NCBI RefSeq assembly: GCF_049969415.1
Contig: NZ_JBMFOX010000007.1
Coordinates: 1 to 50,530 of the forward strand
DNA: 50,530 nucleotides
Direction: 5' to 3'
Source: Candidatus Hadarchaeum sp.
Lineage (GTDB): Archaea > Hadarchaeota > Hadarchaeia > Hadarchaeales > Hadarchaeaceae
A program made the position numbers and the translations under genes. This document shows positions 1 through 50,530 of this stretch, piece by piece. The stretch's first letter is position 1, and each line of letters opens with the position of its first letter. Under the pieces are notes generated by a model, which saw nothing but the letters and a program-made list of their open reading frames with translations, was not told the DNA's origin and ran no database searches.

Positions 1-2
1 CT

Positions 3-428
3 GCTTATTTCAAACACGTTGTCTCAGCCGCCCACGGTATTTTACGCCAGCTGAAGCTCACGCCGCAGGACTTTTCCTATGCGGTTTTTCATCAACCCAA
101 TGGAAAGTTTCCCTGCCAGGTGGCCGAGGAGCTCGGTTTTTCTAGGGCACAGATCGCCTGCGGCCTGGTGGCACCAAAAATCGGCAACACCTATTCCGGG
201 TCCGCAATGATAGGTCTGGCGGCTGTTTTGGACAAGGCCAAGCCCGGCGAAAGGATTTTGGTCGTTTCGTATGGTTCAGGCGCCGGAAGCGATGCCTTTA
301 GTATTAAGGTTAAAGAAGCGATAGAGGAAAAGCGGGACTTGGCGCCTAAGGTGGAAGAATTTCTCAACAGCAAGATTTACGTTGATTACTCGACGTATGT
401 CAAGTACAAGAGGCTTTTGGTGAAATAA
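3..428 (+). CDS. Hydroxymethylglutaryl-CoA synthase, C-terminal part (5' end outside the window)
   Basis: Frame is open from position 3: AYFKH...FHQPNGKFP...IGNTYSGS...SYGSGAGSD, typical of archaeal HMGS. Stop overlaps the thiolase start. Confidence 0.93.
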
Positions 429-1591
429 TGCGTGATGTGGCCATCATTGGTGTTGGTATAACCAAGTTCGGTGAGCTCTGGGATCTTTCTTTCCGGCAGA
501 TGATCATAGAAGCTGGCGCGCGCGCGTTGGAAGATGCCGGTATCGACGGCAAGCAGATAGATGCCATGTATGTTGGAAACATGTCTTCAGGACAGTTCAT
601 ATGTCAGGAGCACATAGCTTCGTTGATTGCCGACCATGCCGGCTTAGCGCCGATACCAGCTACCAGGGTGGAGGCGGCCTGCGCCTCTGGCGGCCTAGCG
701 CTGCGGCAGGCGGTCATCTCGGTAGCCTCGGGAGTTCATGATTATGTCGTGGCGGCGGGTATCGAGAAGATGACCGATGTCCTGTCGGAGCAGGCAACCG
801 GTGCTTTGGCCACGGCGGCCGACCAGGAGTGGGAGGTCTCCGCCGGGGCGACCTTCCCCGGCCTTTACGCATTGATGGCCCGGCGTCATATGTATGAGTT
901 TGGCACGACCGAGGAACAGATGGCTATGGTAGCAGTCAAGAATCACAACAATGCCTGTATGAATCCCTGCGCCCAGTATCACATGAGGATTACTGTTGAT
1001 AACGTTCTGAGATCACCGCCTGTGGTTCTCCCGCTAAAGCTTTTGGATTGCTCGCCGATTACCGACGGTGCCGCCTGCGTGATTGTGGCTCCAGCTGAAA
1101 AGGCGCGGAAGATGGATAGGGTGCCTGTGCACGTCATCGGCACTGGGCAGGCCAGTGACACGATATCCCTCCACAGCCGGCCATCCCTCACCGGTCTGAG
1201 GGCGACGACTGAGGCGGCTAGGATGGCTTATAAAATGGCCCGGATTGGTCCCGAGGATGTTGATGTGGCGGAGGTCCACGACTGCTTCACCATCGCCGAG
1301 ATTATGGCGATTGAGGATCTCGGTTTCTGCAAGAAAGGTGAAGGTGGAAAACTTACTGAAGAGGGACAGACTGAGATAGGCGGAAAGATTCCGATAAACA
1401 CCAGCGGGGGCCTCAAGGGCAAAGGTCATCCGGTTGGAGCCACAGGAATTGCCCAGGTTGTGGAGATAGTTCAACAGCTGCGCGGGGAAGCGGGCAAGCG
1501 GCAGGTCAAGGGGGCCGAGATCGGGCTGACGCACAACGTGGGCGGGACTGGAGGCACCGCAGTGGTTCATATCTTCAAAAGGGGTGATTGA
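428..1591 (+). CDS. Acetoacetyl-CoA thiolase (archaeal)
   Basis: VEAACASG catalytic Cys, [22 protein letters not shown]. Lies between HMGS and DUF35. Confidence 0.95.
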
Positions 1592-1984
1592 ATGGCCGTG
1601 CCGCGCTTCTGGAGGGAAATTCCTAATCGATACAATCTCATCGGCACCAAATGCGGCAACTGCAACAAGGTCTTTTTTCCACCGCGCTTCATCTGCCCGC
1701 AGTGCCGGAGGATGGGTAAGCTTGAGCCCTACAAGCTGAGCCGCCGGGGCAGGATTATCTCCTACGGGGTGGTACATGTGGCTCAAGAGGGGTTCGAGGA
1801 TCAAGTCCCTTATGTTCTGGCCATCGTCGAGCTTGAGGATGGGCCCCGGCTTACGACGCAGGTGGTCGACTGTGATCCTAATGAAGTTAAAATAGGTGAT
1901 GAAGTGGAAATGGTTTTCCGACGCATCGGCTCAGATAACGAGGATGGGGTCATTTACTACGGGTTCAAGTTCCGGAAGGTCTGA
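1592..1984 (+). CDS. DUF35 Zn-ribbon/OB-fold scaffold of the thiolase-HMGS complex
   Basis: CxxC...PPR..CxxC Zn ribbon, PYVLAIVELEDG, YGFKF. Conserved archaeal trio. Confidence 0.93.
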   Translation: MAVPRFWREIPNRYNLIGTKCGNCNKVFFPPRFICPQCRRMGKLEPYKLSRRGRIISYGVVHVAQEGFEDQVPYVLAIVELEDGPRLTTQVVDCDPNEVKIGDEVEMVFRRIGSDNEDGVIYYGFKFRKV

Positions 1985-2022
1985 TGTGTTTTAATCAGTC
2001 TTGAAGTGCGGTTTCAACTCTT

Positions 2023-2778
2023 TCAGAGACGCCTAGCGAAGGTTAGGTAGCCGGTGTGGGCGATCATGCGCGTGCTCGGCCTCGTGCAGTTTGCCCTAAC
2101 TTCAATTTCCCTAACAAGGCATTCAATGGTGCTAATGTTGGTGAAGCTAAATTTGCCAAATTCTCGATATAGCCTTTGCAGGTGTTCCACGCAGGGTGTG
2201 AAAACGGCGAGATATCCTCCCGGTTTCAGGGCTTGCTGGGCATGGGGGAGAACCAGCTCCGGCTGCGGCAGATCTAAGGTAATCAAGTCCAACCCCGTTT
2301 CATCAATGCTTTGGTAGATATCCTTGTTTTTTACTTTCACGATGTCGTCGAGCCCGGCCATTCTTATGTTTTCTTCGGCTATTTTAGCGAAATCTTCACG
2401 CACCTCATAGCTTATCACCCACCCGGTTGGCCTCACCAAGTTACCTAAGAAGATGGCCAAGGCACCCGAACCGGCTCCAGCGTCAACAACCCGGCTGCCC
2501 GGACCAACGCCAGTGTGGGCGACTATCTGTCCAGCATCCTTGGGCAGCATTATCTGGGGAACTCGGTGGAGTTTATGCAGGTAATCGACGATGGCGGGCC
2601 GGAGCAAAACGAAATCCTTGCCCAAGTGGGATTTTATCCTTGCTCCCGGTTCTTTCCCGATTGTCTCGGCTAAATCCACCACTCCGAACTTTGTGTGGAG
2701 TTTTTTCTGGGCAGCCTGGACTAAATACCTCCTGCCCTCTTCGTCGATCAGGATTATTCGCTCGCCGTCAGATATCAT
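2023..2778 (-). CDS. trmI: tRNA (adenine-N1) methyltransferase TrmI
   Basis: PQIMLPKD, DAGAGSGAL SAM motif, LDLPQP, RPSTRMIAHTGYL. Confidence 0.93.
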   Translation of the reverse strand: MISDGERIILIDEEGRRYLVQAAQKKLHTKFGVVDLAETIGKEPGARIKSHLGKDFVLLRPAIVDYLHKLHRVPQIMLPKDAGQIVAHTGVGPGSRVVDAGAGSGALAIFLGNLVRPTGWVISYEVREDFAKIAEENIRMAGLDDIVKVKNKDIYQSIDETGLDLITLDLPQPELVLPHAQQALKPGGYLAVFTPCVEHLQRLYREFGKFSFTNISTIECLVREIEVRANCTRPSTRMIAHTGYLTFARRL

Positions 2779-2886
2779 ATGACTTCAAAGAAACTGTTTC
2801 CTTTTTAATTGTTAATGTTTTCTAATCTTGAGCATTTTTGCTGGGATAGTTTTAGCCGGATAAGCCAAGTCTTTAAATAAGATGTG

Positions 2887-4200
2887 TTAAGGTGTCAATC
2901 TTTTTCTGTCTCGGGGAAACAGCACCACTTCACGGATGTTTTCGGCTCCGGTGAGGACCATCGTCAACCGGTCCAGACCAAGCCCGAAACCGGCATGCGG
3001 AGGCAGGCCATAGCGATAGTTTAAGAGATGGGACGCGAAGTTTTCCGGGTTCAATCCTTTTAGCCCCATCTGTTTCACCAGCATTTCCTCAGAGTGAATG
3101 CGTGTCCCTCCGGAGGCTAGTTCCAGTTCTCCGTACATCAGGTCAAAGGCGTCACTAAGTTTATCCCCTTTGGGAAAAGTGTAGAATGGTTTCACCTCGA
3201 GCGGCCAATCGACGATGAAAAAGGCGCCCCCGAGGATTTCCGCCAGCTTCTTCTCAGCAGGCGTGGGCAGATCCTCACCCCAGTTTAACAGCACCCCTGC
3301 GGCGTTTAGCTTCTCGATTGCCTCATCGTAGGTTATCCGTGGAAACGGTCTTTTAGGAACTTCGAGATCATGATGAAGCACCTGAAGCTCCTCAGCACAG
3401 TTTCTCTTCACGCTGTCAAAAGCCCTCCAGACAAGTTCCTCAAGTATTTTCATGACATCGTCTGCGGTCATGTACGCCGCCTCGATGTCTATCGAAGTTG
3501 CCTCGTTCAGGTGTCTCGGTGTATCGTGTTCCTCGGCTCGGAAAATTGGTCCAACTTCAAAAACCCGGTCGAAGGCCCCCGTGAGCACCTCTTTGTAGAG
3601 CTGGGGGCTCTGGCTCAGGAAGGCCTCCTTTTCAAAGTAAGAGATGGGAAAAAGAGCGGCGCCGCTCTCAGTTGCCGTAGCCACGATTTTCGGCGTCTGC
3701 ACTTCGATGAATTCTTGCGATATTAAATATTCCCGGATCGACTGCAGCGCTTGGTTGCGGATTTTGAATATGGCGATTGATTCTGCCCGGCGCAGGTCGA
3801 GACCCCGAGCATCGAGTCGGGTATCTAAGTTGGCCTTTACTTTACCGCTTGGATCTAATGGTAAAGGCGTTGAGGCCAAGTTTAATATCCTTATTTCAGA
3901 TGGTAGTACCTCAACACCACGGGGGGCTTGTTTTGCCCTCACCACTTTCCCTCTGACGGCAACCGAGGACTCTTGGGTCAGGGCGTCCAATTTGGTCAGG
4001 GTTTTGAGATCAGTTTTTTTTCGTGGGGCAGTAATCTGAATTGAGCCACTGATGTCGTGCAGGATGAAGAATTTAATTCCACCCAAGTCGCGGATGTCTC
4101 CAACTCTCCCCATCAGGATGACTTCTTGTCCATCGAGTTTTTCGGTTATTTCTCGGGATTTATGAGTGCGCCGCCATGTGCCAAGATCATCGAGCTGCAT
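2887..4200 (-). CDS. aspS: Aspartyl-tRNA synthetase, archaeal type, probably non-discriminating
   Basis: OB-fold start (RRTH...RDLGG), LSQSPQLYK, FRAEEHDTPRHLNE, PPHAGFGLGLDRL, LFPRDRKRLTP. Confidence 0.96.
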   Translation of the reverse strand: MQLDDLGTWRRTHKSREITEKLDGQEVILMGRVGDIRDLGGIKFFILHDISGSIQITAPRKKTDLKTLTKLDALTQESSVAVRGKVVRAKQAPRGVEVLPSEIRILNLASTPLPLDPSGKVKANLDTRLDARGLDLRRAESIAIFKIRNQALQSIREYLISQEFIEVQTPKIVATATESGAALFPISYFEKEAFLSQSPQLYKEVLTGAFDRVFEVGPIFRAEEHDTPRHLNEATSIDIEAAYMTADDVMKILEELVWRAFDSVKRNCAEELQVLHHDLEVPKRPFPRITYDEAIEKLNAAGVLLNWGEDLPTPAEKKLAEILGGAFFIVDWPLEVKPFYTFPKGDKLSDAFDLMYGELELASGGTRIHSEEMLVKQMGLKGLNPENFASHLLNYRYGLPPHAGFGLGLDRLTMVLTGAENIREVVLFPRDRKRLTP

Positions 4201-4207
4201 AAAATCA

Positions 4208-4720
4208 CTACTCGAATATTATGGTGTAGTTTTTATTAGTTAACTTGCTCAAGGCGGCCTCCAGTTTTTCCTTGTGTCTGGGCAATCGCCTCGCGTGTTG
4301 GCGAGGCACTCTGATCCTGTATTCGTCACCTGATTTGGTGTAGAGTATGTTAATTCCAAGAACATCGGCAGGGGTTAAAAGGTCCTGAATGAGTTTTTTC
4401 TCAGTAGAGCCTTCCTCGACTATGCGGACTTTGCTTTTCAAAATGTTTTCGAGTTCTTGGACGATTCTACCCCTCCTGCCGATGAGGAGAGGGATTTGTC
4501 CCGCCCCGACTACTAAAATGACTAGCCCATCCACATCGACCGCGCGTTTAAAAATGAGCTGGTCCAATTCCTTATGTTTTTTTGAAAGCTCAAAAAGTGC
4601 CAGCGAGATATTAAGCTCTAATTTTGATATTTTTCCTTCCTGAAGCTTTTGACTGCAGCCTTGGCAGAGTATGCCGCTCTTTAGACATATCTTGCAAATC
4701 GGCGTCTGCAAGCTAATCAA
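4208..4720 (-). CDS. Archaeal NusA-like KH-domain protein with N-terminal Zn finger
   Basis: PICKICLKSGILCQGC and KH motif LIGRRG. Confidence 0.85.
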   Translation of the reverse strand: MISLQTPICKICLKSGILCQGCSQKLQEGKISKLELNISLALFELSKKHKELDQLIFKRAVDVDGLVILVVGAGQIPLLIGRRGRIVQELENILKSKVRIVEEGSTEKKLIQDLLTPADVLGINILYTKSGDEYRIRVPRQHARRLPRHKEKLEAALSKLTNKNYTIIFE

Positions 4721-4786
4721 TAGTCATTAGTCTCCTTACCTTTTAAGTTAACCCGAATGAAACGCTCAGAGCTGGAGAAAATTGGA

Positions 4787-4800
4787 CAAAAAAATAAAAA
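4787..4800 (-). terminator. Oligo-T terminator after alba
   Basis: TTTTTATTTTTTT on the minus strand shortly after the alba stop. Confidence 0.5.
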
Positions 4801-4814
4801 GGCACGGAAAGAGT

Positions 4815-5102
4815 TCATTGCCCCTTTCCGAGCACTATTTCTATAGTCGAAACGTTTGTGGTACCGCCTTCCGCCTGCATCGTTTCGGTTCCTATTGAAA
4901 TGTTTCGAACCACCATGTTGGGCAAAAATCTGTTTCTGACGATCTCTGCGACATCGACTGCCCTGCTAATCGCTTTACCTCGTGCCTTGAGGGTAATTTC
5001 GTTGATGCCCTGATTGAACTGCGTAATCACTGCCAAGACATAGTTCATCACTGGTTTCACTCCAATAAAAACCACATTTTCGGCGGTCTTTTGTTCTGCC
5101 AT
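4815..5102 (-). CDS. albA: DNA/RNA-binding protein Alba
   Basis: [46 protein letters not shown] at 5102 is preceded by GGAGG. Confidence 0.96.
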
Positions 5103-5190
5103 AGTTTCTTGCCTCCTTTGTTTATTTGTAGTTTTTTCTCGTTTCGGAACCAATAAATACCTTTCGATTTCAGCCCCGCCGTTTTGGTGT

Positions 5191-5592
5191 CTAGCCACGT
5201 AGATTCCTAACCAGCTGGACCATCCGGCGCTCAATTCTGTCTCTAATTTCCTCCACATTTCCGGTTCCCTTTGCCAGCTCGTTGTAGTCTATGAGATCGT
5301 CGATTAAGATTTCCGCAGTCTCTCTGTCTAGAATTCCAGAGTAAATGGCCAGTTCTATGGTGTAAAATGAGCGCATTATGGCATTTTTTCCTTTTTTCCA
5401 CCTTTTCCAGGCTCCAGAACGGTTTATTTTGAGTTTTTTGCCAATATCTTCAAAAGTTGGGTTCTCGGACCAATAATAAAGAAGCATCGCTTTCAAGGTT
5501 TTTTCGTCCAAATGTGACCGCTCCAACAGGACTTTTGCCAGAAGGTTGTCGCGGAGCCAATCCCCTGCTCGCGGCGTTTTACCGGCTTCCAT
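5191..5592 (-). CDS. Uncharacterised archaeal HTH DNA-binding protein (sigma70-r4/Tfx-like HTH)
   Basis: [25 protein letters not shown] pattern. Start uncertain (5592 or 5628). Confidence 0.7.
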
Positions 5593-5661
5593 GGAACTCG
5601 TCTCCTTGTTTCCTATTTTGGGAAACAAAGATAAATAGTTGTGCTCAGGAGTTTACCTAGG

Positions 5662-6531
5662 TTATCCGAACAGACGCCTCCAAAAAGAAACCTTGTTCGC
5701 TTTTTTCACCACACGTTCGTCGATCGGTACATCTAAAGCCGCGGCTAGGTGGAGGGCCTTGTCGGCGACCTTGAGAGCCAGCCTTGGGTTGCCTTTGCTC
5801 AGCTTGTAAATCGCGTCAAAGCCGTCAGGAGTTATCAAAGCATCGTAATTCAGGCATCCGGCGCTCTTCAATCTTAGCTTTAACAGGTCTTTTATTGTTT
5901 CTTTGCTCATTGGCTCAAGCTCCACGTATAATTGAACTCGGTCTCTCAGCGATGGAACTTTGTCCAAAAACCGCTGCATTTGATTTTTTTCCCCGTTGAT
6001 CAGAATAGAGATGTTCGGAATGTCTGAAAGCACGCGCAAAAACTCACCTATTTCAAGCACGTTGGCGCCACTCTCAGGAATGTCGTCGATGATGATGATC
6101 AGGCGTTCTTGATGGTCGTGATGCCATCTTCTCAAAACGTCAAAAAGGCTCGCGTCGTCTTTGTCTACTGGCATTTCCAGCGCGAGCAATATTGCCCTAA
6201 TAATCTCTCCAGATGACTTGTAAGCGGCTCCGTGGACGAGAATAGGTATGGTTTGTTTGGAAGGATCTGTCATTGATAGGCTTTCCTCCCTTAATGCGGA
6301 GACAAGAAACTCACACAGCGTAGTCTTTCCCATCCCTAAATCTCCGGTGAGGACACCAACTTTGCCTTCCAAAAGCAATTGTTTGATTTTTCGGATATCT
6401 TCTTGCTGTGATGGAGCAAAAGCGTCAATTGAAGGCATTTCAAAGCTAAAAGGGTCTTTTTTTAGCCCCCAACGTTGAATAAAGGCTTCAAAACGTTGAT
6501 CTTTTCCAATTTTTTCATCAAATGTAGTCAT
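5662..6531 (-). CDS. ExeA/GspA-like (AAA_22-type) AAA+ ATPase with C-terminal amphipathic helix
   Basis: WGLKKDPF N-terminus, Walker [10 protein letters not shown], Walker B IIIIDD, Arg finger LRDRV, sensor II GNPR. Ends [10 protein letters not shown]. Confidence 0.85.
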
Positions 6532-7115
6532 TTAATAACCTCAACCTGCATCTCAAAAATTCCGTTTTTCTCGATCACGTAGCCTAGCGAGAGCATGCGC
6601 TGGCAGAACAAGTTGGCTACGTTCTCAGGGCAACGGGCCCTGGCGGAGAGATCTTTACTGGTAAATTTTTTTAGAAGAACAGCCGCGGACAAAAGGTCGC
6701 CGAAAGCCGAGCGGATAGCCAACCCTGGCGGTTCCAGAGCGTCAAGTATCGCATAACGCGTTAATTCTTTTGGTTTGCTGAGTTTTTCAATAATTTCTGG
6801 CTTCGGTGCTACCGGTGCGGTTGGTTCAATTTTAGGTGTCTCATCTATTTTTGCTTTTTCAATCTTTTCATTTTCTGGAGGTATTTTTTCCTTTTTTAGT
6901 TCAATTTCGGCCGTTTTAACTTTTATTTCTTCTTTTTCCGCGCTTAAAGGAGTTATTTTTCCAATAATTCTTAAAATTTCGCTTTCAGGTATAAGACGCC
7001 TGTTACCTGGAGTGCGGATACATTTAATTTTTCCTTGTTTATCCCATCTCTGTAGGGTTTTGGTACACACCCTGAGGATCTCTCTGGCTTCTTTTAAAGT
7101 GTACATCCTTTCCAT
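6528..7115 (-). CDS. MerR/BldC/IS607-type HTH + charged Pro-rich linker + putative winged-helix protein
   Basis: [39 protein letters not shown]; E/K/P-rich linker; C-terminal [33 protein letters not shown] wH-like pattern. ATGA overlap with the ATPase. Confidence 0.8.
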
Positions 7116-7144
7116 ATGTCCACAATTGTCAATTTATGTCCAAT

Positions 7145-7157
7145 TATTTAAGCTTAA
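7145..7157 (-). promoter_or_regulatory. Putative TATA box of the HTH-ATPase operon
   Basis: TTAAGCTTAAATA about 30 nt upstream of ATG 7115, flanked by TGTC repeats. Confidence 0.5.
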
Positions 7158-7306
7158 TTGTGATTGTCTATATTTGTCCACATCTTAAAAAAAGCATAGT
7201 CCATATTTTTTGAAAATTAAGCGATTGTTATACACTTCTTACAAGCGTTAAAGTGGCCCTATAACGCGTTTAATTAGCGATTTTCCAAATATTCTGTTAA
7301 TTTTTT

Positions 7307-7338
7307 AAATGTGAGATATCGATCGAACACTCACATTT
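7307..7338. promoter_or_regulatory. Inverted repeat AAATGTGAG-N14-CTCACATTT
   Basis: Perfect 9-bp arms at 7307-7315 and 7330-7338. Confidence 0.5.
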
Positions 7339-7435
7339 TTTATCTGTCCACATTTGTCTATTGTCTACTTATGCGTACATTTTTCCAACTGTATACCTTT
7401 TTCTATTTTTGTCTTTTTTTGTCATCAAATGTATG

Positions 7436-8449
7436 CTAACATATTCTTGGAGCTGGGTCACCTAGAGGAGGTTCCAACAATCTTTTTCCACCAACAACGG
7501 TTTCGATAATTACATTGCCAGAATATTTGTCGATTACTTCACCAATTATTTTAGCATTTTTCCCATACTTTGTTTTTTTAATGGCTTCAAGTACCAACTC
7601 GCATTTATCGGGTTCGACAGCCATGACTGCTTTTCCTTCATTGGTAATTTGAAGAGGGTCTATACCCAGCATTTCGCTAGCGGCCCTAACAGAATTTAAA
7701 ATTGGAATTTCACTTTCCTTGATGAGTATGCCTACATGCGCCTTTTCGGCCATTTCATTTAGAGCCGCGTTAAGCCCGCCTCTGGTGGGATCTTTCATAG
7801 CAGTTACTCCACCAACTTTCAGCGCGGCCGCAACGGTTTCCCATAAAGGCGCAACATCCGACACCAAATCCGCCGCCAGCCCGATTCCTTCTCTATGGGC
7901 GAGGATGGTCATGCCGTGATCACCGATGGTGCCAGTAACGATGATTTTGTCCCCGGGCTTAAGTCCCCGGTCAGTGATAATTTTTTCAGCCAATCCAACG
8001 CCGGTGGTGGTTATAATCACTCCATCAAGAGCGCCCTTTTCCATGACTTTAAAATCACCGGTAATTAACGGGCAGCCAACCTCTTGGGAGGTTAGGTTCA
8101 TTGAGCGAAAGATTCTTTCTAAGTCGGCGATGGGGAAACCTTCTTCAACCACCAACGCGCAGGCCATGGCCAGCGGCCGTCCTCCCATCATCGCCATGTC
8201 GTTGATCGTTCCCGATACCGAGAGCCTGCCGATATCACCTCCAGGAAAGAACAGGGGCTTTACCGTGTGCGAATCGGTGGTCAATACCAAGGTTTTATCC
8301 CCGATAGAAATGCTGGCCCCGTCGTCAAGGGCGTCCAGACCCACCTCTCCTGCGCTTTTAAGGTCGATTTCCTTCAAAATGATGTCCTTTATAAGATCCA
8401 TCATAATTTTACCGCCGGCTCCGTGAGAAAGGGTAATCCTTTCAGACAT
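7436..8449 (-). CDS. hypE: Hydrogenase maturation factor HypE
   Basis: ITLSHGAGG, TTDSHTVKPLFFPGGDIG, MKDPTRGG, C-terminal PRIC. GGTGA SD before ATG 8449. Confidence 0.96.
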   Translation of the reverse strand: MSERITLSHGAGGKIMMDLIKDIILKEIDLKSAGEVGLDALDDGASISIGDKTLVLTTDSHTVKPLFFPGGDIGRLSVSGTINDMAMMGGRPLAMACALVVEEGFPIADLERIFRSMNLTSQEVGCPLITGDFKVMEKGALDGVIITTTGVGLAEKIITDRGLKPGDKIIVTGTIGDHGMTILAHREGIGLAADLVSDVAPLWETVAAALKVGGVTAMKDPTRGGLNAALNEMAEKAHVGILIKESEIPILNSVRAASEMLGIDPLQITNEGKAVMAVEPDKCELVLEAIKKTKYGKNAKIIGEVIDKYSGNVIIETVVGGKRLLEPPLGDPAPRIC

Positions 8450-8563
8450 ACGGTCACCACAATACCCGACCACGGTTATTTTTAAATCCAGGCATGGTCA
8501 ACCTAGACATCCTTTAAGCAGCTATAATTAAGCCTTTCAGGTACAATTCGTTTTTGGTTCGAT

Positions 8564-9253
8564 ATGTTGCCAAGGTTCGATTTCCACACCCATACCCGTT
8601 ACTCTGACGGCACCTCTAGCCATGCTGAGATTGTCGAGGCAGCGGTGGTTCGGGGGCTGGAGGCTCTGGCCTTCACTGACCATGGTCCGGAACTGAAGGT
8701 GGGTGTGGCTAAGGAGAAAATGTCGCAGATGCTTGAGGATATAAAAATGGTGGAGGAGGAGGCTGAGATACCGGTGTTGGCCGGAATTGAAGCCAACGTA
8801 ATTAGCCGATACGGTGTTTTGGATGTGGAGGAGGAATTCATCAAAAAAATTGATTTGGTTTCCATAGGGATTCACGATATGGAGGAGATTTACCTCAGCG
8901 ATGAGGCGCACGAATACCTATCCCGTGCCGTTCGCGCAATAGAGCGACAGAGGGTTGATGTCTTCTGCCACCCCTTTTTCTACAATGTTGACTTGCTACC
9001 GTGTCTTTCTTGGGATGAGATCGAGGATTTTGTTGATCTGGCCGCGGAAAAGGACGTGGCTATGGAAGTCAACGTTAAATACAGAGTCCCCAGTGATGAT
9101 TTCATCAGTTTGTGCCTTAAAAAGGGGGTAAAGCTCAGCATAGGCTCAGATGCACATCGCGCTTCAGAAGTCGGAAAGATCGATTGGGCACTTTCAGCCC
9201 TCAAGCGTGTTGGGGCCAAAAGTGAGGATTTGATTTTCGATAATTTCCGGTGA
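8564..9253 (+). CDS. PHP-family metal-dependent phosphoesterase
   Basis: DFHTHTRYSDG, FTDH, GIEAN, HP, GSDAH. Confidence 0.9.
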   Translation: MLPRFDFHTHTRYSDGTSSHAEIVEAAVVRGLEALAFTDHGPELKVGVAKEKMSQMLEDIKMVEEEAEIPVLAGIEANVISRYGVLDVEEEFIKKIDLVSIGIHDMEEIYLSDEAHEYLSRAVRAIERQRVDVFCHPFFYNVDLLPCLSWDEIEDFVDLAAEKDVAMEVNVKYRVPSDDFISLCLKKGVKLSIGSDAHRASEVGKIDWALSALKRVGAKSEDLIFDNFR

Positions 9254-9257
9254 AAAA

Positions 9258-9740
9258 GTGCAGGATGATTTGTCCTTGTTTCTGGAAGGGGTAAAGCGGG
9301 TTGCGGTTGTCGGCGTGGGCAGCCATTGGTGCGGCGACGATGCGGTCGGCGTTGAAATCGTCAGAAGGCTGCGCGGACAGATAAAGTCATCCCGTGTTCT
9401 AATCGTTGATGCTGGGACGGCTCCAGAGAACTACACCTCGCAGCTCAGGCGCTTCGGGCCGTCCCATATCATCCTCATCGATGCCGCAGATTTTGGCGGA
9501 AGGCCCGGTGATATTGTCATAGCTGATCCCGGCGCAATCACCGGTCGCTCGGTTTCCACGCATACTATTCCTCTTTCGGCTTTAGCTGGATATCTCCGAG
9601 CACAGATCGGGGCTGAGGTAATCTTGATAGGCGTTCAGCCGGGAAAAGTTGACTTCGGTTCAAAAATGAGTGAAGCAGTGAGCAAGTCAATGGACGAACT
9701 TTTGCGCATACTGGTTGAAAAACTTGGCCAGCTGGTATAG
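9258..9740 (+). CDS. hycI: Hydrogenase maturation endopeptidase (HycI type)
   Basis: GVGS..GDDAVG, DAGTAPEN, IDAADFG, STHTIPL. Confidence 0.92.
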   Translation: MQDDLSLFLEGVKRVAVVGVGSHWCGDDAVGVEIVRRLRGQIKSSRVLIVDAGTAPENYTSQLRRFGPSHIILIDAADFGGRPGDIVIADPGAITGRSVSTHTIPLSALAGYLRAQIGAEVILIGVQPGKVDFGSKMSEAVSKSMDELLRILVEKLGQLV

Positions 9741-9752
9741 CTGTTAAATTTT

Positions 9753-10064
9753 TTACTTCACATACTGGTCCAAGAACTCGAAATTCTTGGTCATCACGAT
9801 TGTTTTCGTAGGGCAGACTTCAGCGCATTCCCCGCAGAAGGTACATCGGCCCAGCCAGATCACCGGAGTTTTGGTTTCCTTATCGATGCTGATTGCTCGG
9901 TCCGGACAGGCCCTGATGCACTGCCAGCAGCGGATGCACTTTTCCTTAGTTATTGACGGCTTCCCACGGTAGCCGTCGGCCGGTTCCACTTTTTCATACG
10001 GATATTTCACCGTGAAGGGCTTGCGGAAAAGGTTGGCCAGAACCTTGGGAAGTATTTTCACCAT
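9753..10064 (-). CDS. mbhN: MBH subunit N, 2x[4Fe-4S] (NuoI-like)
   Basis: TVKYPYE, CIRCWQCIRACP and CTFCGECAEVCP. Confidence 0.9.
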   Translation of the reverse strand: MVKILPKVLANLFRKPFTVKYPYEKVEPADGYRGKPSITKEKCIRCWQCIRACPDRAISIDKETKTPVIWLGRCTFCGECAEVCPTKTIVMTKNFEFLDQYVK

Positions 10065-11035
10065 TAGGGCACCACCATCACCAGTATTAGGCTAATCGCG
10101 GCGAGGAGGATGCCGAAGGTCCAGTAGAACTTCAGCGCTTGGTCAATCCTCACCCGGGCCACGATGTTCCTCACCAACGTTGTTAACATCACTATCAAAA
10201 AGGTCTTGATGAGGAAGTCCACGATGGCAGGTATCTGCACGCCTCCGATGATGTAAGCAGTTGGGCCACCTAGGAACAGTGAGGTCAGAAGGGCGGCCAC
10301 TGCGATGGTTTCCACATTGTAGGCAGTTCTCCAGATGGCGAGTTTGGGGCCCGAGTATTCGGTGAGTGGACCGGCGACGATCTCGGTCTCGGCCTCAGGT
10401 ATATCAAACGGCGTGCGGAGCAGTTTTCCCTGGGCGGCGATGAGCATGGCCACAATCGCCGGAACGAGCTTCCAGTCGAAGAGCAGCCAGCCGCTTTTTC
10501 CCTGATATTTTATGATATCGGTCAGGTTGAGGGTTCCGACCTTGATCGCAATGGCTGCGATCGACAGGATGAAGACGAACTCGTAGCCCAGAAGCTGCAC
10601 GATGTAGCGCCCCGCCCCGGCAATGGCAAATGGACTGCCGGAGGAGTAGCCGCCGAGTATCATGAAGATGGCCGGGATGTTGAGCAGGTAAATAATGACG
10701 ATGAGGTCTGCGGTCAGCTGAAGCGTGGGCTGGGGCGAGTTCACGGGCAACAGCAGCATCACCGCCGCCAGCGATCCCAGTGCGAGTAGAGGTGCGGCAA
10801 CGAAGACGGGCTTTATCGCAGCGGCCGGGGTTATGTCCTCCTTTGTCATCAGCTTTCCGAAGTCGAGGAACTCCTGCCATATCGGTGGTCCGATGCGGTG
10901 CTGCAGGTGTCCGGTTACCTTACGGTCGATCCCGACGTAAAGAAGGCCGACAATTGAGACAAAGAGTAATCCGGGAAAGACCAGCGAATGATAGATGAAC
11001 TGCAGGATGTCAAGGACAGCGTTCACTTGCGCCAC
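10064..11035 (-). CDS. mbhM: MBH subunit M (NuoH-like membrane anchor)
   Basis: DRKVTGHLQHRIGPP, PFDIPEAETEIVAGPLTEYSG. Confidence 0.92.
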   Translation of the reverse strand: MAQVNAVLDILQFIYHSLVFPGLLFVSIVGLLYVGIDRKVTGHLQHRIGPPIWQEFLDFGKLMTKEDITPAAAIKPVFVAAPLLALGSLAAVMLLLPVNSPQPTLQLTADLIVIIYLLNIPAIFMILGGYSSGSPFAIAGAGRYIVQLLGYEFVFILSIAAIAIKVGTLNLTDIIKYQGKSGWLLFDWKLVPAIVAMLIAAQGKLLRTPFDIPEAETEIVAGPLTEYSGPKLAIWRTAYNVETIAVAALLTSLFLGGPTAYIIGGVQIPAIVDFLIKTFLIVMLTTLVRNIVARVRIDQALKFYWTFGILLAAISLILVMVVP

Positions 11036-12174
11036 CTCCTCAGTTCCTCCATGGTGACAACCCTAGCTTTACCGGTGTTGGCGTCGACCAAGGTCACGCG
11101 GTCGTTACAGGCGAAGCAGACGTCGAGGCTCCAGAGGACGATTGGGATCTCCGCCACGGTGCCGCCGACGAACATCGGCTTTAACGACGGCGCGCTGGCG
11201 TATGTGGGCGTCCTGACACGGACCCGCTCCGGAATTTCGGTACCGTTGGACCTGATGTAGTAGAGCAGCTCACCGCGCGGTGCCTCCACCCTCTGGACGG
11301 CCTCGTTGGCCGGTATTTTCAGATCCACCGGCACTCGAAGCGGGCCGTTGGGAATTTCTTTAAGAATCTGCCGCACCATCTTGACCGATTCCGCCATCTC
11401 CCGCAGCCTGACCATTCCCTTGGCCATGACATCCCCATCATTTTCCGTGATAACGTCGAATGATAGGTACGGGTAGGCGGCGTAGGGGTCGTCCACCCTA
11501 AGGTCCGTTTTAACACCGGAGGCGCGCGCCACCGGCCCAACGGCGCAGAGTTTGATGGCGTCCTCCCTGCTGAGAACCCCGACGTTCTCACACCGGGATC
11601 TTATCGTTCTGTCGGTTTGGAAGAGGTCGATGTAGTATTTTACCGATTTTTCCAACTTGTCCAGCTTTTCCATCAGCTTCGGCACCTGCTCCCGGGCCAC
11701 GTCCCTCCTCACGCCACCGATGGTGTTGGTTGCCGAGTGGACGCGGCCTCCGGAGATGATTTCCCGCATGTCCATCACGTGTTCCCGGTCCCGCATCGCC
11801 AGCATGAACAGGGTGTCGAAGCCGATCTCGTGAGCCGCCACCGCGAGCCAGAGCAGGTGGCTGTGAATCCTCTCCAGCTCTAGGATCAGGGAGCGGATGT
11901 ATTTGGCCCGCTCCGGCGCCTCTATGCCGGCGACCTTTTCGACCGCCATCGAGTAGCAGGTCGAGTGGCAGATGTTGCAGATGCCGCAGATTCTCTCTGA
12001 GAGATAGATGTTGTGGCGGTAATTACGGCGGGCAAAAGTCTCCTCAATGCCGCGGTGGGCGTAGCCGAAGTAGATGTCGACGTCGACGATTTCCTCTCCC
12101 TTGACCTCGAACCTGAAGTATTCCGGTTCCTTCAGCGCCGGGTGCTGCGGCCCTATCGGCACGACCATCGTCAT
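11023..12174 (-). CDS. mbhL: MBH [NiFe] large subunit (group 4)
   Basis: GPQHPALKEP, HRGIE, ERICGIC, EAPRGE, DVCFACNDR followed by a C-terminal extension. Confidence 0.94.
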   Translation of the reverse strand: MTMVVPIGPQHPALKEPEYFRFEVKGEEIVDVDIYFGYAHRGIEETFARRNYRHNIYLSERICGICNICHSTCYSMAVEKVAGIEAPERAKYIRSLILELERIHSHLLWLAVAAHEIGFDTLFMLAMRDREHVMDMREIISGGRVHSATNTIGGVRRDVAREQVPKLMEKLDKLEKSVKYYIDLFQTDRTIRSRCENVGVLSREDAIKLCAVGPVARASGVKTDLRVDDPYAAYPYLSFDVITENDGDVMAKGMVRLREMAESVKMVRQILKEIPNGPLRVPVDLKIPANEAVQRVEAPRGELLYYIRSNGTEIPERVRVRTPTYASAPSLKPMFVGGTVAEIPIVLWSLDVCFACNDRVTLVDANTGKARVVTMEELRRWRK

Positions 12175-12602
12175 TCCTTTTTCTCCTCCTTCTGTTTCCT
12201 TAGCGGGTATTTTCCTTGGGGCCAGTCCTCGGGCAGGAACAGCCGTCTCGGGTCCGGGTGTCCCTCTACCTTCACCCCGATCATCTCCATGATGTCGCGC
12301 TCGTAAAGGACGGCTCCCGGGAAGAGGTCGGTGATGGTGGGTATGGTCAGGTCTTCCATGGGCAGGAAGATCTTGAGGTTCAGCAGTGCCGGTCTGCAGT
12401 CGAAGTGATAGATAAGCTCGATGGAGTTGCCGTTGTCAAGTGCCGTGATGGTGGAGATGTGGGTGATGCCGTTGGCTTTCAGCGTTCTTAAGATGTTGAA
12501 AAATCTTTTCTTGTCGCTTGTGGCGAAGAGACATCTTTCCCCGATGATTTTGATCTCGTCCACATCCGCCTTGATCAGTTCAGCAACTTCCTGGGAGTTC
12601 AT
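12171..12602 (-). CDS. mbhK: MBH subunit K (NuoC-like)
   Basis: LYERDIMEMIGVKVEGHPDPRRLFLPEDWP..YPLRK. Confidence 0.9.
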   Translation of the reverse strand: MNSQEVAELIKADVDEIKIIGERCLFATSDKKRFFNILRTLKANGITHISTITALDNGNSIELIYHFDCRPALLNLKIFLPMEDLTIPTITDLFPGAVLYERDIMEMIGVKVEGHPDPRRLFLPEDWPQGKYPLRKQKEEKKE

Positions 12603-13018
12603 TTTCCCATACCCTCCAGCACTTTCACCAAAGCATAGATAATCGTCTCAGGCCGCGGTGGACAGCCCGGAACATAGGCGGCCACCGGGATGTGTTTCTC
12701 CAACGGGGCCAGCGTGTTGTAGCAGTCGTGGAACACGCACCCGGACTTCGGGCAAGAGCCCAGCGCCACGACCGCCTTGGGCTCGGGCATCTGCTCGTAG
12801 ACCCTGATGAGCCTCTCCCTTGTCTGTCTGGTGACGGGACCCGTGACCACGAGGATATCGGCATGTCGTGGCGAGCCCTTTAGCTTGACCCCAAAGCGCT
12901 CCACATCGTACCTCGGAGTCAAGGCCGCCAGCAGCTCGATGTCGCAGCCGTTGCATCCGCCCGAGTTGAAGTGGAGCAGCCAGGGCGATTTTTTCCGGAA
13001 GTAGGTTGTCAGTCCCAT
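12599..13018 (-). CDS. mbhJ: MBH small subunit J (NuoB-like)
   Basis: GGCNGCDIE, SPRHAD, GSC, PGCPPRP. Confidence 0.94.
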   Translation of the reverse strand: MGLTTYFRKKSPWLLHFNSGGCNGCDIELLAALTPRYDVERFGVKLKGSPRHADILVVTGPVTRQTRERLIRVYEQMPEPKAVVALGSCPKSGCVFHDCYNTLAPLEKHIPVAAYVPGCPPRPETIIYALVKVLEGMGK

Positions 13019-13022
13019 GGTA

Positions 13023-13352
13023 TCACCAGACTGTGAGCAGGATTACTATCAGGATTACCACCAAGCCGGCAACTATCCAGAGGAGATAGGTGTTCACTTC
13101 ACCGGTGTGGGCGGCCTGAACATAGCGGTAAAATGGACTCAGAACCCGGCGCACCGCTGAGAAAAATTGAGCGCTGTCGGCGTGGATTTCCTCCGGCTTC
13201 AGCTCTTCGCCGCAGGCATAGCTTTTCATTTTTTCCGGGGTCGGTTGCGGCTTGGTGGTCCTTTGCCCCGCCGCCATCAGGCCGTAGACGGCTAGGGAGC
13301 AGAGCAGGATTGCCACCGTGACGATTACCGGTTGCCAGATGATTTCGAACAT
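13023..13352 (-). CDS. mbhI: MBH subunit I
   Basis: TM helix, YACGE, HTGEVNTYLLW, position in the operon. Confidence 0.85.
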   Translation of the reverse strand: MFEIIWQPVIVTVAILLCSLAVYGLMAAGQRTTKPQPTPEKMKSYACGEELKPEEIHADSAQFFSAVRRVLSPFYRYVQAAHTGEVNTYLLWIVAGLVVILIVILLTVW

Positions 13353-14866
13353 CAGGTTCCTCCTAGGACTTGACTTATATAGTGAGTCACATTTTTAGCT
13401 GCTTCGGCAGCCGGCCCCACGATATTGAATCCCAAGTCCGGGATCAGCCCTATGGCCACGCAGATTAGGGCCATCACGATCATGGAGAAGAGCATGGGCT
13501 TTGGGGCTTCCATAGTGCCCTGCAGGCGCTGGGGTCGCTGGCCCAGAAATACTGAGCTGAAGGCCTTCATGAAACTCGCCAGCGTCAGACCGCTGACCAC
13601 CACGGCGATGGCGGTTATCCAGGGCATCCCAGCTTGCAGGCCGGCCAGATAGATGAGATACTTGCTGACGAAGCCGTTCAGAGGAGGTATCCCTGAGATC
13701 GCTAGGGCGCCGATGAGGAAGGTTATGGCGGTGATGGGCATGTTTTTACCCAGCCCTCCCAGCTCGTCGAACTTTTGGCTCTTGGTCTGGTAAAGAACGG
13801 CTCCAGCGCACATGAACAGCAGCGCCTTATAGGTGGAATGGTTGAGGAGGTGGAAAAGTCCTCCCATGGTACCGTAAGCTGCCCCTAGGGTGCCCAGCCC
13901 GATGCCGAGGACCATGTAGCCCTTCTGACTGATGACGTGGTAGGCGAGCATGCGTTTAAAGTCCCGTTGCATGAGGGCCATCAGGACACCCACGACCATG
14001 CTGATCAGCCCAAGTGCGACTAGGATGGCGCCCACCGGCATACCGAAGGGGAGGTAGGGGAGCCTGGCCACCCAGTAGATTCCCACAACCGCAGCCGGCC
14101 CGGCCAGAAGAGCGCTGATTGCCGTCGGGGCCGCGGTGAAGGCGTCCGGAAGCCAGGTGTGGAACGGCACCATGGCCACCTTAACCATCACACCGGTTAC
14201 GAAGAGCGCCAGCGAAATGACCAAAACCGGGGGAACGTTGGTTGCTCCGTAGGCGGCCAGCTTTATCGCTAGGTCGGCGATGTTGAGGGACCCGACAGCT
14301 CCGTAGAGCATCACCACGCTGAGGAGGACGAATGAGGTGCCTAGGGAACCGATGACCAGGTATTTCATTCCCGCCTCGATGGAGAGGGCGTCGCGCCGGA
14401 AGGATACCAGAGCGTAGGAGGAGATGCTCATGATCTCGAGGAAAACGTAGAAGTTGAAGAAATCACCCGTGAGGACGATGCCGAGCATACCGGACATCAC
14501 CAGCAGGATTAGCGTGTAGAAGTAGCTCAGCCCGCTGTCCCGCCCCATGTAGGAGGCCGAGTAGATCACGACTAGGGTGCCCAGGAGAGCGATCATGAGG
14601 GCCATTTGGGTGGAGAGGGCATCCACGGCCAGGACGATTCCCCAGGGAGGAGGCCAACCCCCGAGCTTGTAGACGATGATTTCCCCGCCCCAAACATCGG
14701 GTGCGATGCTGCCCACCATTATCAGGACGGCTACCATGACGGCTATGGCGACGGCCTCGCGAAGGTGTTTGATGTGATAGCGCTCGGCTAGGATGCCGAT
14801 GACGGGCATCACAAAGGCGGTGAAAAGCGGCAGGACGATGGCTAGGATGGGCGCATGAGGGATCAT
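13352..14866 (-). CDS. mbhH: MBH subunit H (MrpD-like antiporter subunit)
   Basis: GDFFNFYVFLEIMS, PFHTWLPDA, QRDFKRMLAY, GIPPLNGFVSK. Confidence 0.93.
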   Translation of the reverse strand: MIPHAPILAIVLPLFTAFVMPVIGILAERYHIKHLREAVAIAVMVAVLIMVGSIAPDVWGGEIIVYKLGGWPPPWGIVLAVDALSTQMALMIALLGTLVVIYSASYMGRDSGLSYFYTLILLVMSGMLGIVLTGDFFNFYVFLEIMSISSYALVSFRRDALSIEAGMKYLVIGSLGTSFVLLSVVMLYGAVGSLNIADLAIKLAAYGATNVPPVLVISLALFVTGVMVKVAMVPFHTWLPDAFTAAPTAISALLAGPAAVVGIYWVARLPYLPFGMPVGAILVALGLISMVVGVLMALMQRDFKRMLAYHVISQKGYMVLGIGLGTLGAAYGTMGGLFHLLNHSTYKALLFMCAGAVLYQTKSQKFDELGGLGKNMPITAITFLIGALAISGIPPLNGFVSKYLIYLAGLQAGMPWITAIAVVVSGLTLASFMKAFSSVFLGQRPQRLQGTMEAPKPMLFSMIVMALICVAIGLIPDLGFNIVGPAAEAAKNVTHYISQVLGGT

Positions 14867-15228
14867 TCCTTCAACCTCCGGATCTTGGTCGTGTCGAGCG
14901 TTCCGCAGTGCCGGTAGGCGTAGATGCAGAGGGAGAGCGCCAGTGAAGTGATGCAGATATTGATGACGATGGAGGTCAGCACCAGCGCCTGCGGCAGAGG
15001 ATCGACCGCGCTGGCGGCGAATTCAGGGAGGTTGGAAGCCACCTCGCTGCTGAGGATGGGGACGGTGCCGCCGAGGCGGTAGCCCATGCTGATTAGGAAG
15101 AGGTGGATGCCGTCGGTTATCACCGCGAGCCCGATGACGAGCTTGAGTAGGTTCTTCTTGAACAGCAGGCAGTAGATGCCCGCCGTGATCAGCAGCATCG
15201 CGATGATGTAGTTGAGCCCGGTGATCAT
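14863..15228 (-). CDS. mbhG: MBH subunit G (MrpC-like)
   Basis: KKNLLKLVIGL, DPLPQALVLTSIVI. ATGA overlap gives start 15228. Confidence 0.9.
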   Translation of the reverse strand: MITGLNYIIAMLLITAGIYCLLFKKNLLKLVIGLAVITDGIHLFLISMGYRLGGTVPILSSEVASNLPEFAASAVDPLPQALVLTSIVINICITSLALSLCIYAYRHCGTLDTTKIRRLKE

Positions 15229-15659
15229 TCCTTCTCCCCCCAAGTTGCGAACAGCATCGCGAACAGGATGAGCAGGATGCCCGCAGTGACCTTTATTCCC
15301 ACGCCCACGTAGAGCCAGAGGAAGTTGCCGCCGCTGATGAGCTTGCCCACCTCGCCCAGCGGCAGCGTGTTCTGCAGGAAGTAGGAGCCGAAGACCAGGC
15401 CCATGAGGCCGACGGCGGCTATGGTCAGGCTGCCGAGCGTGTCGAGGACCTCAGCCTGGGTGAAGCTGGTGCTTTTCAGGACCCTTTCTAGGCCGTAGGC
15501 TAGGATGAGCATCGCGACCGCGGCGGCGATGATGACACCGCCCGGGAAGCCGCCTCCGGGGGTCAGGTGGCCGTGGACGACGATGTAGATCCCGAATAGG
15601 AAGATGAACGGGAACAGGATCCGGGAGATGGTTTTCACGATAACGGTCATTCCGGCCAT
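15225..15659 (-). CDS. mbhF: MBH subunit F (MrpB-like)
   Basis: HGHLTPGGGFPGG, GVGIKV. Confidence 0.9.
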   Translation of the reverse strand: MAGMTVIVKTISRILFPFIFLFGIYIVVHGHLTPGGGFPGGVIIAAAVAMLILAYGLERVLKSTSFTQAEVLDTLGSLTIAAVGLMGLVFGSYFLQNTLPLGEVGKLISGGNFLWLYVGVGIKVTAGILLILFAMLFATWGEKE

Positions 15660-15967
15660 CAGTCCTCCCTCCGCAAGGCTCTGAAGATCATGATGACGCC
15701 CACCACTGCGGTGAACAGGACGGTCGACTCACCCAGAGTGTCGTAGCCCCGGTAGCCCCAGACGATCGTGGTCACCACGTTGGTGGCCCCCGTCTGCCAG
15801 ACCGCGTTTTCTAGGTAGGCTTCCCCCACCGCTTCGACGGTTCTGCCGTCAATGTATCTGGCCGGAAAGCTACCGAAAGGCGGCAACGAGAAGACGACGG
15901 TGTAGATTAGGGCCATTCCGAGGACCACCACCAGGGCCAGCGCGAGGGCATTTCTGGCTTGCATCAT
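15659..15967 (-). CDS. mbhE: MBH subunit E
   Basis: TGATNVVTTIVWGYRGYDTLGE. Confidence 0.9.
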   Translation of the reverse strand: MMQARNALALALVVVLGMALIYTVVFSLPPFGSFPARYIDGRTVEAVGEAYLENAVWQTGATNVVTTIVWGYRGYDTLGESTVLFTAVVGVIMIFRALRRED

Positions 15968-16206
15968 TCCTCCCTCCGGGTGCGGCTGATGGCGATGATG
16001 AAGAGGATGGTGGACACCCCGGCACCCACCGCCGCCTGCGTGATCGCGATGTCGGGCGCCTGCAGCATGTAGAAGATGACGGCCAGCGTGATGCTCGCGC
16101 CGCCCAGCATGATCACCGAGTAAAGCAGGTCCTTGAGCTGGATCGCGAGCACGTTGAGGACCAGCAGGAGGATTAGTAGAAGGCTCTGGATGATGACGTC
16201 AATCAT
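15964..16206 (-). CDS. mbhD: MBH subunit D (DUF4040)
   Basis: LQAPDIAITQAAVGAG. Confidence 0.88.
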   Translation of the reverse strand: MIDVIIQSLLLILLLVLNVLAIQLKDLLYSVIMLGGASITLAVIFYMLQAPDIAITQAAVGAGVSTILFIIAISRTRREE

Positions 16207-16529
16207 CGCTTATCCTCCTCCAGCTTGTCGGCCACGCTGCGGCTCCAGAGCTTCACCCCGGACTTGTGCGCGGCTCGGGCGAGGGCGTGTGAGCTGACCG
16301 GGTTGGTCAGAAAGATGAAGATGGCGATCAGTATCGCCTTGGCCGTGAAGGAGTTCAGTCCGCCGCTGATCCCGGAGCCGAGGATTAAGAGGATTGAGCC
16401 GCCGACGATCACCACCGTGTTGGCGTGCACTCGGGTGTAAAAGTCCGGGAATCTGACGATGCCGATGGCGCCGATCACCGAGCAGGCCGAGCCGATGATC
16501 AGTAGCAGGTAGGCCAGATACTCGATCAT
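16203..16529 (-). CDS. mbhC: MBH subunit C (MrpG-like)
   Basis: RFPDFYTRVHA, TNPVSSHALARAA. Confidence 0.9.
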   Translation of the reverse strand: MIEYLAYLLLIIGSACSVIGAIGIVRFPDFYTRVHANTVVIVGGSILLILGSGISGGLNSFTAKAILIAIFIFLTNPVSSHALARAAHKSGVKLWSRSVADKLEEDKR

Positions 16530-16786
16530 GATTCCACACTCCTGCCCTCCAGATACTTGGCGATGGCGAGGGTCCCCAAGAAGGCGAGCAGCGCATACAC
16601 CAGCGCTATGTCCAACAGCATTGAAATCCGGTAGTGAACGCCAAGGATTACCAGCGTCGCCGTCAGCAAGCCCGTTATCGCGTCGAAGGCCAAAATCCGG
16701 TCCGGCGCCGTGGGGCCGCGCACCGCCCTGATGGCGCAGATCAGGATGGCAACCACGGCGATCAGCACAATCCAGAGCAGCATCAT
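16526..16786 (-). CDS. mbhB: MBH subunit B (MrpF-like)
   Basis: GPTAPDRILAFD, DIALVYALLAFLGT. Confidence 0.9.
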   Translation of the reverse strand: MMLLWIVLIAVVAILICAIRAVRGPTAPDRILAFDAITGLLTATLVILGVHYRISMLLDIALVYALLAFLGTLAIAKYLEGRSVES

Positions 16787-17286
16787 CCGCAGATCCTCCT
16801 CAGGTACTTCTCAAAGCCGCCGCCGATTTCCTTGCCCGCCTGCTCCGGGTCGGTCGTCTTCACGTCGATCCAGTGGATGTACAGGCAGGGCTCCTCCTCC
16901 ACGATATCCACCGTGAGGGTACCGGGGGTCATCGTGATGGCGTTGGCCAGGCCGGTCAGGCCGAGGTCGGTCTTGAGCCCGGTCTTGATCTTGACGATCC
17001 CCGGGTTGATGGGCATTCGTGGGTCGACGATGCGCCTGATGACATCAAGGTGAGACTTGACCTCTGCCAGGATGTAGGAGGGGATGTAGGCCAGGGCATA
17101 GCCGAGGCGGGCGGGACTTAGCTTCTCCCTGATTCCGCCATGGAAAAGGAGGCCGTAGGAGAGCGCCGAGACCAAGGCCGCCGCCACGGCTCCGGCCAGC
17201 AGCTCGGAGGGGTCGAGCGAGAGGGTCAGGGCTATCCACATACCCCAGAGGATCAGAAATGTGGCGGGCAGCCTAGCGCTAACCAT
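16783..17286 (-). CDS. mbhA: MBH subunit A (MrpE-like)
   Basis: INPGIVKI, LANAITMTPGTLTVD, LYIHWIDV. Confidence 0.9.
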   Translation of the reverse strand: MVSARLPATFLILWGMWIALTLSLDPSELLAGAVAAALVSALSYGLLFHGGIREKLSPARLGYALAYIPSYILAEVKSHLDVIRRIVDPRMPINPGIVKIKTGLKTDLGLTGLANAITMTPGTLTVDIVEEEPCLYIHWIDVKTTDPEQAGKEIGGGFEKYLRRICG

Positions 17287-17596
17287 TTCCTCAACCGCAA
17301 GTCAGTAGCACGGCGCCTTTTTTAACTTTTCGTTGAAACGTGTTTCTTCTTTTCAAGGGATTTTTTCTCCAAACTAGTTTTCGAGGCGAGCAATGGTCGT
17401 GGCGGTTTAGAGAAGGCGGACGCTTGAGTGCGACGATGGTTTTTTTCTCAGCTTCTCCATTTTGAGGCTTCCTTTTGAAGTTGTATTTAAATACCCCCCT
17501 ATTTTCACGACGATTGACGATAATGGTATTAACGTTCAACGTAGTTAAAAAAGTTATTTAAGCCTTTTTCTTTCAATTTCGGGATTTTTTCTGGCA

Positions 17597-17610
17597 GAAA
17601 AGCTTAAATA
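17597..17610 (+). promoter_or_regulatory. BRE/TATA of the surface-protein gene
   Basis: GAAAAGCTTAAATA about 50 nt upstream of GTG 17657. AGGAG SD near 17644. Confidence 0.6.
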
Positions 17611-17656
17611 GAGCCCAGTAAAGAGTTTACCTCGTAAAATTAAAGGAGATGAATAA

Positions 17657-20600
17657 GTGAAACTGAAATTGGCGAAAGTGATTGCAGCCTTAATGGTAGT
17701 TTCAATGATGCTAGTAATGTCGACAAGTAGCGTGAGCGCCACCCACACCCAAACGGTGTCGATTGACAAGACGCTTCTGCCCTACAACAAAAAGGTAACT
17801 TTGACCGTTACGGTTAAAAACAACGGACCTGACGCGATTGACAACGTCAGGATTATCCTGCCCTCTGGGTTCACTGGACCGGAAGTATTGGCGGCGGTTC
17901 CGGCGGGCACTGATGCACAACTGGCCGCCGTCGACAACGAGAACGTGGTCATACCGGCAGGAACCAAAGTAAAAATACTTGCCGGTAGTACGGTTACGAT
18001 ACCGGCAGACACGGAAGTGATTCGACTCGCGGATGAAAATGTACGCGTTGAAAACACACCGGGATCTCCTCTTGCAAACAGGGTTCTGTTGGAAAACGTG
18101 AGAATAAAGAAAGCCGCGGCGGTGACTACCGACAACCTAGGCGGGGAAAATGTGAATTTGAATGAGGACACTAAGCTGGCTCTGAAAGAGAACGATGTGG
18201 TCACGCTGGCTGAAACCATAGTGGTTCGGAAGTCTGGTGGTATCTACACGCTGGTGGACGATGCCCACGTGAAGGTGCACGACGATGTTAACGTTGGAGG
18301 AGTAACCGGCGCAGAAAATGTCGTACTCTTGAAAGACACGGCGGTAACAGTTAGCGACGGAAGCAGCTGGATAACCCAGCACGCGGTGTCGACAAAGGTG
18401 GGCATTGACACGTACACGTTGGTAGCGGGTGCTTATGTTACACTGACCTATCCTGAAAACAAGGTAGTGTTGCCAGCCGGTTCAAAAGTGGTGCTGAACT
18501 CAGGTGCCAATTTAATGCTGTACGAGAACACCGAGGTAATCAGAAAGGCCGGCGAGAACATCTACGTCGCCACTGATGTGGAGAATCGCCCGAACGGTTG
18601 GTCTCAGTCCGTTTCCGGCTCCACGCTTGAGTGGGTAGGCATCAGTGACAACAAGATTCCTGCAGGTGGAAGCCTAGCGTTTCCATTTACCGTGACCACG
18701 CCTCCAACCACCGGCGATTACACCATCTACGTGAGGGCGAAGGACAAAGCCGGGGCCCTGATCATCTCAGAAATAACCGTAACCGTTGACGCCACCTCAC
18801 CGACGGTTACCGTGGAAGTATCTCCCAAATACGTAAAGGCCAACACCAAGGTGACCATCAAGGTGACGGCGAGCGAGGCCTTGGCCAAGCTAGATAACGT
18901 GATGGTCGAGGAGAACAACGGGGAGAACGTTCAGATAACCATGACCCCATCTGCCGACAAGAAGGTCTGGACCGGTACTTACACCACCAGCGACAACTTA
19001 AGCCGCGATGGACTGGCCAAGGTCTACGTCATCGGTGCCGATTACGAGGATCTGGCTGGAAACACGGGAAGCAGCGCGACGGACAGCTTCACCATAGACA
19101 GACGGGCACCGCCTGCGCCTAACCTTTCGGCACTTACCGCTTGGATAACCGAGAATGCCACCAGAACGCCGGCTCCGGGACTCCAGACAAATGTTAAGGA
19201 ATGGACTATTGAAGGCACAGCACAGGATAACTTCTTGGACGTGATTGGACCTCAAGAAGGAATTACCGTCAAGATCCGGGTTGGGACGCAGGTGTTCACC
19301 GTCAGCGCTGACTCTTCGGGCTACTTCTACAAGGACATCGTCTTGTCTGAGGGCAAGCAGGAAGTTGGTATCAAGTACATCGACAAGGCGGGCAACGAGG
19401 GTCCAGAAAACTATGAAAACGTCACCGTGGACACCGTGGCGCCCTCGATCAGCATCACCGCTCCGTCAAAGGAGTACATCAACGACAACACGCCGCTGAT
19501 TAGGGTGCTCATATCCGATGCCACGCTGGGGGTTGAAAACACCGGCTTTAACGCTGCCGACAACACGGGTTACACCGTTCAGCTGCGCCGGGACGACAAC
19601 ACAGTAGTCGACACCTTGGCCGCCTCGAGCACGATTGTGGGGCCTTTCAAGTCAGCTACTTTCGAGAACCAGTACCCGACGGAGCTGCCTGACAACCTGT
19701 ACCACATCTACGTAAGGGCCGGTGACAACCTGCAATACTCTGAAGCGATCTTCAAGTTCCACATTGATACTGTGGCTCCAGCTGCACCAACCGGTCTGGC
19801 CGGAACTATAACGGGAGGAACCGCGACCGTCCCGACCGCAACCACAGTTCCTTCAGTAACTCTGAGCGGCACTGCTGAGTCGAAGGCCACGATCAAGGTC
19901 TACACCACCACCAACGCCGGCGTCACTTGGACGGAGTATGCTGCTGGTAGGACCACCGCGGGTTCTAACTGGACGACTACTGTCGACTTGACCGGCTTCG
20001 CGGGCAAGACGGTGGGCATCGCGGTGTCGGCGACGGACTTGGCTGGCAACGAGGGTGACAAGCAGCTGTACGGCTACCTGCTCTACACCCCAGCTCCTCC
20101 GGCCAACTTGGCTGGAAGCCTGGTTGCTGGTGCCACCGCAGCGTTGGCCAAAGCGACCTCAGTCTCCACACTGAACCTAGCCGGTACTGCCACGGCCAAC
20201 TACAAGATCAAGGTCTACACCACCACTGACGGCGGTGTGACCTGGACCGAGTACACCGCAGGTGCGACCACCGCCAGCGCCACGGGAGCCTGGACAACTT
20301 CCGTTAGTTTGTCCGGCTTCGCGGGCAAGACGGTGGGCATCGCGGTGACGGCCACAGATGCCGGCGGTAACGAGAGCACCAAGACAATCTACGGCTACCT
20401 GATTTACGACGCCAAAGCCCCGTCGGTGGAGATAACCTCACCGGCGAGCGGAACCACCACAGACCAAGCCACCATCCAGATCACCGGTAAGGTGACGAAG
20501 GATGCCTGGGAGTCCTACTCCAACATCACGCTGACGTTGCAGGTTGGAGTGGGATCGGTCGAGGTACCGATCAGCTCTGACGGCACCTTCACCTACAGCG

Positions 20601-20776
20601 TTGCCTTGGCCGAGGGCATGAACACCATCGTTGCCAGAGCGACCGATGGTGTTAACGTGGGCACTCCGGTCAGCATTACAGTGACGCGCACCGTTACCCC
20701 GTGGTCGACCTACGCAATTATCATCGTGATAGTTGCGTTGATCCTGGCTGCAATCGCCATATTCCGCAGGAGATAA
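17657..20776 (+). CDS. Large cell-surface/S-layer-like protein with Ig-like repeats, signal peptide and C-terminal TM anchor
   Basis: Sec-type signal (KLKLAK + hydrophobic), repeated D.AGN/VDT.AP Ig motifs, Thr/Val-rich, C-terminal TM ending FRRR. Confidence 0.8.
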   Translation: MKLKLAKVIAALMVVSMMLVMSTSSVSATHTQTVSIDKTLLPYNKKVTLTVTVKNNGPDAIDNVRIILPSGFTGPEVLAAVPAGTDAQLAAVDNENVVIPAGTKVKILAGSTVTIPADTEVIRLADENVRVENTPGSPLANRVLLENVRIKKAAAVTTDNLGGENVNLNEDTKLALKENDVVTLAETIVVRKSGGIYTLVDDAHVKVHDDVNVGGVTGAENVVLLKDTAVTVSDGSSWITQHAVSTKVGIDTYTLVAGAYVTLTYPENKVVLPAGSKVVLNSGANLMLYENTEVIRKAGENIYVATDVENRPNGWSQSVSGSTLEWVGISDNKIPAGGSLAFPFTVTTPPTTGDYTIYVRAKDKAGALIISEITVTVDATSPTVTVEVSPKYVKANTKVTIKVTASEALAKLDNVMVEENNGENVQITMTPSADKKVWTGTYTTSDNLSRDGLAKVYVIGADYEDLAGNTGSSATDSFTIDRRAPPAPNLSALTAWITENATRTPAPGLQTNVKEWTIEGTAQDNFLDVIGPQEGITVKIRVGTQVFTVSADSSGYFYKDIVLSEGKQEVGIKYIDKAGNEGPENYENVTVDTVAPSISITAPSKEYINDNTPLIRVLISDATLGVENTGFNAADNTGYTVQLRRDDNTVVDTLAASSTIVGPFKSATFENQYPTELPDNLYHIYVRAGDNLQYSEAIFKFHIDTVAPAAPTGLAGTITGGTATVPTATTVPSVTLSGTAESKATIKVYTTTNAGVTWTEYAAGRTTAGSNWTTTVDLTGFAGKTVGIAVSATDLAGNEGDKQLYGYLLYTPAPPANLAGSLVAGATAALAKATSVSTLNLAGTATANYKIKVYTTTDGGVTWTEYTAGATTASATGAWTTSVSLSGFAGKTVGIAVTATDAGGNESTKTIYGYLIYDAKAPSVEITSPASGTTTDQATIQITGKVTKDAWESYSNITLTLQVGVGSVEVPISSDGTFTYSVALAEGMNTIVARATDGVNVGTPVSITVTRTVTPWSTYAIIIVIVALILAAIAIFRRR

Positions 20777-20828
20777 AAAGGGGAAAAACGCCACCACTTC
20801 CCCTTTTACCCTTTTTATTTTTTTATTT
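20776..20828 (+). terminator. Hairpin plus T-tract terminator
   Basis: AAAAGGGGAA (20776-85) pairs with TTCCCCTTTT (20798-807), followed by T runs. Confidence 0.7.
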
Positions 20829-21086
20829 GCCCAGTGAGCGGTAGGTCTGTCGATTTTAGGTTTAGAAAATATTGCGGGAAATTTGGCCATCTGGAGTTAG
20901 ACATCTGGCCAGGTAATCCAAACCCATCGCATTGACGAGATGACAAACGCTTATCGCTCAGGTAGCGGTGATACCCATACCATATATGTGATTTTTACGA
21001 TTGCTTGAAAAATTCCAGAAAAACCACCATGTTAAAAACAGGTTGTAAGAATTTTGTTGTCTTACGTCAAATTTTTGATGCTGGTT

Positions 21087-21614
21087 TCAGAGCCTTTTGA
21101 AAAGGTTGTTGCCTCGCCTGTCAACGGCGACCACCATCGGCCCGAAATCTCGGACTCGGAGCACCCAGATGGCCTCTGGGCCCAGCTCCTCCCAGATTAT
21201 TTTTTCCACCCCTTCTATCCGACTGGCGGCCAGAACCCCCACCCCACCGGGGAAGGCCAAGTAGATGCAGCCGAGCCTGCCCATCTCTTTGGCCACGTTT
21301 TCACCCACACCACCCTTGCCGATCAGCGCCCTGACTCCGGTGGCCTTGATGAAATCAATCTCCATCGGATCCAGTCGGGCGCTGGTGGTGGGTCCGGCCG
21401 AGATCACCTGCCAACCCTGCGGGGTTAATTTGGTGAGGGGCCCGCAGTGGTAGACAGCTCCACCTCTGAGGTCAATCGGCGGCTTTTTCCCGGAGATTAT
21501 TCGGGAGTAGGCTTTGTCCCTAGCCGTGACGATTGACCCGGTGATGGTGACAAGATTTCCGGCGCGCAGCCCCTTGATGGCTTTCTCCTCCAGCGGTGTC
21601 GTCAGCCGCTTCAT
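21087..21614 (-). CDS. Fe-S fumarate hydratase/tartrate dehydratase, beta subunit
   Basis: TARDKA, YHCGP, AGPTTSARL, IGKGG, ELGPEAIW..V.DFGP. Confidence 0.9.
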   Translation of the reverse strand: MKRLTTPLEEKAIKGLRAGNLVTITGSIVTARDKAYSRIISGKKPPIDLRGGAVYHCGPLTKLTPQGWQVISAGPTTSARLDPMEIDFIKATGVRALIGKGGVGENVAKEMGRLGCIYLAFPGGVGVLAASRIEGVEKIIWEELGPEAIWVLRVRDFGPMVVAVDRRGNNLFKRL

Positions 21615-21616
21615 CT

Positions 21617-22486
21617 TCAAGGTTCCACCACCCTGAGTTTGCCGTTCACCAGCTTTGCCTTGGACCGCCGCGCCGGCCAGCATTGGAAGGCCACGGCCAC
21701 GGGGAGGCTTGCCGTGTGGCAGGCGGCTTTTTCTATGCGAACTCCAAGGACAGTAGTTTTGCCACCGAGTCCCATAGGGCCGATGTTGAGCTTGTTCGCG
21801 GACGACTCGAGTCGGTGCTCCAGTTTCGCGAGTTCTGGGTCGGGATTTTTCACGTTTAGCGGTCGCAGTAGCGCTTGCTTGGCCCTCAGCGTCGCCGTCT
21901 CCATACTGCCGCCGATTCCGACCCCCACGATATTGGGTGGACAGCTTTTACCGCCTGCTTCCTCGATCGCCTTTAGCACCACCTCTTCGATGGCAGCAAC
22001 ACCTGCCGTGGGCCGCATCATGAAGAGTCGGCTGCAGTTCTCAGTTCCGGCACCCTTCACCAGCAGCTCCAGCTCCAGGTCTTTGCCCGGCGTTATCTCG
22101 ATATGGACGGCCGGCTGGTCCCGACCGGTGTTCGATGGCGATGGCCTTCTGGTGAGGGGATCGACCGCGTTGGCCCGGAGCGGCACCTCCCGCGTCGCGA
22201 TTTTCACCGCCTCCGTCATCGCCTTTCCGAGGTCGAACCGCAGCCCTCGCTTCAGGCCAAGCTTCACGAAGAAGGTGAAGGTGCCGGTGTCCTGGCAGAT
22301 CGGGGCCTGGAGCTTCCTAGCCAGAGACAGGTTTTCCAGCATCATTTTGAGGTGAAACCTCGCGAGGGGCTCCCGTTCCCGGTTCAGGGCCCGCCTGAGG
22401 GCGCTCAGCACATCACGGGGCAGCGTGGTCTCGGCCCGCCGGATCATCTCTACAACCGTGTCGCGAAAACTTGTTTCAGTGAGCAT
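21617..22486 (-). CDS. Fe-S fumarate hydratase/tartrate dehydratase, alpha subunit
   Basis: PICQDTG, KGAGTEN, CPP, GPMGLGG, HTASLPV, CWPAR. Confidence 0.92.
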   Translation of the reverse strand: MLTETSFRDTVVEMIRRAETTLPRDVLSALRRALNREREPLARFHLKMMLENLSLARKLQAPICQDTGTFTFFVKLGLKRGLRFDLGKAMTEAVKIATREVPLRANAVDPLTRRPSPSNTGRDQPAVHIEITPGKDLELELLVKGAGTENCSRLFMMRPTAGVAAIEEVVLKAIEEAGGKSCPPNIVGVGIGGSMETATLRAKQALLRPLNVKNPDPELAKLEHRLESSANKLNIGPMGLGGKTTVLGVRIEKAACHTASLPVAVAFQCWPARRSKAKLVNGKLRVVEP

Positions 22487-22524
22487 AGGTTCGAGTTCAA
22501 ATAATCCCGCCACGTTAAAATATC

Positions 22525-22911
22525 TTGATGCCGACCCGGGACAACGGTTTCAGGCTGGTTGACCGGACCACCAGGGCCACCATCGCCCGCCGGGTCATGC
22601 TGGCCAACAGCTTTTTCAGCCGCCTCCGGGGGCTCATGTTCCGGAAAAGCCTCCTGCCGGGTGAGGCGCTGTTTTTCATCTTTGCAAGGCCGGGACGGAA
22701 CAGCGTGCACATGTTTTTCGTCCGCTTCCCGATTGACCTGATCTATCTGGACGCCGGCTTCAGAGTGGTCGAGGTCAGGAATTCGCTGAGGCCTTGGCGC
22801 TTCCACCGCTCCCGTGTGGTTTCGAGTTACCTCATAGAGCTGCCCGCGGGAACGGTAAGCCGGCTTGAGGTAAGTTTGGGTCACGAAATTCGGCTGGAGA
22901 AAGGGTTTTAA
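22525..22911 (+). CDS. DUF192 family protein
   Basis: ANSFFSRLRGLMFR, SVHMFFVRFPIDLIYLD, IELPAG. Confidence 0.85.
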   Translation: MMPTRDNGFRLVDRTTRATIARRVMLANSFFSRLRGLMFRKSLLPGEALFFIFARPGRNSVHMFFVRFPIDLIYLDAGFRVVEVRNSLRPWRFHRSRVVSSYLIELPAGTVSRLEVSLGHEIRLEKGF

Positions 22912-22972
22912 TCCCCTGTTTTCATAAATTATACCGCTGACCGAGGCGGTAGGGGGACGGAGTAATGATGAG

Positions 22973-23851
22973 ATGGATGTCCCCAGAGCTTTGGCCGAGG
23001 CAGCGGTTAAAGTTGCTCAGGAGATAAAAGCTGACGCTATTTTGGCCCTGACCGAGACAGGGAAGAACTGCGAGTTTTTTACCAAGATGAAGATCACCGA
23101 TCGGAACGGCAGGCCGATAAAACTGATCGTGGCCACCCCCAACCCCGATGCCTACCGGCAGCTGAGCCTGAAAGGTTCTTTCCAGTGCCTGAAGCTCGCG
23201 GCCCGGCCTCACGACCGGGCCAGCCAGGCCCACCACGCCATCGCCTGCGGGCTCCAGCAGGGAGTGATTCATCTTGGGGAGAGGGTGGTCTGCCTCACGG
23301 GCAACGGTTTCGCCGACATGTCCGATTCAATAATCTGCACCGAGGTCAACGAGGAGATTTCCTTGGTCAACTTCCTGGAATCCAACCCGGTTCTTGCGGC
23401 CGCGGTGGAGCTCTCGCTTGACCTCGCCAAGAGCGGTCCCGACGGCAAGCCGCTGGGCGCATCCTTTGTGGTGGGAGATGTCAAGGCGGTGCTGCGGCTG
23501 TCCCGCCAGCTGATGATAAATCCATTCAAGAGTTACAAGGTGAGCATCAGGGACCGGAGGCAGTGGGACCTGTTGAAGAAATATGCCTTTTTTGATGGCG
23601 CTTTCATTGTCGATGACGAGGGCGTGGTGGTAGCCGCGCAGAGATATCTGGACGCGAACGTGTCCGTGGAGATTCCCCCCGGCCTCGGTACCAGGCATCT
23701 TGCGGTCGCGGCAATCACGGCGGCCACCAGGGCCAAAGGGGTCACCGTTTCCGGTGAGAATGGGGTGGTGAGGATATTCGAGAAGGGGAAAATCCTAGCC
23801 AAAATTGACCCAGGCAGCAAGATCATCGAGTCGCTGGGCCCCTCAACTTAA
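22973..23851 (+). CDS. dacZ: Diadenylate cyclase DacZ type (PK_C-like N-domain + DAC)
   Basis: DGA motif (FFDGAF) and GLGTRHLA. N-terminal pyruvate-kinase-C-like segment (ADAILALTETG). Confidence 0.85.
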   Translation: MDVPRALAEAAVKVAQEIKADAILALTETGKNCEFFTKMKITDRNGRPIKLIVATPNPDAYRQLSLKGSFQCLKLAARPHDRASQAHHAIACGLQQGVIHLGERVVCLTGNGFADMSDSIICTEVNEEISLVNFLESNPVLAAAVELSLDLAKSGPDGKPLGASFVVGDVKAVLRLSRQLMINPFKSYKVSIRDRRQWDLLKKYAFFDGAFIVDDEGVVVAAQRYLDANVSVEIPPGLGTRHLAVAAITAATRAKGVTVSGENGVVRIFEKGKILAKIDPGSKIIESLGPST

Positions 23852-23889
23852 GGATTTTACCCCTGCCCACCCACTATTAACTGATTGAA

Positions 23890-25605
23890 ATGGAGTATCT
23901 GAAGCTAGCCGAGGTCTTTGAGAGGCTGGAGAAGACTCCCTCTTACTTGGAGAAGAACGCCATTATCGCGGAGCTGCTTCGACAGACCCCGGCGGAGGAG
24001 ATTGAGCGGGTGGTGCTACTGCTGTTGGGCCGGACCACGCCCGCCTATGTTTCCCAGGAGAGCGGGGTCGGGCTGGCGCAGCTCAAGAAGGCCGTCTCCA
24101 ACGCCTCGGGTTACTCGCTGAGCGAGGTGGAGAGGTTGATGCTGGAGATTGGTGACCTGGGTGAGGTGGCCCGGAGGCTGATGGAGAAAAAGAAACAGGT
24201 CACGCTCTTTACTGAGCGGCTCACGGTGAAAAGGGTCTTTGAGGGGATAAGGAGGCTGCCGGAGATAACGGGCGAGGGATCCGTCGACCGCAAGATACTC
24301 GCGATCTCAGAGCTCCTCACCAGCAGCCAGCCCTTGGAGGCGAAGTTCATCATCAGGACGGTGCTGGGCGATCTGCGAATCGGGGTGGCCGAGGGGCGGC
24401 TTCGGGACGCGATCGCCACCGCCTTCAATGTCGATCCCGAGGAGGTTGAGCACGCCTACATGCTCACGACTGATTACTCGCTGGTGGCCCGGGCCGCCGC
24501 CGAGGGCGGGGCTAAAGGGTTGCGCCGTCTAGGCGTCATAGTCGGTCATCCCGTGAACCCAATGCTGGCGCAGCGGGCCGAGGACATCCAGGAGATTCTG
24601 GAGCGAATGAAGGGTAAGGCGGCCTTTGAGATCAAGCTCGACGGAATAAGAATTCAGGTGCACAAGGACGTGGAAAGGATCTACCTTTTCACCCGGAGGA
24701 TGGAGAACTACACCGATATGTTCCCCGACCTGCTGCCGCCTTTGCTGAAGGCGCTCAAGCCCAGCCGGGTGATCGTCGACGGCGAGCTGGTGGCTCTGGA
24801 TAAAAAGACCGGAAAACCGATGCCTTTCCAGGAGGTCCTCAAGCGGCGGAGGAAGTATGGGGTCGAGAAATCGGCCGAGGCAATCCCGGTGGAGTATAAC
24901 ATCTTTGATGTCCTGCTGGTCGAAAACAGGATGATGCTGGACGAGCCCTACACCAAGCGCCGGGAAATGCTGGAGAAAATTGTGGAGGAAGTTGAGGGCC
25001 GGGTGAGGCTGGTGGAGCAGAGGATACTCTCCGATGCCAAGGAGATCCAGGAGTTCTGCGATTACGCCATAAGGATTGGCCACGAGGGCTTGGTCGCCAA
25101 GGACCTGCAGTCCACCTATCGGGCCGGCCGCCGCGAGTTCCTCTGGCTGAAGCTGAAACCCACGCTGGAGACGCTGGACTTGGTCGTCGTCGGGGGTCTG
25201 TTTGGTAAGGGGAAGCGGGCGGGGGTCTTCGGCAGCTACGTGCTGGCGGCCCGGGACAGCGAAACGGGGAGGTTCAAGACGGTGACTAAATGCGGCTCTG
25301 GGTACACGGACGAGGATCTGGTGGAGCTGACCAAGATGTTCAAGAAGCTCCAGATAAAGGAGCCCCATGAAGATGTGGAGATCGAGATCGATTGCGACGC
25401 CTACTTCAGGCCGGAGGTGGTCTTTGAGGTAGCCTATGAGGAGATCCAGGTCAGCCCGGAGGAAAAGCACACCAGCGGAATGGGGCTGCGGTTCCCGAGA
25501 TTCTTGAGGGTGAGGGAGGACAGGCGGCCGGAGGAGGCGACGACTGTCCAGGAGATCGAGGAGCTGTTTGAGCTGCAGGAGCGAAGAAAGGGCAAAAGGG
25601 CCTGA
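23890..25605 (+). CDS. lig: ATP-dependent DNA ligase
   Basis: PMLAQ, EIKLDGIR, DGE, EGLVAK, WLKLK, LRFPRF. Confidence 0.96.
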   Translation: MEYLKLAEVFERLEKTPSYLEKNAIIAELLRQTPAEEIERVVLLLLGRTTPAYVSQESGVGLAQLKKAVSNASGYSLSEVERLMLEIGDLGEVARRLMEKKKQVTLFTERLTVKRVFEGIRRLPEITGEGSVDRKILAISELLTSSQPLEAKFIIRTVLGDLRIGVAEGRLRDAIATAFNVDPEEVEHAYMLTTDYSLVARAAAEGGAKGLRRLGVIVGHPVNPMLAQRAEDIQEILERMKGKAAFEIKLDGIRIQVHKDVERIYLFTRRMENYTDMFPDLLPPLLKALKPSRVIVDGELVALDKKTGKPMPFQEVLKRRRKYGVEKSAEAIPVEYNIFDVLLVENRMMLDEPYTKRREMLEKIVEEVEGRVRLVEQRILSDAKEIQEFCDYAIRIGHEGLVAKDLQSTYRAGRREFLWLKLKPTLETLDLVVVGGLFGKGKRAGVFGSYVLAARDSETGRFKTVTKCGSGYTDEDLVELTKMFKKLQIKEPHEDVEIEIDCDAYFRPEVVFEVAYEEIQVSPEEKHTSGMGLRFPRFLRVREDRRPEEATTVQEIEELFELQERRKGKRA

Positions 25606-25649
25606 GAAAAAGACTTAACCGTCTCAACAGTTGAGATAAGGACGGTATT

Positions 25650-27068
25650 TCACCTAGCCTGTGCCAGCAGCAGTTCCTCAAATTTTTCCAAAAATCGAGG
25701 GACTTTTTCCTCGCCGATTTCTGCCCCGCAGGCCACGGCATGACCGCCGCCTTCTCCACCACAGGCCTCCGCCGCGGCCCGGATGGCCCGCGACATGTTG
25801 AAGCCCTTTAAAAACAGAAGCCGCGAGCACCGCGCCGAGATCTTGGCCCGCCCGTTTTCCCTCACCACCCCCACCAGCGGCCGGTAGGGGTCACAGCTGC
25901 AGTTGCCGAGCGCCAGGTTGGTGACGGTCCCGACAAACAGGTCCTTGATCACTCCGGTGGCGTCGAAGTACTGCAGATAACCACGGGGCCCCGTTTTTAT
26001 CTCTCCAAGTGTGAGGAACTCCAGGCCCCTGGCGATGCTGCGCCGGTGTTGGTGGAGGAGGTTGAGCATGGTCCGGTAATAGCCGCCGCGATCACCCTTG
26101 GCGACCTCCAGCCCGATCAGCGGCTGCTCGTGGCGGGCGGTGGAATTGATGCAGGTGGAGAATTCCGCCGCGTCCTGCAGCAGTGGCCAGCCCTTCTCTT
26201 GGGTCAGCGTGTAGACTTCGCCGATGATCAGCCCAGGGACGAATTTCACCAGCTCTTCAGGAACGTGCATGTAGGCGCGCGCGATTAATTCCGAGGCCAG
26301 CCGCTGCTTTTCCCTTTCGTCGAGGTCGGCAAGGCGGCGCCAGCCCTCGCTATTCTTGAGCGGAATGCAGAGGTCCTTCAGCAGCCCGATGCAGCCCGCG
26401 GGAGAGTTGCTCACACCCGGAATGTAGGGGTCGGTGAAAAACTCCAGCGACTTGAAGACCGGGCGGGAGTAGCGGCCGTAAAGCATCAGGTCCTTGTTTT
26501 TGGTGACGAGCCCCGACTCGACCGCTTCTTTCAAAATTTCCTGATTGTAGCCGCGGAAAGTACCCCACGAGTTCTGGATATCGCCGATGGCTCCGATTAC
26601 CGCTAGCGCCGAGAGGTCACGTCCGTCGTGGTCCAGCTCTCGGGCGATCAGGTAGGTAACCCCAGACCCGCTGATCTCTTGCATTCCGTCCAGGCCGTGG
26701 TGGTGGGCGTTGAGGTGCACCAGCTCCGGCCAGCCCTCGGACATGACGGGGTCGTGGTGGTCGGCTATAATGACGTCGTGGCCCCGGAATTTTTTTCCTA
26801 GGTTCTCCAGCTGCGAGCTTCCCAGGTCGGTGAAAATGGTCAGGTCGGCGGGCTCGAGCTCTTCGACAACGTCCCGGTAGAGCATGCGCACGAACCTGAC
26901 GTTGTGCTGGATGGTGAGGCGGTCCAGCGCCTTGGAGAGGAGGGCCGCCGCAGAAATGCCGTCGCAGTCCAGGTGGGAGATTATCTCGATGGTGCGGTGC
27001 CGGTGTTTTTCTATCAGTTCCGCCGCCTTCCTAGCGATCTTCAGCATAGAGATACCTTTTATCAACAA
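25650..27068 (-). CDS. RecJ-like DHH/DHHA1 nuclease
   Basis: SHLDCDGISA, TDLGS, DHH, GAIGD, GGGHAVACG. Confidence 0.9.
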   Translation of the reverse strand: MLIKGISMLKIARKAAELIEKHRHRTIEIISHLDCDGISAAALLSKALDRLTIQHNVRFVRMLYRDVVEELEPADLTIFTDLGSSQLENLGKKFRGHDVIIADHHDPVMSEGWPELVHLNAHHHGLDGMQEISGSGVTYLIARELDHDGRDLSALAVIGAIGDIQNSWGTFRGYNQEILKEAVESGLVTKNKDLMLYGRYSRPVFKSLEFFTDPYIPGVSNSPAGCIGLLKDLCIPLKNSEGWRRLADLDEREKQRLASELIARAYMHVPEELVKFVPGLIIGEVYTLTQEKGWPLLQDAAEFSTCINSTARHEQPLIGLEVAKGDRGGYYRTMLNLLHQHRRSIARGLEFLTLGEIKTGPRGYLQYFDATGVIKDLFVGTVTNLALGNCSCDPYRPLVGVVRENGRAKISARCSRLLFLKGFNMSRAIRAAAEACGGEGGGHAVACGAEIGEEKVPRFLEKFEELLLAQAR

Positions 27069-27187
27069 ATTCTTTTATATTGGGTATGGTGTAAATTTTG
27101 CGGTCGAAAAATATTGTTCCCGTGATGGTGTTTCCACATTCACTCAATTGCGGCGAAACAACTTTTTAGTCGCCGGTTCCAAAGTTG

Positions 27188-28222
27188 ATGGTTGGTGATG
27201 TTTTGAGGACCATAGAACTTCGCGGCAATGAGGTGGTTCTGATTGACCAGACGCAGCTGCCTCAGCGGCTGGTGAGGGTCAGATGCCGGAGCGCCGAGGA
27301 GGTGGCCGTGGCCATCGAGGAAATGAAGATCCGAGGGGCGCCGGCGCTGGCGGCGGCGGCAGCGATGGCGCTGGCCGTCACCGCCTTAAGAAGCCGGGCT
27401 AGGACAAGGGGAGAGCTCCTGCGGGAGCTGGAGCGGGCGGGCAGGAGAATCGGGAGAACTAGGCCGACCGCGGTCAACCTGTTCGTGGGCCTGGAGCGGG
27501 CCCTCCGCGCCGCGAGATCGGCCGCGGATGTCGAGGGCATCCGTAAAGCCGTAGTTAGTGAGGCGGAGGCAATCGCCGAGGAGGATGTTGCGGTCAACAG
27601 GAAGATAGGCGAGAACGGTGCGGTGTTGCTGGAAGACGGTGACTTGGTCCTGACGCACTGCAATGCGGGTTCACTGGCGACGGTCGACTATGGCACGGCT
27701 CTGGGCGTGATTCGCGCAGCGTGGAGCGCCGGCAGGAAGATCGAGGTCATCGCCACCGAGACGAGGCCGCTGCTGCAGGGGGCTAGGCTGACGGCCTGGG
27801 AGCTGAGCCGTGATGGGATTCCGGTCACCGTGGTCACGGACGGGACGGTGGGATATCTGATGGCGCAGGGCAAGGTGGATAAGGTCGTTGTCGGTGCTGA
27901 TCGAATTGCCGCAAATGGGGACGCCGCCAACAAGATCGGGACTTATTCCATAGCGGTGCTGGCCAAGGAGCACGGGATACCCTTCTACATCGCGGCCCCG
28001 ACGAGCACGGTTGATCTGAAGCTAAGGACCGGCGCCGAGATACCGATTGAGGAAAGGCGCCCTGAGGAGGTGATCTTCTTCCGCGGGGTCAGGGTCGTGC
28101 CCAAGGGTGTTAAAGTTTTCAACCCTGCCTTTGACGTCACCCCGGCCCGCTTCATCACCGCGTTCATCACCGAGCGAGGCGTTGTCAGACCAGGTGAGCT
28201 GGCAAAAATCTTCAAAGGCTGA
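27188..28222 (+). CDS. mtnA: S-methyl-5-thioribose-1-phosphate isomerase
   Basis: IRGAPA, RPTAVNL, LTHCNAGSLAT, ETRPLLQGARLT, ANKIGTY, NPAFDVTP. Confidence 0.93.
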   Translation: MVGDVLRTIELRGNEVVLIDQTQLPQRLVRVRCRSAEEVAVAIEEMKIRGAPALAAAAAMALAVTALRSRARTRGELLRELERAGRRIGRTRPTAVNLFVGLERALRAARSAADVEGIRKAVVSEAEAIAEEDVAVNRKIGENGAVLLEDGDLVLTHCNAGSLATVDYGTALGVIRAAWSAGRKIEVIATETRPLLQGARLTAWELSRDGIPVTVVTDGTVGYLMAQGKVDKVVVGADRIAANGDAANKIGTYSIAVLAKEHGIPFYIAAPTSTVDLKLRTGAEIPIEERRPEEVIFFRGVRVVPKGVKVFNPAFDVTPARFITAFITERGVVRPGELAKIFKG

Positions 28223-28439
28223 CTGCCACGACCTTCTTCACGCCCGGTACCTGCTTTTTCAGCTCTCTCTCGATGCCGAAGGCTAGAGTCATGGTCGACA
28301 TCGGACAGCCGGCGCAGGCCCCAACCAGCTTCACCTTGACGACGCCATCGTTGGTCACGTCGACGAGTTCGACGTCGCCACCGTCGGCCTGCAGCGCTGG
28401 TCGGATTTTCTCTATCGCGGCCTCGACTTCTTCCCTCAT
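28212..28439 (-). CDS. NifU C-terminal/Nfu-type Fe-S scaffold
   Basis: IRPALQADGGDVELV, GACAGCPMS. Confidence 0.92.
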   Translation of the reverse strand: MREEVEAAIEKIRPALQADGGDVELVDVTNDGVVKVKLVGACAGCPMSTMTLAFGIERELKKQVPGVKKVVAVSL

Positions 28440-28489
28440 TAAATCACACACATAGAACTAGTTTGACCATCGTTTAAGCCTGTTGATGG

Positions 28490-29770
28490 TCAGGCTCCGA
28501 ACTTGGAGCTCTTGCCCATCAGGTCAATGATAATTGGGAGGAGGTATTTGCCGCGGATTCTGCCCAGGCCACCCTTGGCCGCCGCCCGCTCGCTGAAGGT
28601 CCTGACATCGTCGGTGCGCACGCCCGGGCCCGAGATGACCACGGGGACGGGGTCGGCGGTGTGGTTTTTGACGCTGATCGATGTGGTGTGGTCGGCGGTG
28701 ACGGCGATGAAGTCAAAGGAGTCGATGAACTGGTTGATGATTGAGTCCACCCGCTCAATGATCTCTATCTTGGCCTTGATGTTTCCGTCATGGCTGGCTT
28801 CATCAGAACCCTTGACGTGGAGTAGGACGAGGTCGTGGTCTTGGAGCTGTTGCAGTGCCGCCTTGGCCTTGGCGTTGAGGTCGGTGTTGACGCCGCCGGT
28901 GGCGCCCGGGACATCGACCACAGTCATCCCGGCCAGTTTGCAGACGCCCTTCACCAGCGCCGCGGCGGCCACACAGGCCCCCTTGATCCGGAACCTTTGG
29001 TAAAAAGGGACCAGGTGGGGGACCACGCCGCCGCCGCGAATGAGCAGGTAGTTGGCCGGCGGCAGGCCGTTCTTGGCGCGTTCGATGTTGACCGGGTGCT
29101 TTTTCAGGACCTCGTAGGCCCTCTGGGAGAACTCGTTGAGCAGCTTCGCGGTCTTGGCAGCCCACCTCCGGCGCATCACGTATTTTCTGACGCCGCCGGC
29201 GATGATGGGGTAGGCGGGCACGGCTCCTTCTTCCGACTGCAAAAGTGGCACCACCTTCAGCGGCTTTTTGCCCTCCTCGTGGGGGTCGGAGTCGGAGACC
29301 TCGTGCGAGAGTCCCTTGCCCCGGAGCACGAGCGTGGCCCGGTGGCCGACGGTGCTCCTGAAGATGAATTCGGCCCCCTTGAGCTTGATGTTTTGGATCG
29401 CCTCGGCAAGGGCCTTGGTCTCCTGAATTCTTCCCGCCCTTCTGTCGGTGACGACCAAGTTTTTGTCCACGGTTGCGTAGTTGACCCTGAAGGCGATGTC
29501 TCCCGGCTTCAGGTCGATGCCGGCCCCCGCGGCCTCAAATGGCCCTCTTCCTGTGTAGGTCTGGTAGGGGTCGTACCCCAGCAAAGCCAGGTGGGCGGTA
29601 TCGCTTCCGGGTGTCGTCCCCGGGGCGATCGTGTCCATTATCCCACTAATGCCGCGCTTGGCCAGCCAGTCCATGTTGGGCGTGTCGGCTATCTCGAGCG
29701 GCGTTTTGTAGCCCAGCGCGGGGATGGGGCGGTCGGCCATCCCGTCGCAGATGATGAGAAGGGTTTTCAT
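28490..29770 (-). CDS. apgM: 2,3-BPG-independent phosphoglycerate mutase (archaeal)
   Basis: DGMAD, PGSDTAH, GRGPFEA, DEASHDG, TADH, HTADPVP. Confidence 0.93.
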   Translation of the reverse strand: MKTLLIICDGMADRPIPALGYKTPLEIADTPNMDWLAKRGISGIMDTIAPGTTPGSDTAHLALLGYDPYQTYTGRGPFEAAGAGIDLKPGDIAFRVNYATVDKNLVVTDRRAGRIQETKALAEAIQNIKLKGAEFIFRSTVGHRATLVLRGKGLSHEVSDSDPHEEGKKPLKVVPLLQSEEGAVPAYPIIAGGVRKYVMRRRWAAKTAKLLNEFSQRAYEVLKKHPVNIERAKNGLPPANYLLIRGGGVVPHLVPFYQRFRIKGACVAAAALVKGVCKLAGMTVVDVPGATGGVNTDLNAKAKAALQQLQDHDLVLLHVKGSDEASHDGNIKAKIEIIERVDSIINQFIDSFDFIAVTADHTTSISVKNHTADPVPVVISGPGVRTDDVRTFSERAAAKGGLGRIRGKYLLPIIIDLMGKSSKFGA

Positions 29771-29817
29771 CCAATCAACCTACATACATACTAATTTGGT
29801 AGTAAAAAAATAGTGTG

Positions 29818-29927
29818 GGGCCCGTGGCGCAGCCTGGATGGCGCGGCAAGTGAAAGCACCCGCAGGGCTTCGGGCTGATGGGGGAGAGACCTGTAGGTCG
29901 TGGGTTCGAATCCCACCGGGCCCGCCA
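29818..29927 (+). tRNA. tRNA-Arg(UCG) with two introns (29849-29865 at 29/30; 29874-29888 at 37/38), CCA encoded
   Basis: GGGCCCG/CGGGCCC acceptor, GCGC D-stem, A20, GGTTCGAATCC T-arm. Removing both BHB-bounded introns gives stem GCAGG/CCTGT and loop CT-TCG-GA. Confidence 0.9.
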
Positions 29928-29962
29928 CTTCAATTCTTATTTTCTGGAGATGAGATAGCAAT

Positions 29963-30036
29963 GGGCCGGTAGTCTAGCTTGGATAGGACGCGGGCCTCCG
30001 GAGCCTGCAACACGGGTTCGAATCCCGTCCGGCCCG
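29963..30036 (+). tRNA. tRNA-Arg(CCG), no intron, no encoded CCA
   Basis: GGGCCGG/CCGGCCC, anticodon arm CGGGC-CT CCG GA-GCCTG, GGTTCGAATCC. Confidence 0.93.
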
Positions 30037-30245
30037 CACCGTTAAACAAGTCCCATATGCTGGCACCGCTGGAGCCGCGTAGACGAATGAAATCTTACAT
30101 ATCTGGCCGGGTCCCACGTTAGCCATTGGCGAGAACGACCGAATCTGAACAATCGCCTGACGATCCCTCCGGCTTTTTTCTACAGAAACTCCTTTAAAAA
30201 TAGTGGCAGTGATAGACGGTATTTCTGGTCCTAATTGAAGGATCC

Positions 30246-31357
30246 TCAGCTGCGCTTCAACAGCCACTTCCATATAGGGAGGAAACGTATTTTTATCCCT
30301 TCAATTTTTTCCGTTTTTTCAACATCCTTATGATCGTGCCTTCCTCAAAACCAAATTCCTTCGCGCACGCAACGAGCCCCCGGACTTCGTTTTTTCGTCG
30401 ATTCGCTCACATCAGTCACTACCTGTATCAGTTCTTTCACCTTAGTCCCCTCCCGAATCACAAAATCCGTCTCAACTCTGCTCTGGTCTTTCCAGTAATG
30501 GATTTCATGGTTCTAGGGCAGCCGTCTCTTCAGCTCCAAGAATACAGCGTTTTCGAATAGCCGACCCATATCAACTTTTCCGCTCACCGCATACATGAAT
30601 CCGGTGTCGCCGAGATACGCTTTTCTCAGGTACTGTGATCTATCCTTTATGCTGTACGAAAATATGGGGACGAAAAAGAACGGGCAACCATCCTGTGAGT
30701 GTTTTCCAGATCGAGGATGCTCTGTTTGCCGATTTTATGGCCGAGGCTTTTGAAGAAGTTCAAACACTTTGAGGCGGAGAAGGTGTTTCAACGACTTACT
30801 TCCCGAAGAGTTCCACCGTCGTTACCGTTTCCTCCGCCATCTCCGCCACATCAAGGCCGGCGATGTCCTTAAAATAGGAGTTCAACAGTCTAACTTTTTC
30901 TGTTTTTTCGCCGACGAGGGTAACTTCTGGAAAGCCGCCGTAGATGAGGTAGTCTTGCAGTGCTTTTTCTATTTTGCCCATCCCGGCGGTCGTGGGCTCG
31001 AACTCTATGCCGCTGAACTGCAGGAATTCTTCGAATGACAGGGGATAGAGTTCGTACGGCAGCACCCCCCCTCTAAGGGGCTTGCTGGGCACCGCAAGCT
31101 TTTTTCGCGATGAACTCACGAGCAGTTGGAGTTTTCCTTTCAGCATCTCGTGGTTGCGGGCGAGCCACCCTTCCCAGTCCCGGACACTGGTTATCTCATC
31201 CAGCAGTAGGTACCCTTCGTCTCCAAACCACTTCAGTACTTCGTCGAGGATTTCCGGCGCATCCTTAATCCTGCCGTCTTCTAGGTTAATGTATGCTACT
31301 CTTTTGCTCTCCCCAGCCAGCTTCTGGCGGAACAGGATCAGCAGGCTGGACTTGCCC
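30246..31357 (-). pseudogene. AAA_14/DUF4143 ATP-binding protein pseudogene
   Basis: GKSSLL...YINLED...LLLDEI...YPLSFEEF...YGGFPE, then stop at 30796 and frameshifts, ending ...RFLPIWKWLLKRS*. Truncated inside Walker A. Confidence 0.8.
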
Positions 31358-31797
31358 GATATGGTGCTGGATCAGCTTCGTTATCTTGCCTTCTTAGACG
31401 GAAGGATAGATGATGCGGAGGCCGAGCATCTAAATGTGACTGGAGAAATGGTCAGGAGGATTAAAGAGCACGACATCGCCACCGGGGAGATAGTCCTGGG
31501 AGGCTCTAGGGCTTACTGGGAGGACCTGATGGCGTATAATCCCGTTGAAGTTGCGAAAGAGCTCAGTATACCGATGTTGATCCTGCAGGGAGGACGTGAC
31601 TATCAAGTTACCTTGGAGGACTTTAATGGGTGGAAAGAAGGGCTGAGCGGAAGGACGTGACTTTTAAACTCTATGAAAACCTCAACCACCTTTTCATCTC
31701 CGGCACCGGTGTGCCCGGTCCTGCGGAGTATCAGATTGCCGGCAATGTTGACCAAGCCGTGGTCCAGGACATCGCAGAATGGATAAAATCGAGATAA
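31358..31797 (+). pseudogene. Alpha/beta-hydrolase C-terminal fragment, frameshifted
   Basis: PMLILQGGRDYQV, frameshift near 31655, then FKLYENLNHLF...DIAEWIKSR*. N-terminal nucleophile region missing. Confidence 0.75.
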
Positions 31798-31828
31798 ATA
31801 GAACTTAAGGTTCAAATCGGTTGAATTT

Positions 31829-33112
31829 CTAGGAGATCTTTCCATACAGGTAAGTAGGTGCTGCGTCCATGATTTCGACTTCCAATGACTTCCCCAACAG
31901 GTCGTCCGTTGAGTTGATCACGATTGGTTTGTAGGCGAAGTTTCTGCCAATCCAGGTTTGCCCTTTGCCTTTTTCGTCGATCAGGCATTTCCCCTTCCAG
32001 CCGACCCACTTTTCGTTTTTTTCCAGCCAAGTCTTTTGACACAGGTTGAATACCTCTTTGGATCTTTTTTTAACCTCATCTCCTGGAAGTTGCTTAAGGC
32101 CTGAGGCCTCGACCCACGGCCTAGAACCGAACTTGGACACGTTGGTTACGTCAGGTTTAATTTTCCTGATTAGTTCCAGAGTTTGTTGGAAATCGGAATC
32201 ACTCTCTCCGGGAAATCCGGTTATGATGTCAGTCGCCAGAGTTATCTCGGGTATCCTTTGTCTGATTTTTTCCACGATTTCCACGAATTCATTTGCTCTG
32301 TAACCGCGCCGCATCAGACTGAGGATTTTGTCCGATCCCGACTGGACCGGAAGGTGGATGAATTTGAAAATTTTTTTATCTTGATAGACCTCGAGAAGCT
32401 CCTCCAGCATGTTTTTCGCGTACAACGGGTTGATCATACCCACCCGGATGAAGAAGTTTCCCTCGACCTCACATACCGCCTTTAACAGCTCCACCAGATT
32501 GGTCCCGATGTCCAGGCCATAGCAGCCGTTGTCTAAGCTGGTGAGCCAGATCTCTTTACATCCTTCGGCCACGGCCCTTCTAACTTCCTCGACTATTCCT
32601 TCCAATGGGTAGCTGAAGAGCTTGCCCCGGTAGGGCTCATGACAATAGCTGCATTTCTGCAGGCAGCCGCGGGCGATGGGCACAATGCCAATTACTGAAT
32701 TTTTTCTCCATCGCGGTAAGTTGAGTTTGGGTTTGTTTTTGTCCTCCAAAAAAACTGTTTTCTTCCCCTCCAGCGCCGCTCTGGTAGCCTCAACTACACT
32801 TTCGACACAGTCAGGTGCCAGCAGGGAGGCTTTGGGATTCAACTTTTCTATCAACTTCCCTTCCGCTTTCGCGGCACAGCCAGCCACAACGAGCGGCTTA
32901 CCGGTTTTCGTCAGTTTCTTAATTTCGTGGAGCATCCGGTGAAAAGTGGTTAGTTTCACATTACAGGTGAAAATTATGTTCAGGTCGGACTGTTCCGCGT
33001 TATCGACGATTTCAAAGCCCGCCCGTTTCAGGAGGCCCAGAGCAATTTCAGAGTCAGCAACGTTGGAGCTGCAGCCATGGACCATGACGTGTACTTTTGG
33101 CATTCCCCTCAC
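31829..33112 (-). CDS. tRNA t6A37 methylthiotransferase (archaeal MtaB/MiaB-like radical SAM, TRAM)
   Basis: HGCSSNVADSE, TCNVK, AGC, CLQKCSYC, HLPVQSGSD, TDIITGFPGE. Confidence 0.9.
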   Translation of the reverse strand: MRGMPKVHVMVHGCSSNVADSEIALGLLKRAGFEIVDNAEQSDLNIIFTCNVKLTTFHRMLHEIKKLTKTGKPLVVAGCAAKAEGKLIEKLNPKASLLAPDCVESVVEATRAALEGKKTVFLEDKNKPKLNLPRWRKNSVIGIVPIARGCLQKCSYCHEPYRGKLFSYPLEGIVEEVRRAVAEGCKEIWLTSLDNGCYGLDIGTNLVELLKAVCEVEGNFFIRVGMINPLYAKNMLEELLEVYQDKKIFKFIHLPVQSGSDKILSLMRRGYRANEFVEIVEKIRQRIPEITLATDIITGFPGESDSDFQQTLELIRKIKPDVTNVSKFGSRPWVEASGLKQLPGDEVKKRSKEVFNLCQKTWLEKNEKWVGWKGKCLIDEKGKGQTWIGRNFAYKPIVINSTDDLLGKSLEVEIMDAAPTYLYGKIS

Positions 33113-33268
33113 TCCGAGGCATTTTACCGCAGTTTCCGGGCAGCTTTTCCGTCGGGAGCGGTTGTTTCAAATTTAAGCCTCCACCTGAAAATAGCTAGCG
33201 CTGGAAAGTAGCCAGCAGTTTCGTGGCAGTTGCGGGCGCTTCGTAAATTATAAAATGATTCCGGACTA

Positions 33269-34309
33269 ATGGCTGATGGTGTTTTGATGGTCGAGCTTTA
33301 CGGAAGGGACTTTATTACCACCCAGGAGTGGAGCGTTGAGGAGCTCCGGCACGCCATTGCCGTGGCGAGAAAGCTGAGGGAGATTGTCAAGAAGGGGGAA
33401 AGGCCGCCCAGGCTTTTGGACCGCAGGAATTTCTTCATGCTGTTCTACGCCCCATCTACTCGGACGCGCGGTGCCTTCGAGGCCGCCACCGCGATACTGG
33501 GCGGACATCCGGCCTTCATCGACGTTTCTACGACGAGGATGGAGGAGGCGGTGAAGGACATGGCGAGGATGTACGATTCCTACGCGGATGGGATTGGCGT
33601 CAGAATTCTGGACAAGTACATCGATTTTGTTTACGGCGCTGGGCTGAAGGTCGTTCGGGAGTTTGCCCGGGCCGCCAAGGTGCCGGTGATCAATATGGCC
33701 GACTGCACTTTTCACCCCACGCAGGGGCTGGGCGATATCATGACGGTTGAGGAGGAGTTGGGCAAGCTCGCGGGCAAGAAGTACACCATCACCTGGGCCT
33801 ACTCGAGCAAGCCGCGGGGGAGGTGCAGCATCCAGGAGGAAGTGCTGATCGCCACGAGGTTTGGCATGGATGTCACGCTCTCTCACCCCGAAGGCTTTGA
33901 CATCGACCCTAAGATCATCGAATGGGCCAAGCAGAACGCGAAGGAGAGTGGCGGCAGCTTCGAGATCTGCCATGACTTTGAGGAGGGTCTCAAAGGGGCC
34001 AACGTCGTCTTCCCGCGCAGCTGGGGCACGGCGGAGTTTCTCAGGGTCGGCGCGAGCAAGTTCGGCGTGGAGAATGAGATCGCTATTTATAATAAATACC
34101 GGGATTGGATGCTGGACCAGAGGCACGTGGATGACCTGATGGGCCGGCCGGCGATTGTGACGCATGTCCTGCCCGTGATGCGCGGGGAGGAGGCCACCGA
34201 CGCGGTCATGGACGGCCCGAACTCGGTGATTTACAAGCAGGCCGACGACAACTTCTACGCCAAGATGGCCACGCTGGCGCTGACGATGGCGAAGGAAGTG
34301 CCGCTGTGA
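33269..34309 (+). CDS. Carbamoyltransferase, AOTCase/YgeW-like, substrate uncertain
   Basis: PSTRTR and HPTQ present. WAYSSKP knot-type segment; HVLP in place of HCLP. Confidence 0.85.
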   Translation: MADGVLMVELYGRDFITTQEWSVEELRHAIAVARKLREIVKKGERPPRLLDRRNFFMLFYAPSTRTRGAFEAATAILGGHPAFIDVSTTRMEEAVKDMARMYDSYADGIGVRILDKYIDFVYGAGLKVVREFARAAKVPVINMADCTFHPTQGLGDIMTVEEELGKLAGKKYTITWAYSSKPRGRCSIQEEVLIATRFGMDVTLSHPEGFDIDPKIIEWAKQNAKESGGSFEICHDFEEGLKGANVVFPRSWGTAEFLRVGASKFGVENEIAIYNKYRDWMLDQRHVDDLMGRPAIVTHVLPVMRGEEATDAVMDGPNSVIYKQADDNFYAKMATLALTMAKEVPL

Positions 34310-34319
34310 GCTGAAGGGG

Positions 34320-35363
34320 CTAGGCGTTTATCCTGCCGACGACCGGAATTTCACGGCCGCACCGGGGGCACCTCTTGTCCTTCAGTCTGGATTCCAGTAG
34401 CTCTAGACCGTAGCGCCGGAGGAGAAGTTCCCCGCAGCCCGGGCAGTAAGTGTTTTCGCATCGGTGTCCCGGGACGTTGCCGATGTAGACGAACTCCAGC
34501 CCCTCCGCGAGAGCTAGGCTATAGGCCCGCTCCAGGGTGGCGACGGGCGTTGGCGGTGCCTTGAACCTGTAGGCCGGATAGTAGGCGGTGAAGTGAAGAG
34601 GTGTTTCCCTCCCGGCCTCGCGGTGGTGGCGCCTGACCAGCTCCCGTAATTGATCCTCCCGGTCGTTTACTCCCGGGATGACCAAGTTGACTATCTCTAG
34701 GTGAATTCCGAGCTTTCTTGCTTCCCGCACGTTCCGCCAGACAACATCCACGTCAGCGCCGCAGTAGCTCCGGACCACGCTGGCGTCTCCCTTGACGTCG
34801 ATGTTGATGGCGTCGAGGCCCGCCTCGTGCAGCTCGCGGAGGGCCTGGGTGGTCATGTAGCCGTTGCTGACAAAGGTGTTGTAGAGGCCGTGCTTGCGGG
34901 CTAACCGGAAGACGTCGAGCGAGTACTCAAACATCAACGTGGGCTCGTTGAAAGAGATGGATGTCCCTTGGCATCTTTCTCTTATTGCCCGTTTCACGAA
35001 ATCCTCTGGGCTGAGGTAGCTGGCCGATTGCAGCTCTGGCGGTGACTTGGAGATGGTCCAGTTTTGGCACCAGGGACAGGCGAAGTTGCAGCTCCAGCCG
35101 CCCACGGTCAGGGCAATGCTGCCCGGCCAGAAGTGGTAGAAGGGCTTCTTCTCAATCGGATTGGCGAAGATTGAGGAGACGTTGCCGTAGTTTAACGTGT
35201 AAAGATTTCCGTCGATGTTCTTTCTCGTCCGGCAATACCCGGTTCGGCCTGCCGGAATCTTACAGCGCCTTTCGCAGAGACGGCATTTTACCCTATTCTC
35301 GCCTAGTTTCTCATAAAGAAGGGCGCTCCGGATCCAGGGTTGTGCCGGGTCCATCGTTTTCAA
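34320..35363 (-). CDS. amrS: AmmeMemoRadiSam system radical SAM enzyme
   Basis: CRLCERRC..G.CRTR, PIEKKPFYHF.PG, CNFACPWCQNW.IS, YIGNVPG..ENTYCP.C. Confidence 0.9.
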   Translation of the reverse strand: MKTMDPAQPWIRSALLYEKLGENRVKCRLCERRCKIPAGRTGYCRTRKNIDGNLYTLNYGNVSSIFANPIEKKPFYHFWPGSIALTVGGWSCNFACPWCQNWTISKSPPELQSASYLSPEDFVKRAIRERCQGTSISFNEPTLMFEYSLDVFRLARKHGLYNTFVSNGYMTTQALRELHEAGLDAINIDVKGDASVVRSYCGADVDVVWRNVREARKLGIHLEIVNLVIPGVNDREDQLRELVRRHHREAGRETPLHFTAYYPAYRFKAPPTPVATLERAYSLALAEGLEFVYIGNVPGHRCENTYCPGCGELLLRRYGLELLESRLKDKRCPRCGREIPVVGRINA

Positions 35364-35444
35364 TTCGTTCCCGCCGGCTTAAACCATCAGCTTATCAGGC
35401 CGGCAGATGTATTGCTTTGAAGAAAAACGGTTCGCCGGCTGTAA

Positions 35445-35497
35445 TTGTTATATATATAACAAACGCGCCGCTCGAATATTTGTTATATTTATAACAA
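35445..35497. promoter_or_regulatory. Tandem palindromic operators TTGTTA-N6-TAACAA
   Basis: Copies at 35445-35462 and 35480-35497, upstream of amrS. Confidence 0.6.
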
Positions 35498-35520
35498 ATG
35501 CACCGAATCCACGGCGCGCG

Positions 35521-36444
35521 TTATTTGACGTAATCCAGCCAGGAGCGGTATCGGGGTTCCCCTCCCCTCACGGCGTTGAAGTAGATGTGCTGGAGCCTCT
35601 CCGTGATCGGCCCCCTTGTTCCCCCGCCTATCTTATGGCCATCAACCTCCCGGATTGGGGTGATCTCAGCGGCTGTCCCGGTGAAGAAGGCCTCATCCGC
35701 CGTGTAGAGGTCCTCCGGCGAGAGATCCTTTTCCTCGCATTCGATTCCCTCATCCTGAGCTATCTTGATCACGGAATCCCTCGTTATCCCGGAAAGGGCC
35801 CCTGAGGAGATGGGTGGCGTGAGGAGCCTGCCCCCCTTGACGAGGAACACATTTTCCCCCGGCCCCTCGGTTATCTTCCCATCCAGGTTGAGCAGGATCG
35901 CCTCATCGAAGCCCGACTCAAGGGCATCGACCTTTGCCAGTATCGAGTTGGCGTAGTTCGCCACCACCTTTGCCTGCGGGGGCAGGATGCTCGGGTGGAT
36001 CCTCCGCCATCGCGATATCTTGGCCCGGACACCTTTTCTGAGCCCCTCTTCCCCCAGGTATGTCCCCCAAGGCCACACCGCTATCGCCACGTCGACCTTC
36101 GACCCTTCCGGGTTCAGCCCCATGACGCCGTAACCGTAGAAGGCGATGGGGCGGATGTAGCACTCCTGAATGCTGTTGGCCTTTATCGTCTCCTTGGTGG
36201 CTCGGATCAACCTGCTCGCAGAATAGGGAAGTTTCATCCCGACCAACCGGGCGGAGTTTTCCAGCCTCCGGATGTGGTCTTTGAGCCGGAACACCGCCGG
36301 CCCCCTGTCGGTCCGGTAGCATCTGATGCCCTCGAAGACGCCCATCCCATAGTGGAGGGTGTGCGTCAGAACATGGATCTTGGCCTTAGCCCAGGGAACC
36401 AGCTTGCCGTTCATCCAGATGTATTTCGTCGGGGTCAGCGACAT
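35521..36444 (-). CDS. ilvE: Branched-chain amino acid aminotransferase
   Basis: LHYGMGVFEGIR, YIRP, AK..NY.NS, EGPGEN, GITRDSV, TGTAAEITP. Confidence 0.95.
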   Translation of the reverse strand: MSLTPTKYIWMNGKLVPWAKAKIHVLTHTLHYGMGVFEGIRCYRTDRGPAVFRLKDHIRRLENSARLVGMKLPYSASRLIRATKETIKANSIQECYIRPIAFYGYGVMGLNPEGSKVDVAIAVWPWGTYLGEEGLRKGVRAKISRWRRIHPSILPPQAKVVANYANSILAKVDALESGFDEAILLNLDGKITEGPGENVFLVKGGRLLTPPISSGALSGITRDSVIKIAQDEGIECEEKDLSPEDLYTADEAFFTGTAAEITPIREVDGHKIGGGTRGPITERLQHIYFNAVRGGEPRYRSWLDYVK

Positions 36445-36653
36445 CTGAACCAAAAACACGATTACGCTCATTTCTTATAACCGTATCCTGAAAATTTTCT
36501 AGCAAGCGGCGCCGTGCGTCTTGGTTTTAATATAATTTCGCCTCGAATTTTACAGTTGAAAAACGGTTAATTCAATCACATTCGATTGCCGTTTTTCCGC
36601 AGTTGCTGGAAATGCTCATATGGGGACTGCACAAAGCAGCTTAGGCACATCAG

Positions 36654-37471
36654 ATGAAAACTTCACTTGCAGGCGTCTTGGCAATTTGTGCGGTTGTAGT
36701 TGTAGCCGGCGTATATTTTGTTTTTAACCCGGCTCCATCGTCAACTGCGCCGACCACCACAACAGCACCAACTTCGACCACAACACCAACAAATGGTATG
36801 ATGCCTTCTTCAACGAATTAAAGACGTTCTACCTTTACGGGGCAAATATAGCCCAGAAAGAGGGCGTGGAGATGCTCATCTTGGCCAACTTTAGCTGGCA
36901 CGACGATGATAACCCGACATCGGCCGCCTACATCAACCAGAAGTGGAAGGACTTAATCTCCGAAATCCGGCAGGTCTACCCCGGGACCATCACCGTAGAT
37001 TACTATGTGGATCGGCCCCAATAAGATTGGTACGGTGAGCTGGATTACTTGGGTGACAAGTGGTGGAAAGTGGCCGAGACCTCCACGGACACTTACAGCA
37101 CAATGAAGACTAGGCGATGCAGGTCCTTCAGGATACCTACCCGCCCATTTATAAGATTTGACAAACCGATTATCTTTTCCGAGGTGGCCTTTTGCTCGGC
37201 TGATGGGTCCACAATGCAAAAGTATGGGGTTTATTCCCGGGAGATAGATGATTTCCTGCCTGAAGATACATCGGTGGCCAGCGACTGGCAGGAACAGGCC
37301 GATGCCTACGAGGCAGTTCTTCAGGCAATCGCTGGAACTTCTTGGGTGCAGGGAACCTATTCCTTCGGCTACTCTTTCATGGATCACGACTGCAAGGGCT
37401 CTGGCATTCGAGCAAAGACCGCCGAGGAAGTTCTGAAACTGCTCTACACCCGCTTCAATGCGTTTAGCTAA
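36654..37471 (+). pseudogene. Secreted GH113-like glycoside hydrolase pseudogene
   Basis: Signal/TM and Thr-rich linker jump out of frame into ...KWKDLISEIRQVYPG. In-frame TAA at 37022. Then DKPIIFSEVAF, EQADAYEA..WVQG. Confidence 0.6.
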
Positions 37472-37490
37472 TTTTTCCCCCAAGTTTTCT

Positions 37491-38552
37491 CTATTTAATC
37501 ACTTCTGCGAGGGCTTGGAGCATCTCCTCGATGTCCCCGGGAAGGATATATCCCATGTTGCCAATCCTGAAGGTGCTGTCCTTTAGTGATCCGTAACCCT
37601 TGGCTAGCTCGAACCCCTTCTGCCTCATCCGCTTGTAGACCTCGAGGCCGCTCATCGACTTCGGTGCTCGGACGCAGGAAACAGTGGGACTTTCACAGCC
37701 CGGTTTTGGGAAAAGCGAAAGGCCTAGGGCCTCGATCCCCTCCCTGATCCTGCCGCTGCGCCTTTGGTAGAGCTCCAGCCGCTTGGCCTTGCCGCCCTCT
37801 TTTTCGATGATCTCCAGTTCCTTGTTGAGAGCCGCTATCTGGGGCACCGGTGGGGTCATGTGGGTTCCCCATTCCTCCTGGTATTTTTCATATAGCTTGA
37901 AGTCGAAGTACCACCCCTTGTTTTTGGCCCTTTCCGATCTCCGCAGCGCCTCCTCGCTGACGCTGGCCACGGCGAGGCCGGGAGGGACACCGAAGCACTT
38001 CTGGGAGCTGGTAAAGCAGACGTCAATCCCCCACTCGTCAACCTTGATATCGGCTCCGCCCATGGCGCTCACCGCGTCAACGAAGAGCAGCTTGTCGTGC
38101 TCCTTCACCACCTTGGCCAGCTCCGGAAGCGGGTTTATCACCCCGGTGCTGGTCTCGTTGTAGGTGATTGCCACCGCCTCGACGTCAGGGTATTGGGATA
38201 GTTTTTCCTCCAGCTGCTCCGGAGTAACCGCGCTGCCCAGCTCAGTCTCCAGCCGCTCGACCTCCTTCCCGTTTGATTCTCCGACCTCCGCGTAGCGCTT
38301 GCCGAACTCACCGTTGATGCAGCAGAGCATTTTTCTCTCCACGCAGTTCCTCACCGTCCCTTCCATCACACCGGATCCGGAACTCGGAAAGAGAAAGACC
38401 TGGTTTTTTGTCTCCAAAAACTTTTGCAGCCTCTCCACAGTCTGTCGGTGCAGCTGTTTGTACTCCTCGCTCCGGTGGCTGAACATCTGCCGCCCCATTT
38501 CTGCGAGGACCTCAGGCCTGCACGCGACCGGACCCACGGTGAATAGCTTCAT
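37491..38552 (-). CDS. Class V PLP aminotransferase (serine-pyruvate/alanine-glyoxylate type)
   Basis: LFTVGPV, SHRS, NETSTGV, VDAVS, SSQKCFGVPPG, FRIGNMG. Confidence 0.92.
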   Translation of the reverse strand: MKLFTVGPVACRPEVLAEMGRQMFSHRSEEYKQLHRQTVERLQKFLETKNQVFLFPSSGSGVMEGTVRNCVERKMLCCINGEFGKRYAEVGESNGKEVERLETELGSAVTPEQLEEKLSQYPDVEAVAITYNETSTGVINPLPELAKVVKEHDKLLFVDAVSAMGGADIKVDEWGIDVCFTSSQKCFGVPPGLAVASVSEEALRRSERAKNKGWYFDFKLYEKYQEEWGTHMTPPVPQIAALNKELEIIEKEGGKAKRLELYQRRSGRIREGIEALGLSLFPKPGCESPTVSCVRAPKSMSGLEVYKRMRQKGFELAKGYGSLKDSTFRIGNMGYILPGDIEEMLQALAEVIK

Positions 38553-38646
38553 TGCGACACCTCGCATAATGAAATCATCATGTTTATATATAAGTTTCAA
38601 CCCCTCGGCAACGGTTCGTTTGGTTTGATTAATTGCGGTGTTGAGT

Positions 38647-39879
38647 TCACGTGGTGTACTTTGAGTTAATCCTCACGTAGTCGTAGGTTAGGTCGCAACC
38701 CCAGGAGGTGGCGCAGGCCTTGCCCTGAGCTAGGTCCACATGGATCTCTATCTCCCGGCTGCGGAGGAGGTCGCGCGCCCTTTCCAGCGCGCGCTTGGAA
38801 GCGGGTTTTCCCTTAACCACGAGGTCCACCCGCCCCCTTTCGCTGACCAGCTCGATGCTGATCTTTGAAGGGTCAAATGTCGCCCCGGAGTAGCCCAGAG
38901 CACAGGCGATGCGTCCCCAGTTCGGATCCTTGCCGAAAACTGCGGCCTTAACCAAGTTTGAACCGGCCACGGCTCGTGCGGCCATCCTCGCCTCCTCCGA
39001 GTTTTTCGCATTTTTGATCAATACCTCGATTAGATGCGTGGCGCCCTCCCCATCTTTGGCGATCATCCAAGCCAGCTCGGTGAGCACGAACTTGAGCCCC
39101 TCGCAGAACTCTTCATCCTTCTTCTCCAGGGTGATTCGGCGGTTTTTCGCCCGACCGTTCGCCATGACCAGAACCATGTCGCTGGTGCTCATGTCGCCGT
39201 CGATGTTGACCATGTTAAAGCTCTCGTCGACCGCCGGCTGAAGCGCCGCCCTCAACGCGTCAGGTGTTATCGAGACGTCGGTGACGACGAAGGCAAGCAT
39301 CGTGGCCGTTTTCATCCTTGGAGAGATCATCCCGGCCCCTTTAGCGATACCACCGATCTTAACCGGGGTGCCGTCTTCAAGCTCAATCTGAACCGCGATC
39401 TCTTTGGGTGTGGTGTCCGTCGTCATGATGGCCTTGGCCGCGTTGAGGCTGGCTTCCCTGGAGTTGGAAAGCTCCTTCACTGCCGCGCGGATCCCGGCCT
39501 CAACCTTGCGCATGGGCAGAAAGGCGCCGATTAATCCGGTCGAGGCAACGCCCACCTGGTAGGGGCGCAGCTTGAGCAGGCGCGCCGTCAGCTGGGCCAT
39601 GCGGCGGGCGTCGCGAAGGCCGCGAGCCCCGGTAAAGACATTGGAGATACCTGAGTTGGCCACGATGGCTCCAAGCTTCCCCCTTCGAATGTTTTTCGAG
39701 GTCACAATTACCGGAGCTCCCTTGACCAGATTAGTGGTAAACGCTCCGGCCGCGGTAACCGGACCATCCTCACTGACTATCAGCATGATGTCCAGTCCAC
39801 GTCGCTTGATGCCTGCTCGAACCCCCGCGGCCAGAAATCCAAGAACCTCGGTGATGCCCCCTTCGAGAACCGTGGTCAT
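38647..39879 (-). CDS. argJ: Ornithine acetyltransferase ArgJ
   Basis: IMTTDT, KGAGMISP..ATML, DGDMSTSD, KDGEGAT, DPNWGR, GCDLTYDYVRIN. Confidence 0.95.
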   Translation of the reverse strand: MTTVLEGGITEVLGFLAAGVRAGIKRRGLDIMLIVSEDGPVTAAGAFTTNLVKGAPVIVTSKNIRRGKLGAIVANSGISNVFTGARGLRDARRMAQLTARLLKLRPYQVGVASTGLIGAFLPMRKVEAGIRAAVKELSNSREASLNAAKAIMTTDTTPKEIAVQIELEDGTPVKIGGIAKGAGMISPRMKTATMLAFVVTDVSITPDALRAALQPAVDESFNMVNIDGDMSTSDMVLVMANGRAKNRRITLEKKDEEFCEGLKFVLTELAWMIAKDGEGATHLIEVLIKNAKNSEEARMAARAVAGSNLVKAAVFGKDPNWGRIACALGYSGATFDPSKISIELVSERGRVDLVVKGKPASKRALERARDLLRSREIEIHVDLAQGKACATSWGCDLTYDYVRINSKYTT

Positions 39880-39911
39880 GCCGCCACCAATGAAAAGGGA
39901 AACATTCCCCC

Positions 39912-41327
39912 TTAATTCTTTATGGCTTGGTCACTATTTTTCAGCTTCCCATATTTCACCAGAGCCGAAAGGGAAAGCGCCGCTCGGGCAGGAGTGGGGT
40001 AGGTCGGTATCCCGTTTTCCTCAAAAAGCTCCCTCACTTCCAAAGACACCCGACCTCCGGGAAGACAGACGACAACGGGTTTTTCGTTCTTACCCTTAGT
40101 GTCCACGACCATGTCTACAAAGGATTCGAGGTCGATGGAGGGTGTGTGCGGTATACAGACCAAGAGCAGAGAGTCCACCGCTTCGTCATCGATTACGGCG
40201 CTTATGGCTTCCCGGAATCTCTCGTTGTCCGCGTCGCCGCCGAGGTCCATCGGGTTGCGCAGGGTTACATGCGGGGGGAACTTTTCCTTCAGACGAGCAA
40301 CGGTTTTTTCGCCCAACTCGACAAGTTTTATCCCTTGTTTTTCCATCTCGTCTGCGATCATGACCCCGGCACCGCCACCGTTGGTTATCACAGCCACTCG
40401 GTTCCCTCGGGCCGCAGGCTGATAGGCGAGGGCCCGGGCGATATCGAACATTTCCTCCCAATCGGAGACCCTTATCATCCCCGTCTGCTTCACCACGGCA
40501 TTGAATATTTCGTCAGTTCCTGATAGCGATCCCGTGTGCGAGAGCGCTGCTTTAGCCCCGGCTTCCGTGGCACCTGTTTTCAGGACGATTACCGGTTTTT
40601 CCTTGGTCACCTCGCGGGCTATCCGAGCGAACTTCCTGCCCTCCTTTATGCCCTCAAGGTACATGGCGATGACTTTGGTCTCTTTATCAGTAGCCAGAAA
40701 ATCCAGAAGGTCAGCCTCGTCGACATCCGTCGCGTTGCCATAGCTGGCGAACTTGCTAATGCCGATTCTTTCCCCGGCCGCCCAGTCAAGGAAGGCTATT
40801 CCCGAGGCCCCGCTCTGGGAGATAAAGGCGATTTTCCCCCGCGGCGCCCGTTTCAGCCGGTAGCGCGGTATGAAGAGGGTGTCGACCATCGTGGTGGAAT
40901 CGAAGACGCCCATGCAGTTGGGGCCCATCATTCTAAGGCGATACTTCCTAGCAAGGTTCAGCAGCTCTTCCTCCATTTTGGCGCCATCTTCACTACTCTC
41001 CCTAAAACCGCTGGATATTATCACGACGGCTCTAACTCCCTTTTCCCCGCACTCCTTTAACACCTCCGCAACCGATTTGGCCGGGACGGCGATCACGGCC
41101 AGATCTACGTCGTCGGGAACCGAGCTGATGCTGGGGTAGCATTTGTGGGAAAGGATTTCTTGGACGGTGGGATTTACGAGAAAGAGCTTTCCCTGAAAAC
41201 TTTCGATGAAGTTCTTTGCAATCACGTAGCCAATCTTCTTCTGTTTGGAACTGGCCCCGATTACCGCGACTGATTTGGGGTTGAAAAATGGTGCAATTGA
41301 TTGAGGACCTTCCGCAGCTGCCACCAT
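39912..41327 (-). CDS. acdA: ADP-forming acyl-CoA synthetase alpha subunit
   Basis: PKSVAVIGAS, GPNCMG, SQSGA, SHTGSL phospho-His, TNGGGAG, NPMDL. Start may be 41336. Confidence 0.92.
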   Translation of the reverse strand: MVAAAEGPQSIAPFFNPKSVAVIGASSKQKKIGYVIAKNFIESFQGKLFLVNPTVQEILSHKCYPSISSVPDDVDLAVIAVPAKSVAEVLKECGEKGVRAVVIISSGFRESSEDGAKMEEELLNLARKYRLRMMGPNCMGVFDSTTMVDTLFIPRYRLKRAPRGKIAFISQSGASGIAFLDWAAGERIGISKFASYGNATDVDEADLLDFLATDKETKVIAMYLEGIKEGRKFARIAREVTKEKPVIVLKTGATEAGAKAALSHTGSLSGTDEIFNAVVKQTGMIRVSDWEEMFDIARALAYQPAARGNRVAVITNGGGAGVMIADEMEKQGIKLVELGEKTVARLKEKFPPHVTLRNPMDLGGDADNERFREAISAVIDDEAVDSLLLVCIPHTPSIDLESFVDMVVDTKGKNEKPVVVCLPGGRVSLEVRELFEENGIPTYPTPARAALSLSALVKYGKLKNSDQAIKN

Positions 41328-41387
41328 CGCCTTCACCCACGTTTCATCGTAAAAAGACGCACCACTGAGGTTTTAAGGATATCTTTT

Positions 41388-42416
41388 TCAGGGCCGCAGG
41401 GCGGGGCCGCGCAGACCCTCGGTCTCGTCAAAGCCGAGCATGAGGTTCATGTTCTGGACCGCCTGTCCCGAGGCCCCTTTTACCAGGTTGTCGATCACCG
41501 CAACGACAACGACGCGCCCGCCTTCAGCTTCAGGCTCCAGCCCTATGTCACAGTAGTTGGATCCCACCACATAGTTGATTTGGGGGAGTTCCTTCCTCAC
41601 GCGCACGAAGGGCTCCCCTCCGTAGAACTCGCGGTAAATTTTCAGCAGCTCAGTCTTTTCCATTGATTTTTTAAGAAAGACGTGGGCGGTGGAAAGGATG
41701 CCCCTGATAAGTGGTAGCAGGTGTGGGGTGAAATGAACCCTGACCTCACGGCCGGCCAGCTTGCTTAGCTCCTGATTTATCTCTGGGGTGTGGCGGTGGG
41801 TGGTCGCCGCGTATGCCGCTACATTGGCCCCGGCTACCGGGTGGTGGGTTGATTCGGTGAGGGTGGCACCGGCCCCGGAGGTTCCGGTTTTGGCGTCCAA
41901 AATGATGTGGTCCAAGTCAATCAGCCCTTCCTTTACCAGCGGCGCTAGGCTGAGGATGACCGCGGTCGGAAAACATCCCGGATTGGCCACCAGATTAGAA
42001 ATTTTGATCTTCTCCCGGTAGAGTTCTGGGAGCCCGTAGACCCCTTTCAGATGCGGACTCTCGTGTTTGGTGTAATATCTTTCGAACGTTTTAACTTCAT
42101 CAAACCGATAGTCGGCGCTCAAGTCGATGACCTTGCTGTTTCCTTTCAGCAGCTCCGGGACTAGCTTCATGGCTACACCGTGCGGCGTGGCGGTGAAGAC
42201 TAAATCGGCTGTCTTGCAGATTTTTTCGCAATCAATTTCCTCGATTTTCAGGTCGACGATGCCGTGCAGGTGCGGGTGTATCTCGCTGACATCCCTTCCG
42301 GTATTTTTCATGCCGTAGGCCCCAACAATTTTTATTTTGGGGTGGTTTGCCAGCAACCTGAAGAGTTCCGCGCCAGTATACCCCGATGCCCCCACGATAG
42401 CCACGCCCGCGGTCAT
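41388..42416 (-). CDS. argC: N-acetyl-gamma-glutamyl-phosphate reductase
   Basis: GASGYTG, DLSADYR, ANPGCFPT, HRHTPEI, DNLVKGASGQAVQNMN. Confidence 0.95.
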   Translation of the reverse strand: MTAGVAIVGASGYTGAELFRLLANHPKIKIVGAYGMKNTGRDVSEIHPHLHGIVDLKIEEIDCEKICKTADLVFTATPHGVAMKLVPELLKGNSKVIDLSADYRFDEVKTFERYYTKHESPHLKGVYGLPELYREKIKISNLVANPGCFPTAVILSLAPLVKEGLIDLDHIILDAKTGTSGAGATLTESTHHPVAGANVAAYAATTHRHTPEINQELSKLAGREVRVHFTPHLLPLIRGILSTAHVFLKKSMEKTELLKIYREFYGGEPFVRVRKELPQINYVVGSNYCDIGLEPEAEGGRVVVVAVIDNLVKGASGQAVQNMNLMLGFDETEGLRGPALRP

Positions 42417-43906
42417 CTTAACCGCCCCTCCGCCTCATTTAGCAGCCTCTCCTCCGCCTTTGTCACCGCGCGCCTCCAAGTCCACAGTTTTTTATGGTGG
42501 GTTTGAATTCTTTGCTTTAAAGCAGTTAGTTGCCGTCTTATCGCCTTTGGACCCGGCCCACCGACCACATTCCTTGAGGCCAAACAATTTTCGACGTCTA
42601 GGGCTTTCCTCAGTTTTTCCGGATTCAGGGTTATTTCCCTGCCGATGACTTCATGTGAGGCCCTTTTCAGGTCTTCCACGGTGAGTTCTCCGGCAGTTCG
42701 GTTGCTTGCGATTGCCATGGAAATCATCCGCCCCACCACCGAGTGGGCCTCCCGGAAGGAGATTCCGGCCTCCCGCACCAGATTGGCCGCAAGCTCGGTG
42801 GCCACAGAGAAACCACGTTTGGCACGCGCCAGCATCTCCTCTCGTTTCGGCTTTATGGATGCGACAAGCTTTGCCATCACCTCTAGACTGCTGACGGTTT
42901 CGTCAATTGAGTTCCAGAGCAAAGGCGTTAGCTCTTGAAGGTCAAGGTTGTAGGCTTGGGGCAGGGCCTTCACCAAGGTCAGGGCGCCAGCTAGGTTGCC
43001 GATCACCTTGGCGGCCTTGGCCCGGGCCAGCTCCGCGACCACGGGATTTTTCTTTTGTGGCATGATGCTGCTCGTCGCCGAAAACTCATCGGGAATGTCT
43101 ATCAGGGAGAATTCCGCTGAGGACCAGAGTATTATCTCCTCCGCCAGCCTGCTGAGGTTGTCTATGGCGATGGCGGCAGCGCTCATCGCCTGAAGGGCAA
43201 AATCGCGTGAGCCGACCGCGTCCATAGTGTTCTCCCCCACTTTTTTGAATCCCAGCAGCCGAGCAACCATCTCCCGGTCAATGGGAAAACTGGTGCCGGC
43301 AAAGGCGCAGGCGCCCATGGGGCAGGTGTCGGTCAGTTCGTAAGCGTGCTCAACTCTCTCGATATCCCTGAGAAATGCCGTGACGTAAGCCGAAAGGTGG
43401 TGACTGAGAGTGGTTGGCTCCGCAATCTGAAGGTGAGTGTATCCCGGCATGATGGTGTCGATGTTTTTCTCCGCCTGTGCCAGTAGGGTGCTTGCCAGCC
43501 CCAGCAGTCTCTCTTCCAAGTCAAGCAGCTTTTTGCGGAGGGCGAGCCGGATTGCCGTCGCCACCTGATCATTTCTGCTCTTCGCCGTGTGCAGCTTGCC
43601 CCCGATCTCTTCCCCAGTTTTCTTTGTCACAAACTCCTCCACTGCTATGTGGATGTCTTCCAGCTCCGGCCTCAGGTCAAGTTTGGAAATTCCGCCGCGG
43701 TGCAGTTCGTGCAGAGCCCTTAGGATCGCTGCGGCTTCTTTTCCTGAAATGATCCCCTGCTCAGCCAACATGATGGTGTGGGCGATGTTAATCTGGACAA
43801 CAGGGTGGAAAATTACCGAATCGTCCTTCATCGATGAAATATATTCGCTCGCGGCAGGTTCCATAGGCCGCGCAAAGCGCCCCCGGCGTAACAATCCAAC
43901 ACCCAT
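42413..43906 (-). CDS. argH: Argininosuccinate lyase
   Basis: EDIH, SRNDQVAT, PGYTHLQ, SSIMPQKKNP, YNLDLQE. Confidence 0.95.
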   Translation of the reverse strand: MGVGLLRRGRFARPMEPAASEYISSMKDDSVIFHPVVQINIAHTIMLAEQGIISGKEAAAILRALHELHRGGISKLDLRPELEDIHIAVEEFVTKKTGEEIGGKLHTAKSRNDQVATAIRLALRKKLLDLEERLLGLASTLLAQAEKNIDTIMPGYTHLQIAEPTTLSHHLSAYVTAFLRDIERVEHAYELTDTCPMGACAFAGTSFPIDREMVARLLGFKKVGENTMDAVGSRDFALQAMSAAAIAIDNLSRLAEEIILWSSAEFSLIDIPDEFSATSSIMPQKKNPVVAELARAKAAKVIGNLAGALTLVKALPQAYNLDLQELTPLLWNSIDETVSSLEVMAKLVASIKPKREEMLARAKRGFSVATELAANLVREAGISFREAHSVVGRMISMAIASNRTAGELTVEDLKRASHEVIGREITLNPEKLRKALDVENCLASRNVVGGPGPKAIRRQLTALKQRIQTHHKKLWTWRRAVTKAEERLLNEAEGRLR

Positions 43907-43954
43907 TCTTAATTATTTCGCCAGTTATAAGTGGGTTTACACGGGCTCAATTTT

Positions 43955-45142
43955 CTAGCCCTCAGGCTTCTTTCGGGACCACGCGATTCTCTGTTGCAGG
44001 CCGTAAATCTTGATGAAGGACTCAGCGTCCGAGCCCTTCCAGCCAGCCGCTTGGGCGTAGCGCGCTATTCTTTCATTGATCAGGGAGAATGGTGAGGTGA
44101 CGCTTTCCTGCATGGCGGACATCCCCTGCAGCCTCATGGTGACTTCCCCGGTGACGACCTCTTGGGTGGAGTCAAGGAACTTTTCAATATCCCTCATCAC
44201 TGGTTCATAGAACAGCCCCCTAAAGGAAAGTTCGGCGTAGATGTTGCCCACTTGGTTCTTGAGGTTGAGCTGTTGGTGGGTTAAGACCAGATTTTCGAGC
44301 GCACGGTGGGCTTCAATCAGAAGGAGCAGCCCTGGTGCCTCGAAAGCCTGGTAACCCTTTATCCCGAAGGTCTCGTCCTCGATGTACAACCCACGCCCAT
44401 AACCGTGAGCCCCGGCGATCTGATTTAGCCTGTGGAGCAGGTCCACCCCGTACATCCTTTTGCCGTTGACTGCGGTCGGCACGCCTTTTTCAAAGGAAAT
44501 CCGCACCGATTCCGGTTCGGTTTTAGTGACCTTGGTTAGGACCCAGGCCTCCTCGCTTGGTGCTTGGTTCTCATCTATTTCAGACCCGGAGATGGTTCTT
44601 CCAAAGATGTTCTCATTTATCGTGTATTTTTTAGTCTCGCTCTTGACCTTGAAGCCTCTCTTCTCCAGATATTCTATCTCCTGCTCCCTACGCATGCCCA
44701 GTTCCCGCGTGGGTGCGAGAATCTGAAGTTCAGGGGCTAGGCTGTTGACGGTTACGTCGATCCTGACTTGGTCATTACCCGCGCCCGTGCAGCCGTGGGC
44801 AACCGCTTTGGCGTTTTCCTTTTTCGCGATTTCAACGATGTGCTTTCCGATGATGTAGCGGTCGGAGCACATGAGGGGATAGACGCCCTGATAAAGCGCG
44901 TTGGCTTTTATGATGTAGGAAATTATCTCATCAAAGATTTCCTTTCTGGCGTCGACAAAGTAGTGTTTGATCGCCCCCAGCTCCTTCGAGCGGTTCTCGA
45001 TGTATTCCAGCTCCTCGTTGCTCATCCCGCCGGTATCGATGGTGGCGGTGATAACGTCGAAGTTCTTCTCTTCCCTGAGGTAAACTGTGCAGAAGCTGGT
45101 GTCCAACCCGCCCGAGAACGCGAGCACGACTTTTTCAGCCAT
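43955..45142 (-). CDS. argG: Argininosuccinate synthase
   Basis: LAFSGGLDTS, AHGCTGAGNDQVR, FEAPG. Confidence 0.94.
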   Translation of the reverse strand: MAEKVVLAFSGGLDTSFCTVYLREEKNFDVITATIDTGGMSNEELEYIENRSKELGAIKHYFVDARKEIFDEIISYIIKANALYQGVYPLMCSDRYIIGKHIVEIAKKENAKAVAHGCTGAGNDQVRIDVTVNSLAPELQILAPTRELGMRREQEIEYLEKRGFKVKSETKKYTINENIFGRTISGSEIDENQAPSEEAWVLTKVTKTEPESVRISFEKGVPTAVNGKRMYGVDLLHRLNQIAGAHGYGRGLYIEDETFGIKGYQAFEAPGLLLLIEAHRALENLVLTHQQLNLKNQVGNIYAELSFRGLFYEPVMRDIEKFLDSTQEVVTGEVTMRLQGMSAMQESVTSPFSLINERIARYAQAAGWKGSDAESFIKIYGLQQRIAWSRKKPEG

Positions 45143-45303
45143 AGCAATCAACCACCTTTACCACTTTCCCAGATTTAAATTGTTATGCTCTTGCCCCGCT
45201 ACCAAAAAGCCTTTTAGAGACCTTCAGCAGTGTTATAATTGTTAAAACTAAATCGGTTCCGAGCAAATGCCGACAAAACACCAAATCATAAAATCGTGAT
45301 TGG

Positions 45304-45591
45304 ATGGAAGTTGTTGTCAGATTGAGTGATGAGCTACGCAAGCAAGCAGGCACCGACATGATAAAGATACCGATTGATGAAGACGAGACCGTAGACACTT
45401 TGTTGATGAAGCTCAGTCGCAGACACCCTAAACTAGTTGAGCTGGTGCTGGACCCGACCACAGGGGAGGCCAAGGGGAGCTACGAGATTCTTATCAACGG
45501 CAGACGCATCCGTCACCTTCGCGGCATTTACACCAAGCTGAAGCACAAGGATGAGGTCTTGATAGCCAAGAGCGAGCCGGATTCATCGTGA
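45304..45591 (+). CDS. MoaD/SAMP-like beta-grasp protein lacking C-terminal GG
   Basis: TVDTLLMKLSRRHP, ILINGR.I..L.GI.TKL...DEV. Ends KSEPDSS. Confidence 0.75.
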   Translation: MEVVVRLSDELRKQAGTDMIKIPIDEDETVDTLLMKLSRRHPKLVELVLDPTTGEAKGSYEILINGRRIRHLRGIYTKLKHKDEVLIAKSEPDSS

Positions 45592-45614
45592 TCCATGTCC
45601 GGTTTCGGGGCCAA

Positions 45615-47006
45615 CTATTTCAACGGCCATCTTGATTTGATGTTTAGCCCCAGCTTTTTATCGATTTCTAATCCTGCCTTCATCGCCTCTTGTACCACTT
45701 CTTCTTCGTTGATGCTCGTTATTCTGCGGTTTTTCATGACAATTTTTCCATCAATGATGACGGTCTCAACGTCACTACCGTTAGCCGCGTAGACTAGGTT
45801 TGATACAGGATTTCGAACTGGCACCAAATGTGGCTTGTGCAAATCAATCACAATCAGATCAGCAATTTTTCCCTTTTCAATGGAACCGATTTTGTTCCTC
45901 CAGAGCGTCGCATCGGCCCCGTTCCGGGTGGCCATCTCGAGCACCGTTTCGGCGGGGAGCACCTCCGGGTCCAAGAGCCTTGCCTTGTGAATGAGGGCCG
46001 CCAGCTTCATCTCACGTATCATGTCGTAACAGTTGTTGCTGGGGCCGCCATCGCACCCAAGCGCCACGTTGACGCCAGCGTTTAACATCTCTGGAATCGG
46101 GGCAAACCCCGAGGCCAGCTTCAGATTGCTCGCCGGACAGTGGCACACCGTCCCGCCCGTCTCCCGCAGAATTTTGAAATCTTCCGGAGGAATCCAGACA
46201 CCGTGGGCATATATCACATGGGGACCAACGATTCCACAGTGGCGCATGAATTCCATAGGGGTCATCCCGAACTCCCGCCGCAGATATTCGATATCCTTTT
46301 TCACTTCGCCGAGGTGGATTGTAATCCCGGTTTTGTATTCCTTTGCCCTTTCAGAGATCTCGCGGTAAAAGTCGACCGTGCAGGCGCCGGGTGTTCGGGC
46401 GCCGAACCAAACATGAATCCTGTCGTTCGCCTTTCCGTGCCAGCGTTTGATCATCCCAATTGTCTGTTTTAACGTGGTTTCGCCGTCCTCAACCATACCT
46501 TCGGGAATGGCGTTTTTCTGGTCGGCGTATCCCGGTGTGTTCATCAGCGACTTGGATAAAACACCGCGGATGCCTATCTTTTCAACGACCTTGGCGATTT
46601 CGTCGAATCCGTAGCGCCAGTGCAGCAGGCTCTCCACAAAGGTTGTGGTTCCTGATTTTATCATCTCGAGGCAGCAGAGCTTGGCGCTCAGTTCACCCTC
46701 CTTCGAAGTATATGTTCCCTGAAGCGGCAGAACCCTTTCCTTCAACCACGGGATTAACGCCAAGTCATCAGCGCAGCCTCGGATCAATGCCTGCGCCAAG
46801 TGAACGTGGCAGTCAATCAGTCCCGGGAGAACTAGTTTCTCGCTGCAATCTATCTCCAGGTCCGTCCGATGTAAAGATTTCACCTTTTTTGTTTTTCCAA
46901 CTTCGATTATCCTGTTTCCTTCAACGACGACGGCGCCGTCTTGGATTATTTCGCGGCGGCGGTTCATGGTGACCACCGTCGCATTCTTAAGTATCAAGTC
47001 GGCCAT
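45615..47006 (-). CDS. Amidohydrolase (MtaD/DadD/AtzA-like deaminase)
   Basis: PGLIDCHVH, HLGE, HCPASNLKLASG, LGCDG..SNN, GSIEKGKIAD. Start taken at ATG 47006. Confidence 0.9.
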   Translation of the reverse strand: MADLILKNATVVTMNRRREIIQDGAVVVEGNRIIEVGKTKKVKSLHRTDLEIDCSEKLVLPGLIDCHVHLAQALIRGCADDLALIPWLKERVLPLQGTYTSKEGELSAKLCCLEMIKSGTTTFVESLLHWRYGFDEIAKVVEKIGIRGVLSKSLMNTPGYADQKNAIPEGMVEDGETTLKQTIGMIKRWHGKANDRIHVWFGARTPGACTVDFYREISERAKEYKTGITIHLGEVKKDIEYLRREFGMTPMEFMRHCGIVGPHVIYAHGVWIPPEDFKILRETGGTVCHCPASNLKLASGFAPIPEMLNAGVNVALGCDGGPSNNCYDMIREMKLAALIHKARLLDPEVLPAETVLEMATRNGADATLWRNKIGSIEKGKIADLIVIDLHKPHLVPVRNPVSNLVYAANGSDVETVIIDGKIVMKNRRITSINEEEVVQEAMKAGLEIDKKLGLNIKSRWPLK

Positions 47007-47096
47007 CAGACTCAATTTTTTTACGACGTTTTTCCTCTTTAGCCTTTCCAAAACGTTAAACAACCTGATCGGCCTCTTTTTGTATCTGGGGTTCGG

Positions 47097-47693
47097 TTGG
47101 AGATTGTGCTGGTCGGAAGGTCCAATGTCGGTAAATCCAGCATCATCAGACAGCTCACGGGTAAGAAAGTCGTCATTGGCAGGCGACCTGGCGTCACCCG
47201 GAGGATAACCCGCTATAATTTGGGCAAAATGGAGATCGTTGATATGCCGGGTTTTGGTTTCATGAGCGGGGTCCCAAAATTTCTCCAAGAAAAGATTAAA
47301 ACTGAGATAGTCCGATATCTCGAAGGAAACCGGAAGAGGATAATTTTTGCCTTGGAAATTTTGGACGCCCGTTCTTTCTCAGAGATAGCGGAAAGGTGGC
47401 AGAGAAGGGGCCAGATTCCGGTGGATGCTGAAATGTTTTCCTTTTTGGGCGAGTTAAATCTGAACCCCCTCGTGGTCGCTAACAAGATAGATCTTATCCC
47501 TCGAGCATACCGTGACGCTGTTCTGGATGATATCTGTGAAAAGCTGGGTCTGCCGCCGCCCTGGCGCCAGTGGACTGATATTTTCGTTCCCCTTTCAGCA
47601 AAGACGGGGGAAGGTATTCCCGAGCTTAAAAATCTCATCAAGCAGAGGATGCATGCTGCCGGCTTAGGGCGCTATATTGGCTGGTTGAAATGA
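47097..47693 (+). CDS. engB: GTP-binding protein EngB
   Basis: GRSNVGKSS, RPGVT, DMPGFG, NKID, PPWRQW, SAK. Confidence 0.92.
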   Translation: MEIVLVGRSNVGKSSIIRQLTGKKVVIGRRPGVTRRITRYNLGKMEIVDMPGFGFMSGVPKFLQEKIKTEIVRYLEGNRKRIIFALEILDARSFSEIAERWQRRGQIPVDAEMFSFLGELNLNPLVVANKIDLIPRAYRDAVLDDICEKLGLPPPWRQWTDIFVPLSAKTGEGIPELKNLIKQRMHAAGLGRYIGWLK

Positions 47694-47712
47694 AAATTTC
47701 ATTTCACGGATT

Positions 47713-48111
47713 TTAATTCCCCTCGCCTTTAGACTCGATTAGTACCGCCTCGACGGTGCCGGTTTGTCCTGGGCGGCTGGTGATCTTTGCCTTACCCAGC
47801 TCGGTCTCGATGATTGCGCCCCGAGTCAGGATATTTCTTCGAACAAAATGCATGTCGGCCGGATTTTGGACCACGGTTATGATTTTAGCCTTCTGAGCGC
47901 GGCCGGTTTTTGGATCCACAACGTTGGCGACATCAGCGTAGAGAAGCTTCTTCTTCTCGCCGCCGCCAAAAACACGCTTTTTAATCTCTTTTTTTGCCCC
48001 TTTTTTTGGCTCGAGAAATTCGCTGCCCATCTCACGCTTGCGCTTGTGGCGGCTCGGCCAGATTCTTCCGCCGCTAGGTTTCTTCAGGGATCTACCCTGC
48101 CACCTTGCCAT
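47713..48111 (-). CDS. rps8e: 30S ribosomal protein S8e
   Basis: WQGRSLKKPSGG, KRKREMG, RRNILTRGAII, SRPGQ.G. Confidence 0.96.
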   Translation of the reverse strand: MARWQGRSLKKPSGGRIWPSRHKRKREMGSEFLEPKKGAKKEIKKRVFGGGEKKKLLYADVANVVDPKTGRAQKAKIITVVQNPADMHFVRRNILTRGAIIETELGKAKITSRPGQTGTVEAVLIESKGEGN

Positions 48112-48154
48112 AGCAACACCACAGGAGTTATGTCTTCATCATATATAAAGAAAG

Positions 48155-48664
48155 TCATCGGAGGCGGTTCTGAATCTCCTCCCGGATCTTATCCATATCA
48201 TCCTCAAATCCGAAGTAGCTGGCGAATTTCTTGGTGGTCCGAAGCATGCGGGTCCTCCCGAAGGGCCTTGACTCCACAAAGCCTAGGCTGACCAGTTGCC
48301 TGATGTGATCATAGACCCGGTTGCCCCGTATTTCCGCGATTTTCGCCTGTGAGATGTTCTGGTTGTAGGCAATCATGGCCAAGGTCTTTATTGCACCACG
48401 GGTGAGCCTAATTTTAGGGATAACCCCTTCAAGCTTGGGGATGTACTCTTCGTTGAGGCGGAGGGTAAAGGTATCCTTGCCAGTTTCCACTAGGTTCAAG
48501 GGTCCTCCTTTTTTGCTATACTCCCTTTTCAAATCCTCGATTATTTTTCTGACGTAAGTTTCCGACGATGTGCCAACCAATTTTTTGATCTCCGCCAGCG
48601 TTAAAGGACGGTCAGCGGCATAGAGCGCCGCTTCAATTGTGGCCCGGTCCTGTTTAATTCCCAT
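48155..48664 (-). CDS. scpB: Segregation and condensation protein B
   Basis: IEAALYAADRPL, TLAMIAYNQ, IRG, TTKKFASYFG. Confidence 0.92.
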   Translation of the reverse strand: MGIKQDRATIEAALYAADRPLTLAEIKKLVGTSSETYVRKIIEDLKREYSKKGGPLNLVETGKDTFTLRLNEEYIPKLEGVIPKIRLTRGAIKTLAMIAYNQNISQAKIAEIRGNRVYDHIRQLVSLGFVESRPFGRTRMLRTTKKFASYFGFEDDMDKIREEIQNRLR

Positions 48665-49319
48665 CCTTGGCACCCTGCTTTGGAACCGAGATGTAGATCT
48701 CTCCGAACATCTCGGGCTGTTCTAGGGATATCTTGCCCTCGGCGCAGAGATAAAGCAGGAGAAGCAAAATCCTGGCGATGGCAACCCTAGTTTTCTCCCC
48801 AATTAGGGCACTGAAGGTCAGACTCTTTCCTGACTCCATCAGTTCCAGAATTCTCCTGTGCAGAATTGCCATGTGTTTCAGTATGTTAATTTCGTATTCG
48901 TCAACGGTATGGACAACTTTTTCAATTTTATTTTTGACTACAGGCTTTCTCTCAGGGACCTCCGAGAGGGCTTCTTTGAGCGCTCCAAGGAGGTCTTCCA
49001 GCGTTATCTTTCGGGGTGTCGACTGAATAATGTGTATCTGGCCCAAGTCCGGTAGGTCTAGATCGAGCATTTCCTCAAGTTCCTCACCATCGGTTTTCTT
49101 GGCGTGTCCGTTCAGCACGTGGTCGGACTTTATTCGCAGTAGCACCGATGAGGTAAGCAGCACACGCCCCGAGGCCCTCAGGTCGATCTCGACTATCTCC
49201 CGCACGCGCTGGATGTAAAGCCAGGTCAACTTCTCAATGTCGATATCCCAGGGATCCAACTTATGCTGCTGGACAAGCTCGAGAAGCGTTTGTATGGGCT
49301 GATCGGTAAAATTTGTCAT
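48654..49319 (-). CDS. scpA: Kleisin ScpA
   Basis: LDPWDIDI, LLRIKS, ITLEDL, LEQPEMFGEIYI. Confidence 0.92.
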   Translation of the reverse strand: MTNFTDQPIQTLLELVQQHKLDPWDIDIEKLTWLYIQRVREIVEIDLRASGRVLLTSSVLLRIKSDHVLNGHAKKTDGEELEEMLDLDLPDLGQIHIIQSTPRKITLEDLLGALKEALSEVPERKPVVKNKIEKVVHTVDEYEINILKHMAILHRRILELMESGKSLTFSALIGEKTRVAIARILLLLLYLCAEGKISLEQPEMFGEIYISVPKQGAKDGN

Positions 49320-49323
49320 CCTC

Positions 49324-50529
49324 TCAACTCCCGACTCCGGATAGCTCAACCGAATAGATCCGGGAAATGCCGTTTTCCTTCGTCACCCCGAAGAGCCTGT
49401 CGGCTACGGACATTATTGAGTCGTGCAGGGTTATCACCACAATCTGGGAATCCCTGGAGAACTGCCGCAGCATCTCGGCCACCCTCGTCCTGTTTTTCGG
49501 ATCCAAATGGGCGTCTATTTCGTCGAGGACATAAAAAGTGGTCGGTCGGTAGCGCTGCAGGGCAAATATGAAGGCCAGCGCCGTCAGGGCCTTCTGGCCG
49601 CCGGACAATGAGCCGATGTAGGCGGCACCCGATCCCTCCGGCCTGGCGATTATTTCAAGCCCACCGTCAAAGGGCGATTGCTCGTTCTCCAGCTTCAGCA
49701 TGGCGTCGCCGTTGGGCGAGAGTTCTTTGAAAATTTGGGTAAATTGTTTTGAAATCTCGTTGAACGTCTTCATAAAGACCTGTTTCTTTTTTTCATCAAT
49801 TTCAGCCATAAAGTTCAGCAAGGATTGTTTTTCCGCAGTCAGCTTGTCGTACTTCGCTTTTTCTTCATTGTATCTGCGCTCCGATTCCCTGAAATCCTGA
49901 ATGGCCCTGAGGTTCACCCTCTCGCTGAGCAATGAGAGTTCGGCTTCTATTTCTTGGGCTCTTTTTTCTAGCTCCCCCGCGTCAACATCTTTGGGCAAGC
50001 TCACTTCACCGATTTTTTTCAAATTGGAATTTATCTCTTTCAGCTCACCATCTAGAGCGTCCCGTTGGATTTGAAGCCGTTGCAAGTCGCCTTCCATGTT
50101 TCTGATCTTGGTCTCCAGCTCTCTTTCCCGCTTGGTTACCGATTCCAGTTTCTGTCGCAGGGCTTCTCTTCCACCCACAAGCGATTCAATCGATTTTCTA
50201 ATTTCTTTTTCTTTTGAATCGGCCTCCTTTAGCTTCATCTGGGCATTTTTTATTTTCACGTTTAGTTCCGTAGCCTGCCTGACCAATTCTTCGTGCGTGC
50301 GCTGCAGACCAGCCAGCTCCTCGCGCAACCTTCTCTCATCGTCTTTTGTTGAATCCATCTGTTTGATCTTTTGGGGCTCAATTCCGCTTGAGATCCTTTC
50401 CACAATCCCTGAAATCTCAGTCAGCACTTTGCGGATTTCTTTTAAGATATTTTTTGCCGAATTTAAGGATTCACATTTGCCGAGAGCGCGGTAGAGATCC
50501 AAGAATTTGTCGCGGGCATCGTTAAACTT
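49324..50529 (-). CDS. smc: Chromosome segregation protein SMC, C-terminal part (5' end outside the window)
   Basis: Long coiled coil, VNLRAI, LSGGQKAL signature, LDEIDAHLD, VITLH. Confidence 0.95.
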   Translation of the reverse strand, partial: KFNDARDKFLDLYRALGKCESLNSAKNILKEIRKVLTEISGIVERISSGIEPQKIKQMDSTKDDERRLREELAGLQRTHEELVRQATELNVKIKNAQMKLKEADSKEKEIRKSIESLVGGREALRQKLESVTKRERELETKIRNMEGDLQRLQIQRDALDGELKEINSNLKKIGEVSLPKDVDAGELEKRAQEIEAELSLLSERVNLRAIQDFRESERRYNEEKAKYDKLTAEKQSLLNFMAEIDEKKKQVFMKTFNEISKQFTQIFKELSPNGDAMLKLENEQSPFDGGLEIIARPEGSGAAYIGSLSGGQKALTALAFIFALQRYRPTTFYVLDEIDAHLDPKNRTRVAEMLRQFSRDSQIVVITLHDSIMSVADRLFGVTKENGISRIYSVELSGVGS

Positions 50530-50530
50530 T

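What the first reader, a model, noticed from the sequence alone, without database searches (positions are those of the whole stretch)
7117..7423. Helically phased TGTC direct repeats in two clusters flanking an AT-rich core
Seen: ten TGTC on one strand, with 10-bp spacing in 7117/7127/7137, 7165/7175, 7345/7355 and 7410/7420. The left cluster straddles the putative TATA and start of the HTH gene, suggesting autoregulation. The right cluster lies ~165 bp away, across an AT-rich stretch. TGTCCACA occurs three times. TTGTCCACA (7174-7182) matches the actinobacterial DnaA-box consensus and TTATACACT (7228-7236) is box-like, which is odd in an archaeon. Inference: a cooperative filament-binding site, with iteron/DUE-like or centromere-like layout.
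Basis: partly seen in the sequence, partly recalled or inferred. Interest (0 to 1): 0.7.

Follow-up and report, generated by a model that had tools for sequence, protein, structure and literature searches.

The report
Phased repeat operators of BldC-like regulator
Ten short repeats on one strand, spaced one DNA turn apart in front of an archaeal regulator gene, are most likely the sites where that regulator lines up head-to-tail to control its own operon and perhaps to tether a partner ATPase.

Summary
The 320-bp, 29%-GC spacer (7116-7435) holds ten TGTC on the + strand and none on the other. Five neighbouring pairs are exactly 10 bp apart; none of 20,000 shuffles came close.

The repeats are conserved in position in related Hadarchaeota genomes, while the sequence between the two clusters has diverged. 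They bracket a conserved TATA-like box and abut the ATG of the downstream gene.

That gene encodes a BldC-like MerR-type winged helix, a disordered linker and a C-terminal winged-helix domain. BldC and the related IS607 transposase domain bind helically phased direct repeats as head-to-tail filaments. In relatives, the recognition helix and the repeat motif change together (TGTC with C-T-K, TAAC with H-P-N) at least twice on the ATPase tree.

Best reading: an autoregulatory operator array.

The next gene encodes an Orc1/Cdc6-like AAA+ ATPase without a winged helix. It is predicted to bind the regulator's C-terminal domain, so the array may also be an assembly platform.

The DnaA-box likeness is coincidence. 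The origin reading is disfavoured.

The parts
7117..7146 (+). Proximal trio of 10-bp repeat units (TGTC at 7117, 7127, 7137). It lies between the TATA-like box and the ATG of the HTH gene, whose start codon is at 7115-7113 on the - strand.
   Evidence: The offsets from the ATG are identical in 4 of 4 closest orthologous loci (L002-L005) and near-identical in L006, L007, L009 and L012.
7144..7157 (-). TATA-like box (TTAAATAA on the - strand, 7151-7144) with an upstream BRE-like TTAAGC (7157-7152). Its centre is about 32 nt from the ATG, which implies a leaderless or near-leaderless mRNA.
   Evidence: Conserved as TTATATA / TTAAATA / TTATAAG in the genus alignment. The assignment as TATA/BRE rests on the archaeal promoter consensus as I recall it; no transcript data are available.
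7165..7184 (+). Upstream pair of repeat units (TGTC at 7165, 7175), just upstream of the BRE/TATA. The 7175 unit contains TTGTCCACA.
   Evidence: Conserved at offsets 61/71 (or 62/72) in the genus loci.
7185..7344 (.). AT-rich core between the clusters. Its sequence is not conserved and its length varies (145-197 bp between clusters in L001-L005). It holds a T7 run on the - strand (7193-7187), a candidate hypE terminator.
   Evidence: A run of T>=5 on the gene-sense strand lies inside the core in 5 of 7 genus loci. No Rfam match.
7325..7339 (+). Conserved element GAAC(A/T)CTCAC(A/G)TTTT, abutting the distal trio. In this window it is the right arm of a 9-bp inverted repeat (7307-7315 with 7330-7338).
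   Evidence: The right arm is conserved in L001-L005. By eye on the alignment, the left arm pairs cleanly in only 3 of those 5 loci. Function unknown.
7345..7371 (+). Distal trio of repeat units (TGTC at 7345, 7355, 7362).
   Evidence: The same 10/7 spacing is found in L002, L004 and L005, with a 10-bp pair in L003.
7410..7429 (+). Distal pair of repeat units (TGTC at 7410, 7420), ending 6 nt before the hypE stop codon (7436-7438).
   Evidence: Conserved in L002-L004.
6528..7115 (-). Gene for the 195-aa regulator/adaptor: a BldC-like MerR-type winged helix (1-52), a disordered K/E/P-rich linker (57-113) and a C-terminal winged-helix domain (117-195).
   Evidence: Pfam HTH_17 at 44.1 bits. NCBIfam best match HTH_BldC. 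PDB best matches 6AMA/6AMK. AlphaFold2 model.
5662..6531 (-). Gene for a 289-aa AAA+ ATPase (AAA_22) with an Orc1/Cdc6-like fold and no C-terminal winged helix. It overlaps the HTH gene by 4 nt.
   Evidence: Among the 20 related loci tested, 17 plus the window's own locus have a complete ATPase ORF directly after the HTH gene. One runs off its contig (L002) and one is split by Ns (L015). Predicted to bind the HTH protein's C-domain.
5191..5628 (-). Third gene of the operon: a small protein with a sigma-70 region-4-like HTH. The start is probably at residue 13 of this ORF.
   Evidence: No Pfam or NCBIfam match. The nearest Atlas cluster is from Hadarchaeota, with 14% of members carrying Sigma70_r4.
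7436..8473 (-). hypE, the upstream neighbour, on the same strand. The distal repeats start directly after its stop codon.
   Evidence: Pfam AIRS and AIRS_C. A hypE homologue also lies upstream of the HTH gene in G014, 68% identical. A hypE-like 3' end is visible upstream in the genus loci.

Best explanation
The ten TGTC(Y)A units are the cognate binding sites of the protein encoded immediately downstream. This is a two-domain regulator whose N-terminal domain is a BldC-like, MerR-type winged helix.

One N-terminal domain sits on each 10-bp unit, all in the same orientation. The protomers therefore line up head-to-tail on one face of the helix, as BldC and the IS607 transposase DNA-binding domain do.

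In the proximal cluster, three units fill the space between the TATA-like box and the ATG, covering the expected transcription start. Two more lie just upstream of the BRE/TATA. Occupancy should therefore shut off, or at low occupancy tune, the promoter of the regulator-ATPase operon (autoregulation).

The distal 3+2 cluster is a second array of the same sites directly behind hypE. It most likely acts as an auxiliary operator that raises local occupancy, loops to the proximal array, or blocks read-through from hypE.

Shown here: the repeats, their phasing, their conservation, the fold and homology of the protein, and the co-variation of helix and motif. Inferred: actual binding, its stoichiometry, repression, and the role of the distal cluster.
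For: 1. The phasing and strand bias are far above chance.

2. Phylogenetic footprint. In the genus, TGTC lies at offsets 13/23/33/61/71 from the start in L001-L005 and within 1-2 bp in L006, L007, L009 and L012. The distal block is also kept, while the core between the clusters is unalignable.

3. A conserved TATA-like box sits in the 18-bp gap between the trio and the pair.

4. The array is unique in the genome. A matrix made from the ten sites finds 33 hits in 1.47 Mb, and the only clusters are these two.

5. Protein homology.
- The best NCBIfam match is HTH_BldC, E 7.6e-9.
- The best PDB sequence matches are the BldC-DNA complexes 6AMA and 6AMK, E 2e-4.
- The best fold matches are the same chains: TM 0.82-0.88 on the target, rmsd 1.1-1.9 A, 36-38% identity.
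- Of five BldC residues that the paper names for DNA contact or the head-to-tail interface (Arg22, Lys26, Arg30, Gly44, His46), four are identical here (R15, K19, R23, G37). The fifth is Arg (R39), by the alignment.

6. Precedent.
- BldC binds 9-bp direct repeats, each an AT-rich tract plus a C-G pair, as head-to-tail multimers (passages read).
- IS607-family TnpA, the second-best NCBIfam match, binds helically phased direct motifs in units of about 10 bp as a filament (passages read).

7. Co-variation.
- The commonest 4-mer in the 160 nt upstream was picked blind.
- It is TGTC or GTCC in 9 of 10 loci whose recognition helix reads C/S-T/N-K-T-I/L-Q-R.
- It is TAAC, ACTA or CAAT (parts of TTAACTA/TCTAACAAT) in 9 of 9 loci whose helix reads H-P/Q-N-T-I/L-R.
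- On the tree of the neighbouring ATPase the class changes at least twice across well-supported branches. L012 (TGTC) and L010 (TAAC) are sisters at 100/99.
Against: - No binding, transcript or start-site data exist; no RNA run holds the stretch.
- The protein scores below NCBIfam's BldC cut-off (35 against 77 bits). It is a two-domain 195-aa protein, not a 68-aa one.
- Foldseek found no match at E <= 0.001; the best was 1.3e-3.
- The repeat unit is 10 bp with the invariant TGTC next to the AT tract, not BldC's 9-bp AATTXXXX(C).
- One C-T-K locus (L008) has TGTA/TACA rather than TGTC, and its phasing test fails. The phased-4-mer test is at p <= 0.05 in only 18 of 27 loci, and these are related, so not independent.
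- Five to ten sites are more than simple autoregulation needs.
- The distal cluster has no conserved TATA-like box, so its role is a guess.
- The third gene product, or another factor, could be the binder.
Confidence: 0.7

Rival explanations
1. Assembly platform or centromere-like site; this is not exclusive of autoregulation. The arrays exist mainly to line up 5+5 adaptor molecules. Their C-terminal domains, on flexible linkers, tether and concentrate the Orc1/Cdc6-like AAA+ ATPase at one chromosomal site. The logic resembles R1 parC/ParR/ParM or tubC/TubR/TubZ, where the operator is also the segrosome. It also resembles adaptor-directed TnsC or MuB assembly.
For: - The complex model supports binding of the ATPase to residues 112-195 of the regulator: score 0.64, best of 3 controls 0.00. 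The mark was reached by 116 of 157 solved complexes and 2 of 215 mismatched pairs; these counts hold only roughly because my own alignments were used. The runs agree in at least 82% of contacts and the partner's pLDDT is at least 87.
- The interface uses invariant residues of the C-domain: R120, L132, R135, F138, G139, C162, P163.
- The two genes overlap by 4 nt. The ATPase ORF directly follows the HTH gene in 17 complete related loci plus the window's own.
- The ATPase profile is found in 35 of 41 relatives.
- In other families the adaptor has a different HTH. In the four family-f2 loci (L100, L103-L105) an array is still present upstream: GTAGG-N7-CCTAC at about 21 bp.
- Two blocks of direct repeats around or beside the promoter, upstream of the binding-protein gene, is the parC and tubC layout (passages read).
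Against: - The complex pass could reflect likeness to the known packing of winged-helix domains on Orc/Cdc6 AAA+ modules.
- No AAA+ protein of this clade is known to me as a segregation motor (from recall).
- The locus is a conserved chromosomal one, not a plasmid.
- The ATPase's DNA binding and oligomeric state are unknown.
- Three loci of family f4 genus g15 fail the phasing test.
Confidence: 0.25
2. Replication origin. The two repeat clusters are initiator sites flanking a DNA-unwinding element. The adaptor plus the Orc1/Cdc6-like ATPase would together act as a split initiator.
For: - The spacer is among the most AT-rich 300-bp stretches of the genome (18 regions under 32% GC).
- It is the only one of these with a repeat array.
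- It lies next to an ATPase whose best fold matches are archaeal Orc1/Cdc6: 1w5t_A, E 1.9e-10, TM 0.70 on the query.
- No large or AT-rich spacer lies beside either true orc1/cdc6 gene.
- Many orthologous contigs break just upstream of the HTH gene.
- In G014 the locus is only about 30 kb from an orc1/cdc6 gene.
Against: - All ten repeats have one orientation, whereas archaeal origin boxes flank the unwinding element as inverted copies (from recall).
- The AT-rich core is neither conserved in sequence nor present beyond the genus. Upstream GC in L012 rises to 58-68% after 100 bp, and spacers in other genera are about 100-150 bp, on a rough ORF-based estimate.
- The repeats overlap the TATA box and the ATG, as operators do.
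- The motif changes with the HTH helix, as for a private regulator.
- The ATPase does not match the orc1/cdc6 model TIGR02928 at E <= 0.001.
- In G014 (1.03-Mb contig) the cumulative GC-skew minimum is at 772-790 kb, between orc1/cdc6 genes at 751.5 and 803.3 kb. There is no inflection at the orthologous locus at 832-834 kb.
Confidence: 0.07
3. The distal cluster is a second promoter, a decayed duplicate of the proximal one. It would drive a small RNA or an upstream start for the operon across the core.
For: - The distal block repeats the 3+2 layout and aligns with the proximal block: 69% identity over 32 nt (family D1).
- A conserved element (7325-7339) follows it where the coding start follows the proximal block.
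- A T-run on the gene-sense strand lies 72-174 nt upstream of the ATG in 5 of 7 genus loci and could end such an RNA.
Against: - No conserved TATA-like box between the distal pair and trio (by eye).
- No conserved ORF: in this window, ATG TGA follows at once.
- No Rfam match.
- The core sequence is not conserved.
- No RNA data.
Confidence: 0.1
4. Chance, or sequence-independent DNA curvature. The phased T-rich units would merely bend the promoter region and bind no specific protein.
For: The units carry T-tracts in helical phase within a very AT-rich spacer.
Against: - G and C of TGTC are invariant across 75 sites in an AT-rich background, while the flanks vary.
- Shuffles never approach the observed phasing.
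- The motif is replaced by a different one where the HTH helix differs.
Confidence: 0.02

Closest known systems
BldC of Streptomyces (PDB 6AMK, 6AMA; Schumacher et al. 2018, PMC5859096, passages read)
   Same: - MerR-like winged helix without a coiled coil.
- It is the best sequence and fold match of the N-terminal domain.
- Four of five named contact or interface residues are kept.
- It binds variable numbers of direct repeats, head-to-tail, about one protomer per helical turn. Each repeat is an AT-rich tract plus a G/C contact.
   Different: - BldC is a 68-residue single-domain bacterial protein with a large regulon.
- Its unit is 9 bp, AATTXXXX(C).
- Here the protein is archaeal and 195 aa, with a linker and a second domain predicted to bind an AAA+ ATPase.
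- The unit is 10 bp with an invariant TGTC.
- The only site clusters found in the genome are at its own promoter.
- It scores below the BldC family cut-off.
DNA-binding domain of IS607-family serine transposases (TnpA of IS1535; Chen et al. 2018, PMC6188088, passages read)
   Same: - Same HTH class; NCBIfam's second-best match is transpos_IS607.
- An N-terminal DNA-binding domain on a flexible linker.
- Cooperative binding to short, helically phased direct motifs in units of about 10 bp, forming a nucleoprotein filament.
- The H-P-N helix of the TAAC-class orthologues is also found in the IS607-type transposase on contig C82 of this genome.
   Different: There is no serine-recombinase domain and no transposon ends. 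This is a conserved chromosomal operon with an ATPase.
R1 parC/ParR and type III tubC/TubR centromere-operators (PMC2241845 and PMC6009700, passages read)
   Same: - Two blocks of direct repeats, about one per helical turn, around or beside the promoter and upstream of the gene for the binding protein. R1 has two sets of five 11-bp repeats separated by a 39-bp promoter region.
- The same complex autoregulates and serves as a platform for an NTPase encoded in the operon.
   Different: - ParR is a ribbon-helix-helix dimer and TubR a different winged helix.
- The motors are actin-like or tubulin-like, not AAA+.
- Those systems are on plasmids or phages.
- Here only the proximal cluster flanks the promoter; the second lies about 160 bp away.
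Archaeal oriC (origin recognition boxes + unwinding element + adjacent orc1/cdc6)
   Same: An AT-rich spacer with repeats next to a gene for an ATPase with an Orc1/Cdc6-like fold.
   Different: - The repeats are direct, not inverted about the AT-rich core.
- They overlap a promoter and co-vary with an HTH helix.
- The ATPase lacks the winged-helix domain and fails the orc1/cdc6 model.
- The skew minimum in a relative is elsewhere.
Bacterial DnaA box (TTGTCCACA, recalled as the actinobacterial consensus)
   Same: One 9-mer at 7174-7182 is identical in letters.
   Different: - No enrichment: 12 copies in the genome against about 10 expected.
- No DnaA domain IV found in the genome. The control rang in 10 of 10 bacteria and 0 of 4 archaea.
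- The conserved core is TGTCYA, not the 9-mer.

Membership tests
BldC family of MerR-like regulators | MerR-type winged-helix fold without coiled-coil or effector domain | tested here: met
   The model of residues 1-52 has pLDDT about 90. The top seven Foldseek rows are BldC chains: TM 0.82-0.88 on the target, rmsd 1.1-1.9 A. No Foldseek row reaches E <= 0.001.
BldC family of MerR-like regulators | Score over NCBIfam's curated cut-off for HTH_BldC (77 bits) | tested here: not met
   35.3 bits, E 7.6e-9. It is the best family but below the cut-off.
BldC family of MerR-like regulators | Small single-domain protein (68 residues in Streptomyces) | tested here: not met
   195 aa, with a disordered linker (57-113) and a second folded domain (117-195).
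BldC family of MerR-like regulators | DNA-contact and head-to-tail interface residues (Arg22, Lys26, Arg30, Gly44, His46) | tested here: met
   R15, K19, R23 and G37 are identical. His46 corresponds to R39, by the phmmer alignment. The residues are named in the paper. The 3-residue offset between chain and native numbering is inferred; it fits all five residues.
BldC family of MerR-like regulators | Binds direct repeats head-to-tail as cooperative multimers | not testable with these tools
   The DNA side fits: same-strand repeats at 10 bp. Binding itself needs EMSA or footprinting.
Archaeal chromosomal replication origin | Adjacent bona fide orc1/cdc6 gene | tested here: not met
   TIGR02928 matches over its cut-off lie on C18 and C12 only. 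The ATPase at 5662-6531 is not matched at E <= 0.001.
Archaeal chromosomal replication origin | Initiator boxes in inverted orientation flanking a conserved unwinding element | tested here: not met
   Ten sites on the + strand and none on the - strand. The core is unalignable within the genus and absent in other genera. Four ORB-like patterns typed from recall found no clustered hits anywhere in the genome.
Archaeal chromosomal replication origin | Coincides with the strand-composition switch | tested here: inconclusive
   In G014:C1 the cumulative GC-skew minimum is at 772-790 kb and the orthologous locus at 832-834 kb. Skew is a weak guide in archaea, and G000 itself is too fragmented to test.
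DnaA box / bacterial oriC | A DnaA protein with box-binding domain IV in the genome, and enrichment of the box | tested here: not met
   PF08299 was not found in G000, which is 95% complete; the control rang in 10 of 10 bacteria. TTGTCCACA occurs 12 times against about 10 expected. PF00308 gave one AAA+ cross-hit, but that model also rings in archaeal controls.
Plasmid-type centromere-operator (parC/tubC-like) | Blocks of direct repeats at or around the promoter, upstream of the binding-protein gene | tested here: met
   A 3+2 arrangement around the TATA-like box and a second 3+2 block.
Plasmid-type centromere-operator (parC/tubC-like) | Operon partner is a ParA-, actin- or tubulin-type motor | tested here: not met
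   The partner is an AAA+ ATPase with an Orc1/Cdc6-like fold.
Known anti-phage defence systems (PADLOC) | Match of the operon's proteins to one system's models | tested here: not met
   Only domain-level matches to unrelated systems: mad1 for the HTH, and weak Avs2, LmuB and PDC-M16A hits for the P-loop.

The most novel reading that the evidence does not exclude
The array is the cis-acting loading site of a machine specific to Hadarchaeota. A BldC-like adaptor filament on 5+5 phased sites would tether and nucleate an Orc1/Cdc6-derived AAA+ ATPase that has lost its own winged helix. This would happen at one unique chromosomal place a few tens of kb from the likely origin. If so, it is a new kind of archaeal centromere or chromosome-organising site, or a split, adaptor-directed replication initiator. 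Its DNA-reading module and cognate repeats would have been swapped as a cassette several times while the ATPase stayed.
Probability: 0.2. Interest if true: 0.85.

Novelty: new variant of a known kind. Interest (0 to 1): 0.55.

Why it matters
Head-to-tail filament binding to phased direct repeats by BldC-type winged helices has been described for bacteria and for IS607 transposases. I found no paper on it in archaea: the searches showed none in their listings.

This case gives a clean, testable archaeal example. It has ten sites, a promoter and a cognate protein. Natural specificity swaps (C-T-K helix with TGTC, H-P-N helix with TAAC) point to the residues that read the DNA.

It also links that binding mode to an Orc1/Cdc6-like ATPase. 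In the protein search, every named strong match to this ATPase came from Hadarchaeota. The pairing hints at a chromosomal nucleoprotein machine of unknown purpose in a phylum known to me only from metagenome assemblies (recalled).

If the array is only an autoregulatory operator, it is a neat but ordinary cis-element.

Tried and rejected
- RNA evidence: no RNA holder was listed for 6400-8000. The only holder was a DNA run with 12% of the words, so I did not lay any reads.
- Rfam: no match at E <= 5 in 6900-7700.
- Small ORF in the core: on the - strand, ATG TGA follows the distal trio in this window. The + strand ORFs of 42 and 51 aa are T-rich translations with no support.
- Second TATA box in the distal cluster: none is conserved (by eye).
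- Helical phase between the clusters: the distances from the last proximal to the first distal TGTC are 170, 186, 145, 166 and 197 bp in L001-L005. They show no fixed phase, and five related loci are too few to test.
- ORB-like patterns typed from recall found no clustered hits. This cannot show that no origin exists, because the patterns are recalled and the genome is in 138 contigs.
- The other 17 AT-rich regions of G000 show no repeat array, so no alternative origin candidate emerged.
- PF00308 (DnaA AAA+ module) gave one hit, but the model also rings in archaeal controls, so I discarded it in favour of PF08299.
- PADLOC: no system.
- The family-f4 genus-g15 adaptor (L099) showed no similarity to the C-domain by hhalign, E 0.37. 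The family-f2 adaptor gave only a weak colinear match: E 5e-4, probability 31%.
- The rough ORF-based spacer lengths include spurious antisense ORFs. I used them only as approximate figures in the origin rival; the GC and alignment arguments rest.
Full report
**What is there**

The finding lies in the 320-bp spacer 7116-7435. Two genes on the - strand flank it: hypE (7436-8473) and a 195-aa HTH gene (6528-7115). The spacer is 29% GC in a 54% GC window.

TGTC occurs on the + strand at 7117, 7127, 7137, 7165, 7175, 7345, 7355, 7362, 7410 and 7420. Its complement never occurs. Ten is the maximum for any 320-bp stretch of the window.

In 20,000 dinucleotide-preserving shuffles the count averaged 1.9 (maximum 8). 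Two or more exact 10-bp spacings were seen in 0.01% of shuffles, against five observed. A control that lets any 4-mer win reached 2 at most in 3,000 shuffles.

**Conservation**

The HTH protein has a match at E <= 0.001 in 26 of 41 related genomes. One homologue is named Candidatus Hadarchaeaceae by its source.

In the four closest loci (L002-L005) TGTC lies at exactly the same five offsets from the start codon as in the window: 13, 23, 33, 61 and 71. In L006, L007, L009 and L012 the offsets are within 1-2 bp. The distal block, with its 10/7 spacing and a further pair about 47 bp on, is kept in L002-L004 and partly in L005, L006 and L009.

The roughly 160 bp between the blocks cannot be aligned, and its length varies from 145 to 197 bp. 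Over 75 sites in nine loci the unit reads about W-T-W-TGTC-Y-A-Y-W, and 34 of 66 successive spacings are exactly 10 bp.

A matrix built from the ten sites finds 33 hits in the 1.47-Mb genome. The only clusters are these two. The matrix comes from these sites, so the result shows only that no second array exists.

**Promoter geometry**

An 18-bp gap between the trio (7117-7146) and the pair (7165-7184) holds a conserved TATA-like box: TTAAATAA on the - strand, 7151-7144, with TTAAGC upstream of it. Its centre is about 32 nt from the ATG.

By the usual archaeal spacing, which I take from recall, transcription would start a few nucleotides before the ATG. The trio therefore covers the expected start site, and the pair lies just upstream of the BRE. 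This is inference; no transcript data could be found.

**The protein**

- Pfam gives HTH_17 and MerR over their cut-offs.
- NCBIfam's best match is HTH_BldC (E 7.6e-9, 35 bits, below the 77-bit cut-off). The IS607 transposase model comes second.
- The best PDB sequence matches are 6AMA and 6AMK (E 2e-4). These are the BldC-DNA complexes.
- The AlphaFold2 model has a confident N-terminal domain (1-52), a disordered linker (57-113) and a confident C-terminal winged-helix-like domain (117-195).
- Foldseek's first seven rows are BldC chains: TM 0.82-0.88 on the target, rmsd 1.1-1.9 A, 36-38% identity. None is at E <= 0.001.
- Of the BldC residues the paper names, Arg22, Lys26, Arg30 and Gly44 are identical here (R15, K19, R23, G37). 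His46 is Arg (R39).

**Precedent**

BldC binds 9-bp direct repeats, each an AT-rich tract plus a C-G pair, as asymmetric head-to-tail multimers of variable length (PMC5859096, passages read). It can repress or activate (PMC6428758, passages read).

The related DNA-binding domain of IS607-family transposases binds short, helically phased direct motifs in units of about 10 bp and forms a filament (PMC6188088, passages read).

**Co-variation**

I took the commonest 4-mer in the 160 nt upstream of each orthologue without reference to the protein.
- It is TGTC or GTCC in 9 of 10 loci whose recognition helix reads C/S-T/N-K-T-I/L-Q-R. The exception, L008, has TGTA/TACA.
- It is TAAC, ACTA or CAAT in 9 of 9 loci whose helix reads H-P/Q-N-T-I/L-R.
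- L014 has a third helix and GTCC.

On a tree of the adjacent, better conserved ATPase, the two classes need four changes by parsimony. At least two are forced by well-supported branches, and L012 (TGTC) and L010 (TAAC) are sisters at 100/99. The DNA-reading helix and the repeats have therefore been exchanged together more than once, which is what a cognate protein-site pair predicts.

A general phasing test (same-strand 4-mers at 10, 11 or 20-22 bp) is at p <= 0.05 in 18 of 27 loci. The nine failures are L008, L014, L020, L094, L096, L099, L101, L102 and L104. The loci are related, so these are not independent trials.

**The neighbour**

The next gene (5662-6531) overlaps the HTH gene by 4 nt. 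A complete ATPase ORF follows the HTH gene in 17 related loci plus the window's own. One more runs off its contig and one is split by Ns. Its profile is found in 35 of 41 relatives.

In the protein database, 75 strong matches (E <= 2e-83) are followed by a drop to E 7e-5. The named strong matches are all Hadarchaeota.

Its model (pLDDT 89) is closest to archaeal Orc1/Cdc6: 1w5t_A, E 1.9e-10, TM 0.70 on the query. Cdc6, TnsC, MuB and RFC follow. At 289 aa it has no C-terminal winged helix, and it fails the orc1/cdc6 model.

A complex prediction supports binding between this ATPase and residues 112-195 of the HTH protein.
- The score is 0.64 and the best of 3 controls is 0.00.
- The mark was reached by 116 of 157 solved complexes and 2 of 215 mismatched pairs. 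These counts hold only roughly, because my own alignments were used.
- The runs agree in at least 82% of contacts, and the partner's pLDDT is at least 87.
- The pass may partly reflect likeness to the known packing of winged helices on Orc/Cdc6 modules.

In families f2 and f4 (genus g15) the gene before the ATPase encodes a different HTH type. In the four f2 loci (L100, L103-L105) the upstream region carries arrays of GTAGG-N7-CCTAC at about 21 bp. The C-terminus of the f2 protein aligns weakly but colinearly with the C-domain here: E 5e-4, probability 31%.

**Origin and DnaA readings**

The two true orc1/cdc6 genes are on contigs C18 and C12, in tight gene rows without AT-rich spacers.

In the relative G014 (a 1.03-Mb contig) the cumulative GC-skew minimum is at 772-790 kb, between orc1/cdc6 genes at 751.5 and 803.3 kb. 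The orthologous locus at 832-834 kb shows no inflection.

The AT-rich core is not conserved beyond the genus, and all repeats point one way. I therefore give the origin reading about 7%.

TTGTCCACA is not enriched: 12 copies against about 10 expected. No DnaA domain IV was found in the genome. The DnaA-box likeness is coincidence.

**Verdict**

The repeats are real, conserved and almost certainly protein-binding sites. The best-supported mechanism is head-to-tail occupation by the BldC-like domain of the protein encoded next door, giving autoregulation at a TATA-flanking operator (confidence 0.7).

What the second cluster does is open. So is whether the array's main purpose is to assemble the Orc1/Cdc6-like ATPase, as in parC- and tubC-type centromere-operators; I put that at about 0.2-0.25. 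I found no paper on BldC-type regulators in archaea or on this operon in the listings.

Noticed in passing
window 7307-7339: The conserved element GAAC(A/T)CTCAC(A/G)TTTT directly abuts the distal repeat trio in L001-L005. In this window it forms a 9-bp inverted repeat (AAATGTGAG ... CTCACATTT), but by eye on the alignment the left arm pairs cleanly in only 3 of those 5 loci. It could be a site for another factor, for example the third gene product.
   Followed up: partly
window 5662-6531 (-): The AAA_22 ATPase has an Orc1/Cdc6-like fold and no winged-helix domain. Sources label it ExeA or AAA family ATPase. Strong homologues seem confined to Hadarchaeota (75 strong hits, then a drop to E 7e-5).
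   Followed up: partly
L100, L103, L104, L105 (family f2), about 40-160 nt upstream of the adaptor gene: Where the adaptor carries a different HTH, the upstream region holds four to five GTAGG-N7-CCTAC palindromes spaced about 21 bp apart. This is a different motif and symmetry but again an array. L099, L101 and L102 (family f4, genus g15) show GTAGAC...GACAAC repeats by eye but fail the phasing test.
   Followed up: partly
G003:C55, G010:C43, G030:C3, G021:C22: Several orthologous contigs end 70-290 bp upstream of the HTH start. Assemblies seem to break in this AT-rich repeat spacer.
   Followed up: no
P0030 (alignment): A 280-aa homologue of the regulator carries an HNH endonuclease domain (PF01844) inserted in the linker between the two conserved domains.
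   Followed up: no
G000:C82:~385-1000 (+): An IS607-type serine recombinase gene whose HTH helix (RVHPNTLRRW) is the H-P-N type seen in the TAAC-class orthologues of the regulator. This suggests the DNA-binding module may have moved between transposases and this operon.
   Followed up: no
G014:C1 751-836 kb: Two orc1/cdc6 genes (751.5 and 803.3 kb) flank the cumulative GC-skew minimum (772-790 kb). The adaptor-ATPase locus lies about 30 kb further on, so three Orc-like ATPase genes sit within 85 kb.
   Followed up: partly
window ~8000-8560: A local minimum of cumulative GC skew coincides with the switch of gene orientation between hypE (-) and the PHP-domain gene at 8564 (+). This is probably a gene-strand effect, not an origin signal.
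   Followed up: no
window 4815-5258 (-) and 4208-4720 (-): An Alba chromatin-protein gene and a NusA-like KH-domain gene follow the three-gene operon on the same strand. I did not check whether this neighbourhood is conserved.
   Followed up: no
L015 = G022:C8: The ATPase orthologue is split into two ORFs around a run of Ns (X in the translation). This is an assembly gap rather than a real break.
   Followed up: no
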